Notes under the pieces: generated by a model | Told to the model about the DNA's origin: nothing | The model's database searches: none | Seen by the model: only the letters and a program-made list of their open reading frames with translations | Program-made: the position numbers and the translations under genes | UHGV virus genome: UHGV-0209512 | DNA from: a virus | Reading direction: 5' to 3' (one strand) | DNA length: 59,753 bases | Part shown: one piece after another, positions 1 through 59,753 of the stretch | Numbering within the stretch: position 1 is the stretch's first letter | How the letters are laid out: every line of letters begins with the position of its first letter

Positions 1-6
1 TTGATA

Positions 7-810
7 TTACAAGCCGTTCAGGGCTTCCGGTACTGGTACAGGTACGCGACCAGTCACACCATTAAATTTCTTCCAGCGTGCATACTGGGTCTTAACAGTA
101 TCTTCGTTCAGACCGTGACGACCAGCCAGGTTCAGAACATAAGAGATCGGGGCAGGCTGACCCAGCGTAGCGCTAATCTGGTCCATCAGAGCCCAGGCAC
201 GACCGCAGGAAGTTTCCGGTTGTGGACGACGAACACCGTTCTGTTCCGGCATACGATTAGCTTCTTTTTCTTTCTCGCGGAGCTCTTTAGCGCGCGCTTT
301 TTCCGCTTCTTTTTCTGCCTGTTTTGCAGCACGGATCTTGTCTTTGAAGCCTTTAATAGTAGCTTCCAGACCATCCACCAGACCCTGAGCAGAAGTTACA
401 GCACCAGACAGGTCTTCACCTTTAGACTTCTTAACGACAGCTTTCAGCTCTTTCAGAGCTTCTTTAATGGTCTTCAGGTTTGCAGATCCCTGAGTTTCTG
501 CTTCCGTGATCTGTTCAACAGTGCTTTCGTCGGTGACGGTAGCCAAAGAGTTTTTCAGAATTTCAGCAGCGTTAGCAATCGCATTAAATTTGTTTTCCGC
601 TTCAATGCGGATTTCAGCTTGTTTCTTTTCAGCGGCAGCTTTTTTCTCTGCTTCTTTTTTCTCTTTTGCTACGCGTGCAGCTTCAGCAGCAGCGGCTTTC
701 TTAGCTTCTGCATCATTCACAGTAGCTTCTTTCTTTGCAGGTTTAGCAGATTTTGCAGCGGCAGCAGCGGCAGCAGCGGCAGCGGCTTTTTTATCTTCAA
801 TGTTGCTCAT
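7..810 (-). CDS. Hypothetical protein with Ala/Lys/Glu-rich low-complexity N-terminal half and a C-terminal putative DNA-binding module
   Basis: ORF 7..819 trimmed to ATG at 808-810 preceded by GGAG; stop TAA at 7-9. Poly-Ala run encoded by a GCN repeat near 740-790. The last ~60 aa resemble the C-terminus of the 16228..16842 product. Confidence 0.55.
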   Translation of the reverse strand: MSNIEDKKAAAAAAAAAAAKSAKPAKKEATVNDAEAKKAAAAEAARVAKEKKEAEKKAAAEKKQAEIRIEAENKFNAIANAAEILKNSLATVTDESTVEQITEAETQGSANLKTIKEALKELKAVVKKSKGEDLSGAVTSAQGLVDGLEATIKGFKDKIRAAKQAEKEAEKARAKELREKEKEANRMPEQNGVRRPQPETSCGRAWALMDQISATLGQPAPISYVLNLAGRHGLNEDTVKTQYARWKKFNGVTGRVPVPVPEALNGL

Positions 811-937
811 TCTCTTCACTCCGAATTGTTATGGGTTCGTTTGTTACCAACGGGGTTAAATGTACCAAAGGATTTTGTGACACGCAACCCCTTATCTGAA
901 CATTTTTAAAAATATTTTTGATCAAGCTTAGAACTTA

Positions 938-1432
938 CTAGCTCTTTGCCCCTCTACCCGGCGTCCATGCAGCTTGCAATGCGGGTTGCTCACAAACGAC
1001 CCTGGCACCGGAAATAATACCACCCTCCCGTTCAGCATTGTATTTGACACGGGCAGGTTTCCAAAGTCCTTCATCCATTGACGGAACGTATTGCCCAATT
1101 TGAGGTGAGCAAAAGCCTTGGATATCGTATTCCACACAGAATTCGGCTTGTTCGCTGATTTGGGCGTGATCCAGGATTGTTTCTGGAAGTTGCGTAAAGT
1201 AATCAAACAAAATGCGCTCAACGATTTCCCGTTCATAAGGTGCAGCTCCTAAATTTTCTGTCAAGTTAATATAAAGCATTTGAAGATCAACATCTTCAAG
1301 ATCGTGTAAATCGTCTACTGGTGTTACCAGTGTTGACTCAGGGCAACAAATAATTCCAAGTTGGTGTAGTGTTAGCCAATTGGGATGCTTTGCCAAGAGT
1401 TCAAATTTATCTGTATCAATCAGGACGTACAT
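938..1432 (-). CDS. Hypothetical protein (164 aa)
   Basis: Intact ORF co-oriented with the replication operon; no motif recognised. Confidence 0.5.
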   Translation of the reverse strand: MYVLIDTDKFELLAKHPNWLTLHQLGIICCPESTLVTPVDDLHDLEDVDLQMLYINLTENLGAAPYEREIVERILFDYFTQLPETILDHAQISEQAEFCVEYDIQGFCSPQIGQYVPSMDEGLWKPARVKYNAEREGGIISGARVVCEQPALQAAWTPGRGAKS

Positions 1433-1491
1433 TGCAATCCCCTATAAATAAGTAATACCCCAATAGTAGGGGCATTAGATGTTGAAGTCAA

Positions 1492-3474
1492 TTAGAACGG
1501 AACGTAATCCGGATCATCTACTTGTACAGGATTAACCACATTGTTCACTGTTATACCTTGCGTATTCTGCGAAACAATATCATCCCAGCTCACATCATCA
1601 TTATAGCTTGGACCTTCTGTTGTTCCATCCTGCCCGTATACTTTAACCTGAATAGCTTCGTCGTCCTGTGGTGTTTCAAACTTACCGAAACACGTACCAT
1701 CATAATCATAGTTCAATATCTCAGGCCATTTCTTATTGGTATGAACTTTGATGTATTTCGGTGTTTTAAGCATTGCAGCAACATCAAGAGCTTCTTCAAT
1801 AGTTTGTGGTAAAGGAAGATGCGTCCTTTTCTTCCACCATGCAACCGCTTTACGACCTGCCCAGTCACCATGAAGCAGAGCTACCCATTCGCTGAATATT
1901 TTACTACCGCAATAATAAGTCACCTTCATTGTTGGAGGTTTAGAGCTGTCATTGCGTTTAGTGTGCTTCGCATAAGTAACATGCGTAACTTTAAAGTCTT
2001 CAACTACCGGAATGTCCTGCTTGATTAATGCTTCGGTACTTGCTGCCTTTTTAAGTTTTGTCTGGAACTTAAACTCATGACCGCAAAATCCTTCTTTAAC
2101 ATAATCCGTTCCACGTAGTCTGAATCCCTTCAAATACAATTGTTGAACTTGTTCCTGTGTAACGCTATCCATAGGAATTGGTGCAAAGCCACCGCAATAG
2201 CGAGCAGATGCATGATTATACGACCCGCACACATCGCATTCTTTAACCGGAGCAGTACCAGCACCTTTTTCGCCCGGGCGCTTAGGTTTAACAGGGTCGT
2301 TAATAGGCCCCAAACGGCGCGTATTACCGCTGAAATCCAGTACAAGGCAGTTCTGCTTAGGGCTTGCTGCAATAGCTTGCAAGCGGCCTTCCTGCGTGGA
2401 AAGATCAAAACCCTCCGCGTACACCGGACGCGTACCGCGACCTAACATCTGGACCCATAGCACCGCCGACGCAGTGGGGCGGAGCATGATAATTAGATCG
2501 AGCATTGGATGGTCGAAACCTGTGGTTAAGACGTTGTTGTTCGTTAACGCTCGAAACTCTCCCCGCTTGAACTTTTCAATAATTTCATCACGCTCTTTTG
2601 CATCAAGCTTTGAGTGAATACATCCGCAGCTAATACCCATATCGTTCAGCATATCACACGCATCTTTAGCGTGTTCAATACCAGAACAAAATATAAGCCA
2701 GCTTTGACGGTCTTCACCACATTCAATTGCTTCCTCAAGTGCGCGGAGTGTTGCGTCGTCGCGGTTCACCGCACTTTGCAGCTCACTTTGAATAAACTCA
2801 CCACCGCGTTTACCTACCCCGTTGAGGTCCAGTTCCATCTTTGTACGCTTTGGCACAACCGGAAGCAAATAACCTTGCTCCAGGAACCAGTTAAAGGCTT
2901 CAGGGGTAGTCGCATCAAACGTTACTTTATCAAATAAAGCATCATCATCTTCGTTTTCCTTAACAATTGAGCCGTAACCCAGTCGATAAGGTGTAGCGGT
3001 AAGACCGATAATTTTTAAATACGGGTTAACTTCACGCAATGCTGCAAAGAACTTCTTATACATTGTTGCATCACGCGGACTAATAAGGTGCGCTTCATCC
3101 ACAAAGATTAGATCAACCTTGCCGAACTTTTTAGGATGCTTAGCAACAGATGCAATCCCCGCAAATGTGATAAGATTATAGACTTCTTTACGCTTCAAAC
3201 CTGCGCTGTAAATACCTGCTGGCGCTTCAGGCCAGACTTTCATTAATTTATCATAGTTTTGTGCAATTAACTCTTTGACGTGAGTTAACATCATTACGCG
3301 CTGGTTTGGATACCATTTATAAAGCAGATCGAGGAACCCCGCGATAACGAGCGATTTTCCTGTCCCTGTTGGTAACAGGATCAAAGGGTTCCCCGCGTTA
3401 CCCTTTTCAGCATCAAAATAGCGGAATACGCTATAAACTGCTTCCTGTTGATAATCGCGGAGCTGCATAATCAA
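1492..3474 (-). CDS. Superfamily 2 DEAH-box helicase with C-terminal extension
   Basis: Walker A-like LLPTGTGKS, DEAH box in IFVDEAHLIS, TAT-like motif in GLTATPYR; C-terminal Cys cluster CDVCGSYNHASARYC. Confidence 0.75.
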   Translation of the reverse strand: MIMQLRDYQQEAVYSVFRYFDAEKGNAGNPLILLPTGTGKSLVIAGFLDLLYKWYPNQRVMMLTHVKELIAQNYDKLMKVWPEAPAGIYSAGLKRKEVYNLITFAGIASVAKHPKKFGKVDLIFVDEAHLISPRDATMYKKFFAALREVNPYLKIIGLTATPYRLGYGSIVKENEDDDALFDKVTFDATTPEAFNWFLEQGYLLPVVPKRTKMELDLNGVGKRGGEFIQSELQSAVNRDDATLRALEEAIECGEDRQSWLIFCSGIEHAKDACDMLNDMGISCGCIHSKLDAKERDEIIEKFKRGEFRALTNNNVLTTGFDHPMLDLIIMLRPTASAVLWVQMLGRGTRPVYAEGFDLSTQEGRLQAIAASPKQNCLVLDFSGNTRRLGPINDPVKPKRPGEKGAGTAPVKECDVCGSYNHASARYCGGFAPIPMDSVTQEQVQQLYLKGFRLRGTDYVKEGFCGHEFKFQTKLKKAASTEALIKQDIPVVEDFKVTHVTYAKHTKRNDSSKPPTMKVTYYCGSKIFSEWVALLHGDWAGRKAVAWWKKRTHLPLPQTIEEALDVAAMLKTPKYIKVHTNKKWPEILNYDYDGTCFGKFETPQDDEAIQVKVYGQDGTTEGPSYNDDVSWDDIVSQNTQGITVNNVVNPVQVDDPDYVPF

Positions 3475-4379
3475 TCTTTCCCGTAATAGTTAGCTACTTG
3501 ATAGTTTTGACAACCAACTTTTTGACCCTGCGTGTCCACTGACGCGGAATGAAAATTGCAATACCATGTTCCATCATCTTTTGGCTCAAGAAATTGACAT
3601 GTGCGACAGTTTACTTCCGGCATAGTTTTACGCCAGCACAATGAGGAGTGGTCGCACCATTTGCATTCGAAGAATGTAGAGTCTTTAAAAGCACGGTCAG
3701 GAATATCCGTAGCAATAGCAATCTGCACACCACGATCAATATACATGTCCGCAGTGACCGGATCAAATGGAATAATTTCTGCGTAAACTTCATCATCGTT
3801 CTTGTTTACAGCAAGATATAACGCTGCGCCAAGTCCAAGCTTTCGCATGTACACGTTCATCTGCACATAGTGCTCAGGTTTAGCTTCTTTAACACCTTTA
3901 GCTTTCAGCTTCTTGAAAGACTTATCGTTGTGGGTCTTCATCTCAGTAAGCACAGGCATCCCAGGCTGAACGTCCGGACAACCTATGACCACACCATCGC
4001 AGGAACCGCCAAAGTGTCCGCCAGCTTCGCTGATACGGAACTGGTGTCCGTTTTCATCCTGCTGGTAGACCTGCATACCTGCCGCAAGAAGCATAGCAAT
4101 GAAACGCGCTTCTTCCAGATGTCCGCGGTTAAATAAGCGGAGCTGGCGTCCATCAAACTCTTTACGCGTAGCCCAGCGATATCCGTAGAACAGCTTGCGA
4201 GCACATTGCTGTCCAATAAGGGAAGCGCCTAAGTGACTGCGATTTCCGCTTTCAGGACGATATGCATCTTCAATTGTGGGAATGACTACGCCAAGATATT
4301 TACGGTAAGTCCCACCCTGATCTTTTTGCACACCGTCATTAATCGCTTGAAGTGTTTTTTCTGCAATATAAATAGCCAT
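3471..4379 (-). CDS. Cas4-like / RecB-family PD-(D/E)xK exonuclease with Fe-S type cysteine motif
   Basis: Asp in GSCDGVV and E-x-K in TEMKTH; C-terminal C-x2-C-x5-C (CKWCDHSSLC) plus an N-terminal Cys; sits in the recombination module next to SSB and Sak4-like genes. Confidence 0.65.
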   Translation of the reverse strand: MAIYIAEKTLQAINDGVQKDQGGTYRKYLGVVIPTIEDAYRPESGNRSHLGASLIGQQCARKLFYGYRWATRKEFDGRQLRLFNRGHLEEARFIAMLLAAGMQVYQQDENGHQFRISEAGGHFGGSCDGVVIGCPDVQPGMPVLTEMKTHNDKSFKKLKAKGVKEAKPEHYVQMNVYMRKLGLGAALYLAVNKNDDEVYAEIIPFDPVTADMYIDRGVQIAIATDIPDRAFKDSTFFECKWCDHSSLCWRKTMPEVNCRTCQFLEPKDDGTWYCNFHSASVDTQGQKVGCQNYQVANYYGKD

Positions 4380-4444
4380 TGGAATACCTTAGAAAAATAA
4401 GCCGTCTTTCGACGGCTTATGGACACTACAGAGGGAGGGTTAAC

Positions 4445-5329
4445 TTACTGCTGCCACGGCGGGACTGCTGCTTGTGCCGGATGCGGTTCAGCTTGCTGCT
4501 GCGGCTGAGCTTGCTGCTGAGGTGCTGCTACCTGGCCCGGCTGTGCTACCTGCTGCGCCCACGGCTGCTGAGCTGCTTCCGGTGCTACTGGCTGTTGTAC
4601 CGGAGCTTGCTGCACTGGCTGCTGTGGTGCTGCGTTTTGAGCAGGATTATCCCACGGCTGCGGTGCGGCATTCTGCCACGGTTGTGCTGCTGCGCCCTGC
4701 TGTGGTGCTGGTTGCTGCACAGGCTGCTGAACTGGTTGCTGTTGCTGCACCGGAGCTTGCTGCTGTACAGGTGCTTGCTGTTGTTGTGCAAACGGGTTAG
4801 CTGCTGGTTGCTGAGGTGCTGCGCCCGGGAAAGCTGGCTGCTGTGCTGGCGCACCTGCACCGAACGGGTTAGCTACTGCCGCTTGAGCACCCATTGCTGG
4901 AGCACCTGCTTCTTTTTCTGCATACTTAACCGGATCGTTGATGTTAGCATAACCGTTAGGCTCGTTGCTGTCTTCATAACCTTCCTGAGAACGAACTTTC
5001 AGACGCAGGTTCAGCGGAATGTTATGCAGTTGAGCAGGAGTATCCCAGCGAATTACGCCAACCGCGTGGGAAAGCGCGCCCAGTTGCTCGTATGCGATAC
5101 GCACAGTGTCTTCGTTGTCGTTAATAACGTTGTAACGAGCGAAAATTTTACGACCTTTAGCAAAACCGTCAATGATACTGAACGTTACCTGGATTGCCAT
5201 ACCGCCATTTTTGGTCGGTTTAAATTCAGATTCTTGAATTACTGCTTTATACCAACCTTTCGGCAATGCGCCGTAAGAAGGTGCTTGATAGCTGCTCGCG
5301 TCAAAGTGGAAATTAGTTGGCATAGTCAT
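4445..5329 (-). CDS. Putative ssDNA-binding protein (DUF669-like N-terminal domain) with ~160-aa Gln/Pro/Ala-rich tail
   Basis: Globular N-terminal ~135 aa followed by a tail of PVQQ/AQQP-type repeats; position between Sak4-like ATPase and exonuclease. Family assignment is from recall. Confidence 0.45.
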   Translation of the reverse strand: MTMPTNFHFDASSYQAPSYGALPKGWYKAVIQESEFKPTKNGGMAIQVTFSIIDGFAKGRKIFARYNVINDNEDTVRIAYEQLGALSHAVGVIRWDTPAQLHNIPLNLRLKVRSQEGYEDSNEPNGYANINDPVKYAEKEAGAPAMGAQAAVANPFGAGAPAQQPAFPGAAPQQPAANPFAQQQQAPVQQQAPVQQQQPVQQPVQQPAPQQGAAAQPWQNAAPQPWDNPAQNAAPQQPVQQAPVQQPVAPEAAQQPWAQQVAQPGQVAAPQQQAQPQQQAEPHPAQAAVPPWQQ

Positions 5330-6057
5330 TAGTTGATACCTTTCATTTTGTTGATAACAGAACCTAAGTGTGGGACTTCAACCGCATCTAAACGTCCCGA
5401 ACGATCCTTAGCGATTGTATTAAAGTCCGGTTGAGTTTGCAAGTAACGATACGAGTTACCTTGCTGATCCTTATTTACATTCAGACGAAACACTTCGTCG
5501 AAGAAGTAAGGGAGCATTTGCCCCAATTTGGACCCAGGCATAGATGGAGCATACGCGGTAACACCGGAGACTTCATCTTTGTCTTTACCCATTTTAGCAG
5601 ACATGTAAACATGTTTGCCAGGAATATCGCGAAACTTACGGATCAGATCTTGCATCTTTTCAAGCAAAGTACCATAAGCTTGACGAGGATCTTTCGTTCC
5701 CTTTTTCGCGTTGTTTAAACATTGTTCAGCGATTTCGCTCAAGCTGTCAAGCGCAATAGAATCGAAATACTGCTGGTTAGCTGGAGTTACACACCACTGA
5801 TAAGCAGCTTCAACGTCCTCCAGACATTTAACTTCGATAACAGGAATGTCATAAACGATCGGTAATCCCATGTTACCATAAACGCGATTAAGGTTTTCCG
5901 CTGCAATAGATAACAGACCGGACTCTGCGCTGATCAAAATTGGTTTAGGCAGTGTGGCTACAAGGCTGGTTTTACCCATACCTGCTTCACCGTAAACCAG
6001 AATTTTAACGCCTGTGTCTTGCACTACTTGTGAAGACATTTTAATTTCAATGGCCAT
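5329..6057 (-). CDS. Sak4-like RecA-fold ATPase (phage recombination protein)
   Basis: Walker A in ILVYGEAGMGKTS; ~240 aa; AGAGAGG RBS; typical partner of SSB and Cas4-like nuclease. Confidence 0.6.
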   Translation of the reverse strand: MAIEIKMSSQVVQDTGVKILVYGEAGMGKTSLVATLPKPILISAESGLLSIAAENLNRVYGNMGLPIVYDIPVIEVKCLEDVEAAYQWCVTPANQQYFDSIALDSLSEIAEQCLNNAKKGTKDPRQAYGTLLEKMQDLIRKFRDIPGKHVYMSAKMGKDKDEVSGVTAYAPSMPGSKLGQMLPYFFDEVFRLNVNKDQQGNSYRYLQTQPDFNTIAKDRSGRLDAVEVPHLGSVINKMKGIN

Positions 6058-6122
6058 TTAACGCCTCTCTTTTAAGTTCGCGCTCATTGTAACGTAATAT
6101 ACTTTGAACCCTCAATTACTTT

Positions 6123-7049
6123 TTAATCTAAAGCCTGATCACTTTCATCGCGGAAATGCATAAAGTTTGCAAAACGCGGTTTATCTTTCACGCCATGAGG
6201 AAAGTGTTTATATGAAATAGTCCGACCTTTAATTTTGTCAGGGTTATTCCAATAATAAATCTTATCCTCTTGCGTTAGTTTACCAGGACTAACGTTGATT
6301 GTATTGCCCGTCTTAACGTCTTTACAAACCAACGTCCCGATCATACCGTTAGGAACTTTATTTTCCTGATGTGAAGATCGTGTAGTCCTGCCCAGCTCGT
6401 TAACAGTAGCTTCATTAAGGTTAGTTTCACCCTCAATAATATCAAGGACAATAGCGTCTTCCTGAATAAAGCGTTTAATACGAAGATATCCACCTTCACG
6501 AACTGTGCCGCGCCCATGTTTATAAGGCTTGTCAGGATCACGGATAATAATACCTTCATAGCCCATATCAAGCCAGATGTTTTCCCAGTAGAGCAGCTCT
6601 TGTAAAGACTTAACCACATGCATCTCTACCACTTTCAGGTCGAACAATTCACCCTTCGCGTGCTGTGTGGTTATAAAGTCTTTCATCATGTTGTAGCGAG
6701 CTTCATAGCCCAGCTCTGCTACACTTTCCGCACACAGATCAAAGATGTGCCATATTAGCAACGGCTCACCTTCAATTGTATTTACCGCACTGGTTGTTTT
6801 ACGACACAGGTCCGGATCTGTTTCCAACCCTGCCGCAAGTTCACCGTCATAGCCCATGTACTGCGGACCGCTGAAAATTGCGCTTGTATGGCGGTTTTTA
6901 AACAGCTTTAAGCTGCGCCCTACTATTTGCCCATCCGGATTTAAACCGCGCACACCGTCGATTTTAGGCAGTATGCAGCACGGAAACTTAATCTTTTCTT
7001 CAACCGCGTCAGTCGCTAAATGTGGTTTGAATGCCATTGTCAACCTCAT
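6123..7049 (-). CDS. ATP-dependent DNA ligase
   Basis: Adenylation motif KIDG in LPKIDGVRGL; ATGA overlap with upstream stop at 7046-7049. Alternative start at ATG 7035-7037 with a GAGG RBS. Confidence 0.7.
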   Translation of the reverse strand: MRLTMAFKPHLATDAVEEKIKFPCCILPKIDGVRGLNPDGQIVGRSLKLFKNRHTSAIFSGPQYMGYDGELAAGLETDPDLCRKTTSAVNTIEGEPLLIWHIFDLCAESVAELGYEARYNMMKDFITTQHAKGELFDLKVVEMHVVKSLQELLYWENIWLDMGYEGIIIRDPDKPYKHGRGTVREGGYLRIKRFIQEDAIVLDIIEGETNLNEATVNELGRTTRSSHQENKVPNGMIGTLVCKDVKTGNTINVSPGKLTQEDKIYYWNNPDKIKGRTISYKHFPHGVKDKPRFANFMHFRDESDQALD

Positions 7050-7669
7050 TCATAATAATCATGTTGATGGGAACTGCTGCGTATACCGCAACGTTCTAAA
7101 AGTATTGCAGCTTTTTGAGCTTTCTCTTTCATACGGGTATTACGGCGTAAATGTCCGCTACCCTTTTTAGGTCTATTTTCCTTTTTCTTTGCTTCGGAAA
7201 TAAGCTCTTTGCATTCCTGCAAACGGATCTTACTTCTTTCCAATCGCATAGCAGAACGCGCACGTTCATCGCAAAATCTTTGGGCTTTGCTACGCTGGTC
7301 CTGATTACTTGTATGACCTTTAACGTGGCGAAACTCAATAGTAAGGTTATATTTACGAAGTTGATCGTTCAACCATTTGAAAGCTGTACCTTCCTGTTCG
7401 CTTTTCCAGCTTGCCTCTTTATACACTTTAATAGCAGTTGAACAATCTGTTTGCACAATTAAATGATCACCCGATTGAATTAAATTAGCTTTCAATCCTT
7501 CCCAAATGACATTACAAATTGCCATTGTTTCAGCTGCATTGTTATCCGGAGCACCGCGTAATGGGCCACCATTAGCATTATTTCCACGGTTACAGACTAC
7601 CCATCCACCATATCCCGCGGCTTTTGTATTTGGGCAAAAACTTGCATCAGAAATAATTGTTACTCTCAT
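7046..7669 (-). CDS. RNase H-like nuclease with basic C-terminal tail
   Basis: RNase H-fold acidic residue pattern (SDASF, ETMAI, QTDC, HVKGH) by eye; Lys/Arg-rich C-terminus. Confidence 0.5.
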   Translation of the reverse strand: MRVTIISDASFCPNTKAAGYGGWVVCNRGNNANGGPLRGAPDNNAAETMAICNVIWEGLKANLIQSGDHLIVQTDCSTAIKVYKEASWKSEQEGTAFKWLNDQLRKYNLTIEFRHVKGHTSNQDQRSKAQRFCDERARSAMRLERSKIRLQECKELISEAKKKENRPKKGSGHLRRNTRMKEKAQKAAILLERCGIRSSSHQHDYYE

Positions 7670-7687
7670 TGTTTTTCCTTAATAAAC

Positions 7688-7707
7688 AGGGGGTCGAAAG
7701 ACCCCCT
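7688..7707 (-). terminator. Stem-loop AGGGGGTC-GAAA-GACCCCCT inside the leftward operon
   Basis: Perfect 8-bp stem with GAAA loop; on the minus strand followed by GUUUAUU. Possible attenuator or RNA-stabilising hairpin. Confidence 0.4.
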
Positions 7708-7713
7708 TGTAAG

Positions 7714-7944
7714 TTATGCAGGAATAGATTCTTCCGGTTCTTCAGGGATTACGATTTCAATCTCTTCTTCATTTTGGAAGGTTAGACGGAAACCATCCCC
7801 TGGGCGCCCGAAAGCAAAGGTAAGGGCTATCGTATTATCCTGCTCGTAATGACAGATACTTTCTACTTTCATTTCGTTACCGTAAAAGTCACGGTAAATC
7901 ATTCCAGGAAGCGCATCGGTCGCTTTGATCTTTCTTACAGCCAT
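7714..7944 (-). CDS. Hypothetical protein (76 aa)
   Basis: ORF with GGGGGAA RBS; acidic C-terminus. Confidence 0.45.
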   Translation of the reverse strand: MAVRKIKATDALPGMIYRDFYGNEMKVESICHYEQDNTIALTFAFGRPGDGFRLTFQNEEEIEIVIPEEPEESIPA

Positions 7945-7955
7945 TATTCCCCCGT

Positions 7956-8747
7956 TTACAGTTTGTCTTTGAACTCTTCGATATATTTCTCAATCGGGTA
8001 CTGTTTGCGTTTGAAACGATCAAACAAAATCTTAGCAGCTTTTACCTCCTCTTTATTCTCCTTATTTGCGCCCGGTGCCATAAAGTCATGCCATGTGAAA
8101 CCGTTCAGAGTATACATGTTTGCAATGTGTTTATTGTAACGGCTTTCCCAGTCTACACGCGGACCTTCCATTGTGCGTAAGCCGCGACCAAGCACCTGTA
8201 CATATAAATCTTTCTGACGTTGTACAGCTTCGCCATTATAAGGTCCGGTTTTAAACTCAACAACACTACCGTTAAGATCTGCACCATCTGCAAAATTTTG
8301 CAACAGAGTGTCAATAACGTCATTGAATGTCGGGGCCATTACTTTACCCTGAGCAATACCTGCCAAATAACCGACATTTTCTTCACCGTACAACTCGATC
8401 AGTTCTTTCTTGGTCGCTTCTGCTTCTTTGTTTGCGGACAAAGCCAACATCTGTTGTTCGAACATGTGTTCCTGTTCCAGGAACTGGGCATAGCGCTCTT
8501 CATCCACTTTGCAGACAATCCATTTGTATTCAACATCCTTACTGAAGTCCGGATATTGATCCACTTCTACTACTTCCGTAGTAAAGAACTTGCCGTTATA
8601 TTGAATAACAACTGTATCGCCCGGCTGCAATTCGTCGCTTTCCAGGGCACGGTAGGTATAAAGACGACCACCTGCTTCAAACTTAACTTTGACAGTCACA
8701 ACACCTTTCAGCAGGGCGTGATAAGCTTTCTGAAATTCTTTACGCAT
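7956..8747 (-). CDS. Hypothetical protein (263 aa)
   Basis: Intact ORF with AGAGGA RBS; no recognisable motif. Confidence 0.55.
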   Translation of the reverse strand: MRKEFQKAYHALLKGVVTVKVKFEAGGRLYTYRALESDELQPGDTVVIQYNGKFFTTEVVEVDQYPDFSKDVEYKWIVCKVDEERYAQFLEQEHMFEQQMLALSANKEAEATKKELIELYGEENVGYLAGIAQGKVMAPTFNDVIDTLLQNFADGADLNGSVVEFKTGPYNGEAVQRQKDLYVQVLGRGLRTMEGPRVDWESRYNKHIANMYTLNGFTWHDFMAPGANKENKEEVKAAKILFDRFKRKQYPIEKYIEEFKDKL

Positions 8748-8789
8748 TTTTAGTTTCCTCTTGGGCGGTTGATCCGCCCGTTAATGTGG

Positions 8790-9200
8790 TTAAGCTTTAT
8801 TTGGAACAATTTCCAGTGACGCAGATCCAACTTTAGATTCAACGCACTGGTTGAAGACTGCGGCTTGCTCCGCTGTAAGTTTACGCCAAGCCGCGACTTT
8901 CAATACAGGTTTATTTTCCACAAGCTGATCAACGTCAACACCAACTTTAATCAGATCGCCCAGGATTCCGTTAAGGCTTGGAAGATCAATCTTACGATCA
9001 ATCTTGTGGGTCATTTTCATAACCCCGCCAGTAATCTCAACTTTATTAGTCCCCTCAGACGGCGCTGGGAAATAGGACTTAATAATCTTATCACGGAGTG
9101 CTCGCTCACGAGCTTGCAGCTTCTGCAATTCCGCTTTAGTTTTATACCACTCAATTACATCTGCTTCTGTTGCTTGTACTGCTTTATCTGCGTCGAACAT
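8790..9200 (-). CDS. Hypothetical protein (136 aa)
   Basis: ORF 8790..9260 trimmed to ATG 9198-9200 preceded by GAGGA. Confidence 0.45.
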   Translation of the reverse strand: MFDADKAVQATEADVIEWYKTKAELQKLQARERALRDKIIKSYFPAPSEGTNKVEITGGVMKMTHKIDRKIDLPSLNGILGDLIKVGVDVDQLVENKPVLKVAAWRKLTAEQAAVFNQCVESKVGSASLEIVPNKA

Positions 9201-9263
9201 TTTTCTGTCCTCTGTTGTGTTTCGATGTATGTATAGTAACACATCCATGTGCTTAAGCAAGAC

Positions 9264-9848
9264 TTATTTTTTATCTAAATGACGTGAAGTCATGATCGGA
9301 TGCGTAGCAGCTTCTTCCTCTGCTGTAACCACATTAGCAGATGTACCAGTGGACCCGAAGCCATTAGCACCGCGCTCAGTAGTTTTGAGCTCGTCTACTT
9401 CTACCAGTTGCACGCAAGGCACCTTAATAAGCATAGCTTGCGCGACACGGCTACCGTGCTCAACAATGAAGCCTTCTTCACCATCAATGGTAAGCTTAAT
9501 CTTAACTTCCCCAGTGTAATCGCTGTCAATAACACCCACGCAGTTTGCCAAACGCACATCATTTTTGAACCCGTGACCGCTGCGGGAATAGATCATAAGC
9601 GCGTAGCCTTCAGGGATGTCAAATGCTAATCCTGTGCGAATAACTTCGCTTTCTCTGAAGTACACCTGATTATACCCATCCGCACGTAGATCCGCGTGCA
9701 GGTCAAAACAAGCTGCCCCGGCAGTGGCGAACGCTGGTAGAATTGCGGTGTCGGTTAAGCGCTTTACCCCAATTAACTTGGCTGGTTTACGAGAAAGGAT
9801 TTTATCCTGTAAGTTTATATTTCGTATCTCATTAATGATATCAGTCAT
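9264..9848 (-). CDS. dut: dUTP diphosphatase (dUTPase)
   Basis: Conserved dUTPase motifs GVIDSDYTGE and RGANGFGSTG; AAGGGG RBS. Confidence 0.8.
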   Translation of the reverse strand: MTDIINEIRNINLQDKILSRKPAKLIGVKRLTDTAILPAFATAGAACFDLHADLRADGYNQVYFRESEVIRTGLAFDIPEGYALMIYSRSGHGFKNDVRLANCVGVIDSDYTGEVKIKLTIDGEEGFIVEHGSRVAQAMLIKVPCVQLVEVDELKTTERGANGFGSTGTSANVVTAEEEAATHPIMTSRHLDKK

Positions 9849-9857
9849 GATTTCCCC

Positions 9858-10325
9858 TTATTGAATTGAACCGCGATCAATTAACCATTGTTTCGCGTGC
9901 GCTTTAAAAATAATGCGATAGTCATCAAGACTAATCTCCGCGCGGATGGAATCTTTAACTTCGTACCACTGCCACTCGCCATTGCTAAAGACAACTGGAT
10001 TGAGTGGTAGAACAACCTTCCATCCTTTACGTTCTATTTTATACATCAGAACTGGATATCTTCCAAGCTCTTTAGCCGATTGAACAGTCTGCTTCCACCA
10101 TGTGTTCACCTGTGGTGTAGCATGGTTTTTTACTTCAACCGCATGGTGGCATGTATTGCTAATGTCGCAACCACCGACCGCACTTTGATTCTGGTTACGC
10201 TGAGCAATAGGTTTCTCCGGTAACCGCATCCCCAAACACACCCAACACTCGGCATAAATTGCATTAAAGAAATCGCATACTTCCCGCTCACCGCGTTGAC
10301 CTTTAGCGCGAATATTTACTGCCAT
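9858..10325 (-). CDS. Hjc-like PD-(D/E)xK endonuclease (putative Holliday junction resolvase)
   Basis: ORF 9858..10415 trimmed to ATG 10323-10325 preceded by GGAGA; KGQRGEREV and GGCDI ... AVEVKNH resemble archaeal Hjc-type resolvase motifs. Confidence 0.45.
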   Translation of the reverse strand: MAVNIRAKGQRGEREVCDFFNAIYAECWVCLGMRLPEKPIAQRNQNQSAVGGCDISNTCHHAVEVKNHATPQVNTWWKQTVQSAKELGRYPVLMYKIERKGWKVVLPLNPVVFSNGEWQWYEVKDSIRAEISLDDYRIIFKAHAKQWLIDRGSIQ

Positions 10326-10367
10326 GTTTGTCTCCATAACTTTAATGTAAAACACTTCATAAAGAAT

Positions 10368-10394
10368 TTTATATTGAAGTTCTGTTGATCTCAA
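10368..10394 (-). promoter_or_regulatory. Candidate sigma70-like promoter (TTGAGA-15 nt-TATAAA) on the minus strand
   Basis: -35-like TTGAGA (complement of 10389-10394) and -10-like TATAAA (complement of 10368-10373), immediately downstream of the terminator and upstream of the resolvase gene. Spacer is short; by-eye only. Confidence 0.25.
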
Positions 10395-10397
10395 GGA

Positions 10398-10430
10398 ACA
10401 AAAAAGCCCAGGCATAAGGATTCCTGGGCT
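10398..10430 (-). terminator. Rho-independent terminator (minus strand)
   Basis: 8-bp stem AGCCCAGG/CCTGGGCT with 10-nt loop; on the minus strand followed by UUUUUUG. Confidence 0.55.
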
Positions 10431-10742
10431 CTCTTGATTGTCGGATAGCTTACTTTGACTGCCGTCTTCGTCTATCCTGGCCTACTTGTACAGCCTCGCC
10501 AAAGGCTGGTGACGGTTTGGTACATCTGGCGCCGTCGCGTTAAACATCGTTCACATCGTTCAGTAAGTTGCGGGTTTACCCTGTCCGCTCCAGGAAGCCC
10601 AGCGAAAGTAGTTGCTGTAAGGAGGTACAGCTACCGCTTTCAAGGGCTTGAGTTAAGCATCGTTCACTAAGTTAATGTTGTTAAATTGTTAAACCTCGTT
10701 AACTGTGGTTATCTTAAAGGATGCAGTCTTGAATGGCAAGCT

Positions 10743-11048
10743 TCAATTTTGCGCGGTTCCCTTTGCCGCTTTTGGTGCTAAAATGCCACCTCTTAGAAGT
10801 ATTTCAAAACCTTGTACTTCATAAGTTGGGACAATAGCATAGCCCATGATTGTAAGTACAATAGATTCATCCTCACGACGCGGATAATAAATATGACACC
10901 AATGAGGAAAAGCATTGTCGTGACGAATGTCCGCATAAGTTTTATGATCCACCAAAATCTTTTGGATTTGGTTATTGTCCTCATTATTTACATTTTCACG
11001 GATAAGCTCCGCATAAATTGCTTCACAGATAGTATTTACAATGCTCAT
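10743..11048 (-). CDS. Hypothetical protein (101 aa)
   Basis: Intact ORF in the early leftward operon; no motif recognised. Confidence 0.45.
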   Translation of the reverse strand: MSIVNTICEAIYAELIRENVNNEDNNQIQKILVDHKTYADIRHDNAFPHWCHIYYPRREDESIVLTIMGYAIVPTYEVQGFEILLRGGILAPKAAKGTAQN

Positions 11049-11135
11049 TTTAACACCTCCTGGAAAGTTAATAATCCATCAAAGCTGTGGGCCGTAACAG
11101 CTAATAACCAGCCTACAGCTACTCCCCAAATAAAC

Positions 11136-11324
11136 TTATTCATCTTTATCACCCTCATAAGAAATAACAACCAAAGAAGCTGAACCAATAGTGCAACTAA
11201 TACCATAAGCTATCACATAAAGTATTCCCAGGACAGTTGATTTATCAACATATACGATAAGAATAACTGTAATGATAGTCCAAACCGTCCAATATAAATT
11301 CTTTAATAGTTTAAGATTCATCAT
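11136..11324 (-). CDS. Small membrane protein (62 aa, two predicted hydrophobic helices)
   Basis: Hydrophobic stretches WTVWTIITVILIVYV and LGILYVIAYGISCTIGSASLVVI. Confidence 0.45.
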   Translation of the reverse strand: MMNLKLLKNLYWTVWTIITVILIVYVDKSTVLGILYVIAYGISCTIGSASLVVISYEGDKDE

Positions 11325-11518
11325 TTACCCCTTAAGTTTTGAATCATTCTATCGCAGGCAGCTTTTACGGATGAGTTCTGCCAGTCTTCTTCGATTTGTG
11401 AAGGTTCTTCAGGCGAATAAGCAGCACTAATTAGACATTGATTATAACCTTCAATATAAGCTTGCTTTGCGGTATCTACTATTGCTTGTAAAGCAATATT
11501 GAATAATTGTTGATCCAT
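11321..11518 (-). CDS. Hypothetical protein (65 aa)
   Basis: ORF 11321..11530 trimmed to ATG 11516-11518 preceded by GAGGT. Confidence 0.4.
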   Translation of the reverse strand: MDQQLFNIALQAIVDTAKQAYIEGYNQCLISAAYSPEEPSQIEEDWQNSSVKAACDRMIQNLRGK

Positions 11519-11526
11519 CTTACACC

Positions 11527-11601
11527 TCACAGAATATACATAAACCAGAAATAACCAGCTACGAAAATAGCACCCGCAAATAATTTTAAAAGCTCGAACA
11601 T
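11527..11601 (-). CDS. Candidate 24-aa hydrophobic peptide (MFELLKLFAGAIFVAGYFWFMYIL)
   Basis: ATG at 11599-11601 preceded by GGAGGG (4-nt spacer), TGA at 11527-11529; below the ORF-track size cut-off. Confidence 0.3.
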   Translation of the reverse strand: MFELLKLFAGAIFVAGYFWFMYIL

Positions 11602-11759
11602 TGTTCCCTCCGTTAACTTTATGCTGTAAGTATAGCAGGACTTACGATGTATGCAACAACTTTAGACATGAAATAAATCTATTAGACAGCACGATTTGCC
11701 TTTACCTTTGATCCGTCTAGTTGTACTATTAATGCATAAACAAAGCGGAGGATTACAAA

Positions 11760-11984
11760 ATGGTCATGTTAAATAAAGTATATAGCACAATGGGCGCGGA
11801 TTATAAAGTTGTACGTCACCCGCGTACTGGTAAATTTGAAGCATATATCCGTCCAATGGGTGAAGGTTGGATGTATTACGGTACTTATGACGACGCTGAG
11901 CAAGCTTATGAAGAAGCGGAAAGTGCGGCGGAAGCATCCGAAATTATGGCAAGGTACGACGTCGATGATTACTATCTCAACTAA
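11760..11984 (+). CDS. Small acidic protein with AP2-like DNA-binding domain pattern (74 aa)
   Basis: GGAGG RBS 8 nt upstream of ATG; RTGKFEAYIRPMGEGWMYYGTYDDAEQAYEEA fits the AP2 pattern; only rightward gene inside the leftward block, with its own terminator. Confidence 0.5.
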   Translation: MVMLNKVYSTMGADYKVVRHPRTGKFEAYIRPMGEGWMYYGTYDDAEQAYEEAESAAEASEIMARYDVDDYYLN

Positions 11985-11988
11985 CAAT

Positions 11989-12008
11989 AAAGGGCCGAAA
12001 GGCCCTTT
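11989..12008. terminator. Bidirectional rho-independent terminator AAAGGGCC-GAAA-GGCCCTTT
   Basis: Perfect 8-bp stem with GAAA tetraloop, flanked by A-run upstream and T-run downstream; lies between convergent genes 11760..11984 (+) and 12011..14347 (-). Confidence 0.6.
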
Positions 12009-12010
12009 AT

Positions 12011-14347
12011 TTATTTGCTTAAGTCTTTGAAAACACTCTCAATTGACTCGTCTATATACCATCCCAACCCCCTGAAATTACGCTTTAACGCATCCTCACG
12101 TGTGACTGGGACGAGTGCTCCCATATCTACAAGTTGTTTGATAGTGAGGTCTGTTGCAGTACCTGCTCCCATCCTGTGATTCTTGAATGCTGCTAACCCG
12201 TAGGTTCTGCGTGTGATAGTTGCCTTCGGAATAATACCGTCAACTCGCAGCTCCTTACGATCACATGCAATTTTACCGCCAAGATAGTCTTTGCAGACCT
12301 GACAGATAGCCTTCACACGCGTTTCATCATCGCCGCCAATAGTACCTTTTTCCCATGCATTGATCATGATGTCCTGTCCGTGCGTAACAAAATCTACCGC
12401 CCATTGCATGTGATTAGGCTGAACGACAGGATTGATCCAGTTTTCCCCAACTGCTAACAGGGATGCAAGACGCAGAGCTTTAAGGTGCGCACGGTTCCAC
12501 GGCTGACGAATAGCTTCGTCTTTAGTTGCGTTAATGTGTTCATCACATAACAAGTTAAACTCCCGTTCAATCCTTTCCGCTTCAGGGCTTAACTGGACAG
12601 TAACGGTCTGGAACTTTGCCATTGTCACCAACGTGTGGTTAACGAGATGGCAGACCATGTCCTTTAATTGTTGTGGCATTGTGATTTCAGGATTTTCGTT
12701 TGCAGGAACACGATCCCCTTCATATTGCACAATGTGGAAACGGGACAAGAAACCGTCTTCCATCATTTCACGGGTTAATGCTTCAAAGAATGTGTCCGGT
12801 GTTGTTTCGCCCAGCACGCTAAACGCCACCCCGTCCATCGTTTTGGTATTATTAGCCTTATCAGAATATCCGATACCGCCAACAACATCCATAGCACCAG
12901 ATTTTTGATACACATCTGTGATAGTTTGCTTCAGGGTGTAGTTTGCAGTGCCAGGTTGAGCTGTTGCCATACCTTTAATGGTTTTACCGAACTCGCCGTT
13001 AATATTCACAAACGAAGTGTGATCCGCAAAACTTTTACGCAAGGCAGGGCCGGAAGCATAGTTAGTCATGTCTACAAATTCATGCACTTGCGGTAATTGC
13101 TCGCCCACTTGCTTACAAATATAACTGGGCCCAGCGTGAAGCATTTCTTTACCCACACCTGATCGGGCAATAAGCACAAAGTAACCGTTTAACCCTGTGT
13201 TGGTGATAGTATTCCACACCTTGCCGCATACGCCGGATAAGAATGCTAAAGATGCAGTGATTGCAATTTCTTTTACCGGACGCTGCGAGGCCTTGTAGAT
13301 ATACTTCGCAAGCTCACCAGCAAGTCCCGGCGGCCATTCAATAGCTGTTGCATCAATGGACGTACTTTCTGCAACTACTATTTCACCGGACGGGCTGACT
13401 GTGGTTACAGGCGTTTCCGTTACCTGCTGCATTGCACTGTGTGCGGCTTGCATACGGGCAGCGTAATCCCGCGCCAGCGCCGCTACGTTTTCCTGGGCAA
13501 TGCGCTCACGCTCCATACGACCGCGGCACATGCGCAAACAACGGTCAATATGAACATTGTTCTTGTTAGCCTTCTCACGTTTGCCCAGTGCGCTGTAACG
13601 GAACAGACGACGACATTGCTCATTACTTTCTGTGTAGAATGCATACATAGAAATAAGGGCAAGGTCTGCTTCAGACTGGGAAGGGAATCCCATTTCAACC
13701 CATTCGCCATTGAAGAGGCGTGCATACTTATCGCCGTTGTCTGCTTCAAGGGCACGCTGGTGAATGGTTGCATCGTCTTCTACCGGATCTTTTTCTACCA
13801 GTTCAATTTCATATGTCTTGCGCTGAAGATCAATTTCATTCACAAGCATAGTAAGGTAATGATCACGCTCTGCAACTGGTTTGTTATAGACAGGATTACC
13901 CGTGCAGATAATAAAACGCTCCTGACTATAAACCTCGACACCATCACGTCGGCGTCCTTTACCGATATTTCCTCTTAACCACAGGTGGACACCCAAGCCT
14001 GACCGACTTACTTCAGTGTAAGTATCGAACGCAGTCATGATCTGTTCGAAGCGACGCAACTGTTCCGGCGTTGTGTGCTTCTTGGGATCCGGTTCATTGG
14101 TTGCGTTCTTCACATCCAGGTCGATGCAGGTGAACGGGTCTTGCGCAGTAAGCACAAAGCCAATATAAGGTTTGTTGAAATGAGCGGCACAACCTTTGGC
14201 AGCTTCAAACGTCATAAGCATATCCGGATCGGTAACATCCGCAGCCATCAGGCGCCCGATATCGTTGTCCCACACAAGCGGCTTTTTGTCCGCATCGGCG
14301 ACAGCCCATTGTGGGAAAGCTTTAATTTCAGCGGGAAACAATTCCAT
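12011..14347 (-). CDS. Replication protein with N-terminal primase-polymerase-like domain (778 aa)
   Basis: N-terminal region with GFVLTAQDPFTCIDLDVKN resembles prim-pol catalytic motifs; central P-loop-like ARSGVGKE is not a canonical Walker A; adjacent to the AT-rich repeat region. Confidence 0.5.
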   Translation of the reverse strand: MELFPAEIKAFPQWAVADADKKPLVWDNDIGRLMAADVTDPDMLMTFEAAKGCAAHFNKPYIGFVLTAQDPFTCIDLDVKNATNEPDPKKHTTPEQLRRFEQIMTAFDTYTEVSRSGLGVHLWLRGNIGKGRRRDGVEVYSQERFIICTGNPVYNKPVAERDHYLTMLVNEIDLQRKTYEIELVEKDPVEDDATIHQRALEADNGDKYARLFNGEWVEMGFPSQSEADLALISMYAFYTESNEQCRRLFRYSALGKREKANKNNVHIDRCLRMCRGRMERERIAQENVAALARDYAARMQAAHSAMQQVTETPVTTVSPSGEIVVAESTSIDATAIEWPPGLAGELAKYIYKASQRPVKEIAITASLAFLSGVCGKVWNTITNTGLNGYFVLIARSGVGKEMLHAGPSYICKQVGEQLPQVHEFVDMTNYASGPALRKSFADHTSFVNINGEFGKTIKGMATAQPGTANYTLKQTITDVYQKSGAMDVVGGIGYSDKANNTKTMDGVAFSVLGETTPDTFFEALTREMMEDGFLSRFHIVQYEGDRVPANENPEITMPQQLKDMVCHLVNHTLVTMAKFQTVTVQLSPEAERIEREFNLLCDEHINATKDEAIRQPWNRAHLKALRLASLLAVGENWINPVVQPNHMQWAVDFVTHGQDIMINAWEKGTIGGDDETRVKAICQVCKDYLGGKIACDRKELRVDGIIPKATITRRTYGLAAFKNHRMGAGTATDLTIKQLVDMGALVPVTREDALKRNFRGLGWYIDESIESVFKDLSK

Positions 14348-14368
14348 TATTTATCACCTCCAATCACT

Positions 14369-14650
14369 TTAGCCATAGATCTGTTTCCTCCGCCATTCTT
14401 CATATGCTGAATTATTTGCGTCATATACTTCGCAAGCGTCTTTCATGCTGTCGTACAGTCCAAGGAAGGTTCGCCTTGTTTCCCCGCCTGCATCTACCCA
14501 TGTTAATCGGGCAAGCCATTTACCCGTTTTGTAATCGAAAGTAACGCCCTCACGCCCGCTCACATTTTCCCGAGGTACTCGCGGTTTCCGGCGTGCAAGC
14601 CCGCGACCTTTGAAATTACTGCCCGGGACAGTCCTGCACTTACGACCCAC
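14369..14650 (-). CDS. AP2-domain DNA-binding protein (about 93 aa)
   Basis: GVTFDYKTGKWLARLTW ... FLGLYDSMKDACEVYD matches the AP2 pattern; no in-frame ATG, proposed GTG start at 14648-14650 preceded by GGAGG with 6-nt spacer (track ORF starts at TTG 14668). Confidence 0.45.
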   Translation of the reverse strand: MGRKCRTVPGSNFKGRGLARRKPRVPRENVSGREGVTFDYKTGKWLARLTWVDAGGETRRTFLGLYDSMKDACEVYDANNSAYEEWRRKQIYG

Positions 14651-14855
14651 GACCAACCTCCGACACAATCCGACCAGCGTGCAACATTAAGACGGGCTCT
14701 GCAACTTCGCGGACATAAACGTAAACGTTAGCAATTTTAACTTCGCCAGGCAGCTTACCGCGTAGCGAACATAATTTGCGACGGCTAAGACCGAAGCGCT
14801 TTTCGATTTCTGATGTGGTTATGTATTTAAGATCAAATTCTTTTTGATGGTCCAT
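14640..14855 (-). CDS. Helix-turn-helix DNA-binding protein (71 aa)
   Basis: ATG 14853-14855 preceded by GGAGG (5-nt spacer); ITTSEIEKRFGLSRRKLCSLRGK looks like an HTH; its stop overlaps the AP2 gene start. Confidence 0.5.
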   Translation of the reverse strand: MDHQKEFDLKYITTSEIEKRFGLSRRKLCSLRGKLPGEVKIANVYVYVREVAEPVLMLHAGRIVSEVGRGS

Positions 14856-15011
14856 ACCTACCTCCTAACAGCACTATACACAATACATACCGGCGCAGCC
14901 ACAATTATTCCACCTGAAGTTATGATGTGAGAGGATTGTTAATATATAACCACATGTGATGGAAAGTTTTGGGTAGGAATAGTTGGTGCTCCACAGTTTG
15001 CGCAATGTGAC

Positions 15012-15052
15012 CGAAAGTTTTGTGAGTTTTGCGAAGTTTTGCGAAGTTTTGT
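15012..15052. repeat. Tandem phased repeats (G/C)GA(A/G)GTTTTG, four copies at 9-10 bp spacing
   Basis: AGTTTT at 15016, 15025, 15035 and 15045 (a further copy at 14965); inverted copy CAAAACTCGCAAAA near 15450. Confidence 0.5.
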
Positions 15053-15242
15053 GGTGCCACTGTTGCTAAAAACTTTAATAAAAACAATAAGTTGGTGCAG
15101 TAAGTTTTTGCGTTTTACCCCAAAACGCATTTTTTACCCTAACACCCAAATCCCGACTGTTAGTAAAAAACGTATATAAATCAATAATATAGATACTAAA
15201 TGAATAGTGAATGGAATGGGTAGAAATCCAAATGATGGAAGT

Positions 15243-15257
15243 GGAATAAATTATTCC
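15243..15257. promoter_or_regulatory. Perfect 15-bp palindrome GGAATAA-A-TTATTCC (candidate operator)
   Basis: 7-bp arms around a single central base, read directly from sequence. Confidence 0.45.
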
Positions 15258-15525
15258 TACTTGATAGAATAATGGAATCGGTACTCCAGAGCGCAAAAAC
15301 CTAAAACTTTCAGTCAACAGACTAAAAACGGATAGAAACTAAAAGTTAATAAGTAATACCATAAATATATATAAAATAAGGATTTATTAGTAATGTATAT
15401 AGTACCTATTTGTATTATTTGAATGTTTTTGGGTCATTGTTAAAAAGTCCCAAAACTCGCAAAAAGTGAAAGAATACAATTCGTGACAGGATTGTTAATG
15501 GAATAAGGTGTATGGATATACAGTA

Positions 15526-15570
15526 TTATTCCAGATTCCGGAATAATTGGAATAATGGAATAAATTATTG
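15526..15570. promoter_or_regulatory. Second cluster of the GGAATAA/TTATTCC motif (inverted repeat plus near-palindrome)
   Basis: TTATTCC (15526-15532) and GGAATAA (15540-15546) around palindromic ATTCCGGAAT; then GGAATAA-A-TTATTG at 15557-15570. Confidence 0.45.
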
Positions 15571-15684
15571 AACTATTGTGATCGGAAGGTATATCAAGCT
15601 ATAATGCGCTTAATCGCGGGATATTGGAGGAGGACTTTATTGCGCGGTTAACCGGACCAGTAGGAGGACTGGCCCGGAAGTAGT

Positions 15685-16011
15685 TTAGAGCTGTACAGGT
15701 GTGAAGTGGGCTAGCGTATCGTCGGACATAATACCCGACAGTTTTTCGCATACCCAGTCGGACCAAATGCTGTCCGGTTCCTGGCGATGCACAAACCAGA
15801 TTTCGGATGTGCCTTCTTTGCGCATCGGTTGCACTTCTACAAGGAACTTGTCCTGCATAAGGCGGGTGAAGCATACGCTGGTCATTGGGACCGGCTTTTC
15901 GTGTTTATTGTAATAAGGAGTCAGTAATTTATTTCCGAAGTTGGCAACTTCATAAACTGTTCCTTTGCGAAGACCTCTGATGTCTGTGTAAGAGCGGATA
16001 AATGTTTTCAT
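15685..16011 (-). CDS. Hypothetical protein (108 aa)
   Basis: ATG at 16009-16011 with GGAG upstream; first gene downstream of the AT-rich region. Confidence 0.5.
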   Translation of the reverse strand: MKTFIRSYTDIRGLRKGTVYEVANFGNKLLTPYYNKHEKPVPMTSVCFTRLMQDKFLVEVQPMRKEGTSEIWFVHRQEPDSIWSDWVCEKLSGIMSDDTLAHFTPVQL

Positions 16012-16061
16012 TTTTCGTTACTCCTAGGGCTCCCGCAGAAGCCCGTCAGTGAACAGTGTGG

Positions 16062-16226
16062 TTATAGAAAATATAGATTGCCTTGTAGGTTGTATTTAAT
16101 TCTAACTTTATCGCGCCATTTTATATAAGCTACACGAGGACTATCAGCAGAGCTTGCCATTTCTTGCCCATTCCAGCAGAACCAAAGACCGCCTTCAAAA
16201 TATATCCGTGGTTTATTAAGTTTCAT
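16062..16226 (-). CDS. Candidate small protein (54 aa)
   Basis: ATG 16224-16226 preceded by GGAGG (6-nt spacer), open to TAA at 16062-16064; translation verified codon by codon; not in ORF track. Confidence 0.4.
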   Translation of the reverse strand: MKLNKPRIYFEGGLWFCWNGQEMASSADSPRVAYIKWRDKVRIKYNLQGNLYFL

Positions 16227-16227
16227 A

Positions 16228-16842
16228 TCAAGCCTCCAGTCCGTGGAACTTTCTCCAAGCGTAGAACTGAATGGCGACTGTTGTCCCGTTGTAAGAAGGC
16301 ATTGCTGCTTTCATTTCTTTCAGCTCCGGCGTGCGGCCCAGTTCAGCTAAAAGTTTGTCGCCCATTGCCCACACTTCGGCAGTTTTTCCTTTTAGAGGCT
16401 TGCGAGCGCCATTTTTGAAATCACAGCGAGCAGCTTTTGCATCTTGTTTTGGCGCGGCAGCTTTTGGCTCTTCAATTTTGATTTCAGAAACCTGCGTGAC
16501 AGCTTTTGCATGTTTCATATCTTTCTCTTCCTCCTGCTCCAGAGCTTCGAGGCAGCTTTTAACAATTTCCGGATTTACCATCGGGCGCAGTACCGAGACG
16601 CTGGCAGCTGGCGCGGCGGTCGGCGCCGGGACTTTCTGCTCCGGCTGTTGCGCTTTTTTATGGTCGCGCAGTACCTGAAGCACTTCCTTTTCGACGATGT
16701 AAAAACCGATCTCGTCCTGATGGATTAACTGCTCGTGTGCATCGCGTGCAACCTGCCCCCAGCGGGTCTTCAGAGCGCGGCGTGCATTGGTCTTCATGGT
16801 GTAGCGCATTTTATCCTGTTCGCGGTGAGTTACTTTAGACAT
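16228..16842 (-). CDS. Hypothetical protein with charged low-complexity linker and C-terminal putative DNA-binding module (204 aa)
   Basis: C-terminal VWAMGDKLLAELGRTPELKEMKAAMPSYNGTTVAIQFYAWRKFHG aligns with the C-terminus of the 7..810 product. Confidence 0.55.
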   Translation of the reverse strand: MSKVTHREQDKMRYTMKTNARRALKTRWGQVARDAHEQLIHQDEIGFYIVEKEVLQVLRDHKKAQQPEQKVPAPTAAPAASVSVLRPMVNPEIVKSCLEALEQEEEKDMKHAKAVTQVSEIKIEEPKAAAPKQDAKAARCDFKNGARKPLKGKTAEVWAMGDKLLAELGRTPELKEMKAAMPSYNGTTVAIQFYAWRKFHGLEA

Positions 16843-16910
16843 TTTGTAGTTCCTTTGTTTGGTCGATGTATCTTATTATCAATGTATTTCAGGACAAGCC
16901 AAGTATTATT

Positions 16911-17054
16911 TCAAACTTTTTCAATATGGAACTGAGCATCGAAATCGTTAGCGCTTACGTGCAGCTCTTCAATTGCAAGGGCTTCAGCTTCTACGAAATT
17001 TGAAGCTTCTACAAAAGCAACGATAACACCGTCAGCTCTGATTACTTCGTACAT
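16911..17054 (-). CDS. Small hypothetical protein (47 aa)
   Basis: ORF 16911..17099 trimmed to ATG 17052-17054 preceded by AAGGAG. Confidence 0.4.
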   Translation of the reverse strand: MYEVIRADGVIVAFVEASNFVEAEALAIEELHVSANDFDAQFHIEKV

Positions 17055-17127
17055 GATATAGCTCCTTTCGTTAATATTAGTTTGCTTATTACTGCCCACC
17101 GTAATGATGAGCAGTGTATAAGAAAAC

Positions 17128-17376
17128 TTATTGCACGATTGCTACGAAATCGGCGGTTGCGATATCCATGCTTGCGAAAGCAACGATGCCATAGTCGGTG
17201 TCGTTTTCGGCGTTAAACGCTTTGAGGAACTGCTGTACTGCTGCTTTATGGTTAAGCGTTACGTCGATGGCATAGTCCCAGCTATACACTTTGCGGCGAC
17301 CGAAACCTTTAACAGCAATGCGTGCGCTTTTAGTGTTAGTTGGTGCCAAAAATTTGGTGACGATAGAAGTAGCCAT
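17128..17376 (-). CDS. Hypothetical protein (82 aa)
   Basis: ATG 17374-17376 preceded by GAGGA. Confidence 0.5.
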   Translation of the reverse strand: MATSIVTKFLAPTNTKSARIAVKGFGRRKVYSWDYAIDVTLNHKAAVQQFLKAFNAENDTDYGIVAFASMDIATADFVAIVQ

Positions 17377-17444
17377 GATGTAATCCTCGTTTTGTTTAAG
17401 TTGACTTATTATTGCCCGGTCCGATCAACTGGGCAAGATATAAA

Positions 17445-17612
17445 TCAACTATTTTCGCTTACATAATCCAGTGCGGCGCTCAGGAACTCGAACTCACCGC
17501 GATTGTACATGCTGATAGCCCATTCGAGCTGGTCGCGGGTAAGGTGACGATATTCGTTACGAATGCTATAGCTGCGACCGAAGTACATAATAGCGAAGTA
17601 TGAGCTGGACAT
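17445..17612 (-). CDS. Candidate small protein (55 aa), first gene of the leftward early block
   Basis: ATG 17610-17612 preceded by GGAGG (6-nt spacer), TGA at 17445-17447; preferred over the overlapping low-complexity track ORF 17480..17833. Confidence 0.4.
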   Translation of the reverse strand: MSSSYFAIMYFGRSYSIRNEYRHLTRDQLEWAISMYNRGEFEFLSAALDYVSENS

Positions 17613-17639
17613 AACGCGCCTCCAAGTGTGGTTAAGAAG

Positions 17640-17940
17640 TAGTACCGTGTTGCTATGGGTACATAATAGCGATGCATTGTGATATTGAATAGGCCAAACG
17701 TGCTATTTTGATCTTGTTTTGCATCTAGTGAAAAATTATGCTTGCCATGCATGTTTAGCACTAATGGCCTAACTAACATCACATGAATTGCACTATACGC
17801 GCGGGCACGCACACATACATATAAAGCTGCCAAATATTTTTATAAAAAGATGCAAAAAGGTGTAGACATATGATCAATCTAACCCTACTATATACACATA
17901 CCGCAACGGTACTACAAATTAACTCAAAGGGGTTTACATC
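17640..17940. promoter_or_regulatory. Divergent intergenic region separating leftward and rightward gene blocks
   Basis: About 300 bp AT-rich gap between the first leftward gene and the first rightward gene; individual -35/-10 boxes not assigned with confidence. Confidence 0.4.
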
Positions 17941-18144
17941 ATGTCTATTCGTAACGTTATCTGTGTAATGGTTGCAAACAATAATTTTGGTTTCGTAGAA
18001 GGTGCAGAGTATAAAATGGATCTTAAAACTCGTTGCATTATTAAAGGTGAAGAGGAATGGCGTGCAGTAGTAGAAGATTGCGGAGATATCTACATCTATA
18101 GTTCTGATACAATGAAAACTATCGCTGTCTTCGAATTTAACTAA
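17941..18144 (+). CDS. Hypothetical protein (67 aa)
   Basis: First rightward ORF; AAGGGG upstream of ATG. Confidence 0.45.
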   Translation: MSIRNVICVMVANNNFGFVEGAEYKMDLKTRCIIKGEEEWRAVVEDCGDIYIYSSDTMKTIAVFEFN

Positions 18145-18212
18145 GCTAACTTATACAATGGGCATTAATACAGTGCCCATTAATAAGCTAACTAATTATA
18201 ACGAGGTGTATT

Positions 18213-18398
18213 ATGTCTACGGACACTGTGAAGTCTGTAAATAATAGCAACAGAACATTTAAAGTTATGTATTATGGTCAGGACGTTGGTCAGGTCAAGG
18301 CGCCCAGCCGTATCGTGGCGGAAGAGTTCGTCCGTACAGAGATGCAACTTGGAATCGCCGATTTTGGCGCCATCGTTAAACTGGTAGAGGTGTACTAA
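18213..18398 (+). CDS. Hypothetical protein (61 aa)
   Basis: ORF with GAGGTG RBS. Confidence 0.45.
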   Translation: MSTDTVKSVNNSNRTFKVMYYGQDVGQVKAPSRIVAEEFVRTEMQLGIADFGAIVKLVEVY

Positions 18399-18399
18399 T

Positions 18400-18543
18400 A
18401 TGCCACGCAAATACACGCTTACACGCGCACAGCACGCGCTATTATTGCAGGTTATGCGCATGGAGTACGAAGAGACTACATGGGCTCATGCTATGCAAAC
18501 TGGGCGCGAGTTCTACGCGCAATTAATAGCACAAAATGCCTAG
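18400..18543 (+). CDS. Candidate small protein (47 aa)
   Basis: ATG at 18400-18402 right after the upstream stop, GGTAGAGG upstream; below track cut-off. Confidence 0.3.
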   Translation: MPRKYTLTRAQHALLLQVMRMEYEETTWAHAMQTGREFYAQLIAQNA

Positions 18544-18601
18544 ACAACATGATCGGTCTAGTGGATACTACACACATCAACCAAACAACGGAGTAAACAA
18601 A

Positions 18602-18829
18602 ATGCGTAGTTTCAAATGTGTAAGCGTAAATGCTACTGGTAACGGTCTGTTCACAGCAGGTAATGTATATGACTTCAACATGGAAAGTTACAAAGACACA
18701 ACGCTTACAGGTGTGATGTTCGGTGGCGCTCGTGTCGTTCGCTGCCATTTAAACAAGAACACGGAAAATGAATATACCCTTATCAGTCGCTACACGGGCA
18801 AGCGGTTAGCTGTGTTCCATGCAGCTTAA
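18602..18829 (+). CDS. Hypothetical protein (75 aa)
   Basis: ORF 18536..18829 trimmed to ATG 18602 with GGAG upstream. Confidence 0.4.
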   Translation: MRSFKCVSVNATGNGLFTAGNVYDFNMESYKDTTLTGVMFGGARVVRCHLNKNTENEYTLISRYTGKRLAVFHAA

Positions 18830-18856
18830 GCTATAACGCACACAGCGCCACGCTAG

Positions 18857-18895
18857 CGAGCTAATGCACAAAGGCAATGGTAATGCATTAGCTCG
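18857..18895. other. Long perfect hairpin/palindrome (12-bp arms CGAGCTAATGCA / TGCATTAGCTCG, 15-nt loop)
   Basis: Read directly; not followed by a U-tract on either strand, so not a canonical terminator; sits in a ~430-bp gap with GC-rich CACAG repeats. Confidence 0.4.
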
Positions 18896-19264
18896 GGCGA
18901 AACAGGCACACAGCGTCGCGCACAGCTCGCACAGCGCACACAGACCCACGCAGGCCCAGCCGCGCGACCCGACCCATCCTTTTCCAGGTACTTGGAGCGC
19001 TGGGGCGTGCCCTGTCCATCCTGATAGTAAGTTCTTGCCTAAATCTCACCTATCACCTTACATATCCACCTACATCCATGACCCCACCTACCTTCTTTTT
19101 GAATATATTGCGCTCATCCTTTCTAAATATATGGATTTTGGTAGTAAATTCTGAGTCGTCAACGTATAATTCGTCTTGTAGCTGCTCCATAGCTACCATC
19201 TTTAAGCGGATGCAACCAATTTCTATCAATTCACACCTGTTTTTAGAGCATCAAGGAGGTATTT

Positions 19265-19516
19265 ATGTGCGACACCAGTGCAAGCGCTACACCCAGCACC
19301 TCCAGCAATGTGGTTACAGAGGTAAATGCAATGCGATTAGGTCCATATCGCGGCTATTATGGTCGTGCTACATGGAATGACGCTACTCAACGTTTTGAAG
19401 GCTGGATTATCTGCCCGGAACGTGTTAAATTTCACTCCGTAAAAGAGAAAAATATCGTTCTTAATTTTCAAAAATGTGTCACTAAATATGTAGAGGAGCA
19501 AGAAGAATGCGTGTAG
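19265..19516 (+). CDS. Hypothetical protein (83 aa)
   Basis: Strong RBS AAGGAGG before ATG. Confidence 0.5.
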   Translation: MCDTSASATPSTSSNVVTEVNAMRLGPYRGYYGRATWNDATQRFEGWIICPERVKFHSVKEKNIVLNFQKCVTKYVEEQEECV

Positions 19517-19785
19517 AAGAGATTGTTGTAGGTAAAGAGTATCGTTTGCTGACTGATATTGGCGGTGTTGGGTATAGTCCGGGCGATGGTGTTGAGTTCC
19601 GGGAACTGAAAGCTGGTTCTATTGTTACTGTTAATAAGGTGGTGTTTGATCTGCATATCCTTTTCGGGCAGTGGAACCATACTGTAATTGTTAGCCAGGG
19701 TAGCGATGGATACAATGAAGAAGAGGATGCTTACGAAATCAGTTATACTGGTCTTGTAGGCGCCAATTTTCTTGAAGAAGTATAA
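19507..19785 (+). CDS. Hypothetical protein (92 aa)
   Basis: ORF overlapping the upstream stop. Confidence 0.5.
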   Translation: MRVEEIVVGKEYRLLTDIGGVGYSPGDGVEFRELKAGSIVTVNKVVFDLHILFGQWNHTVIVSQGSDGYNEEEDAYEISYTGLVGANFLEEV

Positions 19786-19836
19786 TTATCAATCTATAAT
19801 GGGCTCTAAGGAGCCCTTAATTATCTGGAGGTTGTT

Positions 19837-20136
19837 ATGCTGTATTTAGGAATGGATTTAAATCGAGAAAAACCGGATATCCCTGCGGTAGATTCTAAAA
19901 CTGCAATCAAAGTCCTGTTTTTCGGTCAGGAAATCCCTGTGGCGCCTTGGGCTACTCACATTGCAGTGGACGCTAACGGTGTTGTCCACTGTTATAATAG
20001 TAAGCCTAAAGCATATGAACAACTTAAAGAATGGCTGCATGATGGTCATAAGAGTCGCTACTGCGGTGAAGTTGACCTTGAAGGTGCGGACTGGCGCGAT
20101 ACGTTGATGGAGATTACTACATATGTCTGTAGCTGA
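19837..20136 (+). CDS. Hypothetical protein (99 aa)
   Basis: GGAGG RBS before ATG. Confidence 0.5.
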   Translation: MLYLGMDLNREKPDIPAVDSKTAIKVLFFGQEIPVAPWATHIAVDANGVVHCYNSKPKAYEQLKEWLHDGHKSRYCGEVDLEGADWRDTLMEITTYVCS

Positions 20137-20212
20137 AGTTACCACATTCATAATAGCATTTGCGGTTGCTTTATTTCTTCTAGCTAAGTTAGATTTATTT
20201 ATTGGGTGATTT

Positions 20213-20404
20213 ATGCAAAGACTGTCAGATGAGCGTGTTGCTAAGCTTGCGGAATATGACTGTGCAAGCAATGACGAAGTTATGTCGTTGGCGCAAGAAG
20301 TAAAGGAACTTCGTGCTGTAGCAAAGGACTTCCTGCGTCGTAACGCTAACGGTCCTTTGTTCTATCGTGATTTGTATAACCGTTTTAAGGAGATTGTGAA
20401 ATGA
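20213..20404 (+). CDS. Hypothetical protein (63 aa)
   Basis: ORF in the small-gene array; no motif. Confidence 0.4.
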   Translation: MQRLSDERVAKLAEYDCASNDEVMSLAQEVKELRAVAKDFLRRNANGPLFYRDLYNRFKEIVK

Positions 20405-20670
20405 TTACTGCTCAAGAAGCTCGTGAATTAAGTGATAAGCTGGATATTAGCGAAGATATTGCAGTCATTAGTGATAGTATTCGCGCAGCTGCTACAAAGG
20501 GATACAATAAAGTATCACTTGTAACTAAATACGGATCTGTTGGCAATCCTGACACTCAAGACCCGACCACTATGAAGATTGCTAAATGGTTAGCAGATTC
20601 AGGTTTTACTGTCCTATACTATCCTTCAATGGACCAACGGGATAACGAGCGTACTGAGGTGGCATGGTGA
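20401..20670 (+). CDS. Hypothetical protein (89 aa)
   Basis: ORF with ATGA overlap to the upstream gene. Confidence 0.45.
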   Translation: MITAQEARELSDKLDISEDIAVISDSIRAAATKGYNKVSLVTKYGSVGNPDTQDPTTMKIAKWLADSGFTVLYYPSMDQRDNERTEVAW

Positions 20671-20737
20671 TTGAAGAAAATATCAAATATTGGAAAGAAT
20701 TCATTGACGAAATGTTGAAACCGATGGAGAAGAAATA

Positions 20738-21130
20738 ATGCTATTAGTCGTCACCGGAGGTCGAGATTTTAAGCATGTGGAGTATATTTACGCTCAATTG
20801 GATAAGCTGCATATGCAAAGAAGGATAACCACACTTCGCCACGGTGACGCTGACGGTGTTGACCGCATTTGCGCACATTGGGCAGAGCGCAACGGTATTA
20901 AGACAGAAGCGTTCCCTGCCCCGTGGGACAATCTTTCACTGCCAAATACTAAGATACGGTATAACGCCAGAGGTGCTTATAATGCACAAGCGGGCGCTTA
21001 CCGCAATCAATTAATGCTGGATACTGATCCTAAACCAGATCACGCTATTGTGTTTCCAGGCGGAGCTGGTACTATGGACATGTACAGACGGATTAAAGCA
21101 TCCGGTATTCCTTACACATTAGCGGAGTAA
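20738..21130 (+). CDS. DUF2493-like (SLOG-type Rossmann fold) protein
   Basis: LLVVTGGRDF ... HGDADGVDRICAHWA ... AFPAPW ... YRNQLM ... IVFPGGAGTMDM ... GIPY matches the DUF2493 consensus as recalled. Confidence 0.5.
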   Translation: MLLVVTGGRDFKHVEYIYAQLDKLHMQRRITTLRHGDADGVDRICAHWAERNGIKTEAFPAPWDNLSLPNTKIRYNARGAYNAQAGAYRNQLMLDTDPKPDHAIVFPGGAGTMDMYRRIKASGIPYTLAE

Positions 21131-21604
21131 ATGATGGCTGACGTTAAAACTATTGTTGATGCAATGGACGAATCCAAAGACTGCCAACTGAAGAAGTCTT
21201 TTGAAGTGAAACAAGTTACAGAAACGCAGTTGATAAGCAACTTTGCGCGTTATTGCGGATTGGGTCGCGGGAAGGACTGGAACGGTCTCATTGTTATGCC
21301 CACATCACAGATCCTGCTATACGTGCGCAACATTGTAGAAGATGTTCTGCGTCTTCAAATAGATATTGGTGACGTAGAAATTAACATGACCGCTAGTTCC
21401 ACCATTGTGGTTAAATGGCAGTCGGGCGAGACACTTCGTTTGGAAGCGTGTCATTGTGCTAAGAGCTTGCACCACCTGCGCGGTTGTCACTACCAGTTCG
21501 TTGGGTTTGTACATCCGCAAGGGTTAAGCGAGCGTACGGCGCTGGTAGCGCGTTTGCTGCTGCGTCCTTATAATAACGAGCCGGAAGTCATATACGAGGC
21601 GTAA
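21131..21604 (+). CDS. Hypothetical protein (157 aa)
   Basis: Intact ORF; no motif recognised. Confidence 0.5.
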   Translation: MMADVKTIVDAMDESKDCQLKKSFEVKQVTETQLISNFARYCGLGRGKDWNGLIVMPTSQILLYVRNIVEDVLRLQIDIGDVEINMTASSTIVVKWQSGETLRLEACHCAKSLHHLRGCHYQFVGFVHPQGLSERTALVARLLLRPYNNEPEVIYEA

Positions 21605-21605
21605 A

Positions 21606-22028
21606 ATGATTAAACACGTCAAGCAACCAACTTTAAATACATGCGTTTCTGCGTGTTTGGCAATGATCCTTAATAAACCTGTTGAGAAGGTGATTGAGGA
21701 ATTTCATGATCGATATTACAACAACTGGGAAATAACAATTTCCGAATATTTAGTACAAAACAATGTTGACCACATCCGTTCTGTAGGCGGTGGGCGTGAA
21801 ACTATATACATGGGCGGTTTGTTTTTGTGTACTGTCCCAAGTCTGAATGTTCCTGGAGCACTGCATCAGGTTGTGATCGATACAACTAATCACAAGTTTA
21901 TTGTACATGACCCAATTAAAGGTTGGGAAGGTAAAAAGTTCTATGTTGGTCCGGACCAAGATCCTGAACAGCCAGGAGCATTTATCATTCATACTTGGGT
22001 TAAAGACGTTGAGATTGTACTTAATTAA
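21606..22028 (+). CDS. Putative papain-like cysteine peptidase (C39-like)
   Basis: N-terminal QPTLNTCVSACLAMIL (Gln...Cys) and later HQVVIDTTNHKFIVHDP resemble the Cys/His arrangement of C39-type peptidase domains; by eye. Confidence 0.4.
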   Translation: MIKHVKQPTLNTCVSACLAMILNKPVEKVIEEFHDRYYNNWEITISEYLVQNNVDHIRSVGGGRETIYMGGLFLCTVPSLNVPGALHQVVIDTTNHKFIVHDPIKGWEGKKFYVGPDQDPEQPGAFIIHTWVKDVEIVLN

Positions 22029-22090
22029 AACCCTTGCTATCAGATAACCCTTCATTGTATTGTGTACCCATCGAATAAGAGGGGTACACA

Positions 22091-22276
22091 ATGACCAAAC
22101 TATACGCCGGATTGTTTTTATTTGCGACGTTAATGTTCGCTGGACTTTATACCTATACAGTAGTCGAACAACCTTCCACGGTTATCCGAATCTTTGCAAG
22201 TACAGGACTGTGCATCTGTCTTATTCTGTTTGTTTTATGTATTGTTATTATCCAAGACCAAAGGAAAATTAAATGA
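22091..22276 (+). CDS. Small membrane protein (61 aa, two hydrophobic helices)
   Basis: LYAGLFLFATLMFAGLY and GLCICLILFVLCIVII hydrophobic segments. Confidence 0.45.
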   Translation: MTKLYAGLFLFATLMFAGLYTYTVVEQPSTVIRIFASTGLCICLILFVLCIVIIQDQRKIK

Positions 22277-22737
22277 CAACCATTGCTTACGATGGAAAAG
22301 TATTAGCTGCGGACCGTGGAGTTATGCGCGGGGAAGTTGTGACTGCATATAAGAAAGTTCACAGCGTAAATGGGCATCGTGGACGCTTCTTGCTGGGCTT
22401 GTGCGGTCTGACTGCATTTACTGATCAGGTATTGCGTTATTTTAATAGCCCGGAACCTGTTAAGTTCCCTGATATTAAACTTTACAGCAAAGATGATGAT
22501 TACGGGCAAACTTGCGGTCTTGCGGTTACTCCGGAAGGCACTTGCCATTTTATTTACAATGATGGTACGTTGAGCGAGCCTATGCTGGACGGCTGGGGGT
22601 CGGATGGTAGCGGTTGTGTGTTTGCTGCGGGAGCTCTGGCTGCTGGTGCAAGCGCACGCGAAGCTATCGAGCTAGCAATCAAGCATACTACATGTGCATT
22701 TCTTGGCGTTGATACAATATCGTTTGAGGGTTTTTAA
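22273..22737 (+). CDS. HslV/proteasome beta-like N-terminal-nucleophile peptidase homolog
   Basis: Starts M-TTIAYDGKVLAAD (Thr right after Met, as in HslV TTIVSV); C-terminal GSDGSGCVFAAGALAAGASAREAIELAIKHTTCAFLGVDTISFE parallels HslV GSGGPYAQAAARALL...; AAGGAAA RBS. Confidence 0.5.
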   Translation: MTTIAYDGKVLAADRGVMRGEVVTAYKKVHSVNGHRGRFLLGLCGLTAFTDQVLRYFNSPEPVKFPDIKLYSKDDDYGQTCGLAVTPEGTCHFIYNDGTLSEPMLDGWGSDGSGCVFAAGALAAGASAREAIELAIKHTTCAFLGVDTISFEGF

Positions 22738-22998
22738 ATGACTACATTCAGTCACCTGATCCCACCTGCTTATCACAGCAAGGTAGTTGACCACGGGACG
22801 CATGTTGTAATTGGTGGCGAAATCTTTATCACCGATAACGAGGAAATCGCCATTGCAATTATTGACAGCACTCAGCATGACTTTATGGTTATCCTGCAAC
22901 ACGAACCCGATAACTTCACTTTTTACTCCAGCTACGGGGTCGATAAAGGTGGAAAAAGCCTTGTTAGCTGCTACATTAGCGAGTGGTTTGACGGGTAA
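22738..22998 (+). CDS. Hypothetical protein (86 aa)
   Basis: ORF in operon; no motif. Confidence 0.45.
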   Translation: MTTFSHLIPPAYHSKVVDHGTHVVIGGEIFITDNEEIAIAIIDSTQHDFMVILQHEPDNFTFYSSYGVDKGGKSLVSCYISEWFDG

Positions 22999-23080
22999 TC
23001 TTCTTAGATCAATTCTCCTTGCGCCGTATCAAGTTTCTCTGTTACCCTTGAGTGGTTCATGTCAAGCGGAGGAACTCGAT

Positions 23081-23518
23081 ATGGCGCTTCAACCTCGTGG
23101 TATTCGTAACAACAATCCAGGTAACATTCGCTGGGGTGATAATTGGCAGGGATTGGTCCCTGTTGATAAGCGGACCGACAAATCTTTTGCACAATTTACG
23201 CAACCGATCTACGGCATCCGCGCTCTGGCGAAAGTCCTGACAAACTACACCAAACGTGAAGGCTTGCCCAATGTGGGTAAGAAAAACATCGACACTGTAC
23301 GTGAAATTATCTCTCGCTGGGCCCCGCCTAACGAAAACGATACGGAAGCGTATATTCGTTCTGTTGCCAAAGCAATTGGTGTTGAACCTAACGATCCAAT
23401 CAATGTCTTCGACAAGACGATAATGTCAGGTTTGGTAAAAGCAATCATTCGTCATGAAAATGGCATGATGCCCTACACGGACGACGTAATCAACCGAGCT
23501 ATTGCAATGGTAATTTAA
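23081..23518 (+). CDS. Conserved phage protein with RNNNPGNIR motif; candidate endolysin by context only
   Basis: ORF 22811..23518 trimmed to ATG 23081 preceded by GGAGGA; lies directly upstream of holin-like and spanin genes; enzymatic family not recognised. Confidence 0.4.
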   Translation: MALQPRGIRNNNPGNIRWGDNWQGLVPVDKRTDKSFAQFTQPIYGIRALAKVLTNYTKREGLPNVGKKNIDTVREIISRWAPPNENDTEAYIRSVAKAIGVEPNDPINVFDKTIMSGLVKAIIRHENGMMPYTDDVINRAIAMVI

Positions 23519-23523
23519 CTGAT

Positions 23524-23545
23524 GGGGCGTCAGCCCCTTTTTATT
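23524..23545 (+). terminator. Short rho-independent terminator GGGGC-GTCA-GCCCC + TTTTT
   Basis: 5-bp GC stem, 4-nt loop, T-run; between the 145-aa gene and the holin-like gene. Confidence 0.45.
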
Positions 23546-23554
23546 GGAGGGAAC

Positions 23555-23899
23555 ATGTTCAACTCATCGAACGAACATTGGGCAGTTCTAGCGGGGTTTG
23601 CTCTGATTTCCCTCATTGGGGGATCTCTCGGTTACGTCATGCGTACAATTGACGCTGGTAAGAAGGTACGGATAAGCATTGCATGTCTTGAAGGCTTATC
23701 CGCCGCGTTCTTTGGCGTTATAATGTATGCAATCTACAGGGAGTTTAATATCAGCCTTTGGTTCGCTTTTGGCCTTGCTGGCCTATTCGCTTGGGCGGGT
23801 TCACGTGCTACGCTAAAAGCTCTAAAGTCGCTTCTAGCATCGCGGACAGGGATCAAACTCGACTCAGAGGACTGCAAACATGAAAATGATTCTAAATAA
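23555..23899 (+). CDS. Holin-like membrane protein (three predicted TM helices, charged C-terminus)
   Basis: ORF 23522..23899 trimmed to ATG 23555 after GGAGGG; three hydrophobic segments; directly upstream of spanin-like genes. Confidence 0.45.
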   Translation: MFNSSNEHWAVLAGFALISLIGGSLGYVMRTIDAGKKVRISIACLEGLSAAFFGVIMYAIYREFNISLWFAFGLAGLFAWAGSRATLKALKSLLASRTGIKLDSEDCKHENDSK

Positions 23900-24356
23900 C
23901 TTCTTCGGCTTTATAAAAGCTAAACCGCGTCTGTTTATCGAGTATTTGATGATCGGCGCGGTAGTGTTTTTATGCGGGGTGGCCGCCTACCTGTGGTCAC
24001 AGAACGAGCTTAACAAATCAAATTTAAGTTTGGCTGAAGAACGTTTAACCGTTGTGGAGAAAGACAATGCAAAGCTGGGCGAGGCTGTTGTATTTCTTGC
24101 TGCACAAAGGGAGAAGGACACGGACTCTTTCAAGAAACTAACTTCTGCAATTCAAGATGAACAACATAACCACAAGTTGCTTCAGGACAAGTTGCAGACA
24201 CTGGAGAAAAGCAATGCTGACGTCAAAGCTTATCTTAACGAGCGTATTCCTGATGATTTGCGCAGGTTGCTCGACGCAGACTCAACCTCCTCCAGCTCCA
24301 CAGATAGTGAAGGTAAGACTACCCGCACATCTACTGGTGGAATGTCGGGAAGTTGA
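23880..24356 (+). CDS. i-spanin-like protein (N-terminal TM helix + coiled coil)
   Basis: TM segment LFIEYLMIGAVVFLCGVAAYLW followed by a heptad-rich charged region. Confidence 0.5.
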   Translation: MKMILNNFFGFIKAKPRLFIEYLMIGAVVFLCGVAAYLWSQNELNKSNLSLAEERLTVVEKDNAKLGEAVVFLAAQREKDTDSFKKLTSAIQDEQHNHKLLQDKLQTLEKSNADVKAYLNERIPDDLRRLLDADSTSSSSTDSEGKTTRTSTGGMSGS

Positions 24357-24519
24357 GAAAATTCCTTTGGTTTACACAAGAGATATTATCCGACGTTTAC
24401 AGGATACAGAAACTGCTCTGACTGAATGTAAGCTAAGGGTTAAGGAAATCATACGCTATGAAGCTGAAAATGTTTCGCTTGATTTTGTAGGATCAAGCAA
24501 TTATATTCAGCCTAAATAG
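24214..24519 (+). CDS. o-spanin-like lipoprotein candidate, overlapping the i-spanin gene in another frame
   Basis: ORF 24157..24519 trimmed to ATG 24214; hydrophobic signal LILTSVFLMICAGCS with Cys, then Pro-rich QPPPAPQ; lipobox is not canonical. Confidence 0.4.
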   Translation: MLTSKLILTSVFLMICAGCSTQTQPPPAPQIVKVRLPAHLLVECREVEKIPLVYTRDIIRRLQDTETALTECKLRVKEIIRYEAENVSLDFVGSSNYIQPK

Positions 24520-24539
24520 CAATAAGAAGGGGAGCTTCC

Positions 24540-25097
24540 ATGAACGGGGCAAGTCAAGAGCAATATGATCGTGACTGGACGAACTATATCCAGTATGCAA
24601 ATAGCTTGTCCGCTGACGAGATGGCAATACGTGACAAAGTTGTTGCTGAGTATATGTTCGACTACAATTGGACTAACGCTTGCATGAGATGCGGGTTCAA
24701 TGCTATGTTTGCACAGGAGCTTGGCCAACGCTTTGCCACGGACTGTTACGTTCGATGGAAGCTCAAGGAGATTGAAAGATCCCGTGTTCAACGTACTTCT
24801 GAGCAAGCTAACATTGAAGCAGACCTAGAGCGTCAGCATATCATTGAAGCATTAAAACGTGAAGCTCATTATACAGGACCGGGATCTTCTCAAGCTGCTA
24901 GAGTAGCCGCATTGGGCAAGCTTGCACAAATTTATGATTTGGATGCGCCCAAGAAGGCTAAAATTGATGTTACTAACAGAGGCGGCGTAATGATAGTCCC
25001 TGCTGTAGCAAATATTGACGAATGGGAAAAAACTGCATCCGAGTCTCAACAACGACTAGTTAAAGAGACTGAAGATGGAGCTAAACCGACAACCTGA
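24540..25097 (+). CDS. Putative terminase small subunit
   Basis: 185-aa ORF immediately upstream of and overlapping the large terminase gene; assignment by position. Confidence 0.45.
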   Translation: MNGASQEQYDRDWTNYIQYANSLSADEMAIRDKVVAEYMFDYNWTNACMRCGFNAMFAQELGQRFATDCYVRWKLKEIERSRVQRTSEQANIEADLERQHIIEALKREAHYTGPGSSQAARVAALGKLAQIYDLDAPKKAKIDVTNRGGVMIVPAVANIDEWEKTASESQQRLVKETEDGAKPTT

Positions 25098-26634
25098 TAA
25101 CATGCCGCGAGTAGTCTGGAAGCCACATCCAGGTTCACAGACGCTCGCTTTATCCTGCCCTGCTGATATCATTTTATACCACGGTACTCGCGGTCCTGGA
25201 AAGACGGACTGCCAGCTTATGCGTTTCCGTAAGAATGTTGGCGTAGGGTACGGTAAATTCTGGAAGGGTATTATATTCGATCGTGAATATAAAAACCTTG
25301 ATGACCTTGTAACCAAATCACAGCGTTGGTTCCCTGAATTTAAAGATGGTGCTAAATTCCTTAGCTCTAAGTCTGATTATAAATGGGTTTGGCCCACTGG
25401 GGAAGAATTGCTGTTCCGTGTTGCTTGCAAAGAAAAGGATTATTGGTCCTATCATGGTCACGAATACCCGTTTATCGGATGGAACGAATTAACAAAGTAT
25501 CCGGACGGGCGTTTGTTTGAAGCAATGATGTCCTGTAACCGTTCATCATTCCTACCAGAAGATAATCCAATTATCAATCCGGACGGTACTGTTACATATT
25601 TACCAGACATTCCTCTGGAAGTGTTTGCTACCAGTAACCCGTTTGGTGCGGGTCATAACTGGGTTAAGAAACGCTTCATTGACGCTGCACCGATGGGTAA
25701 GATACTCAGGAAAACTACGCGAGTGTTTAACCCGCGGACGCAGAAAGAGGAAGATGTGGTTACGACGCAATGCCATATCTTCGGATCTTATCGTGAGAAC
25801 AAAAACCTAAGTCCGAAATATATTGCAGAACTTATGTCTATCACAGACCCGAATAAACGCGCCGCATGGTTGGGCGGTAGCTGGGACATCACCTCCGGTG
25901 GTATGTTCGATGATCTGTGGCGTAGCACTGTTCATAAAATACGCCCATTCCCAATTCCTTCAAGCTGGAAGATTACACGTTCTTTCGACTGGGGTTCTTC
26001 AAAACCATTCTCCGTTGGCTGGTGGGCTATTAGTGATGGTTCGGATGTTGTACGTGAGGATGGTACTACATTCTCTACTGTACGCGGTGACTTGTTCCGT
26101 ATTAACGAATGGTACGGCACTAACGGTAAAACAAACGAAGGTCTACATTTGCTGGACTCAGAGATTGCAAGCGGTATACTGGAGCGGGAATTGGCCTGGG
26201 GTATACACGACCGTGTAGTTCCTGGACCTGCGGATAACTCTATTTGGGATCTGGAGAACAATAACTCTACCGCCGCAACAATGGCGAAGAAAATCCGTCT
26301 TAACGGCAAGCTGTATAACGGTATCCATTGGAAGAGAAGTGATAAATCTGCTGGGTCGCGTAAACGCGGATGGCAGAAAATGCGTGAGTTTCTTAAAGCT
26401 GCATTGCGGGAAGATGCAAACGGTAAACCTTTGCCGGGACCACGTGAAAATCCAGCAATGTATGTTTTCGATAACTGCAATTATTTCTTTGAACTGGTTC
26501 CAAGTCTCCCGCGCGATGAAGTAGATCAGGATGACGTTGATACGGAATGTGAAGACCATATGGGCGATGAAGTACGTTATATGGTTCTGGATCAAGCTGT
26601 TTATACAGGTGTTGGTAAAACTATCGGTATTTAA
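25075..26634 (+). CDS. Terminase large subunit
   Basis: 519 aa; N-terminal ATPase P-loop-like HGTRGPGKT; C-terminal acidic nuclease-like region; followed by portal gene. Confidence 0.75.
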   Translation: MELNRQPDNMPRVVWKPHPGSQTLALSCPADIILYHGTRGPGKTDCQLMRFRKNVGVGYGKFWKGIIFDREYKNLDDLVTKSQRWFPEFKDGAKFLSSKSDYKWVWPTGEELLFRVACKEKDYWSYHGHEYPFIGWNELTKYPDGRLFEAMMSCNRSSFLPEDNPIINPDGTVTYLPDIPLEVFATSNPFGAGHNWVKKRFIDAAPMGKILRKTTRVFNPRTQKEEDVVTTQCHIFGSYRENKNLSPKYIAELMSITDPNKRAAWLGGSWDITSGGMFDDLWRSTVHKIRPFPIPSSWKITRSFDWGSSKPFSVGWWAISDGSDVVREDGTTFSTVRGDLFRINEWYGTNGKTNEGLHLLDSEIASGILERELAWGIHDRVVPGPADNSIWDLENNNSTAATMAKKIRLNGKLYNGIHWKRSDKSAGSRKRGWQKMREFLKAALREDANGKPLPGPRENPAMYVFDNCNYFFELVPSLPRDEVDQDDVDTECEDHMGDEVRYMVLDQAVYTGVGKTIGI

Positions 26635-26645
26635 CTGGAGGGTAT

Positions 26646-28142
26646 ATGGGTATTGATGCAACTCACCCGCTATATGACAAGTGGAAGGATGCATGGGTTA
26701 AGTGCAACGACTGCTATGAGGGTGAAGATAAAATTAAGGAAGAAGGTGTTAAATATCTACCACCTTTAGCTTCCATGATTATTGATGGGATGAATAACCC
26801 TAATGATTTGGGCTTTCAACGTTGGCTCGCTTATCGTTTGCGTGCTAACTTCCCTGACGATTATTCAAGTGCTGTCACAAATAATTTAGGTCTGTTGCAC
26901 CAGAAGCCGCCTACAATCCAGCTTCCTCCTGAAATGGAGTACATGCGGGAGCTGTGTACTGCGGATGGTGAAGACATTATTGCTCTGCTACGTCGCATCA
27001 ACGAAATGCAGTTAAAAAATGGACGTTTGGGCCTGCTGCTGGACTTGCCAAAAGGTGAGGATGTAAATAACAGACCGTATATTAGCGTTTATGATGCTTT
27101 ATCCATTATCAACTGGGATGATGGTAAAGATGAACTAGGTAATATCAACTTGAACATGGTTGTACTGGATGAAAGCGGTCCTGTACGTGTTAATCAGTTT
27201 GACTGGAAAGAAGAGAAGCGTTATCGAGTTCTGCAATTAGGTCCGATGGACACAGATGAAGTTGCAGGCGGGGCGGTCTACTCCCAGCATTTATTTATCA
27301 ACAATACCAATTATGATGAAGGGCAAATGATTGCTCCTTATTATAAAGGTAAGACTCTGGACGAAATACCTTTCCAGTTTGTTAATACAACAGATATTAC
27401 CCCAGCACCGGAAGCGCCTCCATTGTTGGGGCTAGCTAACATCTGCTTAAGCATGTACCGAAGTGACGCTGATTACCGTCAAAGTCTGCATATGCAAGGT
27501 CAGGACACGTTAGTTGTTGTTGGTGGCTCTGGCGAGAATGGGGATAAAGCCCCTCAACGTATTGGTCCTGGTGCGGTGATCAACGTTGCTCTTGGGGGTG
27601 ACGCTAAATATGTAGGCGTTAGCGGCGATGGTTTGTCCGAGCAACGCCTTGCATTGGCAGCGGATAAGCAGGAAGCTCAGATTAAAGCTGGGCAGATGGT
27701 AAACAACACCAAGAGCACGCAGGAATCAGGCGAAGCTATGAAAACGCGTATTGCTGCGCGTACCGCTAGCCTGATTCGAATTGCGTATACTGGTGCGGCA
27801 GGTTTGGAAAACTTGCTAAAGGTTTGCGCTAAATGGATGGGTGCTGATCCAGAGAAAGTTGTGGTTAAACCTAATCTTGAATTTACTAAGAGCATGTTTA
27901 ACGGTCAGGACTTTGTTCAAATTATTACTGCACGCAACCTTAAGGCTCCGATCAGTTTGCAGTCTATTCATGGCTGGCTTGTTGATCAGGGCTTAACCAC
28001 ACTAAGCTTTGAAGAAGAAATGGCAATTCTTGAAGAAGAGCTTAAGAAGTGGCCTCTGCCCGATGATGCCAAAGCTGATTTAAACGCAGAGCAGCAAGTA
28101 AACAAAGATCCTAAGGAAGACGACGCTTCCGATAAAGAATAG
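26646..28142 (+). CDS. Portal protein
   Basis: 498-aa ORF directly after terminase with GGAGGG RBS; acidic C-terminus; assignment by size and position. Confidence 0.65.
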   Translation: MGIDATHPLYDKWKDAWVKCNDCYEGEDKIKEEGVKYLPPLASMIIDGMNNPNDLGFQRWLAYRLRANFPDDYSSAVTNNLGLLHQKPPTIQLPPEMEYMRELCTADGEDIIALLRRINEMQLKNGRLGLLLDLPKGEDVNNRPYISVYDALSIINWDDGKDELGNINLNMVVLDESGPVRVNQFDWKEEKRYRVLQLGPMDTDEVAGGAVYSQHLFINNTNYDEGQMIAPYYKGKTLDEIPFQFVNTTDITPAPEAPPLLGLANICLSMYRSDADYRQSLHMQGQDTLVVVGGSGENGDKAPQRIGPGAVINVALGGDAKYVGVSGDGLSEQRLALAADKQEAQIKAGQMVNNTKSTQESGEAMKTRIAARTASLIRIAYTGAAGLENLLKVCAKWMGADPEKVVVKPNLEFTKSMFNGQDFVQIITARNLKAPISLQSIHGWLVDQGLTTLSFEEEMAILEEELKKWPLPDDAKADLNAEQQVNKDPKEDDASDKE

Positions 28143-28237
28143 TTGCAACTTGCAAGTTGATCGGTTTATATTAACGAACACGGGGCTGGGACGGCTCAGC
28201 CCCAAAAACGTCACACGGGTGACAACGGAGATAAGAA

Positions 28238-29110
28238 ATGAAAAAGAGTTCTGTAGCTATTAGTGTTGGTTTTGCTCTAATTGATCCACGCGCTCGCGGT
28301 GAAGGTGATGTGGAATTGCAATACGAGTACGCATCTGCGGAAGAAATCCCAGCGGAATTTGCAACTCTTTACGCAGAGCAGGGCGGTAAATACGTTCTTG
28401 CAAAAGTCAAAGGTGTGGCACCTGCTGATAGCGTTCGTCGTCTGGAAAGTGCGTTAGCAAAAGAGCGTAACGATCATCGTCAGGTGAAGCAACAAATTAG
28501 CGCACTGGGGCGTCCGGTTGAAGAAGTCTTGGCGGATTTGGATCGTATCCCTGAGCTGGAAGCTGCTGCTAACGGTAAAGGTAATCCGGAAGACATTGAG
28601 AAGATGGTCAAAGCCCGTCTTGCTCCGCTTGAGCGTCAATTGCAAACTGTCATCGCCGAGCGTGACACGGTTAAGCAGGAAATTGAAGGCTACCGCACTC
28701 GCGAAACTAAAGCGAAGATTAAAGATGCAGTTATTGCCGCTGCTTCTGGTGCTAAATTGCGTCCATCTGCTATCGAAGACGCTGTAACTTATGCGCAGTT
28801 GCAAATGACTGTCGACGAGAACGGCAATGTGGTTACGAAAGATGGGGCTGGTGTAACTCCTTACCTGACTCCGGCGGATTGGCTTAACGAGATCCTCCCG
28901 AAACGTCCGCATTGGGTTGAAGGATCTGCTGGTGGCGGTGCATCTGGTCCTGGCGCTGGCGGCCATCACGGTGAAGACCCATACAGTCACGACGGTTGGA
29001 ACATCTCTAAGCAGATGAATCTCTGGAAAACTAATCAATCTTTAGCTAAACGCTTAGCTGAAAAGAATGGCGTAGATCCGTTGAAGCCTGTACGTCCTGC
29101 TAAGAAATAA
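28238..29110 (+). CDS. Putative scaffolding protein
   Basis: 290 aa, charged helix-rich protein between portal and capsid genes. Confidence 0.45.
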   Translation: MKKSSVAISVGFALIDPRARGEGDVELQYEYASAEEIPAEFATLYAEQGGKYVLAKVKGVAPADSVRRLESALAKERNDHRQVKQQISALGRPVEEVLADLDRIPELEAAANGKGNPEDIEKMVKARLAPLERQLQTVIAERDTVKQEIEGYRTRETKAKIKDAVIAAASGAKLRPSAIEDAVTYAQLQMTVDENGNVVTKDGAGVTPYLTPADWLNEILPKRPHWVEGSAGGGASGPGAGGHHGEDPYSHDGWNISKQMNLWKTNQSLAKRLAEKNGVDPLKPVRPAKK

Positions 29111-29232
29111 GTTGACATCCCGACGTCCCTGATGTTAAGTTTCAACAAATCAGGGACACGGGTTCCTAAACAGCCTTCCACGGGGAAAGGCTACCAACAG
29201 TAAACAAATCAATCCTTTTCCTGGAGACAAGT

Positions 29233-30294
29233 ATGTCTAAATCTAAAATTATTCTACCATTTGGTCGTGGTGAAACTGACCTGACTCGTTTGAAGGATGT
29301 CATTGTCCCTGAGATCTTCACTGGTTATGTTCAGACGCAGACCGCTGAACTTTCTGCTCTGATCCAATCCGGTGCGGTTGTAATGGACGAGCGTTTATCT
29401 GCTAACCTTGCTGGTGCAGGTCTGACTTTTAACGAGCCGTTCTATAATGACCTGAAAGACGAAGACGAAGATATTGCGATCGATAAAGGTGCTCCGTCCA
29501 AACCGTCAAACATCACTACCGGATCTGAAGTTCAGGTTCGTATGAGCCGTTCGAAATCCTGGGGTTCTGCAGATCTGGTATCTGCTTTGATTGGTAACGA
29601 CCCAATGACCGCTATCGGCAACCGCGTGTCTGCGTGGTGGGTTCGCCGTCTGCAAGCTGCATACATCGCAACCTGGAAAGGTGTGTTTGCTAATGCCAAG
29701 AAATCCCATTCGGACGATCTGACGTTCGATATTTCCGGTTCTTCATTTGTAAACAACCAGACCAACTTTACCGCGTCTAACTTCATCAACGCAACTGCAA
29801 CGATGGGTGATGCTGCTCGCGGTCTGACCATGATTATGGTACACTCTACCGTTCGTAACCGTATGCGTCAGCTGAACCTGATTGACTTCATTCCGGATGC
29901 TCGCGGTGAAACTCAGTTTGAGTATTATCAGGGTCTGCGTATTATCGAAGACGACTCCATGCCGCACGATCCGTCTACTGGTATCTTTGAAAGCTGGCTG
30001 TTCGGCCCGGGCGCTACCGCAATGGGCGCTGGTTCACCGAAAGTTCCGACCGCCGTGGTTCGTGATGAAGCTGCTAACAATGGTGCTGGTGAAGAAGTTC
30101 TTCACAACCGTGTTGAATGGATTCTGCATCCTGTTGGTCATGCTTGGGCTGCTGCTCAAACTGCTAAAGGTGGTCCGTCTAACGCTGCAACCACTAACAA
30201 CCTGGCCCATGAAGATTCCTGGCGTCGTGCGTTCCCTGAGCGCAAGCAGCTTAAAGTTGCTCGCCTGATTACTCGTGAGTATCAGGGTTCCTAA
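29233..30294 (+). CDS. Major capsid protein
   Basis: 353 aa with GGAGA RBS, followed by a strong terminator; assignment by position and size. Confidence 0.6.
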   Translation: MSKSKIILPFGRGETDLTRLKDVIVPEIFTGYVQTQTAELSALIQSGAVVMDERLSANLAGAGLTFNEPFYNDLKDEDEDIAIDKGAPSKPSNITTGSEVQVRMSRSKSWGSADLVSALIGNDPMTAIGNRVSAWWVRRLQAAYIATWKGVFANAKKSHSDDLTFDISGSSFVNNQTNFTASNFINATATMGDAARGLTMIMVHSTVRNRMRQLNLIDFIPDARGETQFEYYQGLRIIEDDSMPHDPSTGIFESWLFGPGATAMGAGSPKVPTAVVRDEAANNGAGEEVLHNRVEWILHPVGHAWAAAQTAKGGPSNAATTNNLAHEDSWRRAFPERKQLKVARLITREYQGS

Positions 30295-30325
30295 GGCTTC
30301 ACTCAACGCCGCGCTGTAGTATTTT

Positions 30326-30351
30326 GGGGACATTTATGTCCCCTCTTTTTT
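30326..30351 (+). terminator. Rho-independent terminator after capsid gene (GGGGACA-TTTA-TGTCCCC + TCTTTTTT)
   Basis: 7-bp GC-rich stem with T-run, 32 nt after the capsid stop. Confidence 0.65.
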
Positions 30352-30363
30352 AGGAGAACAACC

Positions 30364-30687
30364 ATGCGTTATCAACGTTATGAACGACATGACTTGATGG
30401 AAAAATCGTTGCAGGTGGAGCCAATTTCGATTACTCTCGATCCTGCTACGATTGACACCACAACTTCAGAAGTAAAAACGGTTACTGTTAAAATAAACTT
30501 TGTCCCAGGCGGAACTACAAACAAAGCGTATAGCGCGTCAGTTGACGGTTCCTCTGCTACAATTAAAGACAACGGGGACGGTACAATTACTGTGACCACG
30601 ACCGAAAGCAGTGGTACTTCAAACTTGACAGTAACGTCCAAGGCAAAGGATAGTGTTACTGGTACATGTGTTATTAATGTGACCTAA
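30364..30687 (+). CDS. Ig-like (Big_2-type) domain protein, possible head decoration protein
   Basis: Thr/Ser/Val-rich beta-strand pattern (TVTVKINFVPGG ... TITVTTTESSGTSNLTVTSKAKDSVTGTCVINVT). Confidence 0.45.
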   Translation: MRYQRYERHDLMEKSLQVEPISITLDPATIDTTTSEVKTVTVKINFVPGGTTNKAYSASVDGSSATIKDNGDGTITVTTTESSGTSNLTVTSKAKDSVTGTCVINVT

Positions 30688-30704
30688 AAAATAAGGATTA
30701 AACA

Positions 30705-31358
30705 ATGAAGACATTAATTGAAGCATTGTTAGAACTTGATCCGGATAACCCGAATCATTGGACCAGCGATGGCTTACCTAAAGTTGACGCTCTGCGTTTC
30801 GCTACCGCTAACCCGTCTTTAACCCGCGACGATATTACAACTGCTGCTCCGCTGTTTACCCGCGATAACCGCGTGCTGGAAGAGCCCGAGCCAGTGGAAC
30901 CTGTTAAATCTGCTGATCCAGTTTTACATGAAGCTGTCAAACAGGAGAAAGCTCATGAAGAACAAAAGAAAGTCGCGGTTGCAACGATGCAAATCGAAGT
31001 TAAGATTAGCGAAGCACTGCGTGCTCTTCTGGAGCCGGAAAAAATCGGTGACACTTCCAGCTTAACCGATGAAGAGCTGAAAGCGAAGCGTGAAAAGCTT
31101 AGCAATGTGGTTAAAGAGATTGCTCACACTAAGCACGCGCTGGAGCTTGCTATTGCAGACGTTCAAGCAGATCTGGATAAGATTATCGTTGAGCAGGAAA
31201 GTCGTCGTCCTAAGTCCGGTCTTACTGCAACTCAGATGTATCTTGAAGCGCAGAAAAAACGTAAACCTGAAGACATGCTTTCTGACCATCGCTTCCAGAA
31301 CCCTATTGACGATCCGGTTGCCCGTATGGTTGCGCGTAATATGATGCGTCGAGGTTGA
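30705..31358 (+). CDS. Hypothetical virion-module protein (217 aa)
   Basis: ORF in structural operon; charged helical sequence. Confidence 0.5.
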   Translation: MKTLIEALLELDPDNPNHWTSDGLPKVDALRFATANPSLTRDDITTAAPLFTRDNRVLEEPEPVEPVKSADPVLHEAVKQEKAHEEQKKVAVATMQIEVKISEALRALLEPEKIGDTSSLTDEELKAKREKLSNVVKEIAHTKHALELAIADVQADLDKIIVEQESRRPKSGLTATQMYLEAQKKRKPEDMLSDHRFQNPIDDPVARMVARNMMRRG

Positions 31359-31412
31359 TCATGGAAATGAGCCATAGACAATATGTGTTGTGGCTCCTCC
31401 GACGTAATAGAA

Positions 31413-31440
31413 AACGGCGTCAAGAAGACGCCGTTTCTGT
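31413..31440 (+). terminator. Intra-operon stem-loop/attenuator AACGGCGTC-AAGAA-GACGCCGTT + TTCTGTT
   Basis: 9-bp perfect stem about 55 nt after the 30705..31358 stop. Confidence 0.45.
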
Positions 31441-31496
31441 TCCTGAAGAAGAGCTCCCGCCACTTATCCCTACAACCATCGCAATGAGGAAGAAAG

Positions 31497-32003
31497 ATGG
31501 AGATTCCACTGATAGTTGAAGATGGTACTGGTGTATCGGACGCCAACAGTTATGTGACCATTGAACAAGTCCGGATGTATGCCGCAATGCGAGGTATTGT
31601 ACTTCCAAGTGAAGATGAAGATCTAAAGACAAAGATCTTCGACGCTATGGATTTTGTGGAAGGATACGGTCAAAGGTTTAAGGGTTACAAAATGGACCCA
31701 CAGCAACCGCTAAATTGGCCACGCTACGGGGTGTTTGTGGATGGGTTCGAGCTACCCCAAAGCCCTTTACCAAAGGCGCTTATAAACGCGGTTTGCCAGC
31801 TTACAGCGGACTCAGCTACTGGCGGTCCCCTTAATGGGAAAACTACTGCATATGCAGTCAAAAGAACTAAAGTAGAAGGTCTTGAGATTGAATATGCAAC
31901 TGGTAGCACAGCACAGTCAGGTCCAGCAAAAACATATGATAAAGCTATGACGTTTTTATCACCTTTGCTTGGTTATCAAATGGGTAACAGATTAATACGG
32001 TGA
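31497..32003 (+). CDS. Putative head-tail connector/adaptor protein
   Basis: 168-aa ORF with GAGGA RBS; assigned by position. Confidence 0.4.
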   Translation: MEIPLIVEDGTGVSDANSYVTIEQVRMYAAMRGIVLPSEDEDLKTKIFDAMDFVEGYGQRFKGYKMDPQQPLNWPRYGVFVDGFELPQSPLPKALINAVCQLTADSATGGPLNGKTTAYAVKRTKVEGLEIEYATGSTAQSGPAKTYDKAMTFLSPLLGYQMGNRLIR

Positions 32004-32006
32004 TTT

Positions 32007-32387
32007 ATGAGCTTTCCTTATGAGCAGTTAGTTGAAGCTGCAAAGCAAATGATCAACGACGCTGGCGTGAACTGTACACTTGTGGTCATGGAAGAAGGAG
32101 AAGGTCAAGATGAGTGGGATGATCCAAGTGTTGAAAAACGCTACCCATTTATCGGAGCTTTTCTTTCTCCGAAGGAAAAAATGATCGGTGGGAGTCTTGT
32201 TGCTGCTGGCGAATTGAAAGTCTTAACCTATCCAATGACACCTCCGTTGACTCGCGATAAGGCAATGACTGCACGCATTGAGCGTATGTCACCGGATGGG
32301 GAACTGGAAGTGTGGACCATAAATGAGTTTGTTGATACACGACCAGCTAACGTTTCTGTTCTTTATACTTTCAAGGTGACGCGATAA
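32007..32387 (+). CDS. Putative head completion/head-tail joining protein
   Basis: 126-aa ORF in conserved position. Confidence 0.4.
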   Translation: MSFPYEQLVEAAKQMINDAGVNCTLVVMEEGEGQDEWDDPSVEKRYPFIGAFLSPKEKMIGGSLVAAGELKVLTYPMTPPLTRDKAMTARIERMSPDGELEVWTINEFVDTRPANVSVLYTFKVTR

Positions 32388-32794
32388 TGGGATTCGGGGC
32401 GGATATACGGCGTGCAAGTCAAAAGGTGCTTGTCCAGACTGGGGAGCAAGCCAAAAAGGTTGTTGTCAAGTTCACGGAGAATGTAATTCAGGATACTCCT
32501 GTTAAGACCGGACGTACAAAAGGCGGTTGGCGTTCATCCATTGGTACACCATATGCGACGGAAACTATCCGCCTCGACCCTACTGGGGAATTAGCTAAAG
32601 CGGAAGCTAGGGTTATCGTAAGACAGTTGCCGGATGATAAAGACTGGACTTTCTACTTTAGCAACTTAACCCCGTATGCTCCGAAACTTGAATATCTTGG
32701 TTGGTCGCAGCAAGCGCCAAATGGCATGGTGCGTATTAACGTAGCGAAGCTACCAATGTTGATACGCCAAGCTATTGTAGAAGGAAAACTATAA
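32387..32794 (+). CDS. Putative neck/tail-completion protein
   Basis: 135-aa ORF overlapping the upstream stop. Confidence 0.4.
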   Translation: MGFGADIRRASQKVLVQTGEQAKKVVVKFTENVIQDTPVKTGRTKGGWRSSIGTPYATETIRLDPTGELAKAEARVIVRQLPDDKDWTFYFSNLTPYAPKLEYLGWSQQAPNGMVRINVAKLPMLIRQAIVEGKL

Positions 32795-33243
32795 TGCTGG
32801 GATACGATTTTATCAATGACGCATTTAATAAGATGCTACGCGAAGCCGTTGGACCGGATATCGGTATAGCTTGGAAGAACAAGAAGTTTACACCCAAAGC
32901 GAATCAGATGTGGTTAAAGGCAATCAATGCACCTGCATCCACATACGCGGCAACGCTAGGTGACAACGGTCTGAATGAAATTCCAGGATTCTATCAAGTC
33001 ACAGTGTACAGTCCGTTAAACACTGGAACGTCTAAACAGAATCAAATCTTGGATTCCATTCGGAAAAAGTTTAAACTGGGCTTGCGTATCCCGTGCCCGG
33101 ATGACCACACGATACGAATTGTCAGCTTAGACTTTTCGCAGGGTGGACAAACTTCGCTGAATGATTTTACCAAAGGCGGGGTTGAAGACAACTGGGACGT
33201 TAACTTTATTACAATCTATTGGTCGGCTCGTGAGCCGAGGTAA
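32794..33243 (+). CDS. Putative tail terminator protein
   Basis: 149-aa ORF immediately upstream of the major tail protein gene. Confidence 0.4.
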   Translation: MLGYDFINDAFNKMLREAVGPDIGIAWKNKKFTPKANQMWLKAINAPASTYAATLGDNGLNEIPGFYQVTVYSPLNTGTSKQNQILDSIRKKFKLGLRIPCPDDHTIRIVSLDFSQGGQTSLNDFTKGGVEDNWDVNFITIYWSAREPR

Positions 33244-33257
33244 GTGAGGATCTAAAT

Positions 33258-34181
33258 ATGGCTACAGGTTCACGTTATTCGTGTTATTACGTCAAAGAAG
33301 ATGTGAGCAACACAACTCCAGCGAACGCAAAGTTTACCCCGTTTCGTGTGACGAGTTCCGGTCTGGATATTAACATCGCGACGCTGGAGTCTGAAGAACT
33401 GCGTGATGACGCAGAAACCGCAGACTTCCGTCTTGGCGCTCGAAGCGTTGAAGGTACGGTAACGGGCGAAATGTCCTTCGGTACGTTTGACGACCTCATT
33501 GCGGCAGCGCTGCGCGGTGAATGGCAGGAGAACGTCCTTAAAGGTGGTATTGTTCGCCAGTCATTTACTTTTGTAGACTATAACGCAGATCTGCCATCAG
33601 GTAAATACACAATCTATCGCGGTTGTGAAGTTAACAGCATGACTTTCGCATTGTCAGCTGAAAACATGACCACAGTAGAGTTTGGTATTGTTGGTCGCTC
33701 CATGGAAATTGCTGAATCACTTCCTGCCGGTGCTTCCATTAAAGCTCGTACAACTTCTTCACCGATGGACGGCTTCTCCGGTCGCTTGCTGGAAGGCGGT
33801 CAGGAAATTAGCGTTATTACGGAAATCGGTCTTACCGTTGAAAACGATATCTCCCCGCGCTTCGTTGTTGGCTCGAAGTTCTCCATTGAACCGTCTGCTG
33901 GTCGCCGTGCTGTAACTGGTACAGCTAACGTTTACTTCCTGGATAACAAACTGCGTAAGAAGTATCTGGATGAAGTGGAAACTTCAATCAAGTTTGATCT
34001 GATTGACCCAAGCAATCCGCAACAAAAATACACCGTGGAAATCCCTCGCGTGAAATTCACAGAGGCTCCGCGTCCTATTGACGGTGAAGGCGATATCATG
34101 CTTAATATGGGCTACCGCGGATTGCTGGACCCAACAACCGCAAGTTCCATCAAAATTACCCGCGTTTTAGCGGCAGCATAA
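33258..34181 (+). CDS. Major tail (tube) protein
   Basis: 307-aa ORF directly upstream of the chaperone/frameshift/tape-measure unit. Confidence 0.55.
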   Translation: MATGSRYSCYYVKEDVSNTTPANAKFTPFRVTSSGLDINIATLESEELRDDAETADFRLGARSVEGTVTGEMSFGTFDDLIAAALRGEWQENVLKGGIVRQSFTFVDYNADLPSGKYTIYRGCEVNSMTFALSAENMTTVEFGIVGRSMEIAESLPAGASIKARTTSSPMDGFSGRLLEGGQEISVITEIGLTVENDISPRFVVGSKFSIEPSAGRRAVTGTANVYFLDNKLRKKYLDEVETSIKFDLIDPSNPQQKYTVEIPRVKFTEAPRPIDGEGDIMLNMGYRGLLDPTTASSIKITRVLAAA

Positions 34182-34190
34182 GGATAAGAA

Positions 34191-34598
34191 ATGACCGACA
34201 CCAAAAAAGCCAAAGTTGCAGTAGCTAAAAGCTTCCGTGATTTTAAAACTGTGAGCCGGGCAAATGACCCGGCAAACACTAAGCCAATGAATGTGGTTAT
34301 TCCTGGTGTAGGCGACACTGGCGAAAAACTCTACATTCGTAGCCGCTACTGCACAGAGTATCGTGACGCAGAATTGAAAGCACAGCGTCAACTGTTGGCG
34401 CTTATGCAGGGTAAAGACGGTGAAGTAACGGATGCTATGAAGGAAGATATCCTTACCCGTTCACTGTGTAACCTTGTAGCAGGTTGGACTTTTGACGAGC
34501 CACCGACTGTTGATAACGTGTTTGAGTTCTTAACGGAGAACCCAACTGTCCGAGAAGACCTTAACGTATTTGCCGCTAAAGATAGTAATTTTTTCTAA
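34191..34598 (+). CDS. Tail assembly chaperone (G-like)
   Basis: 135-aa acidic protein immediately upstream of tape measure; ends in a slippery heptamer. Confidence 0.6.
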   Translation: MTDTKKAKVAVAKSFRDFKTVSRANDPANTKPMNVVIPGVGDTGEKLYIRSRYCTEYRDAELKAQRQLLALMQGKDGEVTDAMKEDILTRSLCNLVAGWTFDEPPTVDNVFEFLTENPTVREDLNVFAAKDSNFF

Positions 34599-34996
34599 AA
34601 GCGCGCAGACAGTTAATTGATAAGAAGATCCTCCAATGGGAACTAAATAGCAAAGTCCCCGGCGGGGGATCTTCTTTATTATCGCAACTGCAAAAGGTTG
34701 AGGAACAGTCTGGTAAGACGCCACCTAAGCTTAAAGAATATCGGGAAAAGGAAATACCGCTTTGCTTCGAATATCTATCTACTTTATTTGATGATATCTA
34801 CACTGGAGGAGATTTTAGTTATACAGAATTGCACAGCTATCAAGTGACAATGGGCTTACGTCTTCAACCGTACGAATGCGAAATACTGCGGCAGCTATGG
34901 CTTGAAAAGCGCGTGTCAGAAGCTGAACAAAATGCTAAACTCATGGAAAGTCAAATGCAAAATCAAAATAAAGGTAGAAGAAAAAGGAGAAGATAA
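34191..34996 (+). CDS. Tail assembly chaperone -1 frameshift fusion product (GT-like), predicted
   Basis: Joins 34191..34595 to the -1 frame 34595..34996; the -1 frame was translated codon by codon with no stop and ends next to the tape measure ATG. Confidence 0.5.
34589..34595 (+). other. Slippery heptamer T_TTT_TTC for programmed -1 ribosomal frameshift
   Basis: Zero-frame codons AAT TTT TTC TAA; after a -1 slip the frame stays open for 133 codons to TAA at 34994-34996. Confidence 0.55.
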
Positions 34997-37900
34997 TGGC
35001 CGAAACCGCTTCGCTAGTAATCAGAGTTGACGCGAGAGGGATTAGTACCGCGGACTCCATGTTGCGGAACTTAGCGCGTACAGGTGACACAGCGGAGCGG
35101 TCTGCTCAACGTGTTACCTCCAGCTATAAAACATTGTCTAACACATCTAACGAACTTGCAACTGTCACAAGTCGTTTGGATGCTGCAATTGTAGGAATGA
35201 TTAGCGTTGACACTATTAGCCGTGTTATTTCGCTATCGGACTCCTGGACTATCCTCACCAACAAACTTGAACTGGCTCGTACGGGTAATGAAACCGTTGC
35301 GGATGCGCAGCAACGCGTGTTTGATATTGCCCAGCGGTCACGTACAAGCTTGGAAGCGACTGCAACTCTGTACTCCCGTCTCCAGCGTGCGATGAAGAAT
35401 ACTGGTATGACTGGTATGGAGCTTGGACGTATCACGGAAACAATTAACAAAGCAATGATTGTTTCCGGTGCAACATCCCATGAAGCAAGTGCTGCTCTTA
35501 TTCAGTTTTCGCAAGCGATGGCATCCGGTGTTTTGCGCGGGGATGAATTCCGATCTGTTGCAGAACAGGCACCGCGCTTAACTCAAATCATGTCCGATTC
35601 GTTAGGCGTTACCATTGGACAATTGCGTGAGCTGGCGTACAGCGGAAAGTTAACATCAGATGTGGTTATCAAATCGTTGTCTGGTGCTGCGGATACAATT
35701 GATAAAGAATTTAGCCGCACTATGCCAACGTTCAACCAGCAATGGACAGTTGCAACAAACAACCTGACTAAGTTTATGGGTGAATCCCAAAAGACTCAAG
35801 GTGCGGTTGCTGCATTGGGACAGACGTTTGTTGCATTATCCGAAAACTTAGGAACGGTTGTAACGGTTGGTTCAGCTTTAGCCACAGTGATTACCGCCCG
35901 TATCATTACGGCAATGCTTGCTAAGACTAAAGCGTCTATAGCTGCTGCAAAAGCATCACGGATGGAAGCTGCACAAACGGCGGCAACTACGGCGGTGATG
36001 CAAAGCTCTATTGGCGTTACCGCACAGAAAGCGGCTGCGGATCGTGCTGCTTCGCTTGCATCGTTGCAGGTGGCACGCGGTGCATTAGCAGTTGCTAAAG
36101 GTACGGCAGCGGAAGCAGGCGCACGTCTTGCTCTTATTAACGCTACCCGTGCGCATTCTGCGGCAATTATGGCGGACGTACAAGCGCGGCAAGCGCTCAA
36201 TGCTGCGCTCAATGCAACCGTACCAGCCGCAAGCCGAGCCGCTACAGCAATGAGCGTGCTGCGCGGTGCTATGGGGTTAATTGGTGGTCCTGTTGGTGTA
36301 GCAATGCTGGCAGCGGGTGCAATTTACTCCTATAAAGCGTCGCTGGAAGCTGGTCGTGCGGAAAACAATCAGTTTGCAGATAGTGTTGATAGTGTACGCG
36401 AAAAACTAATGCAGATGACGGAAGCTCAGCTGGCAGCTAACGCTGTCAAAGCTCGCGCAATACTTCCTGAACTTGAAGAGCAAATGAAGCGGGAACAGAC
36501 CGCTCTAAAATCTGCAACAGAAACGCAAAAGTTCTACGAAGCACAATTAAAACGTCGAGCTGCATCCGGTCGAGATACTGCTAGTGCGGAAAAGAACTTA
36601 CAGATTGCTACGGATAACGTCAAGCTAGCTGCTGAACGCGCGGAAGACGCACAACGTCGATATAACAATGTGCTTGAAATGACAAGCCCCGCTATAGAGA
36701 AAATAATCCCTCTAGCACGTCAGCTTGCTGCGGATATGAAGGCTGTCCTTAGCATTAAATCCGGTCCGTTAATTGACGAAAAAGTATTGGATCGCTTTAA
36801 AGGTCAACTCGGGGACGTTAACCGTGAAATTGATGTTAACACGGTTAAGGGTGCTGGCAATGCTCGCCAAGCTGCAATCCTTAGCGGGCTGTATCAAACG
36901 CTGGGCAAGGATGCGGATACATACGGAAGTCTTATTCGCAAAGTAGCTATGGGTCAGGATGTTAGCTCAGAGGCAACAAGCGAATCCGCTAAAGAGCTTG
37001 TTAAATACGCTCAAGATTTAGCCCAAGCTCTTGGCAAAAACTACGATCTTGAAGAAGCAGAGCGAAACCGGACTAAAGCTACAAAAGACGGTATTAAAGC
37101 GGAGCAACAAAACGCCAAAGTTATTGAGGATTTGCGAAACAAGCTTGATGAGGTAACCACAGGGGTTAAGGAAAACGCCAAAGCTAAGGCGCAAGCAGTA
37201 GCGCTTAATAAGCTCAATGCATCTGCGACGGCTGCGGAAAAAGCAGAAGTTGTAAGTCTTGCTGCTGCAATCTACGATGCAGAAGAAGCTCAGAAGAAAC
37301 TGGATGAACGCAAGAAGAATCGTAAGTTTGCTCAAGGCTTGTTAGATGAAGGTATGACGGACTATGAAAAAATTGCGTATGAGCAGAACACTAAGATTGC
37401 AGAACTCAATGCTAAGCAACGAGCGGATGACCTAGCTTATTATCAACTTTACGAAGACGCTAAAACCCAAGTATTGAAAAAAGCAAGTATGGAAAGGGAA
37501 AATCTGGATAAAGTTCTTATGAACCGAATGATATCCTTTTCTCAGGAATCCTTGGGTATTATACTGTCTGGACTGGAAGAAGGTGTTAGTAAACAAAACT
37601 TTATTTATAAAGCGATGTTTGCTGCACAGAAAGCAATGCAAATTCCGTCAATATTGGCAAACACTGAAACCGCTGCATCTGCTGCCCTTGCATGGGGTAC
37701 TCAGCAAGGTGGTGCGACGATGGGCGCTGCAATGGCGGGTATTGTGAAAGCTATGGGTTATGCGTCGGCCGCTACTGTGGGTGGCTTAGCAATCGCTGGT
37801 ATGGCGCATGACGGTATTGATAATGTCCCACGCGAAGGTACATGGTTATTGGATAAAGGTGAACGTGTACTTAATGCCCCGTCTAATGACAAATTAAATC

Positions 37901-38112
37901 GATTCCTGGATAGCCAAGCTTCACAACAAGGTGGCGTGAATATGTCCGGTGGTGTTAGCATTGTTCAGTATATCACGGTGCAAGGAAATGGCGATGCTGC
38001 ACTCACGCAAGCCATGCAGCAAGCAGCTCGTGATGGTGCGGAGCAGGGATATAATAAAGTTCTTAGTGACTTTGCATCCCGAGGAACAATTCGTAGAACT
38101 GCAATGGGGTAA
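34996..38112 (+). CDS. Tail tape measure protein
   Basis: 1038 aa, Ala/Gln-rich helical protein downstream of the chaperone pair. Confidence 0.8.
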   Translation: MAETASLVIRVDARGISTADSMLRNLARTGDTAERSAQRVTSSYKTLSNTSNELATVTSRLDAAIVGMISVDTISRVISLSDSWTILTNKLELARTGNETVADAQQRVFDIAQRSRTSLEATATLYSRLQRAMKNTGMTGMELGRITETINKAMIVSGATSHEASAALIQFSQAMASGVLRGDEFRSVAEQAPRLTQIMSDSLGVTIGQLRELAYSGKLTSDVVIKSLSGAADTIDKEFSRTMPTFNQQWTVATNNLTKFMGESQKTQGAVAALGQTFVALSENLGTVVTVGSALATVITARIITAMLAKTKASIAAAKASRMEAAQTAATTAVMQSSIGVTAQKAAADRAASLASLQVARGALAVAKGTAAEAGARLALINATRAHSAAIMADVQARQALNAALNATVPAASRAATAMSVLRGAMGLIGGPVGVAMLAAGAIYSYKASLEAGRAENNQFADSVDSVREKLMQMTEAQLAANAVKARAILPELEEQMKREQTALKSATETQKFYEAQLKRRAASGRDTASAEKNLQIATDNVKLAAERAEDAQRRYNNVLEMTSPAIEKIIPLARQLAADMKAVLSIKSGPLIDEKVLDRFKGQLGDVNREIDVNTVKGAGNARQAAILSGLYQTLGKDADTYGSLIRKVAMGQDVSSEATSESAKELVKYAQDLAQALGKNYDLEEAERNRTKATKDGIKAEQQNAKVIEDLRNKLDEVTTGVKENAKAKAQAVALNKLNASATAAEKAEVVSLAAAIYDAEEAQKKLDERKKNRKFAQGLLDEGMTDYEKIAYEQNTKIAELNAKQRADDLAYYQLYEDAKTQVLKKASMERENLDKVLMNRMISFSQESLGIILSGLEEGVSKQNFIYKAMFAAQKAMQIPSILANTETAASAALAWGTQQGGATMGAAMAGIVKAMGYASAATVGGLAIAGMAHDGIDNVPREGTWLLDKGERVLNAPSNDKLNRFLDSQASQQGGVNMSGGVSIVQYITVQGNGDAALTQAMQQAARDGAEQGYNKVLSDFASRGTIRRTAMG

Positions 38113-38115
38113 TTT

Positions 38116-38700
38116 ATGCTCACTTGGCCCGAAGAGCTTAGACCATCAGAAATGGAATGGTATTTAGTCTCAAACGCTGTAGAATTTACAAGCCCCTTCA
38201 ATGGGGCTTCCCAAACTGTGTCCTATCCAGGATCACGATGGGAAGCAACATTAACTTTTAACAATTTAAATGACTGGCAATCAAGAAAGCTTGAATCAAC
38301 ATTAGCTAAGCTTGACGGTAAAGCTGGTCGAATTACGCTTCAAGATTTTGGTCGTTGGGGTCGTCCGCCAATGGGATCACCTGTGGTTAATGGTGCTAAC
38401 AATACGGGGACAACTTTATCCACTAAAGGCTGGACACCTAATAGAAAGGTCTTATGGGAAGGGGATTACATTGCAGTAAACAATGAATTAAAATTAATAA
38501 CGGAAGATGCTTGGAGTGATGATTCCGGTAACGTGATTCTAAATATAGCTCCTATGTTAAGAAGCATCCCTCCAAACGGGGCTAAGATTGAAACTCAGAA
38601 ACCACAAGGTGCTTTTCGCTTAGCAGAGAACACTAACGGGGTTAAACGTCAACCTGCATTCAATAACTCCTTTACTTTAAAATTTTCGGAGGCGTTTTAA
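38116..38700 (+). CDS. Minor tail protein (lambda M-like position)
   Basis: 194-aa ORF right after tape measure. Confidence 0.45.
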   Translation: MLTWPEELRPSEMEWYLVSNAVEFTSPFNGASQTVSYPGSRWEATLTFNNLNDWQSRKLESTLAKLDGKAGRITLQDFGRWGRPPMGSPVVNGANNTGTTLSTKGWTPNRKVLWEGDYIAVNNELKLITEDAWSDDSGNVILNIAPMLRSIPPNGAKIETQKPQGAFRLAENTNGVKRQPAFNNSFTLKFSEAF

Positions 38701-39284
38701 TGTTATTCAGTCCATTTAGCGACGAGCTTCTTTCTGCAATGGAGCAACCAAACGTCGGTTTGGTGTTAGCAGCGGAAATAAACTTCCCATCTGGTGTTAC
38801 TCGCGTTCATACAGGAACCGGAACCGTTATTATCAATGGTCAAACATTCCTGGGCGTAGGTACACTTGGGGATGTTGGATCTGTTACTGAAGAAAACAGC
38901 ACAAGCTCCAGCACAATGTCCATGGCGCTTAGCGGGCTGGATATGAGCCTTGTTGGTGAAACTTTAAACGAAGAAGTTATCGGATGTGATGTTGTGTGCT
39001 ATCTAGCTGTAATGAACGATCGAGGTGTTGTTACTGGTGCCAACGTATTATTTGAAGGGTTTATTACAGACACATCCTTACAAGCTGGTCAACAAAACGC
39101 ATTGAGCTATGTTATTGCCAACGTATTTGAACGTTGGTCGCAAGGTTTACCGGATCGTTACACGGATGAAAGCCAACAACGTTTACATCCAGGCGATCGC
39201 TTTTTTAGATATGTTGCGCAAATGGCGGAACGTTCAATCTTTTGGGGGAGTAAAAAAGATGCGCCAGGGTTCACCTATGAGTAA
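38700..39284 (+). CDS. Minor tail protein (lambda L-like position)
   Basis: 194-aa ORF; tail-tip module order. Confidence 0.45.
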   Translation: MLFSPFSDELLSAMEQPNVGLVLAAEINFPSGVTRVHTGTGTVIINGQTFLGVGTLGDVGSVTEENSTSSSTMSMALSGLDMSLVGETLNEEVIGCDVVCYLAVMNDRGVVTGANVLFEGFITDTSLQAGQQNALSYVIANVFERWSQGLPDRYTDESQQRLHPGDRFFRYVAQMAERSIFWGSKKDAPGFTYE

Positions 39285-39693
39285 GCTGCCGGGCTGGCAG
39301 ACACGTTTATTAACCACAGTAAAGGAGTTGTCATCGACTCCTTTTTCTTGGGGTGAAAATGATTGCTGCACGTTTGCGGCTAAATGTGTTGATGCTCAAT
39401 ACGGTACAACTATCTATGATGAGATAGCAGGTAAATATAGCACAGAGCTTGGAAGCAAGAGATTTTCAATTGAAAAAGTTGGAACAGCTTATCTTCCAAC
39501 TTTGCTGGATGCTTATTTGAGCGAACGGGTTGATAAAAATTATGCGCAAAGAGGCGATGTGGTTACATTTAAGGGAGCTTTAGGCTTAACTGCTGGCATA
39601 TTATGGACGGGATATGTATGGGCCATGGGCCCAAACGGTGTGGAAACGTTCCCGCTTAATAAGATCGAAATTACGGATATTTGGAGGGTCTAA
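39259..39693 (+). CDS. Tail assembly protein with NlpC/P60-like cysteine motif (lambda K-like position)
   Basis: ORF 39109..39693 trimmed to ATG 39259 after GGGGGAG; WGENDCCTFAA suggests a Cys active site. Confidence 0.45.
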   Translation: MRQGSPMSKLPGWQTRLLTTVKELSSTPFSWGENDCCTFAAKCVDAQYGTTIYDEIAGKYSTELGSKRFSIEKVGTAYLPTLLDAYLSERVDKNYAQRGDVVTFKGALGLTAGILWTGYVWAMGPNGVETFPLNKIEITDIWRV

Positions 39694-42344
39694 TGCCACC
39701 AGCAATAATTGGAGCAGCAATAGCTTTAGGTGCTTCCGCTGCCGCTGCGGCGGGGTGGATTGCTACGGGTGTAGCTTTAGCTATTGGTATGGCTGCAACC
39801 GCGGCAGGTGCTCTTCTAACTAAGACACCTAATACAAACTTTAATGCTTATAAAGGTCAACAAGAACGTAAGCAAGTTCTACGAGCAGCCGCAGCCCCGC
39901 GTACCGTAGTCTATGGAACAACCGTTGCTTCCGGTGTTATGGTGTTTGCGGAAGAGCAACCGGGCGATCAAGAAGAAGACGAATTGCTGCACATGGCTTT
40001 AGTTATAGCAGGACACCCTCTTGATGGTATTGGAGATATATGGCTTGGGGATGACCTTGTTCAAACGTTTGAGGATTATGTTACTTGGGAGTTTCATAAT
40101 GACCGTCAGACTGTAGACCCTTTCATGAAAAAGAATTGTCCTTCCTGGAAGGAAGATATGATTGGTAAAGGGATCGCATGGCTTCGCATTAGTTTTAAAT
40201 TTAATGCGGAGAAATTCCCGTCAGGTTTACCAAACGTCAAAATGCTGAAACGTGGTCGCCGTATATACGATCCACGTTCCGGACAAACTGTATTCAGCGA
40301 TAACGCTGCATTAGTCATACTCGATTATTTCCGTACTTACCTAAAACGTAAAGACGAGAATATTAACTGGGATCAGTTTAAAGAAGCAGCTAACATCTGC
40401 GATGAATACGTTCCTAATGCGGATGGTTCTACTGAACAGCGCTATAGAATTAATGGTGAGTTTGAAGTAGATGAAGCGCCTTCTAAAATCCTGGATGCAA
40501 TGCTACAGGCTTGCGGCGGTGAACTAACATATGTAGCTGGTAAACACGGTCTGCTGGTTGGTGCATATTATGGTCCCGCAACAATGACTTTGGATGAAAG
40601 CTGCATTGCTGGCGATATTAAAATTGTTCCGGAGACTTCTTACAAGGAGCGCACCAACACCATTACAGGGACATTTATCGACCCGAAGCAAAACTATGTT
40701 GAAGCCGACTTCCCTCCAGTTGTGGTTAAAGAATGGGTGGAAAAGGATGGCGGGGAAATAACTCAGGATATGGATTTCCGTTTTGTTGCTAGCGAGTATC
40801 AAGCTCAACGTCTAGCTAATATTGTTCTACGTCGTAAACGTGTTGGACGTACAATTGAAATCCCTTGTAACATGAAGGGTTATAAGTTCCGTCCAGGAAT
40901 GTATGTAAAAGTTATCATTACGCAGATTGGCATGAAGAATGTTGAAATGCGTGTTACCAAATGGTCGTTTAACCCTAAAGGCGGAGTTAACCTGACATTA
41001 CGCCAGGATTTCCTGGAGATGTGGGACGATGCTATTGGTAAACCTATGGAGCGCCCGGATCTTGTAGACCTACCTACGGGTGGCGTTGCCCAACCTCAGA
41101 ACCTTCAATATCAAATATTACAAATTAGCGATGTTGTACAGGGGGTTCTATCCTGGACCAATATGGGACAGGTTGCGTATAACCGCGTAGCCGTGCGACA
41201 GGGAGGTAAAACTATTTGGACCGCACAAGTCCCTGGCCAAAGTGTCCGCGTTACTGGGTTGCTGCGAGGCGCGTACACAGCGCATGTTCAAGCGGCATCC
41301 TATAGCGGCGCGGTGTCACCGGAAGCTTATCTAGAATTTAACATTCAAGCACCACCTCCGCCAACGTCTGTTGAGGTACAACAGGGTTATTTTGCAATAA
41401 GCTTGATTCCAAAGTCGGCGGACATTTCAAACGTTAGTACGCAATATGATTTCTGGACTTCTGGTGAAACAAGACTTTCTTCTGCATCTACGGATGTAGT
41501 AGAGCGCGATGCGACTCGTAAAGGTATGGGCACAACATGGACTTCCGAAGGTTTGAAGAATGACCACACTTATTACTGGTACATCCGCACTATCAATGCC
41601 TTTGGATCATCTGCATTTGTAGAGGTTGCTGCAACATGCTTCACAACTGCTACAGAACTAATGCCACAGATTGATGCAGAACTCAAAAAGACGGAGACGT
41701 TTAAAGAGCTTACTGCTGAAATTACTGGTGTTAAAGATGGTGTTACCCAGCTTAGTCAAACTGTAGTAGAAACCGAACAACGTTTAAGTCAAAGTATTAG
41801 CAGCGTTCAGGAAAGCTTAAATGATGTTAGCGCAACTGTACAGGAGACAAGTAAAGCAGTTGTTGATCTGGAAGGCAATGTTAACGCTCAATGGGGTGCT
41901 AAAGTACAGGTCGATAATAAGGGGCAAAAATACGTTGCTGGTATCCAGTTAGGTATGGAGGGCTCCGGTGGTGCTGTTCAATCTTACTTTATGGTGAGCG
42001 CAAACAACTTTGCTGTTTATAACCCGACAAACAGTGTAGCAGAATTAGCCTTTGTCGTTAAGAACGGTCAGGTGTTCATGAAAGCTGCATTTATTGAAAA
42101 TGGATCTATCGATAATGCTAAGATTGGTAACTATATTCAGTCCAACAACTATGTAGGCGGTTCTTCTGGCTGGAGGATTACTAAGGACGGGGCTTCAGAG
42201 TTTAATAATGTTATTGTCAGAGGCGAGATACATGCAGCGGTTGGTAAATTTGGATTCGACGGGAATGGAGGTATAACAATCAATAGCAACGGGATTACTG
42301 TTCCATTATCAGGTGGAGGTAAAGTTGTAGTTGGTAGATGGTAA
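39693..42344 (+). CDS. Tail tip / host specificity protein (lambda I+J-like)
   Basis: ORF 39681..42344 with ATG 39693 after GGAGGG; Ala/Gly-rich hydrophobic N-terminus then a large beta-rich body. Confidence 0.6.
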   Translation: MPPAIIGAAIALGASAAAAAGWIATGVALAIGMAATAAGALLTKTPNTNFNAYKGQQERKQVLRAAAAPRTVVYGTTVASGVMVFAEEQPGDQEEDELLHMALVIAGHPLDGIGDIWLGDDLVQTFEDYVTWEFHNDRQTVDPFMKKNCPSWKEDMIGKGIAWLRISFKFNAEKFPSGLPNVKMLKRGRRIYDPRSGQTVFSDNAALVILDYFRTYLKRKDENINWDQFKEAANICDEYVPNADGSTEQRYRINGEFEVDEAPSKILDAMLQACGGELTYVAGKHGLLVGAYYGPATMTLDESCIAGDIKIVPETSYKERTNTITGTFIDPKQNYVEADFPPVVVKEWVEKDGGEITQDMDFRFVASEYQAQRLANIVLRRKRVGRTIEIPCNMKGYKFRPGMYVKVIITQIGMKNVEMRVTKWSFNPKGGVNLTLRQDFLEMWDDAIGKPMERPDLVDLPTGGVAQPQNLQYQILQISDVVQGVLSWTNMGQVAYNRVAVRQGGKTIWTAQVPGQSVRVTGLLRGAYTAHVQAASYSGAVSPEAYLEFNIQAPPPPTSVEVQQGYFAISLIPKSADISNVSTQYDFWTSGETRLSSASTDVVERDATRKGMGTTWTSEGLKNDHTYYWYIRTINAFGSSAFVEVAATCFTTATELMPQIDAELKKTETFKELTAEITGVKDGVTQLSQTVVETEQRLSQSISSVQESLNDVSATVQETSKAVVDLEGNVNAQWGAKVQVDNKGQKYVAGIQLGMEGSGGAVQSYFMVSANNFAVYNPTNSVAELAFVVKNGQVFMKAAFIENGSIDNAKIGNYIQSNNYVGGSSGWRITKDGASEFNNVIVRGEIHAAVGKFGFDGNGGITINSNGITVPLSGGGKVVVGRW

Positions 42345-42347
42345 CAA

Positions 42348-42367
42348 AAAGGGGCGAAAGCCCCTTT
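42348..42367. terminator. Bidirectional terminator AAAGGGGC-GAAA-GCCCCTTT
   Basis: Perfect 8-bp stem with GAAA loop between convergent genes ending at 42344 (+) and 42366 (-). Confidence 0.6.
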
Positions 42368-43331
42368 AATACATATTTGGTAATGCGATAATTGGTGTTG
42401 GAATAACAATATTTCTTTCAGGTGCTGTTAAGGAGCCGAAGCTGTAGTTCCCTATCCTCTGATTTCTTTCAGCACGTACTTTATTGTTATACATATGAAC
42501 ACCATTATAACGCACATTGTGATAGCCGCCTGTATTAATTGACCTCATTCCGTAGAACCCAAGTTGAATTAATCTATCGCCAATATCCTGGTCACTTGGT
42601 GTCAAAGTTAAAGTTTTATCAAACAAGAAAGGTTTCTTTACTGTGGAGAACGTAACCTGACCAGCGTTATTTGTCATTGTAATACCGTCGCCCGGAGTTG
42701 GTGGGGTATTATTAAATATTACCAGTTCCATGGTAACACTAGCGGAAACATCATCTATCCCCGAATAGGAAGAGTTTCTAACAACTATATTAGTGCCATC
42801 AAATCCAACAGATATTCCGTTCGCATTCCATCTTGCAAAAGGGATTCCAGATACTGGAAGTCGCATACTCCCGTTAACTGTAACAGTACCAGCATACTGA
42901 CAAGTCATTAATTTTGCATTATTTGAAATAGCTGTAAAATCCGTAGAGTTTGACACATACAGACCCGTGTTATATGTAGAAGCAGGTAATACTTCCATGA
43001 TAGATCCTGCCCATTGTGGGAGTTTTCCAGTATACCCAAAAGGATTACCACCCCTTAAAATAATACCAGAATTCCCATTCCTGGAGATGGAGGAGATATA
43101 GAAAGGTGAAGGAACAACAAGACCTTGATCATACACCTCAATGATGTCAACAGGCTTAGTAGGAATTACAAAAACTTCAGAAGCTTGGGTAAGAGTGGTA
43201 TCGATTGTTAAAGTTTGGTCAGATTGACAACGCTGATTAAAGTTAGCACAAAAAGATAAAGCCCGTAGACCTGACGTTATTTGCATTGCAGGTCTTCCGT
43301 CATTGTAGTTTATGTAAATACCTTCAGGCAT
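42366..43331 (-). CDS. Hypothetical beta-rich protein (321 aa) on the opposite strand within the tail-fiber locus
   Basis: ORF 42366..43346 trimmed to ATG 43329-43331 after GGAG; Ser/Thr/Asn/Gly-rich; no signal peptide seen. Confidence 0.5.
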   Translation of the reverse strand: MPEGIYINYNDGRPAMQITSGLRALSFCANFNQRCQSDQTLTIDTTLTQASEVFVIPTKPVDIIEVYDQGLVVPSPFYISSISRNGNSGIILRGGNPFGYTGKLPQWAGSIMEVLPASTYNTGLYVSNSTDFTAISNNAKLMTCQYAGTVTVNGSMRLPVSGIPFARWNANGISVGFDGTNIVVRNSSYSGIDDVSASVTMELVIFNNTPPTPGDGITMTNNAGQVTFSTVKKPFLFDKTLTLTPSDQDIGDRLIQLGFYGMRSINTGGYHNVRYNGVHMYNNKVRAERNQRIGNYSFGSLTAPERNIVIPTPIIALPNMY

Positions 43332-43456
43332 TATGGACTCCAACAATGTGGTTAAAGATGATAGACAATATTGTTTTATATTCTAATTTAATTTACCATA
43401 TTTGTATGCCATAGTGCATCCATTAATTGATCAACTCTGCGAGACAAGAGGTAAAA

Positions 43457-46400
43457 ATGGCAACTCGTTTATATGGTGTTTTGCTTGATGGCTTAAAAAA
43501 ACCAATCGTTAATGCGACGGTTGTGCTCTTAGCAAAAGGGAACACAATAACCGTCCTTAACGGTAGCGAAGCAATTTTTAAGACTGACGCTCAGGGTGCT
43601 TATAATGTCACCGTACAGTCCGGCTATTATAAAGTGATTATAGGTCCACAAGGTATCGAACCTTATAAAGCTGGGGAAATTGCAATATATGCAGATAGCC
43701 CGGAAGGATCTCTTAACAGTTATTTAGTTAACTGGGCGGAAGAAGACTTAACGCCTGAAGTTATTAAACAAGTTAAAGAGCTGGTAGCAGTCTCAGAAGA
43801 GTACGCTCTCCAGGCTGGAAGATCCGCTGCTGCTGCTCAATCTGATGCTACCGATGCACGCAATAGTAAAGCTTCCGCTGCTCAATCCGCCTCGGACGCG
43901 CTTGTGTATAAAAACGACTCTAAAGCTAATGCTGACGCCGCTAAACAGGCACAAGCAGGGGCTGCGGGGTCTGCCAACACCGCCAATACAGCTTTAACCA
44001 CAATTCAGGGCATTCAAAAGGATGTTACAGCGTCCAAGGACCGCGCCGTGACTGCGGAAACCAATGCTAAATCCAGCGAGAATGTGGCTACGCAAGCTAA
44101 AACAGAGGCTGTGACTGCTAAAGATCAAGCTGTAGCGGCTAAGGACAAAGCCAAAGAATATGTAGATAGTATTCAACCTGCAAACTTTGTCGTCAAGTCT
44201 CAGAATTTAGCAGATTTACCTGATAAGACTAGATCGAGAAATAATCTCTCTGCAATGTTAGACTCTAAAGTAGGTCTTGATGCTACTACTGACCTAAACA
44301 GTCTCAACGGTGTAAAGGCTGGGTTTTACTATCAACCAATGTCAGCTAACGCTAAACCTGAACTGAACTACCCCATTGCTTTGGCTGGAGCACTTCTGGT
44401 AATCAAGACAGGTGCTAACACAGAATACTCCTGCAAGCAAGTTTATAGTCTCTATAACAATCCCAATGTAACATACTCAAGAGTTCTTAACGCATCTACT
44501 GGTCCGAATGCGCCTTGGTCTGAATGGAGAAAACATACAGCTTTGGAAAGGGTTGAAGAGGGTCTTTCTACAACTTACATGTACTCCATCTACTCTTTAG
44601 GCTCTCCTAGACTTCAAGTAAATACGGAGGGTTTATGGGGATGTAGTGATGGTACTAGATGGATCCCATTAGCTGTTGCACAAGGTGGTACTGGTGCAAC
44701 TACTATTGAGGATGCCAAAACGAATCTACAAATCCCTGAGGGTGGATTAACAAAAGCCATGTACTTGCAAGCGCCAAAAGGTGCCGAAGATGGTAAATAC
44801 TACCCTGTCATAATCGACGTCTCAGGAATTGAAGGTAACGGAAACCTTACGTGCCCTGTTGATATAAAAACAGCAGGACGTGTATCATCCGATCCGATGA
44901 ATAGCAATACATTTAGCGGGTATTTTAGATGTGGTGGCTGGACTGATACCAAAGATATAGCCTGCGGATCATTTATTGCCTATGATAAAAATGAGCTAGG
45001 GATACTCTGCCTTAAAGTTTCGCAGAAAGATTATCCGCAATATGTAGCGTTCTATATCCATAAAGCCGCTTTCCCGATATTATTGCAAACAGGCTATAAA
45101 GCGCGGGTTATTGTACCAACAGAAGATTATGCGATCGGCACAAACGGCGTCAAATATAAATTTGGTGTATCAACGTCAGAAGAGGGTAATGTCGAGAACG
45201 CAGTTAAAAATGCTCTCGATTTTACTGGCGGAGAAAGCGGGTTTTATAGCAACCTTCCGTTCAGACAAGGGGTGTCAGAAAGGATTGCATTAACAAATGG
45301 CCTGAGTTTTGATAAAAATTTTACCGTCACTATTCCTATATTTGTAAACAATGGTCAGATTAAAGCAACACAATCTTTCACCACGTATGGTACGGACGCT
45401 GCAAACAGAACATTTGTTTCTCAAAGATTACAATCCGAAGGAGGTCCGGTTGTCGATCAAACCGAACTAAGGGCTGCTAATGCTTCTGGTGAAATTGTTG
45501 TCAGAGATACAAATAATTCAAGTAATTCCAAGTGGTTTTCTTTTAAACTTGATGGAACATTTGATGCTTATCATGGGTTAACTCTCCGCACAGGGCATAA
45601 CTGGACTATCCAACATACAGATAACGTAAACAAGTTTAAGCCAATAGCAGGGAGCGCAGGCGGTCCTGACGGAACAATGGTTGTTGGCGGGTTCCATGCT
45701 CAATTTAGCGGTAATTACGTCACACAATTCGCCGGTCGCAACTCCAAATTTTGGGCAAGAAGCTTTGAGGCTGGTGTTGATAAGGGATGGAAACAACTAT
45801 TAACAGTAGACGATCTAAATTCAGCAACCGATCTTGCTGTCAGATCATTAACCACATCTAACCCGGTAAAATCCGGTGGAGGGCGAATTGATGTCCTTGG
45901 AAGCACGTCAGACTATAGCAAAATGGATTGCTTTGTACGTGGGTTTGATAGCACCGGTAATTCTCTCGCGTGGGCGTTGGGTTCATCAGTCGGCGTAAGT
46001 AAGATGCTATCGCTAAAAAATTTCTTTAGCGGAGCTGAGATACTGCTAAATGGCAGTGATGGAGCAGTTCAACTCAAAACAGGTACTGTTGGAGGAGCCG
46101 CTGCGCAAGCAATTACTATAAATAAAGATGAAGTTTATTCAACTGTCAATTTTTCTATTACAAAAGAAGGTAAACGGTTCTCTATAGAAAATAGTGCCAA
46201 CTCTGAGTTATCGTTTAATATGAGGGTATGGGGATCCAGTACCCGTCAAAACGTTTTTGAGGTTGGAACGTCTGCTGCGTATTTGTTCTATGCTCAAAAA
46301 ACATCACAGGGACAACTGTTTGATGTAAACGGTAATATTAACTGTGTAACACTTAACCAATCATCGGACCGAAGACTTAAAGAGAATATCAATGTCATTG

Positions 46401-54247: not shown

Positions 54248-55167
54248 CAGAACAACTCCATTACACGATCACGGAATGTGCCGTCATGGGTAGCGTTAAT
54301 GTTTGCAGCAATCACACCATACGCCCATAAGTTGAAGGCAGCACGTGATTCATAGATTGTTGATAAACGTTCGTAAGTGAAACCGTTTTGCTCAAGGTAT
54401 TTAAGGACAGCGTCTTGTTCAATTTCAGTTAATGTTGAAACATGCTTACCAAAATGATGGCGGTCCGGTGACTTATCTGATACGCGCATTGGTCCCCACG
54501 GAGGGGTAACCACACTTCCAAACGCTGCCGCTTGAATCCAGGAGGATGAGTCGCAGCTATACCACGGATAACGCTCCATAATGGTTGTTGACGTAATACC
54601 AAACGCATGAAGTTTAATCTTAGCACGTCCGCTACCATCGCAAATATATTTGTCCCACATGCGGTCCAGCCAAGTTTTAAGCGTGTCCGTTGAACGCCCT
54701 ACCATGCCACCAATCGTGATATATTCGTAGTTCTTCATGTAATATTCAAGATAGCGGAAGTCCTCACCAAAGTGGAAGCACGGTAACGGTTTAGCACCGC
54801 GTGCTTCCATTTCAAGCTGATTACGGTATGTTTGCAGTGGATCACCAATACCATCAAGCACCGAGGCCATTACAGCACCATCTTCTACCCGCAGAATATC
54901 TTTATTGCGTTTGATGTACTCACAGTATTCAACAATATCAATGTGAGCACCTAACGAGTGCGCGGAGAATGCACCAGAGTCGAGAAACACTTTAGCCCCA
55001 TCCGCACGCATTTGATCAACATACTTCTGACGTCCAACGTAGTGGTATGATTCCAAAATATGGGGCAGATTGCGCGTGATATTTTTCTCATGCTCCGACA
55101 GTTTTTCATAACGCTGCTGTCCAGGCATATATCCGTTCGTGTAAACTGCTGCCATAAAAACGTTCAT
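54247..55167 (-). CDS. dpdA: DpdA-like DNA-guanine transglycosylase (TGT-fold) for 7-deazaguanine insertion into DNA
   Basis: 306 aa; TGT-like features by eye (LDSGAF, HAFG); linked to folE-queD-queC-queE in the same operon. Confidence 0.6.
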   Translation of the reverse strand: MNVFMAAVYTNGYMPGQQRYEKLSEHEKNITRNLPHILESYHYVGRQKYVDQMRADGAKVFLDSGAFSAHSLGAHIDIVEYCEYIKRNKDILRVEDGAVMASVLDGIGDPLQTYRNQLEMEARGAKPLPCFHFGEDFRYLEYYMKNYEYITIGGMVGRSTDTLKTWLDRMWDKYICDGSGRAKIKLHAFGITSTTIMERYPWYSCDSSSWIQAAAFGSVVTPPWGPMRVSDKSPDRHHFGKHVSTLTEIEQDAVLKYLEQNGFTYERLSTIYESRAAFNLWAYGVIAANINATHDGTFRDRVMELF

Positions 55168-55370
55168 TTTTGGAATGGCCCTCCAAACTGATCAATTAAT
55201 TCTAAAGTACGCCACGCTTCATTAAATGCTTCGTCCGCGCGATGTTTAGCGTCAATAAGCTGCTGCTTTAAAACATCTGTAGGCGCATCATTCTGTATTG
55301 CAGAACAAGCATCCCCAGTACCTGCTTTAAGCTGGTAGAATGCTGTCTCTAAGATTAGTTGTCTTGACAT
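55164..55370 (-). CDS. Hypothetical protein (68 aa)
   Basis: ORF 55164..55397 trimmed to ATG 55368-55370 after GGAGG (4-nt spacer); ATGA overlap with dpdA start. Confidence 0.4.
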   Translation of the reverse strand: MSRQLILETAFYQLKAGTGDACSAIQNDAPTDVLKQQLIDAKHRADEAFNEAWRTLELIDQFGGPFQK

Positions 55371-55390
55371 ATTTCCTCCAATGACTAAAA

Positions 55391-55422
55391 AGCCCATACC
55401 AGTATTATGACCGATATGGGCT
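55391..55422 (-). terminator. Stem-loop AGCCCATA...TATGGGCT downstream of folE (minus strand)
   Basis: 8-bp stem with 16-nt loop; on the minus strand followed by UUUUAGUC; possible partial terminator between folE and dpdA. Confidence 0.35.
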
Positions 55423-55441
55423 TGATCTGTAAAGCTATCTA

Positions 55442-56068
55442 TTATTTACAAGCTTCAAGGAACTCCCGACGCCAAGCATCACCTTTAAACGATGCAGCAC
55501 CGCGGAAAGCTTTAGTAATGGTAGAGCTTCCGCATACCTGCTTAACCCCGCGCGATTCCATGCACATATGCTTAGCATCGATGTAAACGCACACAGCTTT
55601 CGGGTCTAAATGCTCCTGGATAGCATCTGCAATCTGGTTAGTAAGACGTTCCTGAACTTGCAGTCGACGACTAAAAGCATCCACAACGCGAGACAGCTTA
55701 CTAAGCCCAACGATCTTCCCATTGGGGACATAACCCACAACAGCACGCCCGATAATAGGAGCCATGTGATGCTCACAATGACTGTATACAGGAATATCAC
55801 GGACAATGACCATTTCATCCGTACCTTCCGCACCATCTTCAAAGGTTTTAAACAATCCAGCAATATCTGCATCGTAACCGCCGAACCACGTTGCATAAGC
55901 TTTCGCTACACGCTCCGGAGTTTCCTCCAGCCCTGGGCGCAGAACTGCGCTAACTTCAATTTGGGATAGCAAAGTACGCACAGCGTTAGCAATACGGAAT
56001 TGAACACCTTCACTATTAATACTATATTTAGACATGGTTTGCAGTTTCCTTGTTGTTAATGTGGTCAT
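55442..56068 (-). CDS. folE: GTP cyclohydrolase I
   Basis: Conserved FolE motifs CEHH (SHCEHHMAP), GLSKL and QVQERLT. Confidence 0.85.
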   Translation of the reverse strand: MTTLTTRKLQTMSKYSINSEGVQFRIANAVRTLLSQIEVSAVLRPGLEETPERVAKAYATWFGGYDADIAGLFKTFEDGAEGTDEMVIVRDIPVYSHCEHHMAPIIGRAVVGYVPNGKIVGLSKLSRVVDAFSRRLQVQERLTNQIADAIQEHLDPKAVCVYIDAKHMCMESRGVKQVCGSSTITKAFRGAASFKGDAWRREFLEACK

Positions 56069-56069
56069 A

Positions 56070-56603
56070 TTACAGGCTATAGTTTACGTGGCATTTCGAA
56101 GTTTCTTCGATGGTGCATTCTACAAGTTGAACACCATGTTCGTCAAGCAGTTGCGGTCCAATTACGTTAACCATATATGCAGCCAGATTTTCAGCTGTCG
56201 GGTTGAACGGTAAAGATACCAGCGAACCTAAGAAATGAAGGTTATCTTCCTGCTCTGTCATATCATAACCTTGAGCAGCATCACGACAAGTGAGATCTTT
56301 CAACCCTTGCATTAGCGAGTCTTTTTCCCAGTGCAGGAACTTATGATCCCAGTTATCTTCCAGCCACTGACAGAGCGTAGTTTTAACCACACTAAAATCG
56401 ATAACTCTCCCAACGTCGTCCAACTTACCTTCAACGGAGAAGCCTTTCGCGCTCGGGATGTAGTTTTCGCTTTCTATACGTTTCGGTGCAACCTTAAAAT
56501 GAAACTTATAGTTGTGACCGTGAAGATGACGACACTTGCTTTCGTGTCCTACAACACGATGTCCAGCACAAATTTCATGTGAACGAATTACTGTATAGCT
56601 CAT
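56070..56603 (-). CDS. queD: 6-carboxy-5,6,7,8-tetrahydropterin synthase (QueD-like, PTPS family)
   Basis: N-terminal EICAGHR ... HGHNY fits the PTPS/QueD metal-binding pattern; 177 aa, longer than typical QueD. Confidence 0.7.
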   Translation of the reverse strand: MSYTVIRSHEICAGHRVVGHESKCRHLHGHNYKFHFKVAPKRIESENYIPSAKGFSVEGKLDDVGRVIDFSVVKTTLCQWLEDNWDHKFLHWEKDSLMQGLKDLTCRDAAQGYDMTEQEDNLHFLGSLVSLPFNPTAENLAAYMVNVIGPQLLDEHGVQLVECTIEETSKCHVNYSL

Positions 56604-57190
56604 TTTAATACCTCTTTAGACTGTTCAATTTCTAACGCACGCTGTGCTGACGCAATAATGTCTTTCAAATCTTCTACCAGATTCTTATGACCGCGTTCAC
56701 CAGGCTGCAACGCCTTTTTAATCAAATGTTGTAAAGCTGGGTTAGTTGTCTTCCAAGCTTCCAAGACATCATACACGTCCACGATGCATTTTACAACATT
56801 CCCATTTTGATCTTTACCATAAATAACTTTCTGATATTTATTCATGGGAATTTTAGACGGTTCGTATTTCGTAAAAACCGCACCATTAAATGTATTACTT
56901 ATACTTATTCCAGAAGAAGGTTGATGGTACAATCCGGAGCGAGTGTTTTCGCTAGCCTGTTTGACGTAATCTTCCGTAACGATATATCGCCAAGCTATAA
57001 TATCTTGAACTTTATAAGGGCTATTCTCATCCATAGCTGAACGCCCTTCCATAGCCCAATCCCATCCATGTAATAGATTCTTAACGTGTGTGCCGTTGCG
57101 CAAACGAACTTCAAACTTCTCATTACGAAGAAAAATAGGCATTCCTTTACCGTCGTGTTGGTGCCAAATTTTATTCAAATTATCTTTCAT
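56600..57190 (-). CDS. Uncharacterised protein embedded in the 7-deazaguanine cluster (196-209 aa)
   Basis: ORF 56600..57229 (TTG start); alternative ATG 57188-57190; no recognisable motif; lies between queD and a membrane protein gene. Confidence 0.5.
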   Translation of the reverse strand: MKDNLNKIWHQHDGKGMPIFLRNEKFEVRLRNGTHVKNLLHGWDWAMEGRSAMDENSPYKVQDIIAWRYIVTEDYVKQASENTRSGLYHQPSSGISISNTFNGAVFTKYEPSKIPMNKYQKVIYGKDQNGNVVKCIVDVYDVLEAWKTTNPALQHLIKKALQPGERGHKNLVEDLKDIIASAQRALEIEQSKEVLK

Positions 57191-57191
57191 T

Positions 57192-57671
57192 TTACGCTCT
57201 CGCTGTACGTGAATGAACTTCGTAAACAACCCAAAGGATAGCGGACGCTGTGAACTTACTTAAGCTCATTGCCACCATAGATCCTGGATTAACAATACCT
57301 ATAATACTTAAGAACACAATGGAGTCAATCGGTACAGCTACTAAAGAGCTGATAAATACTCGTTGATGAAAAGGCTTCTTGGTGACCGTGTATACTACAT
57401 AATCAGCAAACTCACTAAGCGCAAAAGACGCAACGGATGCTACTACAACCGCAGGATCTCCGAACACCCAGCTAAGGACGCAACCAACAATCATTGCAGG
57501 GATGACGCCTTTGCCAGCGTTACGCTGTGCGTAATCACGCAAGACAAAGATAATGCCTACAAAGAAAGCCATCATTGGGACTACGCCGAGTGGCGTATTA
57601 AGCATTGGAAGGTAGGAAAAACCCAGGTTTACGAATGTAATTGCAGCCAGATAAGCAACAATAAATTTCAT
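57192..57671 (-). CDS. Polytopic membrane protein; candidate queuosine-precursor transporter
   Basis: ORF 57192..57761 trimmed to ATG 57669-57671 after GGAGAA; about five hydrophobic segments; transporter assignment is inferred from the neighbourhood only. Confidence 0.35.
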   Translation of the reverse strand: MKFIVAYLAAITFVNLGFSYLPMLNTPLGVVPMMAFFVGIIFVLRDYAQRNAGKGVIPAMIVGCVLSWVFGDPAVVVASVASFALSEFADYVVYTVTKKPFHQRVFISSLVAVPIDSIVFLSIIGIVNPGSMVAMSLSKFTASAILWVVYEVHSRTARA

Positions 57672-57791
57672 ACTTTTGTTCTCCAGTTTTAACAGCGTTA
57701 TTCGCTGGTTGTTGGGTTTAAAAGCTTTAGTAGTATAGTTGGGTTCCCGCACCCTAAACAATGCGCTAGCGGTGCGGTTTTCTCGGTAAGA

Positions 57792-58514
57792 TCAAACGTG
57801 TTTGCTGTAAGCTTTATCCATAAATTCGCTGTACCCTTTAGCACGCAGTTTACACGCCGGGCATTCCCCACAACCGTAACCCCAATCATGCAGAGTACGA
57901 CGGACGCCGTTATAGCAAGTATGCGACTGCTCAATTACTGTGGTTAAGAAACCGACCTTATCCGCCAGCTCAAACGTTTCTGCTTTATTTAAACGCATAA
58001 GCGGAGTGACAAAATGGATATCTGTTTCATATCCAACGTTTAACGTAGCTTCAAGCAGATCTACAAACTGCTGACGACAATCAGGATAACCGCTATAGTC
58101 CGTTTCACAAACGCCCGTAACCACATATCGGGCTCCAACCTTCTGCGCGTAAGCGTGCGCGGTAGTCAGGAAAAGGGCATTACGGTTTGGCACAAAGCTT
58201 GCCGGAAGGTTGTTGTGCTGTTCGTGATGTTCGTTAACATCACCTTCGTTCCCTATTAAAGCGCTATTACCAATCTGTTTCAAAGCAGGTAATTCGAAGA
58301 CAACAAACGGAACATCGTGCTCTTTACAAATTTGATTTGCACAAGCCAGCTCAATGTTATGACGTTGACCGTATGCAAAACCAATAGCGTAGACTTTATC
58401 GTAGTTATTCAGTGCAAGACCTAGACAAGTCACGCTGTCCTGGCCGCCAGACAGGACGACAACGGCGGAGTTATGATTTTTTACAGGGAATACCAGTTTA
58501 TCTAATTTATTCAT
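57792..58514 (-). CDS. queC: 7-cyano-7-deazaguanine synthase
   Basis: PP-loop SGGQDS near N-terminus and C-terminal Cys cluster CYNG ... CGECPAC; 240 aa, no fused amidotransferase domain. Confidence 0.85.
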   Translation of the reverse strand: MNKLDKLVFPVKNHNSAVVVLSGGQDSVTCLGLALNNYDKVYAIGFAYGQRHNIELACANQICKEHDVPFVVFELPALKQIGNSALIGNEGDVNEHHEQHNNLPASFVPNRNALFLTTAHAYAQKVGARYVVTGVCETDYSGYPDCRQQFVDLLEATLNVGYETDIHFVTPLMRLNKAETFELADKVGFLTTVIEQSHTCYNGVRRTLHDWGYGCGECPACKLRAKGYSEFMDKAYSKHV

Positions 58515-58778
58515 TTACTTCACCTCTTCATAAGTAATTTTAAAGATATCAGGTTTGCAAGGATAAATCTCACCTTTCACACCCTGAACAATATAATCAC
58601 CAACATTAGCAAGATGATCACCTTCTAGTGTTTTGATAGTAAAGCTACCATCTTTATTTTCAATAGCTGTGCCATTTAAACAAGCTTTACTAAACCATGT
58701 AGGCGTTGAACCAATTTCCATTGTTGTAGTTAGCAGGAATGCTTCAACTTCTACAGGCTTCTTTCTAAATTTAGCCAT
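58515..58778 (-). CDS. Hypothetical protein (87 aa) between queC and queE
   Basis: Intact ORF; no motif. Confidence 0.45.
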   Translation of the reverse strand: MAKFRKKPVEVEAFLLTTTMEIGSTPTWFSKACLNGTAIENKDGSFTIKTLEGDHLANVGDYIVQGVKGEIYPCKPDIFKITYEEVK

Positions 58779-58983
58779 TTACTTCACCTTTAATATCACA
58801 AGGGTTGATTGTTACGTTAGACATTACGATTGGATGATTGCGCGCTCCAATTGTACTAACGTGATTAATATCCAATTCTACATGCACGCCTTGCATAGTA
58901 GCGTGAGCAATTGAAGAATTAAGTTTTTCTACCAGCTCAGTGATCATTTCCTGATGCTGTTTTGCTTCTTCCAAAGTAATCAT
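58771..58983 (-). CDS. Hypothetical protein (70 aa) between queC and queE
   Basis: Intact ORF; no motif. Confidence 0.45.
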   Translation of the reverse strand: MITLEEAKQHQEMITELVEKLNSSIAHATMQGVHVELDINHVSTIGARNHPIVMSNVTINPCDIKGEVNG

Positions 58984-59690
58984 TATTCCACCCCGATATA
59001 TTTGTGGACCTGAAGCTGCAACGTGTACCCGTGTTTCATACAGCTTTGGACAACCGCTTGGATGTTACTGTGGTTAAGGTCTTCATCCTGCTCGTCCATT
59101 GGCTGTAAATATATCTTACCCTTGAACCCCTTCGGAGGTCTAGCGATAAATGGCGTAGCCTGATGATCTAATGCTTGAAGAGGTAAACCATCTTCCACGT
59201 TTACACAGCACGCTTTAAGCACATATTTAAATGCATTAGCGCGGTACAGCACAGAAGGATGAATTTTTGTAGTCTTGGGGCTACATACAATTACTGGTAT
59301 CTGGGAAAAGTTCTTAGGTAAAGGCATAGACCCATTCGTTTCAATCTGTACAAGATACCCGCGCGATAACAGTTGTTCGACAAACGGGTTAATTTGCTGG
59401 CGGAATGGTTCGCCCCCAGTAATAACCACAAGTGAGGTGCTATTACCTGACTCCAGTTTACGGCTTTCAATCAATCGCATAATATCCACAATGTGATAAA
59501 GAGAACGACCAACAGTATAATCGGTATCACAGCCAGGACATTGCAGATTACACCCAGCAAGACGCACAAATACAGCAGGTTGGCCGCAGAATGGACCTTC
59601 ACCCTGAATGGTAGAGAATACCGAATGCACGTCTAAATACATATCGTTTTCTTTAGAACGGGACTCGGGAGCTTGTTGATTAATATTCAT
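58983..59690 (-). CDS. queE: 7-carboxy-7-deazaguanine synthase (radical SAM)
   Basis: QGEGPFCGQP and radical-SAM CNLQCPGC (C-x3-C-x2-C); AGGA RBS 7 nt before ATG. Confidence 0.8.
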   Translation of the reverse strand: MNINQQAPESRSKENDMYLDVHSVFSTIQGEGPFCGQPAVFVRLAGCNLQCPGCDTDYTVGRSLYHIVDIMRLIESRKLESGNSTSLVVITGGEPFRQQINPFVEQLLSRGYLVQIETNGSMPLPKNFSQIPVIVCSPKTTKIHPSVLYRANAFKYVLKACCVNVEDGLPLQALDHQATPFIARPPKGFKGKIYLQPMDEQDEDLNHSNIQAVVQSCMKHGYTLQLQVHKYIGVE

Positions 59691-59712
59691 CTTAAATCCT
59701 CTAGTGAAAAAG

Positions 59713-59734
59713 AAAGCGCCTCATTGGGCGCTTT
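59713..59734 (-). terminator. Stem-loop AAAGCGCC-TCATTG-GGCGCTTT at the window edge (minus-strand terminator-like)
   Basis: 8-bp stem; on the minus strand followed by CUUUUUC, 22 nt upstream of queE ATG; a TATAAT-like hexamer (complement of 59736-59741) lies just beyond. Confidence 0.35.
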
Positions 59735-59753
59735 CATTATAACGTGATATGTT

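Follow-up and report, generated by a model that had tools for sequence, protein, structure and literature searches.

P4 alpha is a primase-helicase whose C-terminal DNA-binding domain recognises repeated octamers, and its sites fall into two separated clusters, ori and crr. Genes of the AlpA type commonly precede primase genes of the P4 type. AlpA belongs to the MerR/Xis-fold family, along with lambda Xis, P2 Cox, RdfS and BldC, members of which typically bind several short repeats cooperatively and often regulate promoters. The homing endonuclease I-TevI is an autorepressor, acting through its DNA-binding domain at an operator near its promoter. Seuratviruses and other Queuovirinae have been studied for the 7-deazaguanine modification of their DNA, and they figure in the BASEL collection. 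In the searchable literature we found no account of the region that is our subject here, nor of an origin or early regulatory circuitry in these phages. The Reps of staphylococcal pathogenicity islands (SaPIs) read penta- or hexanucleotide iterons through a C-terminal winged helix, and SaPI origins hold 6-12 iterons split around an AT-rich centre (PMC9371898).

Our subject is a Seuratvirus (Queuovirinae) coliphage, represented by what we call the window: the whole 59,753-nucleotide stretch of UHGV virus genome UHGV-0209512 that was analysed. Upstream of its primase-helicase operon lies an array of short GGAAT sites. We lean, cautiously, toward the view that this array is a second, independently swappable set of sites for a small operon-encoded protein (the HTH or AP2 protein introduced below) at an iteron-type origin belonging to the primase-helicase.

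Two families of short repeats in one non-coding gap

The operon behind the gap is self-contained and runs in the order HTH, AP2, primase-helicase, terminator. The gap heads this operon and must therefore hold its promoter. The gap and its neighbours are set out below, with motif 1 denoting the GGAAT unit and motif 2 the sequence RAGTTTTGYG.

14856-15684, unstranded: non-coding gap of 829 bp with no credible ORF; probable origin and control region
14904-14912, minus: motif-1 site TGGAATAAT; the predicted leftward promoter of the operon has its extended -10 here
14927-14943, plus: 17-bp element GTGAGAGGATTGTTAAT, found again at 15483-15499; conserved in STP-SP5, L019, L020 and L025
14963-14973, plus: single motif-2 site, RAGTTTTGYG, iteron-like
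14975-14983, plus: weak motif-1 site AGGAATAGT, not conserved in STP-SP5
15014-15053, plus: four tandem copies of motif 2, RAGTTTTGYG, in 9-10-bp phase
15212-15220, plus: weak motif-1 site TGGAATGGG, not conserved in STP-SP5
15242-15258, unstranded: palindrome of two inverted motif-1 units, (T)GGAATAA-A-TTATTCC(T), conserved as GGAATAATTTATTCC in STP-SP5 and L025
15273-15281, plus: motif-1 site TGGAATCGG, inside the conserved block GATAGAATAATGGAATCG
15294-15311, minus: two motif-2 sites, CGCAAAAACCTAAAACTTTCAG, immediately left of the AT-rich core
15340-15424, unstranded: AT-rich core, 20-22% GC, a candidate DNA-unwinding element
15425-15459: motif-2 sites GTTTTTGGG (plus) and CCCAAAACTCG (minus), immediately right of the core
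15499-15507, plus: weak motif-1 site TGGAATAAG, degraded in STP-SP5 and Dru_SM1
15525-15564: right cluster of five motif-1 units (15528 and 15535, minus; 15540, 15549 and 15557, plus) at 8-9-bp spacing
15576-15605, plus: predicted promoter P+, sigma-70-like, TTGTGA-18-TATAAT, invariant across relatives
15646-15672, unstranded: G+C-rich hairpin, read from the sequence, where the upstream leftward operon ends; the equivalent stretch is annotated as a terminator in SA126VB
15685-16011, minus: gene for a 108-aa protein, the other border of the gap
14640-14855, minus: gene for the 71-aa winged-helix (MerR/Xis-fold) protein, here HTH; homologue of Seurat gp61 and candidate motif-1 reader
14369-14650/14668, minus: gene for a stand-alone AP2-type protein of 93-99 aa, candidate motif-1 reader
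12011-14347, minus: gene for the primase-helicase, 778 aa, the putative motif-2 reader
11986-12011, unstranded: bidirectional terminator hairpin that closes the operon, with a convergent gene beyond

The preliminary description had singled out a perfect 15-bp palindrome and a second cluster at 15526-15570. Both are there. The palindrome, GGAATAAATTATTCC, occupies 15243-15257 with no mismatch, and the cluster reads as described, TTATTCC-AG-ATTCCGGAATAA-TT-GGAATAA-T-GGAATAA-ATTATTG. A 14-nt exact direct repeat, TGGAATAAATTATT, occurs at 15242 and at 15556, 314 bp apart. These two copies of the site are real and yet only part of an array of about 12 sites that spans 14904-15564. Its GGAAT cores lie at 14976, 15213, 15243, 15274, 15500, 15540, 15549 and 15557 on the plus strand and at 14907, 15253, 15528 and 15535 on the minus strand, with the consensus TGGAATAAT. 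The unit is an 8-9-bp TGGAAT(AAT), found both as direct and as inverted copies and repeated in the right cluster every 8-9 bp. Motif 2 contributes at least nine further sites, among them those at 15294-15311 and 15425-15459, on either side of the 20%-GC core. Moving outward from the core on each side, one meets motif 2 and then motif 1.

It is the clustering, and not the palindrome itself, that exceeds chance by far. Dinucleotide shuffles yield on average 8.4 perfect palindromes with 7-nt arms and a spacer of 0-1 nt, and the window has 10; a 7-N-7 perfect palindrome alone is not beyond chance here. A genome-wide motif count, which had been proposed as a check on chance occurrence, did not find GGAATAA at similar frequency across the genome. 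The window has 19 copies (8.4 expected), eight of which are concentrated in the 829-bp gap, where shuffles of the gap predict 0.27; other 830-bp stretches of the window reach a maximum of three each. The shorter GGAAT occurs 12 times in the gap against 2.1 expected from shuffles, and none of 2000 shuffles attains the observed gap count for either word. Motif 2 occurs six times in the gap, where shuffles predict 0.19. Copies of GGAATAAT beyond the gap have the context of a ribosome-binding site plus ATG, and an apparent second motif cluster near 49-50 kb was set aside as scattered copies within coding DNA.

A promoter scan returned CTCACA-16-TGgAATAAT, running leftward from 14931 to 14904, as the best leftward candidate, its extended -10 being a GGAAT unit. 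At the other end of the gap, the right GGAAT cluster ends 12 bp upstream of the -35 of P+. In STP-SP5, Dru_SM1 and L072 this promoter points toward homing-endonuclease genes; in the window nothing lies ahead of it except the hairpin and the antisense strand of the 108-aa gene. Cumulative GC skew reaches its lowest point in the whole window at 14914 and not at the gene-orientation switch near 17.9 kb, a weak and indirect pointer to an origin, because skew is confounded with gene orientation. An Rfam search of the region matched no known RNA family, and the gap has neither a DnaA box (TTATCCACA, allowing up to one mismatch) nor the IHF core consensus. AT-rich DNA looks like a promoter and like an unwinding element alike.

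How has the gap fared in evolution? The gap is 97-98% identical in 10 coliphages, and the region around the array is 97-98% identical to that of RCIP0359, ECP2304, KS_W4, GottfriedDienst and Skure; the core sequence TAAATATATATAAAATAAGG is invariant in all coliphage relatives. Against the Salmonella phage STP-SP5, identity of the gap is about 68-72% overall, distributed as follows.

Whole gap: 68%
Motif-1 9-mers: 80%
Motif-2 11-mers: 80%
AT-rich core: 87%
Remaining gap: 65%

Nine of the 12 GGAAT cores are intact in STP-SP5, including the palindrome and the entire right cluster. This is far above the neutral expectation, because at 65% per-base identity a pentamer would be intact about 12% of the time (our own arithmetic). 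The centre base of the STP-SP5 palindrome is flipped, which gives the same site from the opposite strand, and the motif-1 position at 14904-14912 is retained there as TGGAATAGT. The right cluster (15525-15564) is identical or nearly so in STP-SP5, Dru_SM1 and L025, and is replaced by unrelated sequence in the phages we call type B. The window, RCIP0359, Skure and STP-SP5 all have 314-316 bp between the palindrome and the last unit.

The GGAAT units are not randomly placed, they are restricted to a single regulatory gap, and a diverged relative keeps them better than the surrounding sequence; they are therefore very probably protein-binding sites. To this extent the preliminary description, which took them for sites of dimeric DNA-binding proteins, holds up. 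Its pair of dimer operators does not. Examined as a lambda-like pair of operators for a dimeric repressor, the array offers one perfect dyad among about 12 monomer-size units in both orientations, and that dyad, at 15243-15257, overlaps no predicted promoter. With a second repeat family interleaved and an AT-rich core in the middle, the layout is that of an iteron-type origin with its control region, not of a simple pair of operators. We regard the array as a real and probably functional set of sites in what is probably an origin with its control elements.

In other Seuratviruses the same place is taken by short repeats of different sequence, as listed here.

Motif 1, GGAAT: window clade and STP-SP5
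Motif 1, ACCCTATA (CCCTATA): Seurat, CAjan and slur01; yong3 more loosely
Motif 1, CCACTATA (CACTATA): WildeMaa, CSP1, Greed, SA126VB, Dru_SM1, KurtStettler and SeppeHuegi
Motif 2, AGTTTTGYG: window clade, STP-SP5 and the WildeMaa group
Motif 2, AGTTTATA: Seurat group, KurtStettler group and yong3

The two motifs are interleaved yet assort independently; CACTATA, for example, is found with either type of motif 2. There is one perfect dyad per motif-1 type (TATAGGGT-A-ACCCTATA in Seurat, CACTATAGTG in WildeMaa). The CCCTATA and CACTATA versions are homogeneous within lineages, and in both arrays every site lies on one side of the core.

Motif 2 and the primase-helicase

The primase-helicase combines an NrS-1-type prim-pol domain, an MCM-like AAA+ helicase and a C-terminal winged helix. 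Its best sequence match in the PDB is SaPI5 PriRep (7OLA); a homology search with the C-terminal 139 aa alone gave no matches. Across about 20 loci, three types of motif 2 track three types of this C-terminal domain, with yong3 a loose fit. Primases are at least 97.9% identical to that of the window in AGTTTTG phages (91% in STP-SP5) and about 77% identical in AGTTTATA phages. Between these alleles, residues 1-300 are 99% identical, the helicase part 71% and the C-terminal domain (residue 660 to the end) 42%; taken in 40-residue blocks, the helicase ranges from 52 to 87% and residues 680-778 from 23 to 55%. Simple linkage is a poor explanation for the association, because about 900 bp of near-identical DNA intervenes between the gap and the diverged part of the primase gene.

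The third type comes from two metagenomic loci, L025 and L026, which have a common C-terminal domain (95% identical to each other, 37-47% to the others) joined to a helicase part that is 79-87% like the AGTTTTG allele. Their motif 2 is of a third type as well, (G/A)TTTTATA, present on both flanks of the core. KurtStettler has a CACTATA block like that of WildeMaa, inside which one motif-2 site reads AAAGTTTATAAGTTTACGG in place of AAAGTTTTGGGTTTTTGG, and the sites at 15294-15311 become TATAAAC in phages with the other primase allele.

Features of iteron-type origins are thus present at the locus: a putative initiator that ends in a winged helix, several short iterons bordering an AT-rich region to its left and right, and covariation between iteron and domain. 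From the covariation, and by analogy to the SaPI Reps, we infer that the C-terminal winged helix of the primase-helicase reads motif 2. Because motif 2 follows the primase C-terminal domain, and the initiator is SaPI-like, we read the gap as an iteron-type origin; it is probably the replication origin of the phage plus its control region. The winged helix would bind the iterons on both sides of the core, and the primase-helicase would load there.

Candidate readers of the GGAAT array

The adjacent HTH and AP2 proteins, already named in the preliminary description, prove to be the two best candidates for reading motif 1. We give them roughly equal odds, and a third factor may be involved. HTH is 67% identical to Seurat gp61 and has a homologue in every relative. 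Its predicted model is a winged helix of the MerR N-domain or excisionase type, the fold of proteins that bind repeat arrays. Profile searches of Pfam, NCBIfam and the PDB found no match to the window HTH, and among PHROGs it matches only PHROG 11967, of unknown function. The AP2 protein scores 21.7 bits against Pfam AP2 (PF00847), for which the gathering cut-off is 33.3, and its homologues score 20-25 bits, all below the cut-off. It matches HNH-endonuclease PHROGs, consistently across its HNH-AP2 endonuclease relatives, and its sequence points to descent from the DNA-binding end of HNH-AP2 homing endonucleases. A stand-alone homologue in L020 is 77% identical, with pN 0.135 and pS 0.85. The AP2 protein is under strong purifying selection, and these figures rule out the idea that its ORF is a decaying homing-endonuclease relic.

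That HTH specifically reads GGAAT, as an array-binding autoregulator or architectural protein like Cox, Xis or BldC, is a sub-hypothesis of the explanation we prefer, and we entertain it only tentatively. In its favour is an unbiased tblastn screen that compared every ORF of the window with the non-structural genomes of STP-SP5, WildeMaa, KurtStettler and Seurat, and in which HTH was the sole ORF high in STP-SP5 (83) and low elsewhere (42, 41 and 58). The same screen picked out the primase as the main ORF with the motif-2 pattern, the ORF at 56600-57229 being the only other real one, and weaker. Motif-1 type follows HTH class in all 16 tabulated loci, and HTH is the first gene behind the promoter whose -10 is a GGAAT unit. 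A firm claim, founded on 16 phage records and the proteome screen, was downgraded when the new loci L025 and L026 broke the rule. L026 has an HTH 73% identical to that of WildeMaa (CACTATA-type), with the same proposed reading stretch, yet its sites are CCCTATA. L025 has 11 GGAAT cores, palindrome and right cluster included, despite an HTH 37% identical to that of the window (its nearest relatives, at 43%, are GGAAT-type HTHs). Dru_SM1 combines a CACTATA-type HTH with an orphan right GGAAT cluster, and L020, with an HTH just 50% identical, shows a GGAAT half-site where the palindrome sits. The alternative, which we consider possible though on the doubtful side, is that the stand-alone AP2 protein reads GGAAT, with an unrelated gp62-like protein in its operon place reading the CCCTATA and CACTATA arrays of type B. 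Besides the purifying selection, this would fit the distribution of the sites. All lineages that bear GGAAT sites encode either an AP2-type protein or a weaker relative that is homing-endonuclease-like: one in the window clade, two in STP-SP5, a complete HNH-AP2 endonuclease in Dru_SM1, one in L020 (a partial view, in which the single half-site is visible at the contig edge) and, in L025, a weak HNH-like protein that is not detectably AP2. None of the 13 loci lacking any such protein has GGAAT sites, including L072, which shares a rightward gene with Dru_SM1 but is without AP2. The gp62 clades, moreover, follow CCCTATA versus CACTATA even in L026, whose gp62-like protein is closest to that of Seurat. 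Against an AP2 reader are the Pfam scores, every one under the cut-off, and the divergence of the domains, merely 25-45% alike among GGAAT-bearing phages. STP-SP5 holds its nine sites though its AP2 proteins are about 30% identical, and yong3 has an AP2 domain 42% identical to that of the window, yet no GGAAT site. Homing endonucleases crowd the locus, with genes at both gap edges in several phages, so gene conversion may have created or mimicked such associations, some of which may be hitch-hiking. One such case, the arrival of the orphan cluster in Dru_SM1 by co-conversion with a rightward 109-aa endonuclease-like gene, is weakened by L072, which has the gene without the cluster. Likeness of the C-terminal part of gp62 to AP2 was rejected (hhalign probability 0.2). 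When viral and metagenome collections were scanned for the 17-mer and the AP2 protein, chance matches or close relatives were all that came up.

Might the units call for no phage-encoded reader at all? They could be promoter-type elements, or sites for a host protein, the AT-rich centre of the palindrome resembling targets of the H-NS or Fis type; the array would then be a cluster of promoter or nucleoid-protein sites. The consensus TGGAATAAT does equal an extended -10 (TGnAATAAT) and coincides with the predicted operon -10, leftward from 14912 to 14904; a hexamer resembling a -10 can be found in each of the three motif-1 versions (AATAAT, TATAAA and TATAGT); and L025 retains its sites though both phage candidates have diverged. 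Set against this are the twelve copies in both orientations at 8-9-bp spacing, most of them without a -35 partner, and a promoter scan that shows no enrichment (5 against 4.1 in shuffles). The homogeneous, lineage-specific versions favour a variable, sequence-specific reader, and the missing DnaA and IHF consensus sequences also count against host factors. To our knowledge, none of the sites of ArgR, RcsAB, Fis, H-NS or Lrp fits motif 1 well. All told, we judge this explanation improbable. More improbable still, to the point that we give it very little credence, is that the repeats have no function and are products of slippage or duplication, or remnants of homing-endonuclease targets carried along by gene conversion. 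In its favour, the gap is bordered on both sides by several homing-endonuclease genes or relics, in a strongly mosaic locus. The cores, however, are conserved well above their surroundings in STP-SP5 and also in L025, analogous arrays of different sequence occupy the same place in every relative, and the spacing from palindrome to cluster has been held at 314-316 bp.

Mode of action and comparison with known systems

If the GGAAT array is indeed read by a small operon-encoded protein, binding could have several consequences. One unit overlaps the operon promoter's own -10, which suggests that the reader would autoregulate the leftward operon. Bound at the right cluster, which abuts the -35 of P+, it could modulate that promoter, and it might also shape the nucleoprotein complex at the origin. 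The iterons and the core lie between the palindrome group (15212-15281) and the right cluster. A loop joining the two groups is geometrically plausible, because 314 bp is about 30 helical turns. Relatives with CCCTATA or CACTATA arrays, however, have all their sites on one side of the core, so the family does not conserve such bridging.

The region gives the Seuratviruses a concrete candidate origin, and the pairing of iteron with primase-helicase winged helix can be tested using three natural types of specificity. A bolder proposal, which we think unlikely, has three parts: that the accessory array of this phage is read by the AP2 protein, a homing-endonuclease DNA-binding domain that has been domesticated; that Seuratvirus origins consist of two interleaved, separately swappable sets of sites; and that homing endonucleases at the edges shuffle these modules among co-infecting phages. 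The phage would then have put the domesticated AP2 to use as a site-specific regulator, either of promoters near the origin or of origin firing. Should the stand-alone AP2 protein turn out to read the array, a DNA-binding module of a selfish element would have been domesticated as a regulator. If it is not the reader, the region is an ordinary one of the operator or iteron type, whose main use would be in annotation and phage engineering.

Among regulatory systems, lambda OR/OL looping is alike in having one perfect dyad, a related cluster some 300 bp away and sites next to promoters. It is unlike in that the unit here is a monomer-size 8-9-mer occurring about 12 times in both orientations with one true dyad only, that there is no cI/Cro-type repressor, and that relatives lack sites on one side of the core. 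I-TevI offers the precedent of a homing-endonuclease-type DNA-binding module, here a stand-alone AP2 with GGAAT clusters that abut promoters, but its fold and family are different, and the candidate AP2 array is far larger than a single operator. The MerR/Xis array binders share the predicted fold of HTH. Unlike them, HTH belongs to none of their sequence families and is encoded by a lytic phage with no integrase context, and two or three loci contradict the assignment of sites to it.

Among replication systems, the SaPI PriRep origins (SaPI5, PDB 7OLA; PMC9371898) have the same combination of primase, MCM-like AAA+ helicase and C-terminal winged helix. They too have short iterons (6-12 copies in SaPIs) near the rep gene and on both sides of an AT-rich centre, with an iteron sequence specific to the winged-helix domain of each element. 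They differ in that the SaPI origin is downstream of rep, whereas the candidate origin of the phage is upstream of the operon, and in that the prim-pol domain of the phage is NrS-1-like. They differ, too, in that the phage has an interleaved, independently assorting GGAAT family, whereas SaPI Reps reportedly need no accessory component (PMC9371898). In P4, ori and crr are clusters of the same repeat, both bound by alpha; here the two clusters first reported do not follow the primase allele. Of the known kinds, an origin of the SaPI PriRep or P4 alpha type comes nearest, and the difference is the interleaved, lineage-specific accessory array.

Elements within the non-coding gap

The 829-bp non-coding region (14856-15684) that heads the HTH, AP2 and primase-helicase operon, hereafter the gap, is the probable home of the replication origin and its control region, and the cumulative GC skew of the window reaches its global minimum at 14914, the gap's left edge, about 3 kb from the switch in gene orientation (~17.9 kb), with the global maximum at 48980. 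Two further elements lie in the gap:

14927-14943 and 15483-15499: 17-bp direct repeat GTGA(G/C)AGGATTGTTAAT, two copies
15109-15129 (+): terminator-like hairpin TGCGTTTT-ACCCC-AAAACGCA, followed by a T-run

The 17-bp repeat belongs neither to the GGAAT-type family (motif 1) nor to the iteron-like RAGTTTTGYG family (motif 2), and its promoter-proximal copy persists in L019, L020 and L025 despite the divergence of these loci. The hairpin's stem consists of two inverted motif-2-like halves; Skure, a Seuratvirus relative, retains the stem with the loop altered to GGGGT, and a comparison of the window with Salmonella phage STP-SP5 found no conservation of the hairpin.

Unchanged across all relatives is a rightward sigma-70-like promoter, TTGTGA-18-TATAAT (15576-15605, +). 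It points at no ORF in the window, where only a hairpin and the antisense of the 108-aa gene lie downstream; in STP-SP5, Dru_SM1 and L072, its counterpart drives HNH-type homing-endonuclease genes.

Copies of GGAATAAT outside the gap (7943, 49529, 49922 and 58982 (-)) sit at junctions of small minus-strand genes, where they supply both the ribosome-binding site and the start codon (…GGAATAATG…). The setting of these copies is translational and they are no operators.

Small proteins of the operon and a second two-allele ORF

Where the array is of the CCCTATA or CACTATA type, the first operon position is taken by a Seurat gp62-like protein of 242-260 aa (PHROG 27223, function unknown; L004:426-1208, L009:391-1137, L026:2469-3224), which the window is without. 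Its clades match the CCCTATA versus CACTATA split, L026 included, whereas the HTH protein of L026 does not. Some relatives carry a further small conserved ORF of 71-74 aa between HTH and primase (L011:2701-2916, L020:825-1049); the KurtStettler and L020 versions share 58% identity.

Besides the primase, just one real ORF shows the primase's two-allele pattern (81 and 89 versus 67 and 68% identity); it encodes 209 aa within the 7-deazaguanine (queuosine) gene cluster (56600-57229, -); the pattern may reflect differing DNA-modification types rather than the origin.

The AP2 protein and homing endonucleases

The stand-alone AP2 protein (14369-14650, -) is 77% identical to its homologue at L020:593-835, with pN 0.135 and pS 0.85. 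It is under strong purifying selection, even though it resembles the C-terminal part of an HNH-AP2 homing endonuclease that has become detached. Dru_SM1 carries an intact ORF for such an HNH-AP2 enzyme (L067:2427-2951), which opens with the primase's first 16 residues (MELFPAEIKAFPQWAV); the element has thus gone into the primase gene at its 5' end and duplicated the start of that gene.

Follow-up and report, generated by a model that had tools for sequence, protein, structure and literature searches.

A conserved, modular non-coding region as a candidate control element between two rightward transcription units of a Seuratvirus genome

In phage lambda, the Rho-dependent terminator tR1 has its rut sites beside nutR, with rutA and rutB flanking the boxB hairpin. 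A rut site is an untranslated stretch of at least 70–80 nt of C-rich, G-poor and little-structured RNA, the textbook substrate of Rho. In a lambda-type nut site, boxA (CGCTCTTA-like consensus) is found a few nucleotides upstream of a short hairpin. At the opposite end of a message, 5' stem-loops such as that of the Escherichia coli ompA leader protect the mRNA from 5'-end-dependent decay. Other described elements to which a non-coding phage region may be compared are the lambda OOP RNA of 77 nt, the iteron-type origins of lambda (ori) and P4 (ori/crr), and the insertion sites of free-standing HNH homing endonucleases. A perfect palindrome can also be created by template-switch mutation and have no function at all.

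The window analysed here (59,753 nucleotides) is the complete genome of a coliphage of the genus Seuratvirus (Queuovirinae). Its rightward gene block, which extends from 17.9 to 48.6 kb, contains only two sizeable non-coding regions, a divergent promoter region and a gap of 435 bases without genes (18830–19264). The gap starts after the stop codon at 18829 and separates small promoter-led cassettes of the rightward array. Literature searches returned nothing on this region and no transcriptome for the genus. Conservation in relatives had been proposed as a check by a first-pass annotation of the sequence, and the gap is indeed retained in seven divergent lineages, with 54–79% identity in the alignment, similar to that of the neighbouring genes. 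Its alignability is about that of the adjacent genes and greater than that of the divergent promoter region. Within the E. coli clade, the nucleotide diversity (pi) of 19093–19264 is 0.017, five times below that at the third codon positions of the next gene (0.090; 0.026 at position 2). No similarity to the gap was found among 5,426 E. coli genomes, which gives no indication of an origin from the host. Its blocks are all unique in the phage genome, and none is a motif shared with other sites, such as a late-promoter motif.

The gap is composed of exchangeable modules: A or A' on the left, a universal C-rich core, and B or an HNH cassette on the right. All four combinations occur in viable phages, for instance A' with B in GottfriedDienst and A with the HNH cassette in WildeMaa. 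In the A' allele, the CACAGC repeats are replaced by a terminator-like hairpin and a promoter, which were annotated by the depositors (WebGeSTer, TransTermHP). In five relatives, an HNH homing-endonuclease gene is inserted precisely where the universal core ends on the right. Its insertion displaces the right module together with the first 22 codons of the next gene, and the cassette carries a promoter-like site of its own, TTTCTA-17-TAAAAT, recognised by eye. The gap therefore resembles the insertion sites of free-standing HNH endonucleases in being such a site in five relatives, but the window has no endonuclease gene and represents the empty allele. The insertion explains the mosaicism of the region, not its role. 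The phages Skure and Dru_SM1 are viable without both the repeats and the AT-rich part with its promoter block. The modular layout reveals the places at which recombination and homing endonucleases reshape these genomes, and the parts that can be exchanged with the phage remaining viable.

From its sequence and from model predictions, there is about an even chance that the gap, with three working parts (Table 1), forms a non-coding boundary where one rightward transcription unit gives way to the next. Promoters and terminators are assigned throughout by their match to a consensus or by predicted structure. The gap appears to be a modular control region of an ordinary kind, well conserved and partly unexplained. 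Of the roles suggested by the first-pass annotation, the "transcriptional switch point" is the one that survives, by virtue of a conserved promoter-like site with its leader (P_B), the best tract of the Rho-loading type in the genome, and the terminator-like hairpin and promoter of the A' allele. The region marks the separation of the small early cassettes of the rightward arm from the genes that follow. It also offers a well-defined promoter-like site and leader for timing studies in the Queuovirinae, phages of which are used in screens of defence systems (BASEL phages).

Table 1. Features of the gap, with coordinates referring to the window.
Feature	Coordinates	Strand	Remarks
Left boundary block ATAACGCACACAGCGCC	18833–18853		conservation begins here even where the upstream gene differs
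Perfect hairpin, 12-bp arms, 15-nt loop	18857–18895	+	clade-specific, without U-tract, not an intrinsic terminator
Module A, GC-rich tandem (G)CACAGCG(C) units	18905–18951		2–4 copies, 9–14 nt spacing; replaced in the A' allele
Rigid conserved module M1 (85-bp)	18967–19050		present in every allele combination
C-rich, G-poor untranslated tract, predicted unpaired, four CACCT	19040–19100	+	candidate Rho-loading (rut) site
Invariant block CCCCACCTACCT	19082–19093		fixed 83 nt (66 + 17) upstream of the -10 hexamer in six lineages
AT-rich spacer, constant length, variable sequence, UP-element-like	19094–19141		upstream of P_B
P_L, leftward promoter-like site TTGACG-16-CAAAAT	19135–19162	-	interdigitates with P_B
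P_B, rightward promoter-like site TAGTAA-17-TATAAT	19142–19170	+	predicted start near 19177–19178
Leader stem-loop SL1, GTAGCTG..CAGCTAC-type	19178–19196	+	at the predicted 5' end of the P_B transcript
Invariant block CATCTTTAAGCGGATG, small hairpin SL2	19197–19212	+	directly after SL1; identical in 6/7 lineages
Shine-Dalgarno AAGGAGG and ATG of the 83-aa gene (phrog_24875)	19253–19267	+	strong RBS

The right third (19094–19264) is the best-supported part and probably constitutes the start of the next transcription unit. It would consist of an AT-rich region, a sigma-70-type promoter, a 5' stem-loop, the small hairpin SL2 and a strong Shine-Dalgarno sequence. The -10 hexamer of P_B (19165–19170) agrees with the consensus at 6/6 positions and the -35 hexamer at 3/6, with a spacer of 17. 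Because the scan for promoters requires 4/6 matches per hexamer, and the -35 element matches TTGACA at only three positions, P_B was not listed by it. Six of the seven lineages have the site at identical positions and spacing, with TATAAT or TATACT as the -10 and TAGnAA as the -35-like element. The combination TTCTGA-N10-TATAAT is unique. A TAG at the start of the -35 element also occurs in other promoter-like sites, namely TAGACA-17-TACTAT at 17863, TAGACA-17-GATACT at 18541 and TAGCCA-18-TATAAT in the A' allele. In the clade of the window, the AT-rich spacer holds two 14-nt copies of CTTTyTrAATATAT.

Downstream of P_B, the segment from 5 nt after the -10 hexamer to the invariant block is 19–49 nt long and has unrelated sequences in different lineages, and it always forms a single hairpin, beginning 5–7 nt after the -10 in six lineages. 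In every locus, its folding is in the top 1–6% of windows of equal length (Fisher p = 1.8e-5). The G·U pairs of SL1 make it a feature of the plus strand. In phage yong3, TATACT is followed by 6 nt and then a hairpin, the arrangement being displaced by ~50 nt. By analogy with the ompA leader, SL1 would protect the mRNA from 5'-end-dependent decay. The likeness to leaders of this type lies in a perfect or near-perfect -10, a hairpin 5–7 nt later and then a strong Shine-Dalgarno sequence; the very strong ribosome-binding site that the first-pass annotation saw before the next gene is AAGGAGG at 19253–19259, 5 nt ahead of the ATG at 19265. The locus differs from a sigma-70 promoter with an ompA-type leader in its weak -35 (TAGnAA), in an upstream region of fixed geometry that reaches to about -95, and in a second, sequence-invariant hairpin (CATCTTTAAGCGGATG) after the first.

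The left and middle parts (18830–19093) may be the untranslated, ribosome-free tail of the preceding cassette and may load the host termination factor Rho, so that early rightward transcripts would be released before running over P_B. This reading is possible, if somewhat doubtful, and follows from base composition. With 30 C and 4 G, the segment 19045–19124 is the most extreme C-over-G 80-nt window of the genome, about 4.9 sd above the level of the rightward gene block. The four CACCT repeats reported earlier are present within 19047–19089 and represent the genome-wide maximum. The mean unpaired probability is 0.74 for 19033–19092 as against 0.45 overall, which is rank 2 in the 30.7 kb of rightward RNA. 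In composition and low secondary structure, the tract is thus like a rut site, and the 435 nt that follow the stop codon at 18829, in which no ORF is conserved, exceed the 70–80 nt of untranslated RNA that such a site takes. The same compositional extreme is located in the gap in all lineages and alleles. It is also found in the gap of Providencia phage PSTCR7, which gives no significant alignment (score 27 versus 20±2.4 for shuffles, with a maximum of 29). The avoidance of G holds even where sequence and length vary; measured between the first bases of the TCCATCCTGATAGTA block and of CCCCACCTACC, the tract is 47–97 nt long in different lineages.

The closest parallel is lambda tR1. Like tR1, the gap has an untranslated, C-rich, G-poor and predicted-unstructured stretch directly after an early gene, and a hairpin embedded among C-rich repeats upstream of the ribosome-binding site of the next gene. 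The gap version is much longer, however (~250 nt), and its invariant, rigidly spaced blocks are more than a rut site requires; it shows no boxA by eye and has no known N-like antiterminator, its hairpin is not conserved, and its Rho dependence is a prediction. There are also points against a Rho-loading tail. Leftward transcription of the segment would yield the same strand asymmetry, and the A' allele has a promoter upstream of the C-rich core. Because of the position of this promoter, the core would in A' sit in a leader and not at a transcript end.

A role as a rut site does not explain the invariant 10–17-nt blocks and their rigid spacing, since Rho loading needs composition and not sequence. 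In M1, CCCGACCCA is followed by GGTACTT 19 nt from its start, by TCCATCCTGATAGTA 28 nt from the start of GGTACTT, and by AAATCTCAC; TGTCCATCCTGATAGTA at 19013–19029 is unique in the genome. The spacing within M1 is fixed across lineages and the sequence between the blocks is variable; altogether, distances of 19, 28 and 66 nt are kept despite variable intervening sequence. The block at 19082–19093 is at the same time the left junction of the HNH cassette in the variant phages. Most simply, the blocks of fixed spacing (CCCCACCTACC at 83 nt from the -10, and those of 18967–19050) would be protein-contact sites regulating P_B. Look-alikes of DnaA boxes, IHF sites, sigma-54 promoters, ops and boxA were sought by eye, and none is conserved across the lineages. 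Two pairings between segments were considered and rejected. Long-range pairing of AGGTACTTGG with CCACCTACCT is unsupported because every position is invariant and the pairing is broken in STP-SP5, and pairing of CCCGACCC with a variable G-rich segment was seen by eye in some lineages, in shifting registers, and is not convincing. The 85-bp and 95-bp modules of fixed geometry, conserved like coding DNA, lend themselves to direct study. Should a phage early protein or a host factor bind to them, the early-to-middle switch of the genus would be defined by these modules.

Farther to the left, GC-rich CACAG repeats had been reported by the first-pass annotation, and their clustering exceeds anything in the rest of the genome: CACAGC has four copies within 120 nt of the gap and at most two anywhere else, on either strand. 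Units like CGCACACAGCG lie at 18837, 18905 and 18935; CGCACAGC occurs at 18919 and again at 18928. In other lineages, the left boundary block forms a GC-rich hairpin, GCGCTGT..ACAGCGC, followed by a weak U-rich tail on the minus strand.

This boundary hairpin is part of a different account of the same segment, in which 18830–19128 is the gene for a leftward, G-rich and C-poor non-coding RNA of ~300 nt, running from P_L to the left-boundary hairpin. Such an RNA could act by convergent transcription, by antisense pairing with read-through early transcripts, or in trans via its purine-rich blocks. P_L matches the consensus at 9/12 positions in the window and in SA126VB. By eye, its -35 (.TGAC.) is retained in 6/7 lineages, the A2 and T6 of its -10 in 5/7, and the 16-nt spacer in all. 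This conservation is confounded with that of P_B because the two sites overlap, P_L covering the upstream part of P_B; furthermore, its -10 is without a key base in STP-SP5 and L034. At the other end, the boundary hairpin is followed by 4–6 U in 8 nt on the minus strand only, in every lineage and in A', and G·U pairs lengthen its stem on that strand, yet most lineages have weak U-tails. The conserved segment ends at P_L on one side and at the U-tailed hairpin on the other, and the minus strand is purine-rich, like the sense strand of genes elsewhere in the genome. Conserved blocks joined by variable linkers would suit an RNA with conserved single-stranded motifs, but rigid block spacing without conserved structure is atypical of an unstructured RNA.

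The folding of the minus strand gives no signal (z = +0.37), and the consensus folds of both strands have positive covariation terms, i.e., no net support. There is no Rfam match at the gathering threshold in the whole window, and the permissive threshold gave one chance-level match (E = 7.4) in 18700–19400. Viable phages exist that are without P_L (the HNH variants) or have the middle replaced (the A' allele). Like the lambda OOP RNA, the leftward RNA would lie within a rightward array, between a promoter-like site of leftward orientation and a terminator-like hairpin. It would differ from OOP in length (~300 versus 77 nt), in overlapping no coding region, in its weak terminator tail and lack of a structure signal, and in being dispensable in natural variants. 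Taken together, a leftward RNA gene seems rather unlikely.

For the plus strand, the small RNA offered by the first-pass annotation finds no support in Rfam, in the global fold of the gap (z = -0.71, no signal) or in covariation, which leaves the leftward RNA as the live rival of this kind. Neither tRNA nor tmRNA genes were detected, and structural conservation is confined to local hairpins, SL1 and, in two clades, the hairpin at 18857–18895. It is also unlikely, and somewhat more so, that the 300 bp upstream of the promoter specify a genus-specific functional RNA of a new kind, leftward or rightward. The leftward G-rich form is studded with Shine-Dalgarno-like motifs (GGUGAU, AGGUGA, AGGAUGG), and the rightward C-rich form carries copies of UCACCUyy, which resembles the 3' end of 16S rRNA, in 5/7 lineages (by eye). 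If such an RNA existed, it could be a decoy for Rho, ribosomes, or an RNA-binding defence or host factor, with the rigidly spaced invariant blocks as contact sites for the partner.

Returning to the reading of the gap as a boundary between two units, its most conspicuous feature in the window is the perfect palindrome that the first-pass annotation had picked out. Its arms, CGAGCTAATGCA at 18857–18868 and TGCATTAGCTCG at 18884–18895, are complementary at 12/12 positions, and chance is a poor explanation for it. It is the longest perfect inverted repeat (loop of at most 20 nt) in the 59.7 kb of the genome, none of 30 first-order Markov genomes reached arms of 12 bp, and its RNA folds with -22.8 kcal/mol (z = -5.5). 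The lack of a flanking U-tract was also correctly noted: no T/U run follows the hairpin on either strand, the downstream sequence being GGGCGAAACAGG on the plus strand and CTAGCGTGGCG on the minus strand. An intrinsic (Rho-independent) terminator, in which a U run directly follows the stem-loop, is thereby ruled out, and a terminator scan of the gap in the window found none.

The hairpin might nevertheless be the functional centre of the gap, as an RNase III processing site or as a nut/boxB-like protein-binding hairpin controlling downstream read-through. Addition of the outer 4 bp extends the stem to a 16-bp interrupted helix, the three single substitutions found in the E. coli clade are all C to T and keep G·U pairing on the plus strand, and C-rich repeats lie on both sides, an arrangement likened to rutA and rutB around boxB in lambda tR1. 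In STP-SP5, a different but equally perfect 10-bp hairpin occupies the same place. These two, the window-type clade and STP-SP5, are the only lineages with a strong hairpin. The corresponding site folds no better than shuffled sequence in L050, L049 and L034 and weakly better in L048 (z = -1.2), and the left arm is found in the window-type clade alone, as an insertion of 11 nt relative to all other lineages. No boxA-like sequence is seen by eye next to the hairpin, which is preceded by CCACGCTAG; the only stretch containing CGCTC (19111–19115) lies ~220 nt downstream and is not conserved in other lineages. An unsystematic reading of the upstream small ORFs brought up no arginine-rich protein of the N type. 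A central role is accordingly quite improbable, and the 12-bp hairpin does not hold up as a functional core; it is a clade-specific extra. Where present, just after the stop codon, it may serve as a block to 3' exonucleases or as a stability element for the trimmed early mRNA.

The rigid spacing points to a DNA–protein architecture, and the gap could in principle be a replication origin. In this case, the GCACAGCG copies would be iterons for an NrS-1-like primase-polymerase/helicase and the AT-rich segment 19094–19141 an unwinding element that transcription might activate. All A-type lineages have two to four direct GCACAGCG copies at intervals of about one helical turn, and the adjacent AT-rich segment has its two 14-nt repeats. 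The genome encodes a 778-aa primase-polymerase/helicase, a second helicase, an SSB, a family A polymerase and RNase H, and has no known origin; the element is ~1 kb from the point at which leftward and rightward genes diverge. The resemblance to lambda ori and P4 ori/crr is in short direct repeats, spaced by about a helical turn, beside an AT-rich stretch. Unlike in these origins, viable relatives exist without the repeats (A') and without the AT-rich part and promoter block (the HNH variants), and the gap is neither in nor beside an initiator gene, the primase gene being 4.5 kb away. Only the ~85-bp core could be essential, since the other parts are missing from viable relatives. The repeat spacing varies between 9 and 14 nt, and the conservation of the leader hairpin and the -10 indicates that the right module works as promoter and RNA. 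An origin is therefore very improbable.

The GC-rich part of the gap is open in all six frames, and ORFs of 42–127 aa have been annotated in Seurat, CAjan, Greed, CSP1C, SeppeHuegi and WildeMaa. The GenBank ORFs disagree in strand, frame and extent (127 aa, 92 aa, 58 aa and 71 aa on the plus strand, 42 aa on the minus strand), and indels of 1 nt shift the frames between close relatives. In the minus-strand ORF 19053–19229, all substitutions are non-synonymous or nonsense in an alignment read by hand, and the frame is closed by a stop in PLYYY01 and carries a deletion of 1 nt in CAjan. The absence of a convincing ORF, as first described, is borne out: six-frame mapping on the alignments found no frame kept across the seven lineages, no gap ORF has a Pfam match, and independent gene callers called no gene in the gap of three divergent contigs. 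That the gap holds real small protein genes or is a decaying, functionless remnant is hardly credible, the former being rejected on six-frame mapping, Pfam and PHROGs and the latter being opposed by an identity to distant lineages equal to that of coding DNA and by the low diversity of 19093–19264. Seuratvirus genomes on deposit carry at least five different spurious ORFs in the gap, and a regulatory feature should replace them.

Among the sister genera, Nonanavirus and a Klebsiella phage have no equivalent gap, and their gene order is different. Protein-anchored scans of viral contigs revealed no further relatives; of the matches in a 17-mer scan of viral contigs, three were real relatives and four were due to chance. 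The one match in the scan of genome contigs, in a Saprospiraceae MAG, was taken as chance without inspection of its flanks. The metagenome scan yielded one new divergent lineage, further close relatives, some of them with A', and five matches without flanking similarity. Three lineages were added by a large protein search.

The 435-nt gap at 18830-19264 is real, conserved and non-coding, and is read as a regulatory boundary. It lies about 0.9 kb inside the rightward gene block, where four small ORFs precede it; apart from it, the divergent promoter region (17377-17940) is the one non-coding stretch of more than about 125 bp in this 30-kb block. The leftward genes include a helicase, Cas4-type exonuclease, SSB, Sak4, ligase, RNase H, a 778-aa NrS-1-like primase-polymerase/helicase and a family A polymerase. 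The window has about the length of one genome, and megablast shows the gap region to be 93-97% identical to that of Escherichia phages Greed, Seurat, CAjan and slur01 and likewise of the BASEL phages SeppeHuegi, KurtStettler, VogelGryff and WildeMaa, all members of Seuratvirus (Queuovirinae).

Conservation in relatives, proposed as a check by the first-pass annotation, extends to seven lineages that share the gap at 54-79% identity. Besides the window-type E. coli clade, these are Salmonella phage STP-SP5 and Hafnia phage yong3 (distant blastn), the locus L034 (metagenome pattern scan), and L048, L049 and L050 (contigs with homologues of the downstream protein). Against divergent lineages, the gap is 70-72% identical and its flanking genes 73-81%; the divergent promoter region can hardly be aligned. 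In the E. coli clade, 19093-19264 has a nucleotide diversity of 0.017 and the left module one of 0.063; for the adjacent gene the values are 0.026 (second codon positions) and 0.090 (third codon positions). The gap is thus conserved like coding DNA.

Coordinates of features in and around the gap (window positions, or positions in compared loci where an L-number is given)
Feature	Position	Strand	Remark
Replication and nucleotide-metabolism genes	1-17.4 kb and 49-59.7 kb	leftward	
Rightward gene block	17.9-48.6 kb	+	
Perfect hairpin, arms	18857-18868 / 18884-18895		15-nt loop, 12/12 paired
CCAyC(C)T copy	18973		CCCATCCTTTT
CCAyC(C)T copy	19015		TCCATCCTGAT
CCAyC(C)T copy	19071		ACATCCATGA
CCAyC(C)T copy	19083		CCCACCTACCT
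CCAyC(C)T copy	19113		CTCATCCTTTC
Promoter-like site, TAGTAA-17-TATAAT	19142-19170	rightward	
Promoter-like site, TTGACG-16-CAAAAT	19162->19135	leftward	
HNH cassette instead of right module	L008 2158-2760; L015 1863-2460; L011 2382-2988; L012 2199-2831		= window 19093-19330

The right third of the gap is probably a promoter followed by a structured leader. In six of the seven lineages, TATAAT or TATACT stands exactly 10 nt past a conserved TTCTGA, and TAGnAA lies 17 nt upstream of this -10 hexamer; a -35 beginning with TAG also occurs at the promoter-like sites at 17863 and 18541 and in the promoter match of the alternative left module. In yong3, the canonical -10 is missing, and TATACT, 6 nt and then a hairpin are found about 50 nt downstream. 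From 5 nt past the -10 up to the invariant block CATCTTTAAGCGGATG, the lineages have 19-49 nt of mutually unrelated sequence, which in every case folds as one hairpin filling the whole segment. Against windows of equal length from its own locus, each hairpin is in the top 1-6% for stability (combined p 1.8e-5), and the hairpins are a feature of the + strand because some lineages have G.U pairs. The block CATCTTTAAGCGGATG folds as a second small hairpin, followed in most lineages by a Shine-Dalgarno sequence after about 10 nt; the strong ribosome-binding site noticed earlier is AAGGAGG, 5 nt ahead of the downstream ATG. Hairpins at the extreme 5' end are known to stabilise mRNAs, and the 5'-terminal leader hairpin would act in this way. 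A promoter with such a leader is ordinary in kind.

The conserved segment 18830-19128 could be read from the other strand. A leftward promoter match interdigitates with the rightward one, its conservation being partial, and the left boundary carries in each lineage, on the minus strand alone, a GC-rich hairpin trailed by a modest U-rich tail. Since these two signals bracket exactly the conserved segment, whose purine-rich strand is the minus strand, an RNA of about 300 nt transcribed leftward keeps some probability, though a low one. It shows neither a fold signal nor covariation, its promoter elements overlap those of the rightward promoter, which confounds their conservation, and natural variants exist without its promoter or its middle section.

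Upstream of the rightward promoter and its leader, 19045-19124 (30 C, 4 G) is the most extreme C-over-G window of the genome, and 19033-19092 has a mean unpaired probability of 0.74 by local folding, rank 2 in 30.7 kb of rightward RNA. The locus-wide C-minus-G maximum falls inside the gap in each of the three divergent lineages tested (STP-SP5, yong3, L034) and each of the three allele variants tested (SA126VB, Skure, WildeMaa), as it also does in a non-alignable 640-bp gap of Providencia phage PSTCR7. Throughout the lineages, the tract varies in sequence and in length (47-97 nt) and stays G-poor, which indicates that selection acts on its composition. Being C-rich, unstructured and untranslated, it has the defining properties of a Rho-loading site, for which it is a candidate only. 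Like the lambda cro-nutR-tR1-cII interval, the gap is untranslated and C-rich, embeds a hairpin and stands ahead of the next gene; unlike that interval, it shows by eye no boxA next to the hairpin and has no known antiterminator. Invariant blocks keep fixed distances across lineages, counted start to start: CCCGACCCA to GGTACTT 19 nt, GGTACTT to TCCATCCTGATAGTA 28 nt, CCCCACCTACC to TCTGA 66 nt and TCTGA to the -10 17 nt. Constant distances despite variable intervening sequence suggest DNA-protein contacts, for example with proteins that regulate the promoter. Such geometry goes beyond what a Rho-loading site needs, and the reading as promoter plus Rho-loading tract does not account for it. 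The motif CCAyC(C)T recurs within these blocks over 18973-19120, its CATCC copies being spaced 42, 56 and 42 nt in the window, and may be a repeated contact motif.

By BLAST of the gap, relatives carry four module combinations. The left module consists of GCACAGCG repeats (A) or a longer unrelated insert (A'; e.g. SA126VB, SLUR25, Skure, Dru_SM1), which holds a TAGCCA-18-TATAAT promoter match and a hairpin CAGGCTGTACG..CGTACGGCCTG annotated by the depositors as a rho-independent terminator. The window has B as its right module; in other phages an HNH homing-endonuclease cassette takes its place, beginning directly after CCCCACCTACC, deleting 22 codons from the start of the next gene and bringing its own promoter-like site. 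Only the first ~58 nt and the core 19007-19092 are common to every combination. Since both A and B are missing from Skure and Dru_SM1, neither module can be an essential cis element such as an origin, and an indispensable origin was rejected as the identity of the region. Judged by sequence, each is replaced by something that supplies putative termination or initiation signals.

The cassette is carried by WildeMaa, Skure, Dru_SM1, SA80RD and phiG7; at its left junction WildeMaa has a run of at least 12 C's, and HEG-plus genomes lack the 20 nt CTATCCACCTACATCCATGA between the two CCACCTAC repeats. In HNH variants, the downstream 83-aa protein starts at GTG without its N-terminal 22 residues (MCDTSASATPSTSSNVVTEVNA, 19265-19330), in whose place STP-SP5, yong3 and others have unrelated extensions of 29-47 residues; conservation is confined to the C-terminal 61 residues. 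One record names this gene Hfq and the following one HicB; PHROGs lists both under unknown function only, and a Pfam scan of the 83-aa protein alone gave no match. A 31-nt insertion, AACTCGTCAACTATGTTGTTGCCGACATACA, at 19046 in SeppeHuegi (~2146-2176 of its locus L006) and the metagenome contigs L026 and L037 accompanies the TCCTTGTTTGAAAATCT core form common to distant lineages.

The 12-bp-arm palindrome of the first-pass annotation is confirmed and exceeds all other perfect short-loop inverted repeats of the genome in length, such arms being reached in 0 of 30 Markov-simulated genomes (fold z = -5.5). The repeats reported with it are confirmed too: CACAGC and CACCT each occur four times within 120 nt, a genome-wide maximum, and at most twice elsewhere. 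The hairpin is strong in the window-type clade (z = -3.4 in a 61-nt context) and, with a different inner stem, in STP-SP5 (z = -4.2); it is moderate in yong3, and at its site in L050, L048, L049 and L034 the fold does not exceed shuffled sequence or is only weakly better. The left arm corresponds to 11 nt inserted relative to every other lineage. The hairpin is most readily taken as a lineage-specific addition and may serve the preceding mRNA as a 3' stability element. Three single substitutions in the E. coli clade are all C-to-T opposite G and preserve G.U pairing on the + strand only, weak evidence at 1 in 8 by chance. The earlier proposal of a transcriptional switch point survives as a regulatory boundary with a conserved promoter-like site and a C-rich tract, of which the hairpin is not the core. 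As first noted, the hairpin lacks a U run, on either strand, and a terminator scan listed nothing in the gap, so an intrinsic terminator was rejected.

A protein gene was rejected as well, in agreement with the original impression that no ORF is convincing. GenBank records place five mutually incompatible ORFs in the gap, of which none matches Pfam; single-base indels shift the frame between close relatives, no open frame is preserved in all divergent-lineage alignments, and independent gene callers found no gene in the gap of three divergent contigs. The only ORF of plausible shape (minus strand, 19053-19229), read by hand, has exclusively non-synonymous substitutions among relatives and is broken by a stop codon in PLYYY01 and a 1-nt deletion in CAjan. 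An Rfam family and a globally structured RNA likewise failed as identities of the region.

A promoter-like TAGACA-17-GATACT (18541-18569) and a CA-rich leader, together within 18524-18604 and upstream of a 75-aa gene (18602-18829), are conserved in STP-SP5 (two copies, L009 1526-1598 and 2024-2105), L034 and yong3; the gene that follows varies among phages, and the pair resembles a promoter/leader cassette that is reused beside exchangeable small genes. About 540 bp downstream of the gap, 19772-19816 looks like the next cassette boundary, with TTGAAG-17-TATAAT (10/12) ending at 19800 and an intrinsic-terminator-like hairpin GGGCTC..GAGCCC with a T-rich tail at 19801-19816. Perfect 10-11-bp inverted repeats with 4-nt loops and A-/T-run flanks (11986-12011, 49801-49826, 4397-4420; e.g. 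AATAAAGGGCC..GGCCCTTTATT) resemble bidirectional intrinsic terminators at gene-cluster ends. The gene-free gap of PSTCR7 (L023 717-1361; also PSTCR4, L024), genus Craquatrovirus, sits in an equivalent early array and holds a bidirectional terminator, several promoter-like sites, four AATAACA-rich repeats of ~30-nt period and, just ahead of the following gene, a C-rich, G-poor tract. This gap resembles the core of the window's gap only marginally.

Between yong3 (L010 857-1907) and the window (17370-18604), the divergent-promoter region and first early genes are 89-90% identical, as against 70-79% outside this stretch, which points to the early block having been exchanged recently between hosts. 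The record LR025197.1 (vB_Eco_SLUR75) begins at window ~18777, 54 nt ahead of the gap. Its start is probably an arbitrary break of the assembly, since the other linear records that were examined begin close to the terminase genes, 5-6 kb to the right.

Follow-up and report, generated by a model that had tools for sequence, protein, structure and literature searches.

The SLOG superfamily, which includes a YpsA-like clade, was reportedly defined by Burroughs et al. in 2015. Most viral SLOG domains fall into that clade, and they have been proposed to sense ADP-ribose-derived molecules made by the immune systems of hosts or to cleave the N-glycosidic bonds of these molecules (Iyer et al. 2022, PMC9503650). 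The gene described here encodes a SLOG-fold protein and lies in a window of 59,753 nucleotides, the whole stretch of DNA that was analysed (UHGV virus genome UHGV-0209512).

Avs3, of the AVAST type III defence system, is a STAND NTPase. It senses phage proteins and acts via a non-specific dsDNA endonuclease (EVADES, 10.1101/2025.06.06.658234, preprint). A single-ORF deletion library of phage PhiDruSM1 has been plated on Escherichia coli carrying individual defence systems, and the deletions of ORF55, ORF72, ORF83 and ORF84 lowered infectivity on AVAST type III and gave small plaques (Ojima et al. 2024, 10.1101/2024.04.14.589459, preprint). In that study ORF55 is an ATP-dependent DNA ligase, and the deletion of ORF84 caused the strongest plating loss on AVAST type III and also affected plating on qatABCD, while for the ORF83 deletion no effect is listed with any other system in the panel. 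The activity entry of cloned ORF83 reads 'Anti-AVAST typeIII', and the cloned ligase was active as well; ORF84 could not be cloned. The defence system was plasmid-borne, and the authors caution about polar effects and plasmid overexpression. Their HHpred label for ORF83 was 'Smf/DprA', and EVADES lists the same protein as an anti-defence protein with LOG and DprA structural neighbours. The accessory-gene screen of Silas et al., considered as a possible origin of the name 'ORF83', is not its source.

An orthologue of PhiDruSM1 ORF83 in a Seuratvirus genome

The window represents an essentially complete genome of a Seuratvirus (Queuovirinae), with about 94-95% identity to the genomes of phages KS_W4, RCIP0359 and PLYYY01. 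An ORF on the + strand (20738..21130; ATG start, TAA stop) encodes a single-domain protein of 130 residues, at exactly the coordinates given by a first-pass annotation made from the sequence. The seven motifs quoted there are all found: TGGRDF (residues 6-11), HGDADGVDR (35-43), AHWA (46-49), FPAPW (59-63), RNQLM (89-93), FPGGAGTMDM (106-115) and GIPY (123-126). The protein is identical to PhiDruSM1 ORF83 at 126 of 130 residues (96.9%; 95.9% at the nucleotide level). The two are of equal length, and the numbering of R89, N90, T112 and D114 is the same in both. The four substitutions (V14A, H47Q, R78K and D95N) all fall outside the invariant positions of the family. Of the 16 nucleotide differences between the two genes, 11 are synonymous, which is the pattern that purifying selection on coding sequence would leave. 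The reading frame is genuine rather than accidental, since its scores against Pfam PF10686 and PHROG 289, given below, lie far above chance.

The neighbours of ORF83 in PhiDruSM1 recur in the window, with a micro-ORF upstream and an orthologue of ORF84 downstream, whereas the ORF85 that follows ORF84 in PhiDruSM1 is missing, as is a Druad1-like 44-aa ORF. These absences, the 16 differences within the gene and the closer match to KS_W4, RCIP0359 and PLYYY01 (about 95%) show that the window is not PhiDruSM1 itself. The gene is thus orthologous to PhiDruSM1 ORF83 by both sequence and synteny. The micro-ORF (20664..20738, + strand; 24 codons, MVIEENIKYWKEFIDEMLKPMEKK) is unannotated and is given as context rather than as a proven part of the system. 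Its start overlaps the upstream stop codon (ATGGTGA) and its stop overlaps the start of the SLOG gene (TAATG). It is open and conserved in CAjan, where it is also unannotated, and in three IMG/VR relatives, and in PhiDruSM1 it is preceded by an AAGGAGG Shine-Dalgarno sequence. The ORF84 orthologue (21131..21604, + strand) directly follows the SLOG gene and encodes 157 residues assigned to PHROG 25149, with no Pfam match. It is 95.5% identical to PhiDruSM1 ORF84 at the amino acid level over 133 residues, and homologues of such genes are confined to Seuratvirus-like phages. Its structure model (pLDDT 55.5) was too poor for a fold search.

The SLOG gene, placed by the first-pass annotation in a 'middle-gene array', belongs to a co-directional run of small genes on the + strand, between a replication module on the - strand and the lysis and terminase genes. 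Between 17.3 and 24.6 kb, promoter-like and terminator-like sites were no commoner than in shuffled sequence. The que/dpdA genes of 7-deazaguanine DNA modification lie far from the SLOG gene on the other strand, and a link to that pathway was set aside because of this distance and because the YAcAr family, to which the protein belongs, is common in phages of many other hosts. An identical protein is encoded by phage WildeMaa, and proteins at least 95% identical occur in 33 phage records whose annotations disagree: the protein is called hypothetical in some, and 'GTP-binding domain', 'phosphoribosyl transferase', 'DNA binding protein' or 'DprA' in others.

The ORF83 deletion-primer junctions of PhiDruSM1 map to positions 20706-20740 and 21107-21141 of the window, one at each end of the ORF, and a further primer junction falls where the ORF84 orthologue ends. 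According to the primer tables, what remains of ORF83 after the deletion is the ATG and the last seven codons; the reading frame is thus preserved, and the beginning of ORF84 is untouched. The gene probably has a genuine counter-defence role. The activity against Avs3 is reported from a single preprint, for PhiDruSM1 and with a plasmid-borne defence system. Both the identity of the gene and a counter-defence phenotype are already known at the preprint level, since Pfam curates the family and a 97%-identical orthologue has been catalogued together with its phenotype. The verdict of the first-pass annotation that the function is uncharacterised is therefore out of date, the anti-AVAST type III phenotype of PhiDruSM1 ORF83 being on record. 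Its interpretation, in which the protein may bind or process a nucleotide signal or precursor, is supported in part.

Family membership, fold and conserved residues

The first-pass annotation had assigned the protein to DUF2493. This assignment was correct: Pfam places the protein in PF10686, the former DUF2493, now named YAcAr ('YspA, cpYpsA-related SLOG family'). The match reaches 65.1 bits, where the gathering cutoff is 28.2 (E=4.9e-18), with residues 3-64 on profile positions 3-64 of 66, and PF10686 was also found in all 17 homologues retrieved with a word index. PHROG 289 matches over nearly the full length (residues 3-127, E=2.7e-23). Its label, 'GTP-binding domain', is uninformative and was set aside because the sequence contains neither a P-loop (GxxxxGK[ST]) nor an NKxD motif. 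An NCBIfam search with the protein returned only TrmH at E=0.16, and the PADLOC defence models gave no match. Phage P1 DarA, considered as a SLOG-containing anti-restriction relative, was rejected because its alignment (E=0.16-0.33) covers only a glycine loop of 21-28 residues. The protein carries the signature residues of YAcAr, namely GGR after strand 1, GxAxGxD, PAxW, RN and FPGGxGT, which are 90-99% conserved among 228 dereplicated domains, and it has the SLOG-type Rossmann-like alpha/beta fold that defines the family. It is almost certainly a YAcAr member.

Fold relatives of the protein are the LOG-like TM1055 (score 11.8) and the DprA-like antitoxin ShosA (11.7), followed by LOG phosphoribohydrolases, several of which score about 10.5, the 3'cADPR-bound SLOG domain of ThsA and a Moco carrier protein (10.4 each), DprA (9.3-10.2) and the TRPM2 chanzyme (9.5). 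Foldseek agrees, with 1WEK, 5WQ3, 3UQZ and 8ZVA at the top. No solved YAcAr structure was found, and searches of PDB sequences with profiles built from 16 and later from 90 sequences gave nothing significant; the top matches, BtuF and ribosomal protein S3, are spurious.

An exhaustive HMMER search at E<=1e-3 finds 33,207 YAcAr representatives of clusters formed at 50% identity, and 18,890 when the limit is E<=1e-10, so that YAcAr is among the largest uncharacterised families on mobile elements. Most members consist of this domain alone and measure 113-130 residues. Of 50,697 phage records, from many host genera, 545 (about 1%) contain homologues, which also occur in giant viruses of amoebae and in 186 plasmid records, 111 of them conjugative and mostly from Rhizobium and Agrobacterium. 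The statistics on fusions and conservation derive from the 150 best-scoring representatives and 62 viral loci, and are thus biased toward consensus-like members. Within these limits, the recognisable fusion partners of the 64 longest members are DUF4326 (6), NADAR of the NADAR-DarT1 type (3), generic NADAR (1) and Macro (2), with single fusions to a zinc finger and a primase zinc ribbon; tandem YAcAr domains are also seen. In ICP1, the SF1B helicase HelB carries DUF2493 at its C-terminal end. Iyer et al. 2022 describe the same fusion types, and also SLOG fusions with HNH, exonuclease and SF1 helicase domains.

Genes around the viral members were called with a crude ORF picker, and no conserved partner gene emerged among the 150 genes flanking 61 dereplicated viral loci. 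The annotated neighbours at these loci are mainly DNA polymerases, DnaB-like and other helicases, primase/helicase and exonuclease genes, together with clamp loader, SSB, UDG and NinG genes; NADAR and Gad1 were each seen once. For example, in Klebsiella phage KpV52 the YAcAr gene and the end of the DNA polymerase gene overlap. The YAcAr gene lies between a DnaB-like helicase and a primase in mycobacteriophage Pocahontas, and adjoins an SF3 helicase and a C5 methylase in one Vibrio phage. In two unrelated plasmids, from Agrobacterium and Sulfitobacter, two genes, one for a large methyltransferase/DEAD-box helicase and one for a Toprim protein, come before the gene of a 313-aa DUF2493 protein, with WGR or DUF736 genes downstream.

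Conservation among the 228 domains picks out several short segments of the protein. The loop after strand 1, T-G-G-R-D (residues 6-10; 20753..20767, + strand), contains G7 (99%), G8 (96%) and R9 (94%). It can be set in register with V-G-S-R of E. coli Smf/DprA, in an alignment that is not significant. The glycine-rich loop after strand 2, H-G-D-A-D-G-V-D (residues 35-42; 20840..20863, + strand), lies inside the Pfam match and holds G36 (98%), A38 (93%), G40 (99%) and D42 (96%). Strand 3 ends in F-P-A-P-W (residues 59-63; 20912..20926, + strand), where A61 is conserved at 90% and W63 at 97%. R89-N90 (21002..21007, + strand) is the most conserved polar pair of the family, at 99% for each residue. 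The segment P-G-G-A-G-T-M-D-M (residues 107-115; 21056..21082, + strand) resembles the phosphate/ribose-binding loop of LOG enzymes: in an hhalign comparison with PpnN, a LOG-type nucleosidase of E. coli, FPGGAGTMDM pairs with FPGGVGTAEE, and E264 of PpnN stands opposite M115. Position 115 is Met in 91% of the family, and position 114 is Asp in 71% and Asn in 18%. The near-invariant positions are G7, G8, R9, L21, G36, A38, G40, D42, W48, A49, A61, W63, A85, G86, R89, N90, M93, F106-P-G-G-x-G-T112 and M115. By the secondary structure of the model, most of them would fall in loops that follow strands or at the beginning of helices, where the residues of a ligand crevice would be expected.

Residues 64-84 (20927..20989, + strand) form a K/R-rich insertion of 21 residues relative to the family alignment, for which secondary structure prediction gives a beta-hairpin with strands at residues 73-76 and 79-82. 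The segment after W63 measures 21-23 residues in 27 of 240 domains and 6 residues in 191. Throughout this hairpin subfamily of 27, which comes from diverse phages, Y81 and D114 do not vary, and position 83 is Ala where Lys or Arg is usual in the family.

The structural alignment of EVADES pairs the catalytic arginine R115 of the LOG enzyme Cg1261 with R89 and its K116 with N90, and places D114 opposite the LOG glutamate by spatial proximity. The same work presents a confident AF3 complex of ORF83 with AMP at R89, N90, T112 and D114. As evidence, AMP docked by AF3 in a Rossmann-like pocket carries little weight.

Candidate modes of action against Avs3

The account that we prefer is that the protein would be an accessory counter-defence factor, whose orthologue PhiDruSM1 is reported to need for full plating on Avs3 hosts. 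Its working site would be the conserved crevice at the C-terminal ends of the beta-strands, made of G7-G8-R9, G36/G40/D42, W63, R89-N90 and P107-G-G-x-G-T112, together with D114 in the hairpin subfamily. This crevice may bind a nucleotide with a ribose 5'-phosphate, most plausibly an AMP-type or ADP-ribose-type moiety, either free or on nucleic acid, and the bound ligand would then be sequestered or cleaved at its N-glycosidic bond. Any such cleavage would be non-canonical, since the catalytic Glu of LOG enzymes is Met in this protein. As a whole, the explanation by a stand-alone YAcAr factor acting through a nucleotide pocket is tentative, with a chance that falls just short of even.

The pocket-dependent step, read from sequence conservation, is possible and is put forward with some doubt. 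It is favoured because the pocket is conserved over an enormous host range, because the loop at residues 107-115 is LOG-like, and because the recurrent fusion partners all handle ADP-ribose; Iyer et al. 2022 arrived at the same prediction for viral SLOG domains. Against it stand the Met found in 91% of the family in place of the LOG catalytic Glu, the conservation of D114, which is only 71% family-wide, and the lineage of this phage, in which no annotated Macro, NADAR or Nudix partner was found. We know of no nucleotide messenger for Avs3, and a role as a sponge or degrader of such a signal therefore does not explain the sole reported phenotype. There is thus a mismatch between the predicted role in ADP-ribose signalling and the only experimental phenotype, which is against Avs3.

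The main rival, and a serious one, is a role on DNA like that of DprA or ShosA. The crevice and the K/R-rich hairpin would bind single-stranded or damaged phage DNA, possibly at a modified nucleotide, and replication or recombination intermediates would be protected or sent to repair, so that cutting by Avs3 is tolerated, as with the ligase. Phages that lack this ligase (ORF55) show the anti-AVAST III phenotype of the ORF83 deletion, activity was also seen for the cloned ligase, and an account of PhiKMV phages describes ligase-dependent repair as counter-defence to DNA-targeting nucleases. ShosA has ssDNA binding and a repair role. The replication-gene neighbours at the 61 viral loci point the same way, although such a position may mirror the timing of expression alone, as do the plasmid genes that follow methyltransferase/DEAD-box helicase and Toprim genes. 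So do the fusions to the SF1B helicase HelB of ICP1, a primase-type zinc ribbon, HNH, exonuclease and SF1 helicase domains, and the NADAR-DarT1-type partner is described as acting on ADP-ribosylated DNA. However, the protein has no PF02481 match, no significant alignment to Smf and none of the extra domains of DprA; EVADES finds the dimerisation and RecA-binding residues of DprA absent (ipTM 0.18 for RecA); and the LOG-like PGGxGT loop and the Macro and DUF4326 fusions suit a small-molecule ligand. A DNA role of this kind is rather unlikely. It can be reconciled with the preferred pocket mechanism should the crevice bind a nucleotide that is part of DNA, such as an ADP-ribosylated base.

The phenotype itself could be less specific, if loss of ORF83 brought a mild fitness cost or disturbed the expression of ORF84 and became visible only under overexpressed Avs3. 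Four unrelated genes (ORF55, 72, 83 and 84) behave alike, all of their mutants form small plaques, the adjacent downstream ORF84 shows the strongest effect and resisted cloning, and Ojima et al. themselves raise polarity and plasmid overexpression. Yet the in-frame scar retains the stop codon and the start context of ORF84, cloned ORF83 scored as active in trans, and its deletion is listed without a phenotype on the other systems of the panel. The deletion design and the activity in trans thus make a non-specific or polar effect less likely, and we regard it as unlikely. That expression in trans suffices for activity also speaks for a direct inhibitor, a protein that binds Avs3 or masks the phage protein it senses, with the nucleotide pocket irrelevant or regulatory. 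Other listed anti-Avs3 proteins (Lidtsur-6, Lidtsur-17 and Forsur-7) are small phage proteins, inhibitors of this kind generally act by binding, and the subfamily-specific surface hairpin could serve as an interaction surface. The pocket residues, however, are conserved across 33,207 clusters and in hosts from bacteria to amoebae, and such breadth points to a ligand that is itself conserved, less to a single protein target particular to one host. EVADES moreover left ORF83 out of its predicted direct binders and proposed AMP binding. Direct inhibition is very unlikely.

In a reading that would join the pocket and DNA views, YAcAr proteins might be a large class of mobile-element enzymes that act on nucleic acid and not on free signals, removing ribose-phosphate or ADP-ribose-type adducts from DNA bases or cleaving flipped-out damaged or modified nucleotides, with an Arg-Asn/Asp active site in place of the Arg/Glu pair of LOG enzymes. 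This reading of the family is speculative and has a small chance of being right. If it were true, the family would supply a third DNA de-ADP-ribosylating or repair activity beside Macro (DarG) and NADAR. It would also account for the NADAR-DarT1, Macro, helicase and primase fusions, for the positions in replication modules and plasmid-establishment regions, and for the sensitisation of deletion mutants to DNA-cutting immunity. The window protein is a practical entry point to the function of the YAcAr domain, since PCR fragments suffice to reconstruct Seuratviruses and a clean deletion and complementation assay exists.

Comparison with LOG enzymes, DprA and ThsA

The LOG enzymes Cg1261 (5WQ3), TT1465 (1WEK) and E. 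coli PpnN have a catalytic Glu in the motif PGGxGTxxE, at which the window protein has Met; it is thus not a canonical LOG hydrolase. The LOG profile PF03641 (Lysine_decarbox) does not match the protein even at E<=1, and the hhalign alignment with PpnN spans only the 15 columns of the PGGxGT loop, with the R89 segment outside it. Solved LOG chains have 170-208 residues and are some 60-80 residues longer than the window protein, in which R9, D42 and W63 are additional invariant residues.

DprA/Smf consists of a SAM domain and an extended Rossmann fold, to which a winged helix may be added at the C-terminal end, whereas the window protein is one domain of 130 residues. The DprA profile PF02481 (DNA_processg_A) does not match it, and hhalign gives a probability of 0.8% against E. 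coli Smf; among the 64 long YAcAr members, one has a weak PF02481 match (5.8e-5). EVADES reports that the residues for DprA dimerisation and RecA binding are absent from ORF83, with an ipTM of 0.18 for the predicted interaction with RecA. The parts that do resemble DprA are G-G-R, G-x-A-x-G-V-D and the R-N pair, while the last loop (PGGxGT) is LOG-like. ShosA (8ZVA), the DprA-like antitoxin, differs from the window protein, which lacks PF02481, SAM and winged-helix domains. On sequence grounds, the protein appears to combine a fold and pocket parts common to LOG and DprA, and to be a member of neither.

In Thoeris ThsA (7UXS), a host defence protein, the SLOG domain is fused to a SIR2 effector, whereas the window protein is a stand-alone phage protein; Pfam finds no effector domain in it, and no TIR gene lies beside its gene. 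In being stand-alone it resembles most viral YAcAr members, and the hairpin after W63 places it in a minority subfamily (27 of 240 domains).

Sequences upstream of the SLOG gene

The SLOG gene, which encodes a 130-residue YAcAr/DUF2493 protein, is immediately preceded by an unannotated micro-ORF of 24 codons, found by reading the sequence (window 20664-20738, + strand; peptide MVIEENIKYWKEFIDEMLKPMEKK). Its ATG shares bases with the stop codon of the preceding gene (ATGGTGA), and its own TAA shares bases with the SLOG start codon (TAATG). In the related phage CAjan, three IMG/VR relatives and the sister Seuratvirus PhiDruSM1, this frame is likewise open and encodes a near-identical peptide; in PhiDruSM1, a strong Shine-Dalgarno sequence (AAGGAGG) lies 5' of it. 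The micro-ORF is absent from the CAjan annotation and is not listed among the deleted ORFs in the ORF82-ORF83 interval of the PhiDruSM1 primer table.

Further upstream, the gap separating two small genes (window 19772-19816, + strand) contains the top sigma-70-like promoter match of the scanned region (TTGAAG-17-TATAAT, 10/12), directly followed on its 3' side by a GC-rich hairpin (GGGCTC-TAAG-GAGCCC) with a T-rich tail. Judging from these motifs, the gap may be an operon boundary, ~0.9 kb 5' of the SLOG gene. Total counts of promoter- and terminator-like sites in the scan around the SLOG gene were not above chance.

DUF2493 genes in other contexts

In three very large YAcAr family members of ~1100 residues (P0029, P0062 and P0082), the YAcAr domain occurs two or three times in a chain that also contains DUF4326 and a NADAR domain of the DarT1 type; a fourth (P0022, 1411 residues) has YAcAr and DUF4326 without NADAR. 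All four may be ADP-ribose-processing 'polyvalent' proteins.

Comparison of two unrelated alphaproteobacterial plasmids, Agrobacterium pAtCFBP6624 (locus L089, 1-5351) and a Sulfitobacter plasmid (locus L090, 1-5348), revealed a conserved gene trio. A large SAM-methyltransferase/DEAD-box helicase is followed by a Toprim protein and then by a 313-residue DUF2493 protein, with WGR or DUF736 genes coming next. The trio has the appearance of a module for plasmid establishment or anti-restriction. Its large methyltransferase-helicase resembles DarB of phage P1.

Other genes compared with PhiDruSM1

The window (1-59753) and its relatives KS_W4 and CAjan encode a complete 7-deazaguanine DNA-modification set (DpdA-like transglycosylase, FolE, QueD, QueC and QueE). 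They also have a module for recombination and repair, made up of a Cas4-like exonuclease, a Sak4-like annealase, an ATP-dependent ligase, RNase H and RusA. Both gene groups lie on the strand opposite the SLOG gene. In PhiDruSM1, the que region has BREX type I and 'restriction-like' counter-defence phenotypes, and the ligase has an AVAST type III counter-defence phenotype (Ojima et al. 2024, 10.1101/2024.04.14.589459). Four genes 3' of the SLOG gene lies an HslV/proteasome-like peptidase homolog (window 22273-22737, + strand; PHROG 1040, E=5.6e-33; weak Pfam Proteasome match), whose PhiDruSM1 ortholog, ORF88, is deletable with no defence phenotype listed (10.1101/2024.04.14.589459).

The ortholog of PhiDruSM1 ORF84 (window 21131-21604, + strand) is 95.5% identical to it over 133 amino acids. 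Without ORF84, PhiDruSM1 shows its strongest plating loss on AVAST type III (1e-4), and plating on qatABCD hosts is also lowered; cloning of ORF84 was unsuccessful (10.1101/2024.04.14.589459), possibly owing to toxicity. Homologs were found only in Seuratvirus-like phages, a Pfam search with the window's ortholog gave no match, and its AF2 model is poor (pLDDT 55.5). This ortholog directly abuts the gene starting MIKHVKQ (window 21604-21606); thus, ORF85 is absent from the window. PhiDruSM1, in contrast, has this extra small gene between ORF84 and the MIKHVKQ gene, and its deletion there reveals an anti-qatABCD phenotype (10.1101/2024.04.14.589459).

Follow-up and report, generated by a model that had tools for sequence, protein, structure and literature searches.

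A free-standing C39-type cysteine peptidase predicted in a Seuratvirus genome and its widespread phage family

Introduction

What use would a lytic phage have for a small, free-standing peptidase of the C39 type? The question is raised by an open reading frame in the virus genome UHGV-0209512, whose 59,753 nucleotides are referred to here as the window. A sequence-only reading, made without database searches, had proposed that this gene encodes a C39-like papain-fold cysteine peptidase, pointing to an N-terminal Gln-x5-Cys and a downstream His in the peptide IVHDP as the catalytic layout. It had also noted an HslV-like gene close by, with a small membrane protein in between, and suggested that the two putative proteases form one operon segment. 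Here, we follow up these proposals by profile comparison, structure prediction, conservation analysis and a survey of gene neighbourhoods. On sequence and model evidence, the product of the window gene is very probably an active cysteine protease with a papain fold of the C39 type, whose catalytic histidine is not the one first suggested, and it belongs to a family that appears large, unstudied and overwhelmingly phage-borne.

Results

A small gene within an accessory run of a Seuratvirus

The window belongs to Seuratvirus (subfamily Queuovirinae), a virulent siphovirus, which bears out the lytic setting assumed at the outset. Across the 2.9 kb that surround the peptidase gene, it shares 92-96% identity with phages phiG7, CSP1, Seurat and CAjan. 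The open reading frame begins and ends exactly where the sequence-only reading had placed it, with 140 codons from the ATG (Table 1), and is translated within a run of small accessory genes. Its start codon follows the TAA of the preceding gene (21602-21604) after a single nucleotide, an arrangement that makes translational coupling of the two genes probable. Scans for promoter and terminator consensus sequences near the peptidase gene gave background-level signals.

The coupled upstream gene (21131-21604) encodes a 157-amino-acid protein of PHROG 25149, a group with no assigned function. This protein has no Pfam match and a weak, sub-threshold NCBIfam match to DpdG (E 0.033), and it does not recur beside the peptidase outside Seuratvirus. 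Two genes upstream of the peptidase (20738-21130) lies a 130-amino-acid YAcAr / YspA-related SLOG-domain protein (Pfam E 4.9e-18), which is labelled ‘GTP-binding domain’ or ‘DNA processing protein DprA’ in related phages. Downstream, the neighbours had been named correctly: a 61-amino-acid membrane protein with two helices, followed by the HslV-like gene. A strong stem-loop (22058-22093; 12 outer and 2 inner pairs, -20.1 kcal/mol, z -3.7), whose folding was equalled by 0 of 200 shuffles, sequesters the ribosome-binding site and AUG of the membrane-protein gene (22091). Since no U-tract trails it, this element seems to serve in translational control or RNA processing and not as a terminator. 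NCBIfam and PADLOC searches returned nothing meaningful for the peptidase or its neighbours.

Table 1 Features of the peptidase locus in the window
Feature	Position	Strand	Remarks
GAGG ribosome-binding site of the peptidase gene	21596..21599	+	6 nt 5′ of the ATG; read from the sequence
Predicted C39-type (clan CA) peptidase ORF	21606..22028	+	ATG start; standalone, 140 aa, PHROG 4049
Gln7, proposed oxyanion-hole residue	21624..21626	+	116/116 relatives; aligned to LahT150 Gln21
Cys13, predicted nucleophile, start of helix 13-22	21642..21644	+	115/116 relatives, one Ser; LahT150 Cys27, helix alpha1
His87, predicted catalytic base, GALHQVV, strand 86-92	21864..21866	+	116/116 relatives; LahT150 His101, strand beta4
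His101, the His of the sequence-only reading	21906..21908	+	not conserved
Asp102, predicted third triad residue, after strand 99-101	21909..21911	+	116/116 relatives; LahT150 Asp117
61-aa protein with two hydrophobic helices, encoded between the peptidase and HslV-like genes	22091..22276	+	PHROG 22841, no assigned function
HslV-like gene (PPH family), 154 aa	22273..22737	+	PHROG 1040, E 5.6e-33

Profile and structure comparisons point to a C39-type papain fold

Taken alone, the window protein scores 14.2 bits against Pfam Peptidase_C39 (PF03412), below the gathering cutoff of 22 and over residues 3-24 only, and it does not match Peptidase_C39_2 (PF13529). HMM searches of PDB sequences with the single sequence and with the family profile brought no significant match; LahT150, the best of the relevant ones, reached E 1.8 with the family profile. 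For a conservation alignment we assembled 116 diverse relatives with 27-64% identity to the window protein. Peptidase_C39 was matched by 29 of them (E ≤ 0.1; best E 2.4e-6), and no other family recurred; three matched Peptidase_C39_2 (best E 0.04). Comparison of the 116-sequence alignment with an alignment of 35 LahT150-type C39 domains by hhalign yielded a probability of 92.2% and an E-value of 5.8e-7 over 97 columns, and superimposed residues Q7, C13, H87 and D102 on Q21, C27, H101 and D117 of LahT150, which were assigned from an inhibitor-bound crystal structure of LahT (PMC6363468). In view of the weak single-sequence scores, membership of C39 rests on the profile-profile and structural comparisons.

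AlphaFold2, run with the family alignment, produced a confident model (pLDDT 94.7, pTM 0.90). The best structural matches to it were PCAT1 (9.5), the double-glycine protease LahT150 (9.4), the ComA peptidase domain (9.4) and the C39-like protein 3erv (9.3). The BFVD matches comprised relatives from phages, all uncharacterised, and a Bacillus phage entry named ‘Peptidase C39 domain-containing protein’. In the model, Cys13 opens a helix, His87 lies in a strand and Asp102 follows a further strand (limits in Table 1), which is the classic papain arrangement. Profile search and structure prediction, the checks suggested together with the original proposal, thus gave a significant profile-profile match with aligned catalytic residues and a confident papain fold whose closest matches are C39 domains. 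Together with residue conservation, they support the identity first proposed, and we regard a C39-type papain fold with catalytic competence as highly probable.

A conserved active site with a reassigned histidine

The peptide QPTLNTCVSACLAMIL is present in the open reading frame and carries Gln7-x5-Cys13. The bare Q-x5-C motif occurs 20 times among the 91 window ORFs of at least 100 amino acids and is without evidential weight. The full layout, Q-x5-C...H...DP, is unique to the peptidase among the window ORFs and arose in 27 of 20,000 shuffles of the protein (0.14%). IVHDP is likewise present, and contributes His101 and Asp102.

The alignment of relatives separates these residues clearly. Position 101 is occupied by Tyr in 42 of the 116 relatives, Leu in 34, Phe in 26 and His in only seven, and Pro103, next to Asp102, is found in all 116. 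Of the catalytic layout originally put forward, Gln7-x5-Cys13 is therefore conserved and His101 is not; the catalytic histidine would instead be His87. The predicted active-site set is Gln7, Cys13, His87 and Asp102, in which the ‘HDP’ peptide supplies the Asp and not the His. The invariance of Q7, H87, D102 and P103, with C13 retained in 115 of 116 sequences, argues for an active enzyme. Alignment equivalences and the positions of secondary-structure elements suggest the corresponding Cys-His-Asp geometry.

A large family carried by phages

The window protein matches PHROG 4049 over its full length (E 8.7e-56; residues 1-139 on profile positions 2-140 of 145). This is the protein’s own family, and it has no functional annotation in PHROG; the C39 assignment and the catalytic residues are new from the present analysis. 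A first homologue search found 23 relatives, with identity down to 35%. A profile search of 1.84 billion representatives then detected 1,098 clusters at E ≤ 0.001, 677 of them at E ≤ 1e-10; these roughly 1,100 family clusters are defined at 50% identity. Judging by the representative clusters, family members are mostly standalone proteins of 135-160 amino acids. A scan of longer members for fused domains returned one YunG-like domain and one weak zinc ribbon, and was uninformative.

By tblastn, the gene was found in 196 phage records from at least eight phage taxa, including Queuovirinae, Ackermannviridae, Stephanstirmvirinae, Vequintavirinae, Samunavirus, Enhodamvirus and jumbo phages. Nearly all of these records annotate it as ‘hypothetical protein’, with one ‘peptidase C39 family protein’ and one ‘T3SS chaperone’. 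The last label belongs to an orthologue with 97% identity in Escherichia phage CSP1C (PQ202980.1, 51938-52357) and is unsupported by any search that we ran; the same record labels the neighbours of the orthologue ‘threonine-tRNA ligase’ and ‘DprA’. A scan of representative bacterial genomes, with a pattern narrower than that of the viral scan, yielded a single locus, in a Methylophaga MAG.

Diverse genomic contexts, including a topoisomerase operon

Unrelated phages carry the gene in early or accessory regions, mostly among genes of DNA metabolism or modification, or among small unannotated genes near a genome end. Among its neighbours are genes for DNA methylases, Mom, helicases and a Lar-domain protein, as well as arrays of small genes without annotation. 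The contexts are heterogeneous and do not indicate a single substrate: the gene may lie close to lysis genes, in a topoisomerase operon, in a lambdoid nin-like region or between portal and MuF genes. The last of these is the Methylophaga locus (NVWQ02000058.1, L171:5001-5432), where the family member sits in a Mu-like prophage region and its start and stop codons overlap those of the flanking Mu genes. That slot is otherwise typical for cargo proteins that are packaged in the head or ejected.

The topoisomerase context is found in Ackermannviridae, in both Kuttervirus and Agtrevirus-like groups (L164:1565-5251, L008-L012 and L077), where the gene is inserted between those for the large and medium subunits of topoisomerase II. 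Its ATG stands 1 nt past the large-subunit stop codon, and its 3′ end overlaps the start of the medium-subunit gene. At 44% identity, these homologues are the closest relatives outside Seuratvirus. The phage topoisomerase has LYAGSNF at the position of LHAGGKF in GyrB. In Escherichia phage EP75 (NC_049433.1, gp128, L164:3480-3929), the deposited coding sequence begins at an internal Met (locus position 3531), which deletes the catalytic Gln and Cys; the full ORF has an ATG at 3480 preceded by a GAAGGGG ribosome-binding site. A review of the Ackermannviridae mentions neither a topoisomerase nor a peptidase, and no type II topoisomerase gene was found in the window.

Pairing with the phage proteasome homologue PPH

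PPH has been described as an HslV-like protein of about 140 amino acids from Caudovirales, with an N-terminal Thr and an Asp/Lys catalytic set (PMC8665760). The HslV-like protein of the window agrees with this description in length, N-terminal Thr and Asp/Lys set; its match to Pfam Proteasome (E 0.0084) falls below threshold. In an alignment of the PPH family, M1 and Gly112 are invariant, and Thr2, Asp14, Lys28 and Ser113 are each present in at least 90% of sequences. The authors who described PPH reported no informative gene co-occurrence or partner for it (PMC8665760).

We sorted the ORFs around 79 viral-contig homologues and the window into 31 groups, with C39-like proteins less than 70% identical between groups. 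The HslV-like gene emerged as one recurrent neighbour of the C39-like gene: PPH lies downstream on the same strand within 5 kb in 8 of the 31 groups and is directly adjacent (-28 to +665 nt) in five, while the other 23 have no PPH within 5 kb. Three distant contexts had suggested that the link to HslV is absent outside Seuratvirus, and the clustering of the 79 viral loci overturned this. Reciprocally, a C39-like gene is present upstream in 7 of the 68 PPH loci with enough upstream sequence and is missing from the remaining 61. Across the PPH loci surveyed (L084-L163), PPH is far commoner without a C39-like gene.

Nonagvirus 9g has the same order of C39-like gene and PPH as the window. In this genome (Enterobacteria phage 9g, NC_024146.1, L165:3747-4264), PPH is split over two frames covering HMM positions 1-66 and 74-153, and is annotated only as an 83-amino-acid ‘peptidase HslV family’ fragment; the split may reflect a frameshift, a sequencing error or a pseudogene. 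The PPH-adjacent cases come from contigs or genomes whose length ranges from about 21 to 61 kb and is mostly 57-61 kb. A holin family is common to four of the five adjacency groups, so that inherited synteny suffices to explain the pairing. In a rough NJ tree, the PPH-adjacent C39-like proteins do not form one clade, the Seuratvirus copy grouping with those of Ackermannviridae. The two-protease operon of the sequence-only reading thus stands in part: the pairing is real and conserved, but it is found only in a Queuovirinae-like lineage and is missing from most of the family’s locus groups.

Discussion

We propose, with a probability of roughly 60%, that the product of the window gene is an endopeptidase of the cytoplasm which cleaves a host or phage protein specifically during infection, probably at Gly-Gly-like sites and independently of export. 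The product would be a small soluble cysteine endopeptidase, predicted to be catalytically competent and to have the C39 version of the papain fold. Cys13 would serve as the nucleophile, His87 and Asp102 on neighbouring strands would complete the triad, and Gln7 would provide the oxyanion hole. The enzyme would act in the cytoplasm of the infected cell through limited, site-specific cleavage, probably beside Gly-Gly or a similar small-residue motif. Such specificity is suggested by analogy with its C39 relatives, which cut behind Gly-Gly, Gly-Ala or Gly-Ser. The target could be a host protein, cut in the course of takeover or counter-defence, or a protein of the phage itself. Removal of a leader from an exported peptide would form no part of this role.

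Several other readings were weighed against this one. One is a narrower version of it, a host-takeover protease that cleaves the type II topoisomerases of the host in their ATPase subunits, GyrB and ParE, at the conserved loop LHAGGKF. The interbacterial toxins Cpe1 and StbD-CT, the sole characterised free cytosolic C39 peptidases, share exactly this target, and the homologues wedged into the topoisomerase II genes of both Ackermannviridae groups are the nearest relatives outside the genus and group with the window protein in the tree. The divergence of LYAGSNF from LHAGGKF would also fit, but a single Gly-to-Ser change left GyrB cleavable by StbD, so this difference is not diagnostic. Linkage to topoisomerase was observed in a single phage family, and with no type II topoisomerase of its own, the Seuratvirus would destroy gyrase without an obvious replacement. 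The delivery domain, autoprocessing linker and immunity gene of the toxins are all absent, and the model is structurally no nearer to StbD-CT than to the exporter domains. We therefore consider this reading unlikely, and treat cleavage of host topoisomerase by a phage C39 peptidase as a lead and not a result. A wider form of the idea, which we think similarly improbable, would make the whole family a takeover weapon akin to Cpe1 and StbD-CT, directed at a Gly-Gly site in the ATP-lid loop of host GyrB/ParE or in some other essential protein or defence protein. If it were true, the Ackermannviridae copy, co-translated with a differing phage topoisomerase II, would allow host enzymes to be swapped for the phage’s own, and the Seuratvirus copy would share the target while being paired instead with the phage proteasome homologue. 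No more probable is a dedicated two-protease module, in which the peptidase processes or activates PPH or makes the first cut for degradation by PPH. The recurrent gene order, including that in Nonagvirus 9g, the failure of the PPH-adjacent proteins to form one clade in the rough tree and the lack of any partner reported for PPH all speak for such a module. Against it, the many loci of either gene that lack the other show that neither protein generally needs its partner, and inherited synteny is a sufficient explanation. PPH begins with Met-Thr-Thr, and host methionine aminopeptidase (MetAP) can expose a Thr nucleophile that lies behind Met, so no dedicated protease is needed to free it.

A cytoplasmic endopeptidase must also be set against other chemistries and other sites of action. 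Since deamidases, transglutaminases and acyltransferases are also found among papain-fold enzymes with a Cys-His-Asp triad, the triad does not prove peptide-bond cleavage. The same fold and triad might instead deamidate glutamine, transglutaminate or transfer acyl groups, with a host protein or a small molecule as substrate. BtrH, phytochelatin synthase and deamidase toxins are examples of such enzymes in the papain-like superfamily (PMC10318531), and single family members gave weak Phytochelatin and TGL matches. Those alternative Pfam matches all have E > 0.007, true endopeptidases stand closest in both the structural and the profile comparisons, and Gln-x5-Cys with His...Asp-Pro are the motifs of proteolytic C39 domains; we infer a peptidase rather than another acyl-transfer enzyme, and rate the non-proteolytic reading a little below the topoisomerase and PPH proposals. 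Somewhat less likely again is the removal of ubiquitin-like modifiers by cleavage behind their C-terminal Gly-Gly, a deconjugation that would counter bacterial defences based on ubiquitin-like conjugation. A search for literature on phage cysteine proteases in anti-defence found nothing, and an Avs2 paper that names Seuratvirus and proteases proved unrelated to the peptidase gene. An accessory role in lysis, as a cell-wall (iso)peptidase that passes through the holin in the manner of CHAP or NlpC/P60 endolysin domains or of PeiR, appears very unlikely. The gene lies among replication or early genes, far from those for lysis, in Ackermannviridae, Stephanstirmvirinae, Vequintavirinae, Samunavirus and Enhodamvirus, and also in several phages from metagenomes. 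Neither a domain for cell-wall binding nor a signal peptide, membrane segment or anchor is present in the window protein, and the phage already encodes an endolysin (PHROG 873, E 3e-59). We give hardly any credence to the classical C39 role, in which a double-glycine leader would be removed from a phage bacteriocin or signalling peptide during export by an ABC transporter. It has homology to leader peptidases in its favour, yet the window protein is unfused and adjoins no transporter. A strict double-glycine leader pattern had no match among window ORFs of at least 30 amino acids, and a relaxed pattern picked out implausible ORFs only. A free protein with non-transporter neighbours and no such leader ORF is not an exporter domain.

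The chemistry and fold described here are familiar; what is new is the setting, namely free C39-type peptidases with an invariant active site in phages. It was demonstrated only recently that free C39 peptidases act inside cells as precise weapons against type II topoisomerases. A counterpart of these toxins in phages would represent a new class of host-directed phage protease and would give biotechnology a new specific endopeptidase. The C39-like gene is also the first recurrent gene neighbour of PPH, hitherto an orphan phage proteasome homologue. Of immediate use is better annotation, with the right catalytic residues and a corrected start codon in Kuttervirus records.

Several known systems invite comparison with the window protein. 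The pseudomurein endoisopeptidases PeiR and PeiW of methanogen viruses (MEROPS C71) have cell-wall-binding repeats and a role in lysis, and their sequence alignment with the window protein is confined to a short segment around the Asp-Pro motif (E 0.88). The C39-like domains (CLD) of HlyB-type transporters (3zua, 3b79) lack the catalytic Cys and serve only in substrate binding, whereas the window family keeps Cys13 almost without exception; the window protein is therefore not an inactive CLD. With the toxins Cpe1 (T6SS) and StbD-CT (CDI), it has in common the C39 fold and the predicted Cys-His-Asp triad, a likeness known from sequence and model. These toxins attack GyrB/ParE, have domains for delivery or entry and a Gly-Gly linker that undergoes autoprocessing, and are accompanied by a cognate immunity protein, whereas in the window protein only six residues precede Gln7 and its neighbours have no match to delivery, linker or immunity elements. 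The peptidase domains of AMS/PCAT exporters (LahT150, 6mpz; ComA, 5xe8 and 3k8u; PCAT1, 8vp3) have the same papain-like alpha/beta fold. They are the N-terminal domains of ABC transporters and act on double-glycine leaders, of which the window phage encodes none among its ORFs of at least 30 amino acids; the window protein, in contrast, is a free protein with its own start and stop codons. It is further set apart from the exporter domains by motifs that are invariant or nearly so and specific to its family: EFH at residues 32-34, VPSLN at 77-81 and Tyr113.

Follow-up and report, generated by a model that had tools for sequence, protein, structure and literature searches.

A proteasome-like gene and its neighbours

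The window, by which we mean the whole stretch of 59,753 nucleotides that was analysed, comes from a Seuratvirus-type (Queuovirinae) siphophage of E. coli and is 90-97% identical at the nucleotide level to phages phiG7, CSP1, CAjan and Seurat. A gene for a proteasome/HslV-like N-terminal-threonine peptidase of the PPH family is located on the plus strand at 22273..22737 (stop codon included) and encodes a protein of 154 amino acids. The product opens with MTTIAYDG and also contains ...GSDGSGCVFAAGALAAGASAREAIELAIKHT... in its sequence. A preliminary description of this DNA had drawn attention to this start and to a motif region towards the C-terminus; both are confirmed and the open reading frame reads as given there. 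An AAGGAA resembling a Shine-Dalgarno sequence is visible at 22261..22266 (+), 7-12 nucleotides 5' of the ATG, and reading the sequence upstream of this ATG revealed no alternative in-frame start. In a scan for promoters and terminators around the gene the counts were the same as those in shuffled controls and, being no better than chance, do not allow a transcription unit to be defined.

Small open reading frames abut the PPH gene on both sides. The upstream one (22091..22276, +) encodes a strongly hydrophobic protein of 61 residues, probably a two-helix membrane protein, that belongs to PHROG_22841, to which no function is assigned. Its TGA stop codon overlaps the ATG of the PPH gene in the sequence ATGA, an arrangement that suggests translational coupling. 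This reading frame is specific to Seuratvirus, and that of 61 codons in the same slot of Hafnia phage yong3 is dissimilar. The slot is filled in Nonagvirus and in Klebsiella phage vB_Kpn2-P2 by an unrelated protein of 114-117 residues, which one record names 'late transcriptional activator'. On the downstream side an open reading frame for 86 residues (22738..22998, +) starts with the base that follows the stop codon of PPH. It belongs to PHROG_23528, also with no assigned function, and has homologues directly 3' of PPH in yong3 (88 residues) and vB_Kpn2-P2 (130 residues), so its product could be a partner or regulator of PPH. Across the unrelated PPH loci examined the small open reading frames immediately flanking PPH are not homologous to one another, which argues against a universal partner gene.

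Two genes from PPH, at 21606..22028 (+), is a gene for a predicted papain-fold, C39-like cysteine peptidase of 140 residues (PHROG_4049, 'unknown'). Gln7, Cys13, His87 and Asp102 of this protein are invariant, its AlphaFold2 model has a pLDDT of 94.2, and the best Foldseek matches are to the C39 domains of PCAT1, LahT and ComA and to staphopain, with E-values that are weak but hits that are consistent. Most public records call it 'hypothetical'. Further upstream, at 20738-21130 (+), a SLOG-family protein of 130 residues is encoded (Pfam PF10686, YspA/cpYpsA-related; 65 bits against a cutoff of 28), for which 'GTP-binding domain', 'DprA' and 'phosphoribosyl transferase' are all found as annotations. 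By the appearance of its sequence gp11 of Providencia phage PSTCR4, encoded upstream of the C39-like gene of that phage, also looks to be of the SLOG type and similar to the 130-residue protein.

Downstream, the PPH gene is directly followed by, and co-oriented with, the lysis cassette and the terminase and head genes, with the portal gene about 3.9 kb away. Further along, at 24157-24519 (+), an embedded +1-frame open reading frame with a lipobox-like LMICAGC lies inside and overlaps that of the i-spanin (23880-24356). This fits an o-spanin gene that is in part nested within that of the i-spanin, an arrangement annotated for the BASEL relatives. The order small-ORF array, C39-like peptidase, variable small gene, PPH, small ORF, lysis cassette, TerS, TerL and portal is conserved in Seuratvirus, Hafnia phage yong3, Providencia phage PSTCR4, Klebsiella phage vB_Kpn2-P2 and the Nonagvirus FritzHoffmann. 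Phage 9g shares this layout, and the authors of that genome predicted the arm to be a late transcription region for lysis and morphogenesis; late expression would be the presumed timing for the arm that carries PPH.

Fold, active site and family

Searches with the single sequence were uninformative and profiles were required to place the protein. The Pfam Proteasome model (PF00227) gave 16.2 bits, below its cutoff of 22.4, no solved structure was matched in a phmmer search of the PDB, and no match at E<=1 was obtained either with the curated NCBIfam models, which include those for HslV and the proteasome, or with the PADLOC defence-system HMMs. The PHROG_1040 HMM, 'peptidase HslV family', matches residues 1-152 with an E-value of 5.6e-33 and 115.7 bits. 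A profile made from 16 homologues found the solved structures of HslV and BPH at about 1e-7 and next the 20S beta subunits, and in hhalign the protein aligns to E. coli HslV, the sequence of which was checked against PDB entries, with a probability of 94.8%. The AlphaFold2 monomer model (pLDDT 94.6, pTM 0.89) has the Ntn/proteasome fold. Where HslV has the pair of helices H1 and H2, the model shows one helix (residues 47-58) and then a loop up to the strand formed by residues 80-85; H3 (115-123) and H4 (128-138) are present.

The residues of the proteasome active site can be traced through the hhalign alignment, with all codons on the plus strand. Thr2 (22276..22278) aligns with Thr1 of HslV and, with Met1 removed, would be the N-terminal nucleophile; among 167 representatives of the family this position is threonine in 97% and serine in most of the others. 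Asp14 (22312..22314; 99% conserved) is the equivalent of Asp17 of the proteasome and HslV, Lys28 (22354..22356; 100%) of Lys33 of HslV, and Gly45 (22405..22407; 100%) of the oxyanion-hole glycine, Gly47 in the proteasome and Gly48 in HslV. Gly112-Ser113-Gly114 (22606..22614), for which conservation among the 167 representatives is 100, 85 and 99%, respectively, align with G123-S124-G125 in the G-S-G-G of HslV and correspond to the Ser129-Gly130 loop of the proteasome. Methionine aminopeptidase cleaves off a methionine that precedes threonine. Given this specificity and the precedent of E. coli HslV, it would seem likely that Thr2 is exposed by the host enzyme. With these residues in place, and with the profiles and the predicted fold in agreement, the proposal of the preliminary description that this is a homologue of HslV and the proteasome beta subunit with an N-terminal threonine is borne out, including the structural likeness to Ntn hydrolases that it had put forward as a check.

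The gene is under purifying selection, with a dN/dS of 0.023 relative to CAjan (dS 0.62) and of 0.17 relative to yong3. Together, the conservation of the residues and the low dN/dS indicate that selection maintains the protein as an N-terminal-nucleophile enzyme, and from its sequence it is probably catalytically active. Activity of a PPH cannot simply be assumed, since BPH is inert in standard peptidase assays (PMC5777263), and our literature search found no functional, biochemical, proteomic or transcriptomic study of any PPH. The inertness of BPH, together with the G-S-A that a Nonagvirus orthologue has in its G-S-G loop, might be taken to mean that PPH is a pseudo-enzyme, catalytically dead, whose role is structural or regulatory. 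We regard this as extremely unlikely, as thousands of clusters keep the nucleophile, the aspartate, the lysine and the oxyanion glycine at 97-100%, the start codon is set in every case such that threonine or serine comes after the methionine, and dN/dS is as low as 0.02.

The family to which the protein belongs is very large. An exhaustive profile search returned 11,456 cluster representatives at E<=1e-3 and 8,137 clusters at 50% identity at E<=1e-10, nearly all of 140-150 residues and matching from residue 1, and 170 relatives were confirmed in IMG/VR contigs. The 167 representatives have a median length of 148 residues and nearly all begin Met-Thr. Aligned with them, the protein is among the longer members of the family and has short insertions near residues 71-78 and 92. 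Longer relatives carry C-terminal extensions that are heterogeneous and give no clue to function; these may be what Fuchs et al. called the 'RPC' group. Among five of them (P0150, P0101, P0040, P0082 and P0056), two have Cys-rich motifs of zinc-ribbon/DnaJ-like type and three share a C-terminal module, 'RFAA.PP.TDGTIVDAYD...FLARFVQGLWYECNP'.

PPH was described by Fuchs et al. in 2021 as a family of ~140 residues from Caudovirales and prophage regions (PMC8665760), represented in their set by WP_042125023.1, that retains the catalytic triad and the oxyanion glycine, has no propeptide, is missing H2 and radiates from BPH/HslV (PMC8665760). Each of the published traits is found here: a single domain of 154 residues that starts MTT, so that threonine follows the methionine with no propeptide in between; Thr2, Asp14, Lys28 and Gly45 at the positions of Thr1, Asp17, Lys33 and the oxyanion Gly47; a predicted structure in which H2 is absent; and an origin in a tailed phage. 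By this description the protein is a member of the PPH family.

It follows that the gene is less novel than the preliminary description had it, the family having been described in 2021 and near-identical orthologues being annotated as peptidases or proteases in public records; its identification was already known. Orthologues that are 96-99% identical appear in RefSeq as 'peptidase HslV family' (CAjan gp86, Seurat, slur01 and others), and elsewhere as 'putative protease', 'ATP-dependent protease' or 'proteasome subunit alpha type-2'. The last of these names and 'ATP-dependent protease HslV', which some records carry, are misleading, and Nonagvirus orthologues are still 'hypothetical'. The family, of more than 8,000 clusters at 50% identity, comprises the smallest known proteasome-like enzymes.

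The HslU-binding surface

HslV is activated by the C-terminal tails of HslU, which enter pockets between the HslV subunits lined by Phe54, Phe57, Gln114 and Ala79/Lys80 (PMC6429459). A cluster of Arg86, Arg89 and Lys90 at the end of H2 is needed for activity and rearranges upon HslU binding (PMC5777263). In the hhalign alignment Phe54, Phe57, Ala79/Lys80 and Gln114 become Asp51, Leu54, a deletion and Phe93, respectively, in the phage protein, while the Arg86/Arg89/Lys90 pore cluster is, from the alignment and the AlphaFold2 model together, inside the deleted H2 segment. The preliminary description had seen no HslU-like ATPase encoded in the window, and this holds: the CAjan genome, which is 90% identical, has no annotated AAA+ unfoldase. 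Since the protein falls below the curated thresholds, lacks H2 and has no hslU-like gene alongside, it is not an HslV orthologue.

These observations bear on the further suggestion of the preliminary description that the protein borrows the HslU of the host or acts as a decoy. As a surrogate of HslV it would dock on host HslU, the two making up a hybrid ATP-dependent protease, or would titrate HslU, in either case for takeover of the host or anti-defence. This idea found no support and we judge it very unlikely. H2 is absent from the model, the residues of the tail pocket and the pore cluster are replaced or deleted, and the NCBIfam HslV models are unmatched. Moreover BPH, which is the nearest characterised relative outside HslV and is similarly diverged, has lost the HslU interface and does not pull down HslU (PMC5777263). 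That Table 1 of Fuchs et al. has PPH but no HslV in Actinobacteria also speaks against it, though weakly, because the Discussion of that paper has PPH in 'exclusively proteobacteria' whereas the table places it in Proteobacteria, Actinobacteria, PVC, other bacteria and phages (PMC8665760); given this conflict, arguments from the host range of PPH call for caution. Taken together, the alignment and the monomer model suggest that the protein works independently of HslU.

Genomic context and possible roles

The context of PPH was surveyed at 80 IMG/VR loci, which deduplication reduced to 63. Found repeatedly beside PPH are the genes for the large and small terminase, portal, MuF-like, scaffold and major capsid proteins, Ad1 and Neck1, and these packaging and head genes share the strand of PPH in every case. 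At no fewer than 41 of the 63 deduplicated loci PPH is adjacent to a gene for a terminase, portal, scaffold, capsid or adaptor protein with which it is co-oriented. As hallmark structural genes are over-represented on short viral contigs, the count was repeated on contigs of >=40 kb, where the context is head, packaging or virion in 16 of 24, replication (DnaB, UvsX) in two and unresolved in six. The 16 of 24 correspond to P ~2e-4 against a baseline of 30%, which is our own assumed estimate. The precise slot varies. PPH is found in the orders PPH-TerS-TerL, TerL-PPH-x-portal, portal-x-PPH-scaffold-MCP (loci L005, L021, L065 and L041), portal-PPH-MuF (L011) and Ad1-PPH-Neck1, and in Ralstonia phage QkW1 it overlaps TerL.

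Some loci are of a different kind. In the myoviruses Edwardsiella phage PEi21 (L086 7001-7477) and Klebsiella phage IME346 (L087 7001-7471) PPH is part of a moron-like insertion, a mini-cassette of 3-7 genes encoded on the other strand from the tail-sheath and baseplate genes around it. PPH is in a replication context at L007 (DnaB) and L057 (UvsX) and in Xanthomonas phage Xp10 (NC_004902.1), where it is gene 50L (L089 4233-4667) of the leftward cluster and keeps company with the transcription regulator p7 (45L), a primase and a helicase, a non-structural setting unlike that of most PPH loci. Published transcription data for Xp10 could give the temporal class of PPH.

Escherichia phage FritzHoffmann (Nonagvirus) illustrates how readily the gene is overlooked. 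Its PPH of 164 residues (MZ501068.1 57199-57693; L088 47199-47693) occupies the same slot as in the source phage, is matched by the HMM at 2.5e-30, has G-S-A in place of G-S-G, and is annotated as 'hypothetical protein' only. A tblastn search with the protein from the window at E<=1e-5 misses it, which indicates that PPH genes are annotated less often in Queuovirinae than they occur. With the family consensus as query, tblastn was less sensitive than with real sequences. There are 714 homologous records for the capsid protein and 41 tblastn hits for PPH. An argument against a role in the head based on sister phages with the same capsid but no PPH was considered and is void, because tblastn under-counts PPH and the HMM scan finds the divergent copy in FritzHoffmann.

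The contexts raise the possibility that PPH is a protease of virion morphogenesis, an Ntn-fold stand-in for a prohead or scaffold protease or an enzyme that processes a packaged or ejected protein. About two-thirds of the PPH loci are within, and co-oriented with, packaging and head genes, and some PPHs take the classical protease slot of the order portal-x-PPH-scaffold-MCP or are placed between portal and MuF. Bulk annotation of the neighbours gave scaffolds, but none of the top families is a true prohead protease of the conventional kind, and CAjan has portal, scaffold and MCP with no annotated head protease. The three hits to phrog_595 among the neighbours are most likely MuF proteins, since a MuF representative matched phrog_595 at the same E-value (1.5e-17). 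The preference for head modules with a scaffold and without a protease keeps such a role alive.

Other features argue against it. The slot differs widely between loci (PPH can precede TerS or TerL, lie between TerL and portal or follow Ad1), PPH also occurs in replication contexts and in tail-module cassettes on the opposite strand, and in the source phage the lysis cassette and terminase genes separate it from the portal gene. Many phages that use a scaffold, such as P22, T7 and SPP1, need no protease at all. In addition, the short IMG/VR contigs favour structural hallmark genes, and the literature search found no virion proteomics for PPH. On balance we consider a morphogenesis protease unlikely. 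A broader version, in which PPH is an unrecognised class of late-acting, ATPase-free Ntn-fold phage protease that serves either virion morphogenesis or the transition between lysis and packaging, is speculative and strikes us as somewhat more doubtful still. Were it true, such an enzyme might for example remove the scaffold or trim a protein associated with the portal, MuF or the capsid, and the Queuovirinae-type PPH might cooperate with the adjacent C39-like cysteine peptidase.

Among the PPH loci examined the C39-like gene is beside PPH only in Seuratvirus, yong3, Nonagvirus, PSTCR4 and Kpn2-P2, with no such pairing at the loci outside this Queuovirinae-like lineage. Being confined to five siphophage lineages, the pairing may reflect inherited synteny and not a functional module. 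Another reading is that PPH is a sequence-specific processing enzyme or a transpeptidase/ligase in the manner of connectase, here possibly one half of a two-enzyme module with the C39-like peptidase, which we hold to be highly improbable.

With its variable slot, its mini-cassettes and its occasional early or replication context, PPH looks like an accessory gene of moron-like character that is strongly conserved, rather than a core morphogenetic gene such as a head protease. The reading that we favour, with a probability of roughly 0.6, is that the protein is a stand-alone, ATPase-independent threonine peptidase of the PPH family that is unmasked by removal of its methionine and is encoded by a conserved accessory gene in the arm of the genome oriented with lysis and packaging. 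Host methionine aminopeptidase would remove Met1 and expose the Thr2 nucleophile, which with Asp14, Lys28, the oxyanion hole at Gly45 and the loop of Gly112-Ser113-Gly114 would make up a threonine peptidase site of proteasome type. Because H2 and the pocket for the HslU tail are missing, the enzyme would most likely act without HslU or any other AAA+ partner. Its targets would presumably be limited to peptides or to unfolded or specific proteins, as opposed to those of a general ATP-dependent protease, and in the source phage its translation would be linked to that of the small flanking reading frames. That host HslU is an unlikely partner, and that PPH is usually wired into the part of the genome oriented with packaging, head and lysis genes, narrows the experiments to be done. 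CAjan, Seurat and the BASEL isolates of Seuratvirus and Nonagvirus grow on E. coli K-12 and so provide a convenient genetic system.

Of the known systems, HslV (ClpQ), a dodecamer built as a double hexamer that HslU and ATP activate, differs in being about 22 residues longer and having H2, the pocket for the HslU tail, the Arg86/Arg89/Lys90 cluster and an hslU partner gene, and the phage protein scores below the thresholds of the curated HslV and Proteasome models. BPH is a stand-alone, tetradecameric descendant of HslV from Betaproteobacteria (PMC5777263). In contrast to the protein described here it has ~185-200 residues, retains H2 and carries a long, acidic loop at the pore, and it is encoded on the chromosome in stress-linked operons and is not phage-borne (PMC5777263). 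The resemblance to the prohead proteases (HK97 gp4/S78, lambda C/ClpP-like S49, T4 gp21) is one of position, with many PPHs in the head-morphogenesis module and sometimes between the portal and the scaffold or capsid genes. Fold and catalytic type are unrelated, however, and the placement of PPH is variable and not universal; with its Ntn fold and a gene 5' of the lysis cassette, the protein stands apart from the S78, S49/ClpP-like and U9 types. Connectase, an archaeal protein ligase, is likewise of the proteasome family with a reduced H1/H2 layer, and forms no degradative barrel (PMC8665760). The closest likeness is to the PPH proteins of Fuchs et al. No trait of the protein contradicts their description, and the two agree in a length of ~140-155 residues, a Met-Thr start without propeptide, equivalents of Thr1, Asp17, Lys33 and Gly47, the absence of H2, occurrence in tailed phages or prophages, and BPH and HslV as the nearest relatives.

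Follow-up and report, generated by a model that had tools for sequence, protein, structure and literature searches.

What cuts the cell wall for a phage whose lysis genes seem to include everything but a recognisable lysin? The question is raised by positions 23081-24519 of a 59,753-nucleotide stretch of viral DNA (UHGV virus genome UHGV-0209512; the entire stretch is called the window below). Here the original prediction, made from the letters alone, had seen a three-TM holin-like gene followed by an i-spanin-like gene, and an o-spanin-like gene starting inside the latter in another frame and extending beyond it. Just upstream lay a 145-aa protein with an RNNNPGNIR motif, the only candidate endolysin, which could not be assigned to a known muralytic family: it might represent an unfamiliar fold or, if it was not the endolysin, the lysin might be elsewhere or missing.

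All four genes (endolysin, holin, i-spanin and o-spanin) are present at the coordinates given below. They close a rightward block of small genes and lie immediately upstream of the terminase genes, small and large, which follow directly at 24540 and 25075. Between 22000 and 25200 the window shares 92-98% nucleotide identity with coliphages of ~55-64 kb (ECP2304, phiG7, CSP1/CSP1C, Greed, slur01 and WildeMaa), several of which have the same four genes annotated as lysis genes; those relatives that come with a taxonomy line are placed in Queuovirinae, genus Seuratvirus. The source is a Seuratvirus-like (Queuovirinae) siphophage of E. coli, and its cassette is a standard three-step phage lysis set, already known, and ordinary apart from a hairpin in the leader of the endolysin gene. 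As posed, the cassette itself matters little: near-identical genes are in GenBank and have been used experimentally in the case of CSP1.

The endolysin and its family

The endolysin gene (23081-23518, plus strand) has a Shine-Dalgarno (SD) sequence, GGAGGA (23068-23073), 8 nt upstream of its ATG at 23081, and encodes a soluble protein of 145 aa and 16 kDa in which RNNNPGNIR makes up residues 9-17. Profile searches of this protein against Pfam and NCBIfam return no match at all, which is why it had been difficult to place; the Pfam families left without a match include all the classical muralytic ones (GH19/22/23/24/25/73/108, amidase_2/3, peptidase M15/M23, NlpC/P60 and CHAP). To that extent the verdict of no known muralytic family stands. 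PHROGs and the PDB, on the other hand, both place the protein: the profile search that the original prediction had proposed as a check, once run, finds phrog_873 ('endolysin') at E 1.6e-62, and a PDB sequence search aligns residues 5-130 with 7Q47 (E 3.9e-33). Judged by these matches, the protein is a member of the PHA02564/Enc34-type endolysin catalytic-domain family (PHROG 873), with that family's all-helical glycosidase domain; its own predicted fold is likewise all-helical and superposable on 7Q47. The fold is, as had been suspected, unlike those of the classical lysozymes, amidases and peptidases, but it is not an unfamiliar one, its crystal structure having already been published. With the matches to phrog_873 and 7Q47 and the position beside the holin gene, the 145-aa protein takes its place as the endolysin.

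(A technical note on the start of this gene: a 235-aa ORF opening with TTG at 22811 was considered and rejected. In a different frame it overlaps a conserved upstream gene of 86 aa; homologues begin M-x(1-9)-RGIRN; and the ~75 nt that precede the ATG at 23081 are conserved without a third-position pattern and fold as RNA.)

The published structure, solved at 1.6 A, belongs to ORF39, the endolysin of Hafnia phage Enc34, of which it shows the catalytic domain (PDB 7Q47; CDD PHA02564); its authors name GH73 as well as GH23 as related in fold (Cernooka et al. 2022, PMC8943055). ORF39deltaC clears outer membrane-permeabilised E. coli, P. aeruginosa and H. alvei in turbidity assays; Glu131 is proposed to be catalytic, and Trp79 and Tyr95 are conserved as in GH73/GH23 enzymes (PMC8943055). 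These three residues align, respectively, with Glu126 (in HENG), Trp80 (in RWAPP) and Tyr91 of the window protein. None of the three varies when 32 diverse homologues, the most distant at 51% identity, are aligned, and the N-terminal RGIRNNNPGNI motif is for the most part unchanged there too. Glu126 is the putative catalytic residue, together with Trp80 and Tyr91. The two proteins also differ. Enc34 ORF39, a 26-kDa protein, ends in a two-helix membrane domain and is toxic by itself, whereas the window protein has 16 kDa and no membrane domain; the loop residues KKNGVVE are extra in Enc34 and missing here; and the holin gene comes first in Enc34 while the endolysin gene comes first in the window.

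The only family member for which there is muropeptide analysis is M4Lys of Salmonella phage BSPM4, whose catalytic domain is likewise of the PHA02564 family. Purified peptidoglycan is broken down by M4LysdeltaTMD, and LC-MS shows that GlcNAc is taken off muropeptides; the data indicate an N-acetylglucosaminidase, endopeptidase activity being also possible (PMC7143992). From M4Lys we infer the bond that the window endolysin would cleave: by this analogy it is most probably an N-acetylglucosaminidase. Here, too, there is a difference at the C-terminus: M4Lys has a TM domain that makes its lysis independent of holin and Sec, whereas the window endolysin lacks such a domain and has a class I holin as its partner. 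The structure and the wall-degrading activity of this endolysin family are, in any case, matters of record since 2020-2022.

Which form of the enzyme is the usual one? The family is a large one: it takes in over 5,100 clusters at E <= 1e-3, and 360 phage records match at E <= 1e-20. Among 74 IMG/VR homologue loci, the proteins are short and TM-less in 61, have 214-235 aa and a C-terminal TM segment in seven, and exceed 300 aa in four. (In a DNA pattern scan with AGGAGTANGGCTATGG, 119 stretches matched, mostly by chance; they were filtered afterwards by protein motif.) The window protein has no SAR or signal sequence: its N-terminus reads MALQPRGIRNNNPGN, and no 19-residue window attains a KD hydropathy of 1.4. 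By hydropathy there is no TM segment at either end, and the chain stops 15-20 residues past HENG. Lacking a C-terminal membrane domain, it is therefore of the commoner soluble, holin-dependent form. Most of the sampled loci (61/74) thus encode the soluble architecture of ~145 aa, while both biochemically characterised members belong to the TM-tethered minority; no in vitro assay of a soluble member turned up in the literature.

Homologues fill the endolysin slot in unrelated types of phage. A Citrobacter lambdoid prophage has, in order, antiterminator Q, a lambda-S-type holin (PF05106), the homologue, a DUF2514 (Rz-like) protein and terminase; in a Cupriavidus Mu-like prophage the homologue comes directly after Mor; and in five relatives of ~42-63 kb a PF16083 holin is encoded immediately downstream of it.

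Holin, spanins and the order of lysis

The holin gene (23555-23899, plus strand) starts 37 nt after the endolysin stop. Its product, a class I holin of the LydA family, scores 38.8 bits against PF16083 (LydA holin; gathering threshold 28.4) and matches phrog_785 at E 4.9e-24; it has three hydrophobic segments, the third weak or marginal (KD 1.42), and a charged C-terminal tail, KALKSLLASRTGIKLDSEDCKHENDSK. An alternative start at ATG 23522 (125 aa), which might have made this a dual-start gene with a possible antiholin product, is ACG in WildeMaa and STP-SP5; since 23522 is not conserved, and since the SD sequence GGAGGG precedes ATG 23555, the holin most likely has 114 aa. It would make large holes, not pinholes. 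In the gap from the endolysin stop codon to the Shine-Dalgarno sequence of the holin gene, a consensus scan picks out a terminator-like hairpin, GGGGC-GUCA-GCCCC followed by UUUUUAUU (23524-23545, plus strand, with the hairpin at 23524-23537). Its stem is kept in WildeMaa and STP-SP5, where the loop differs (GTTA and TTCG, respectively); statistically it is not significant, with a folding z of -0.87 and five such sites found vs 4.2 expected.

The i-spanin gene (23880-24356, plus strand) encodes 158 aa, in which a TM segment near the N-terminus (~residues 17-39) is followed by a long, probably helical periplasmic part; the protein matches phrog_5975 at E 8e-55 and phrog_89 ('Rz-like spanin') at E 2.8e-11. 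The predicted succession of holin and i-spanin genes is borne out by these PHROG and PF16083 matches and by the TM segments. The o-spanin gene (24214-24519, plus strand, +1 frame) encodes a 101-aa prelipoprotein with the signal MLTSKLILTSVFLMICAG ahead of the lipobox Cys; the lipobox, ICAG/CS, has Ser and no Asp at +2, the mature part begins proline-rich, and the protein matches phrog_456 at E 1.1e-14. It starts within the i-spanin gene and ends beyond it, just as had been described: the two overlap by 143 nt, and the o-spanin runs 163 nt past the i-spanin stop at 24356. This overlapped layout is the commonest of the three that two-component spanins adopt, found in 228 of 528 systems (Kongari et al., PMC6139136). 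(An earlier start, at 24157, would give 120 aa, ORF 24157-24519; ATG 24214 is preferred, having a Shine-Dalgarno sequence and a proper lipoprotein signal.) The 101-aa ORF is complete in CSP1, CSP1C and WildeMaa, and STP-SP5 has an equivalent lipobox ORF whose stop end lies outside the part read. By their features both genes would function as spanins.

Put together, these genes very probably constitute a canonical three-step cassette, with the 145-aa protein as the soluble endolysin beside a LydA-family holin and a spanin pair. Having no export signal or membrane anchor, the endolysin would wait in the cytoplasm while the three-TM holin built up in the inner membrane; the holin would then trigger and open holes through which the endolysin would reach the wall; and the complex of the i-spanin in the inner membrane with the o-spanin, an outer-membrane lipoprotein, would finally fuse the two membranes.

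An experimental counterpart is at hand in CSP1, whose lysis genes CSP1_091 (endolysin), CSP1_092 (holin) and CSP1_093 (spanin) are essentially those of the window: the endolysins differ only by V28A, the holins only by S24A, the i-spanins at four residues, and the region is 97.4% identical in nucleotide sequence. (The locus numbers of the CSP1 paper differ from those in GenBank KY982929.1; the two were matched on the order of the genes and on what the paper says of the holin.) CSP1_091 and CSP1_092, the latter a class I three-TM holin, have been co-expressed in E. coli as a lytic module (Kim & Ryu 2025, PMC13577005). Antiholin genes hold back lysis by this module and DNP brings it back, the holin interacts with an antiholin candidate, and suppression is broken by overexpressing the holin but not by overexpressing the endolysin (PMC13577005). 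The suppressing set consists of the tail fibre CSP1_020 together with CSP1_021 and CSP1_022; homologues of the last two are kept in the window (95% nucleotide identity), whereas its tail-fibre gene differs from CSP1_020.

Might the 145-aa protein instead be a virion-associated peptidoglycan hydrolase that serves entry, the true endolysin being elsewhere or absent? There are homologue records named 'structural protein P5', 'putative virion protein' and 'capsid protein', and virion proteins of large size contain the domain internally or at the N-terminus: phrog_7182 (a transglycosylase of tail injection), phrog_2276 (tape measure), phrog_992 and the 1295-aa Gp29 of PDB 9vvp, on which a search of the literature found nothing. 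It is also carried by 800-aa proteins in the IMG/VR loci. The 'V / structural protein' names, however, derive from the provisional CDD label PHA02564 ('virion protein domain') and not from proteomics; there is no Pfam or NCBIfam model for the family, and annotation from sequence only or from Pfam only therefore says 'structural protein P5', 'virion protein' or 'hypothetical'. Moreover, the gene stands outside the head and tail modules and adjoins those of the holin and spanins, an adjacency that recurs in lambdoid, Mu-like and Queuovirinae-like genomes, and the CSP1 protein, at one amino acid's distance, works as the holin's endolysin partner in co-expression. No muralytic Pfam domain is found in the window's tape measure, distal tail, J-like or fibre proteins, and no other candidate lysin came to light; the suggestion that the lysin might be elsewhere or missing is not supported, and the entry role is highly unlikely.

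One can also imagine the endolysin dispensing with the holin, as M4Lys and Enc34 ORF39 do when they lyse or intoxicate E. coli on their own, or acting as a SAR endolysin with a pinholin. Holin independence depends on the C-terminal TM domain of M4Lys and Enc34, and the isolated catalytic domains are harmless in the cytoplasm; the window protein ends soon after HENG and has no hydrophobic segment at either end. The CSP1 result, in which it is surplus holin and not surplus endolysin that overcomes suppression, also speaks against this reading, which is exceedingly improbable.

A single other protein bears a peptidoglycan-related annotation in the relatives: the DUF6950 protein of the tail module (39109-39693), labelled 'peptidoglycan endopeptidase' or 'putative peptidase' in CSP1C and CSP1. 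The chance that it is the real lysis enzyme is next to nil: it matches PF22262 (DUF6950) at E 3.6e-39 but no muralytic Pfam family, its gene sits ~15 kb from those of the holin and spanins, between the distal-tail and J-like tip genes where a lambda gpK-type tail-tip protein belongs, and the product labels of CSP1C seem to be shifted by one gene in the lysis region, so that this label may be unreliable too.

The leader hairpin of the endolysin gene

If the cassette is so conventional, why is the start of its endolysin gene so thoroughly buried? RNA folding places a hairpin at 23021-23087 (plus strand), with a 5' arm, GCGCCGUAUC.AAGUUUCUCUGUU, that pairs with a 3' arm, AAGCGGAGGAACU.CGAUAUGGCGC, so that the SD sequence (23068-23073) and the AUG (23081-23083) come to lie inside the stem, the former paired with UUUCUC and the latter with CGU. 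Its minimum free energy (MFE) is -35.2 kcal/mol, with a z of -5.15; none of 200 shuffled sequences is as stable. The endolysin start is the most occluded of the 70 SD-preceded ORF starts in the window, its mean P(unpaired) over -14..+3 being 0.06 vs a median of 0.51. When 100-nt windows are ranked by raw MFE, the first 25 places go mainly to GC-rich regions and none to the leader; it becomes conspicuous only once composition is controlled for, and through the sites that the hairpin covers.

The spacer of 82 nt ahead of ATG 23081 shows stronger conservation than the coding DNA on its flanks, and ~75 nt of the leader are nearly invariant in relatives at 79-98% nucleotide identity, STP-SP5 (79%) included. 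Farther afield, among 75 IMG/VR homologue loci, a leader z below -3.5 is confined to Queuovirinae-like contigs of ~57-61 kb and one GC-rich clade. Three leader families of unrelated sequence can be told apart: a Seurat-type (which includes Hafnia phage yong3), a Nonagvirus-type and a third type from contigs of 42-58 kb. The SD sequence is paired in all three, and the AUG in seven of eight representative leaders; two-sided compensatory changes are few (e.g., a C-G pair replaced by G-C at +5, and a U-A pair by A-U in the anti-SD segment). This comparison relies on per-sequence folds and a position-anchored pair table: a single MAFFT and RNAalifold consensus or covariation model over the three families was not obtained, because their sequences are not alignable with one another. 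Rfam has no match over 22700-24700.

What might such a hairpin do? It buries the SD sequence and the AUG, and translation of the endolysin is therefore probably gated; that related phages keep the structure with unrelated sequences also suggests translational gating, a regulatory function that we infer from the fold and its recurrence. A more specific proposal can be offered for the ~57-63 kb Queuovirinae-like phages, with a little less than an even chance of being right: that endolysin synthesis is gated post-transcriptionally by an SD/AUG hairpin kept across the three leader families, and that endolysin is made only from processed or hairpin-internal transcripts. Relief might come through transcripts that start within the hairpin (as for T4 gene e) or through processing by RNase III. 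A weak sigma-70-like match, TTGCGC-18-TACCCT, is located in the 5' arm of the window leader and another, TTGACC-17-TAGCCT, in the third leader family, both of them unlisted by the consensus scan; leaders of the Nonagvirus type do not fit the promoter-like pattern. It is speculative that TTGCGC-18-TACCCT yields transcripts devoid of the 5' arm, in the manner of T4 gene e. A search of the literature found no description of an endolysin leader hairpin. As the only element of the cassette for which no description was found, it is a modest but testable lead, and provides a concrete hypothesis on the timing of endolysin production in Seuratvirus-like phages.

Comparison with the lysis systems of P1, P2 and T4

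The holin and spanins of the window have their closest well-known counterparts in phages P1 and P2. Like P1 LydA, the holin has three TM segments and reaches the cut-off of the Pfam family, but no LydB-like antiholin gene adjoins it. The spanin genes share the overlapped architecture of P2 LysB/LysC. The o-spanin reaches the cut-offs of both Pfam LysC (PF23793; 44.9 bits, cut-off 27) and NCBIfam P2_Rz1 (NF038368; 28.6 bits, cut-off 27), whereas the i-spanin remains well below the cut-off of the P2 LysB equivalog (TIGR03495; 32.3 bits, cut-off 92.75). The endolysins of P1 and P2 are not known to be related to that of the window.

For the leader the comparison is with T4. McPheeters et al. are said to have found, in 1986, that translation of T4 gene e (lysozyme) is controlled by a hairpin in its mRNA. 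As in the window, a stable leader hairpin pairs the ribosome-binding site of the gene of a lysis enzyme. In T4, relief is provided by late transcripts that start inside the hairpin. There the hairpin contains a late promoter, while the window has only a weak promoter-like match. Should the proposal be true, it would make of this leader an undescribed counterpart of the control of T4 gene e, in phages whose lysis timing, to judge by the suppression of lysis in CSP1, is itself unusual.

RNA hairpins on either side of the endolysin gene

The plus-strand leader of the endolysin gene (23021-23087) is predicted to form a stable hairpin in which the Shine-Dalgarno (SD) sequence and the AUG are both paired: among the 70 SD-preceded starts in the window, that of the endolysin is the most occluded. 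Close relatives carry this leader almost unchanged in sequence, and no Rfam family matches it. In distant relatives its place is taken by hairpins of different sequence, which have the same putative job (L011, L013, L090-L094). A second plus-strand hairpin (GGGGC-GUCA-GCCCC followed by a U-run; 23524-23545) lies between the endolysin stop codon and the holin SD; taken alone it is without statistical significance, and in the related phages WildeMaa and STP-SP5 its stem is kept and its loop changed. A possible role is in separating endolysin from holin expression, either as a partial terminator or through mRNA stability.

The catalytic domain and the order of the cassette

The PHA02564/Enc34-type catalytic domain of the endolysin also occurs, N-terminally or internally, in large proteins of virion type (for tail injection, tape measure or head): chain L of PDB 9vvp (Gp29, 1295 aa; a literature search for 9VVP found no paper), phrog_7182, phrog_2276 and phrog_992, and 800-aa proteins at three IMG/VR loci (L071, L074, L080). 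The domain therefore acts as an endolysin in some phages and as a virion-associated lysin in others.

In three relatives of ~42-61 kb whose endolysins are 61-65% identical (L092-L094), the Rz-like spanin gene (DUF2514) precedes the endolysin, and an unassigned ~100-aa gene comes after the holin. The order of the cassette is therefore rearranged within the wider group, with endolysin-holin adjacency retained.

Upstream genes and the annotation of relatives

A 61-aa protein that carries two hydrophobic segments and is conserved in all examined relatives is encoded three genes before the endolysin (22091-22276, plus strand); a membrane protein so near the lysis cassette could be a lysis regulator. 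Two small, putatively peptidase-like genes (21606-22028 and 22273-22737, plus strand) also lie just upstream of the cassette. One product, of 154 aa, is HslV/proteasome-like (phrog_1040, E = 5.6e-33; Pfam Proteasome under cut-off); the other, of 140 aa, has a weak, sub-threshold match to the Peptidase_C39 N-terminus.

Product names near the cassette appear to be shifted by one gene in the record of Escherichia phage CSP1C (PQ202980.1, 2424-4852): the 145-aa enzyme is labelled "hypothetical protein", the holin ORF "endolysin", the i-spanin "holin" and an 86-aa ORF "HslV". Further records with annotation problems are those of CSP1 (KY982929.1, 2568-2720) and WildeMaa (MZ501112.1, 2835-3020). Of the o-spanin, these records annotate no more than a fragment lacking the lipobox (50 aa in CSP1 and CSP1C, 61 aa in WildeMaa), although all three phages have an intact ORF for the full 101-aa lipoprotein.

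Comparison with lysis suppression in CSP1

The published lysis-suppression set of coliphage CSP1 includes CSP1_021, an antiholin candidate that binds holin and has a glycine-rich hydrophobic segment, and CSP1_022, with the tail fibre CSP1_020 as the third required gene (PMC13577005). Equated by gene order, their close homologues in the window are 46913-47620 (CSP1_021) and 47692-48060 (CSP1_022), both on the plus strand, within a region close to CSP1 (95% nucleotide identity over 46658-50070). In contrast, the window's tail-fibre gene (43427-46744) is largely unlike CSP1_020.
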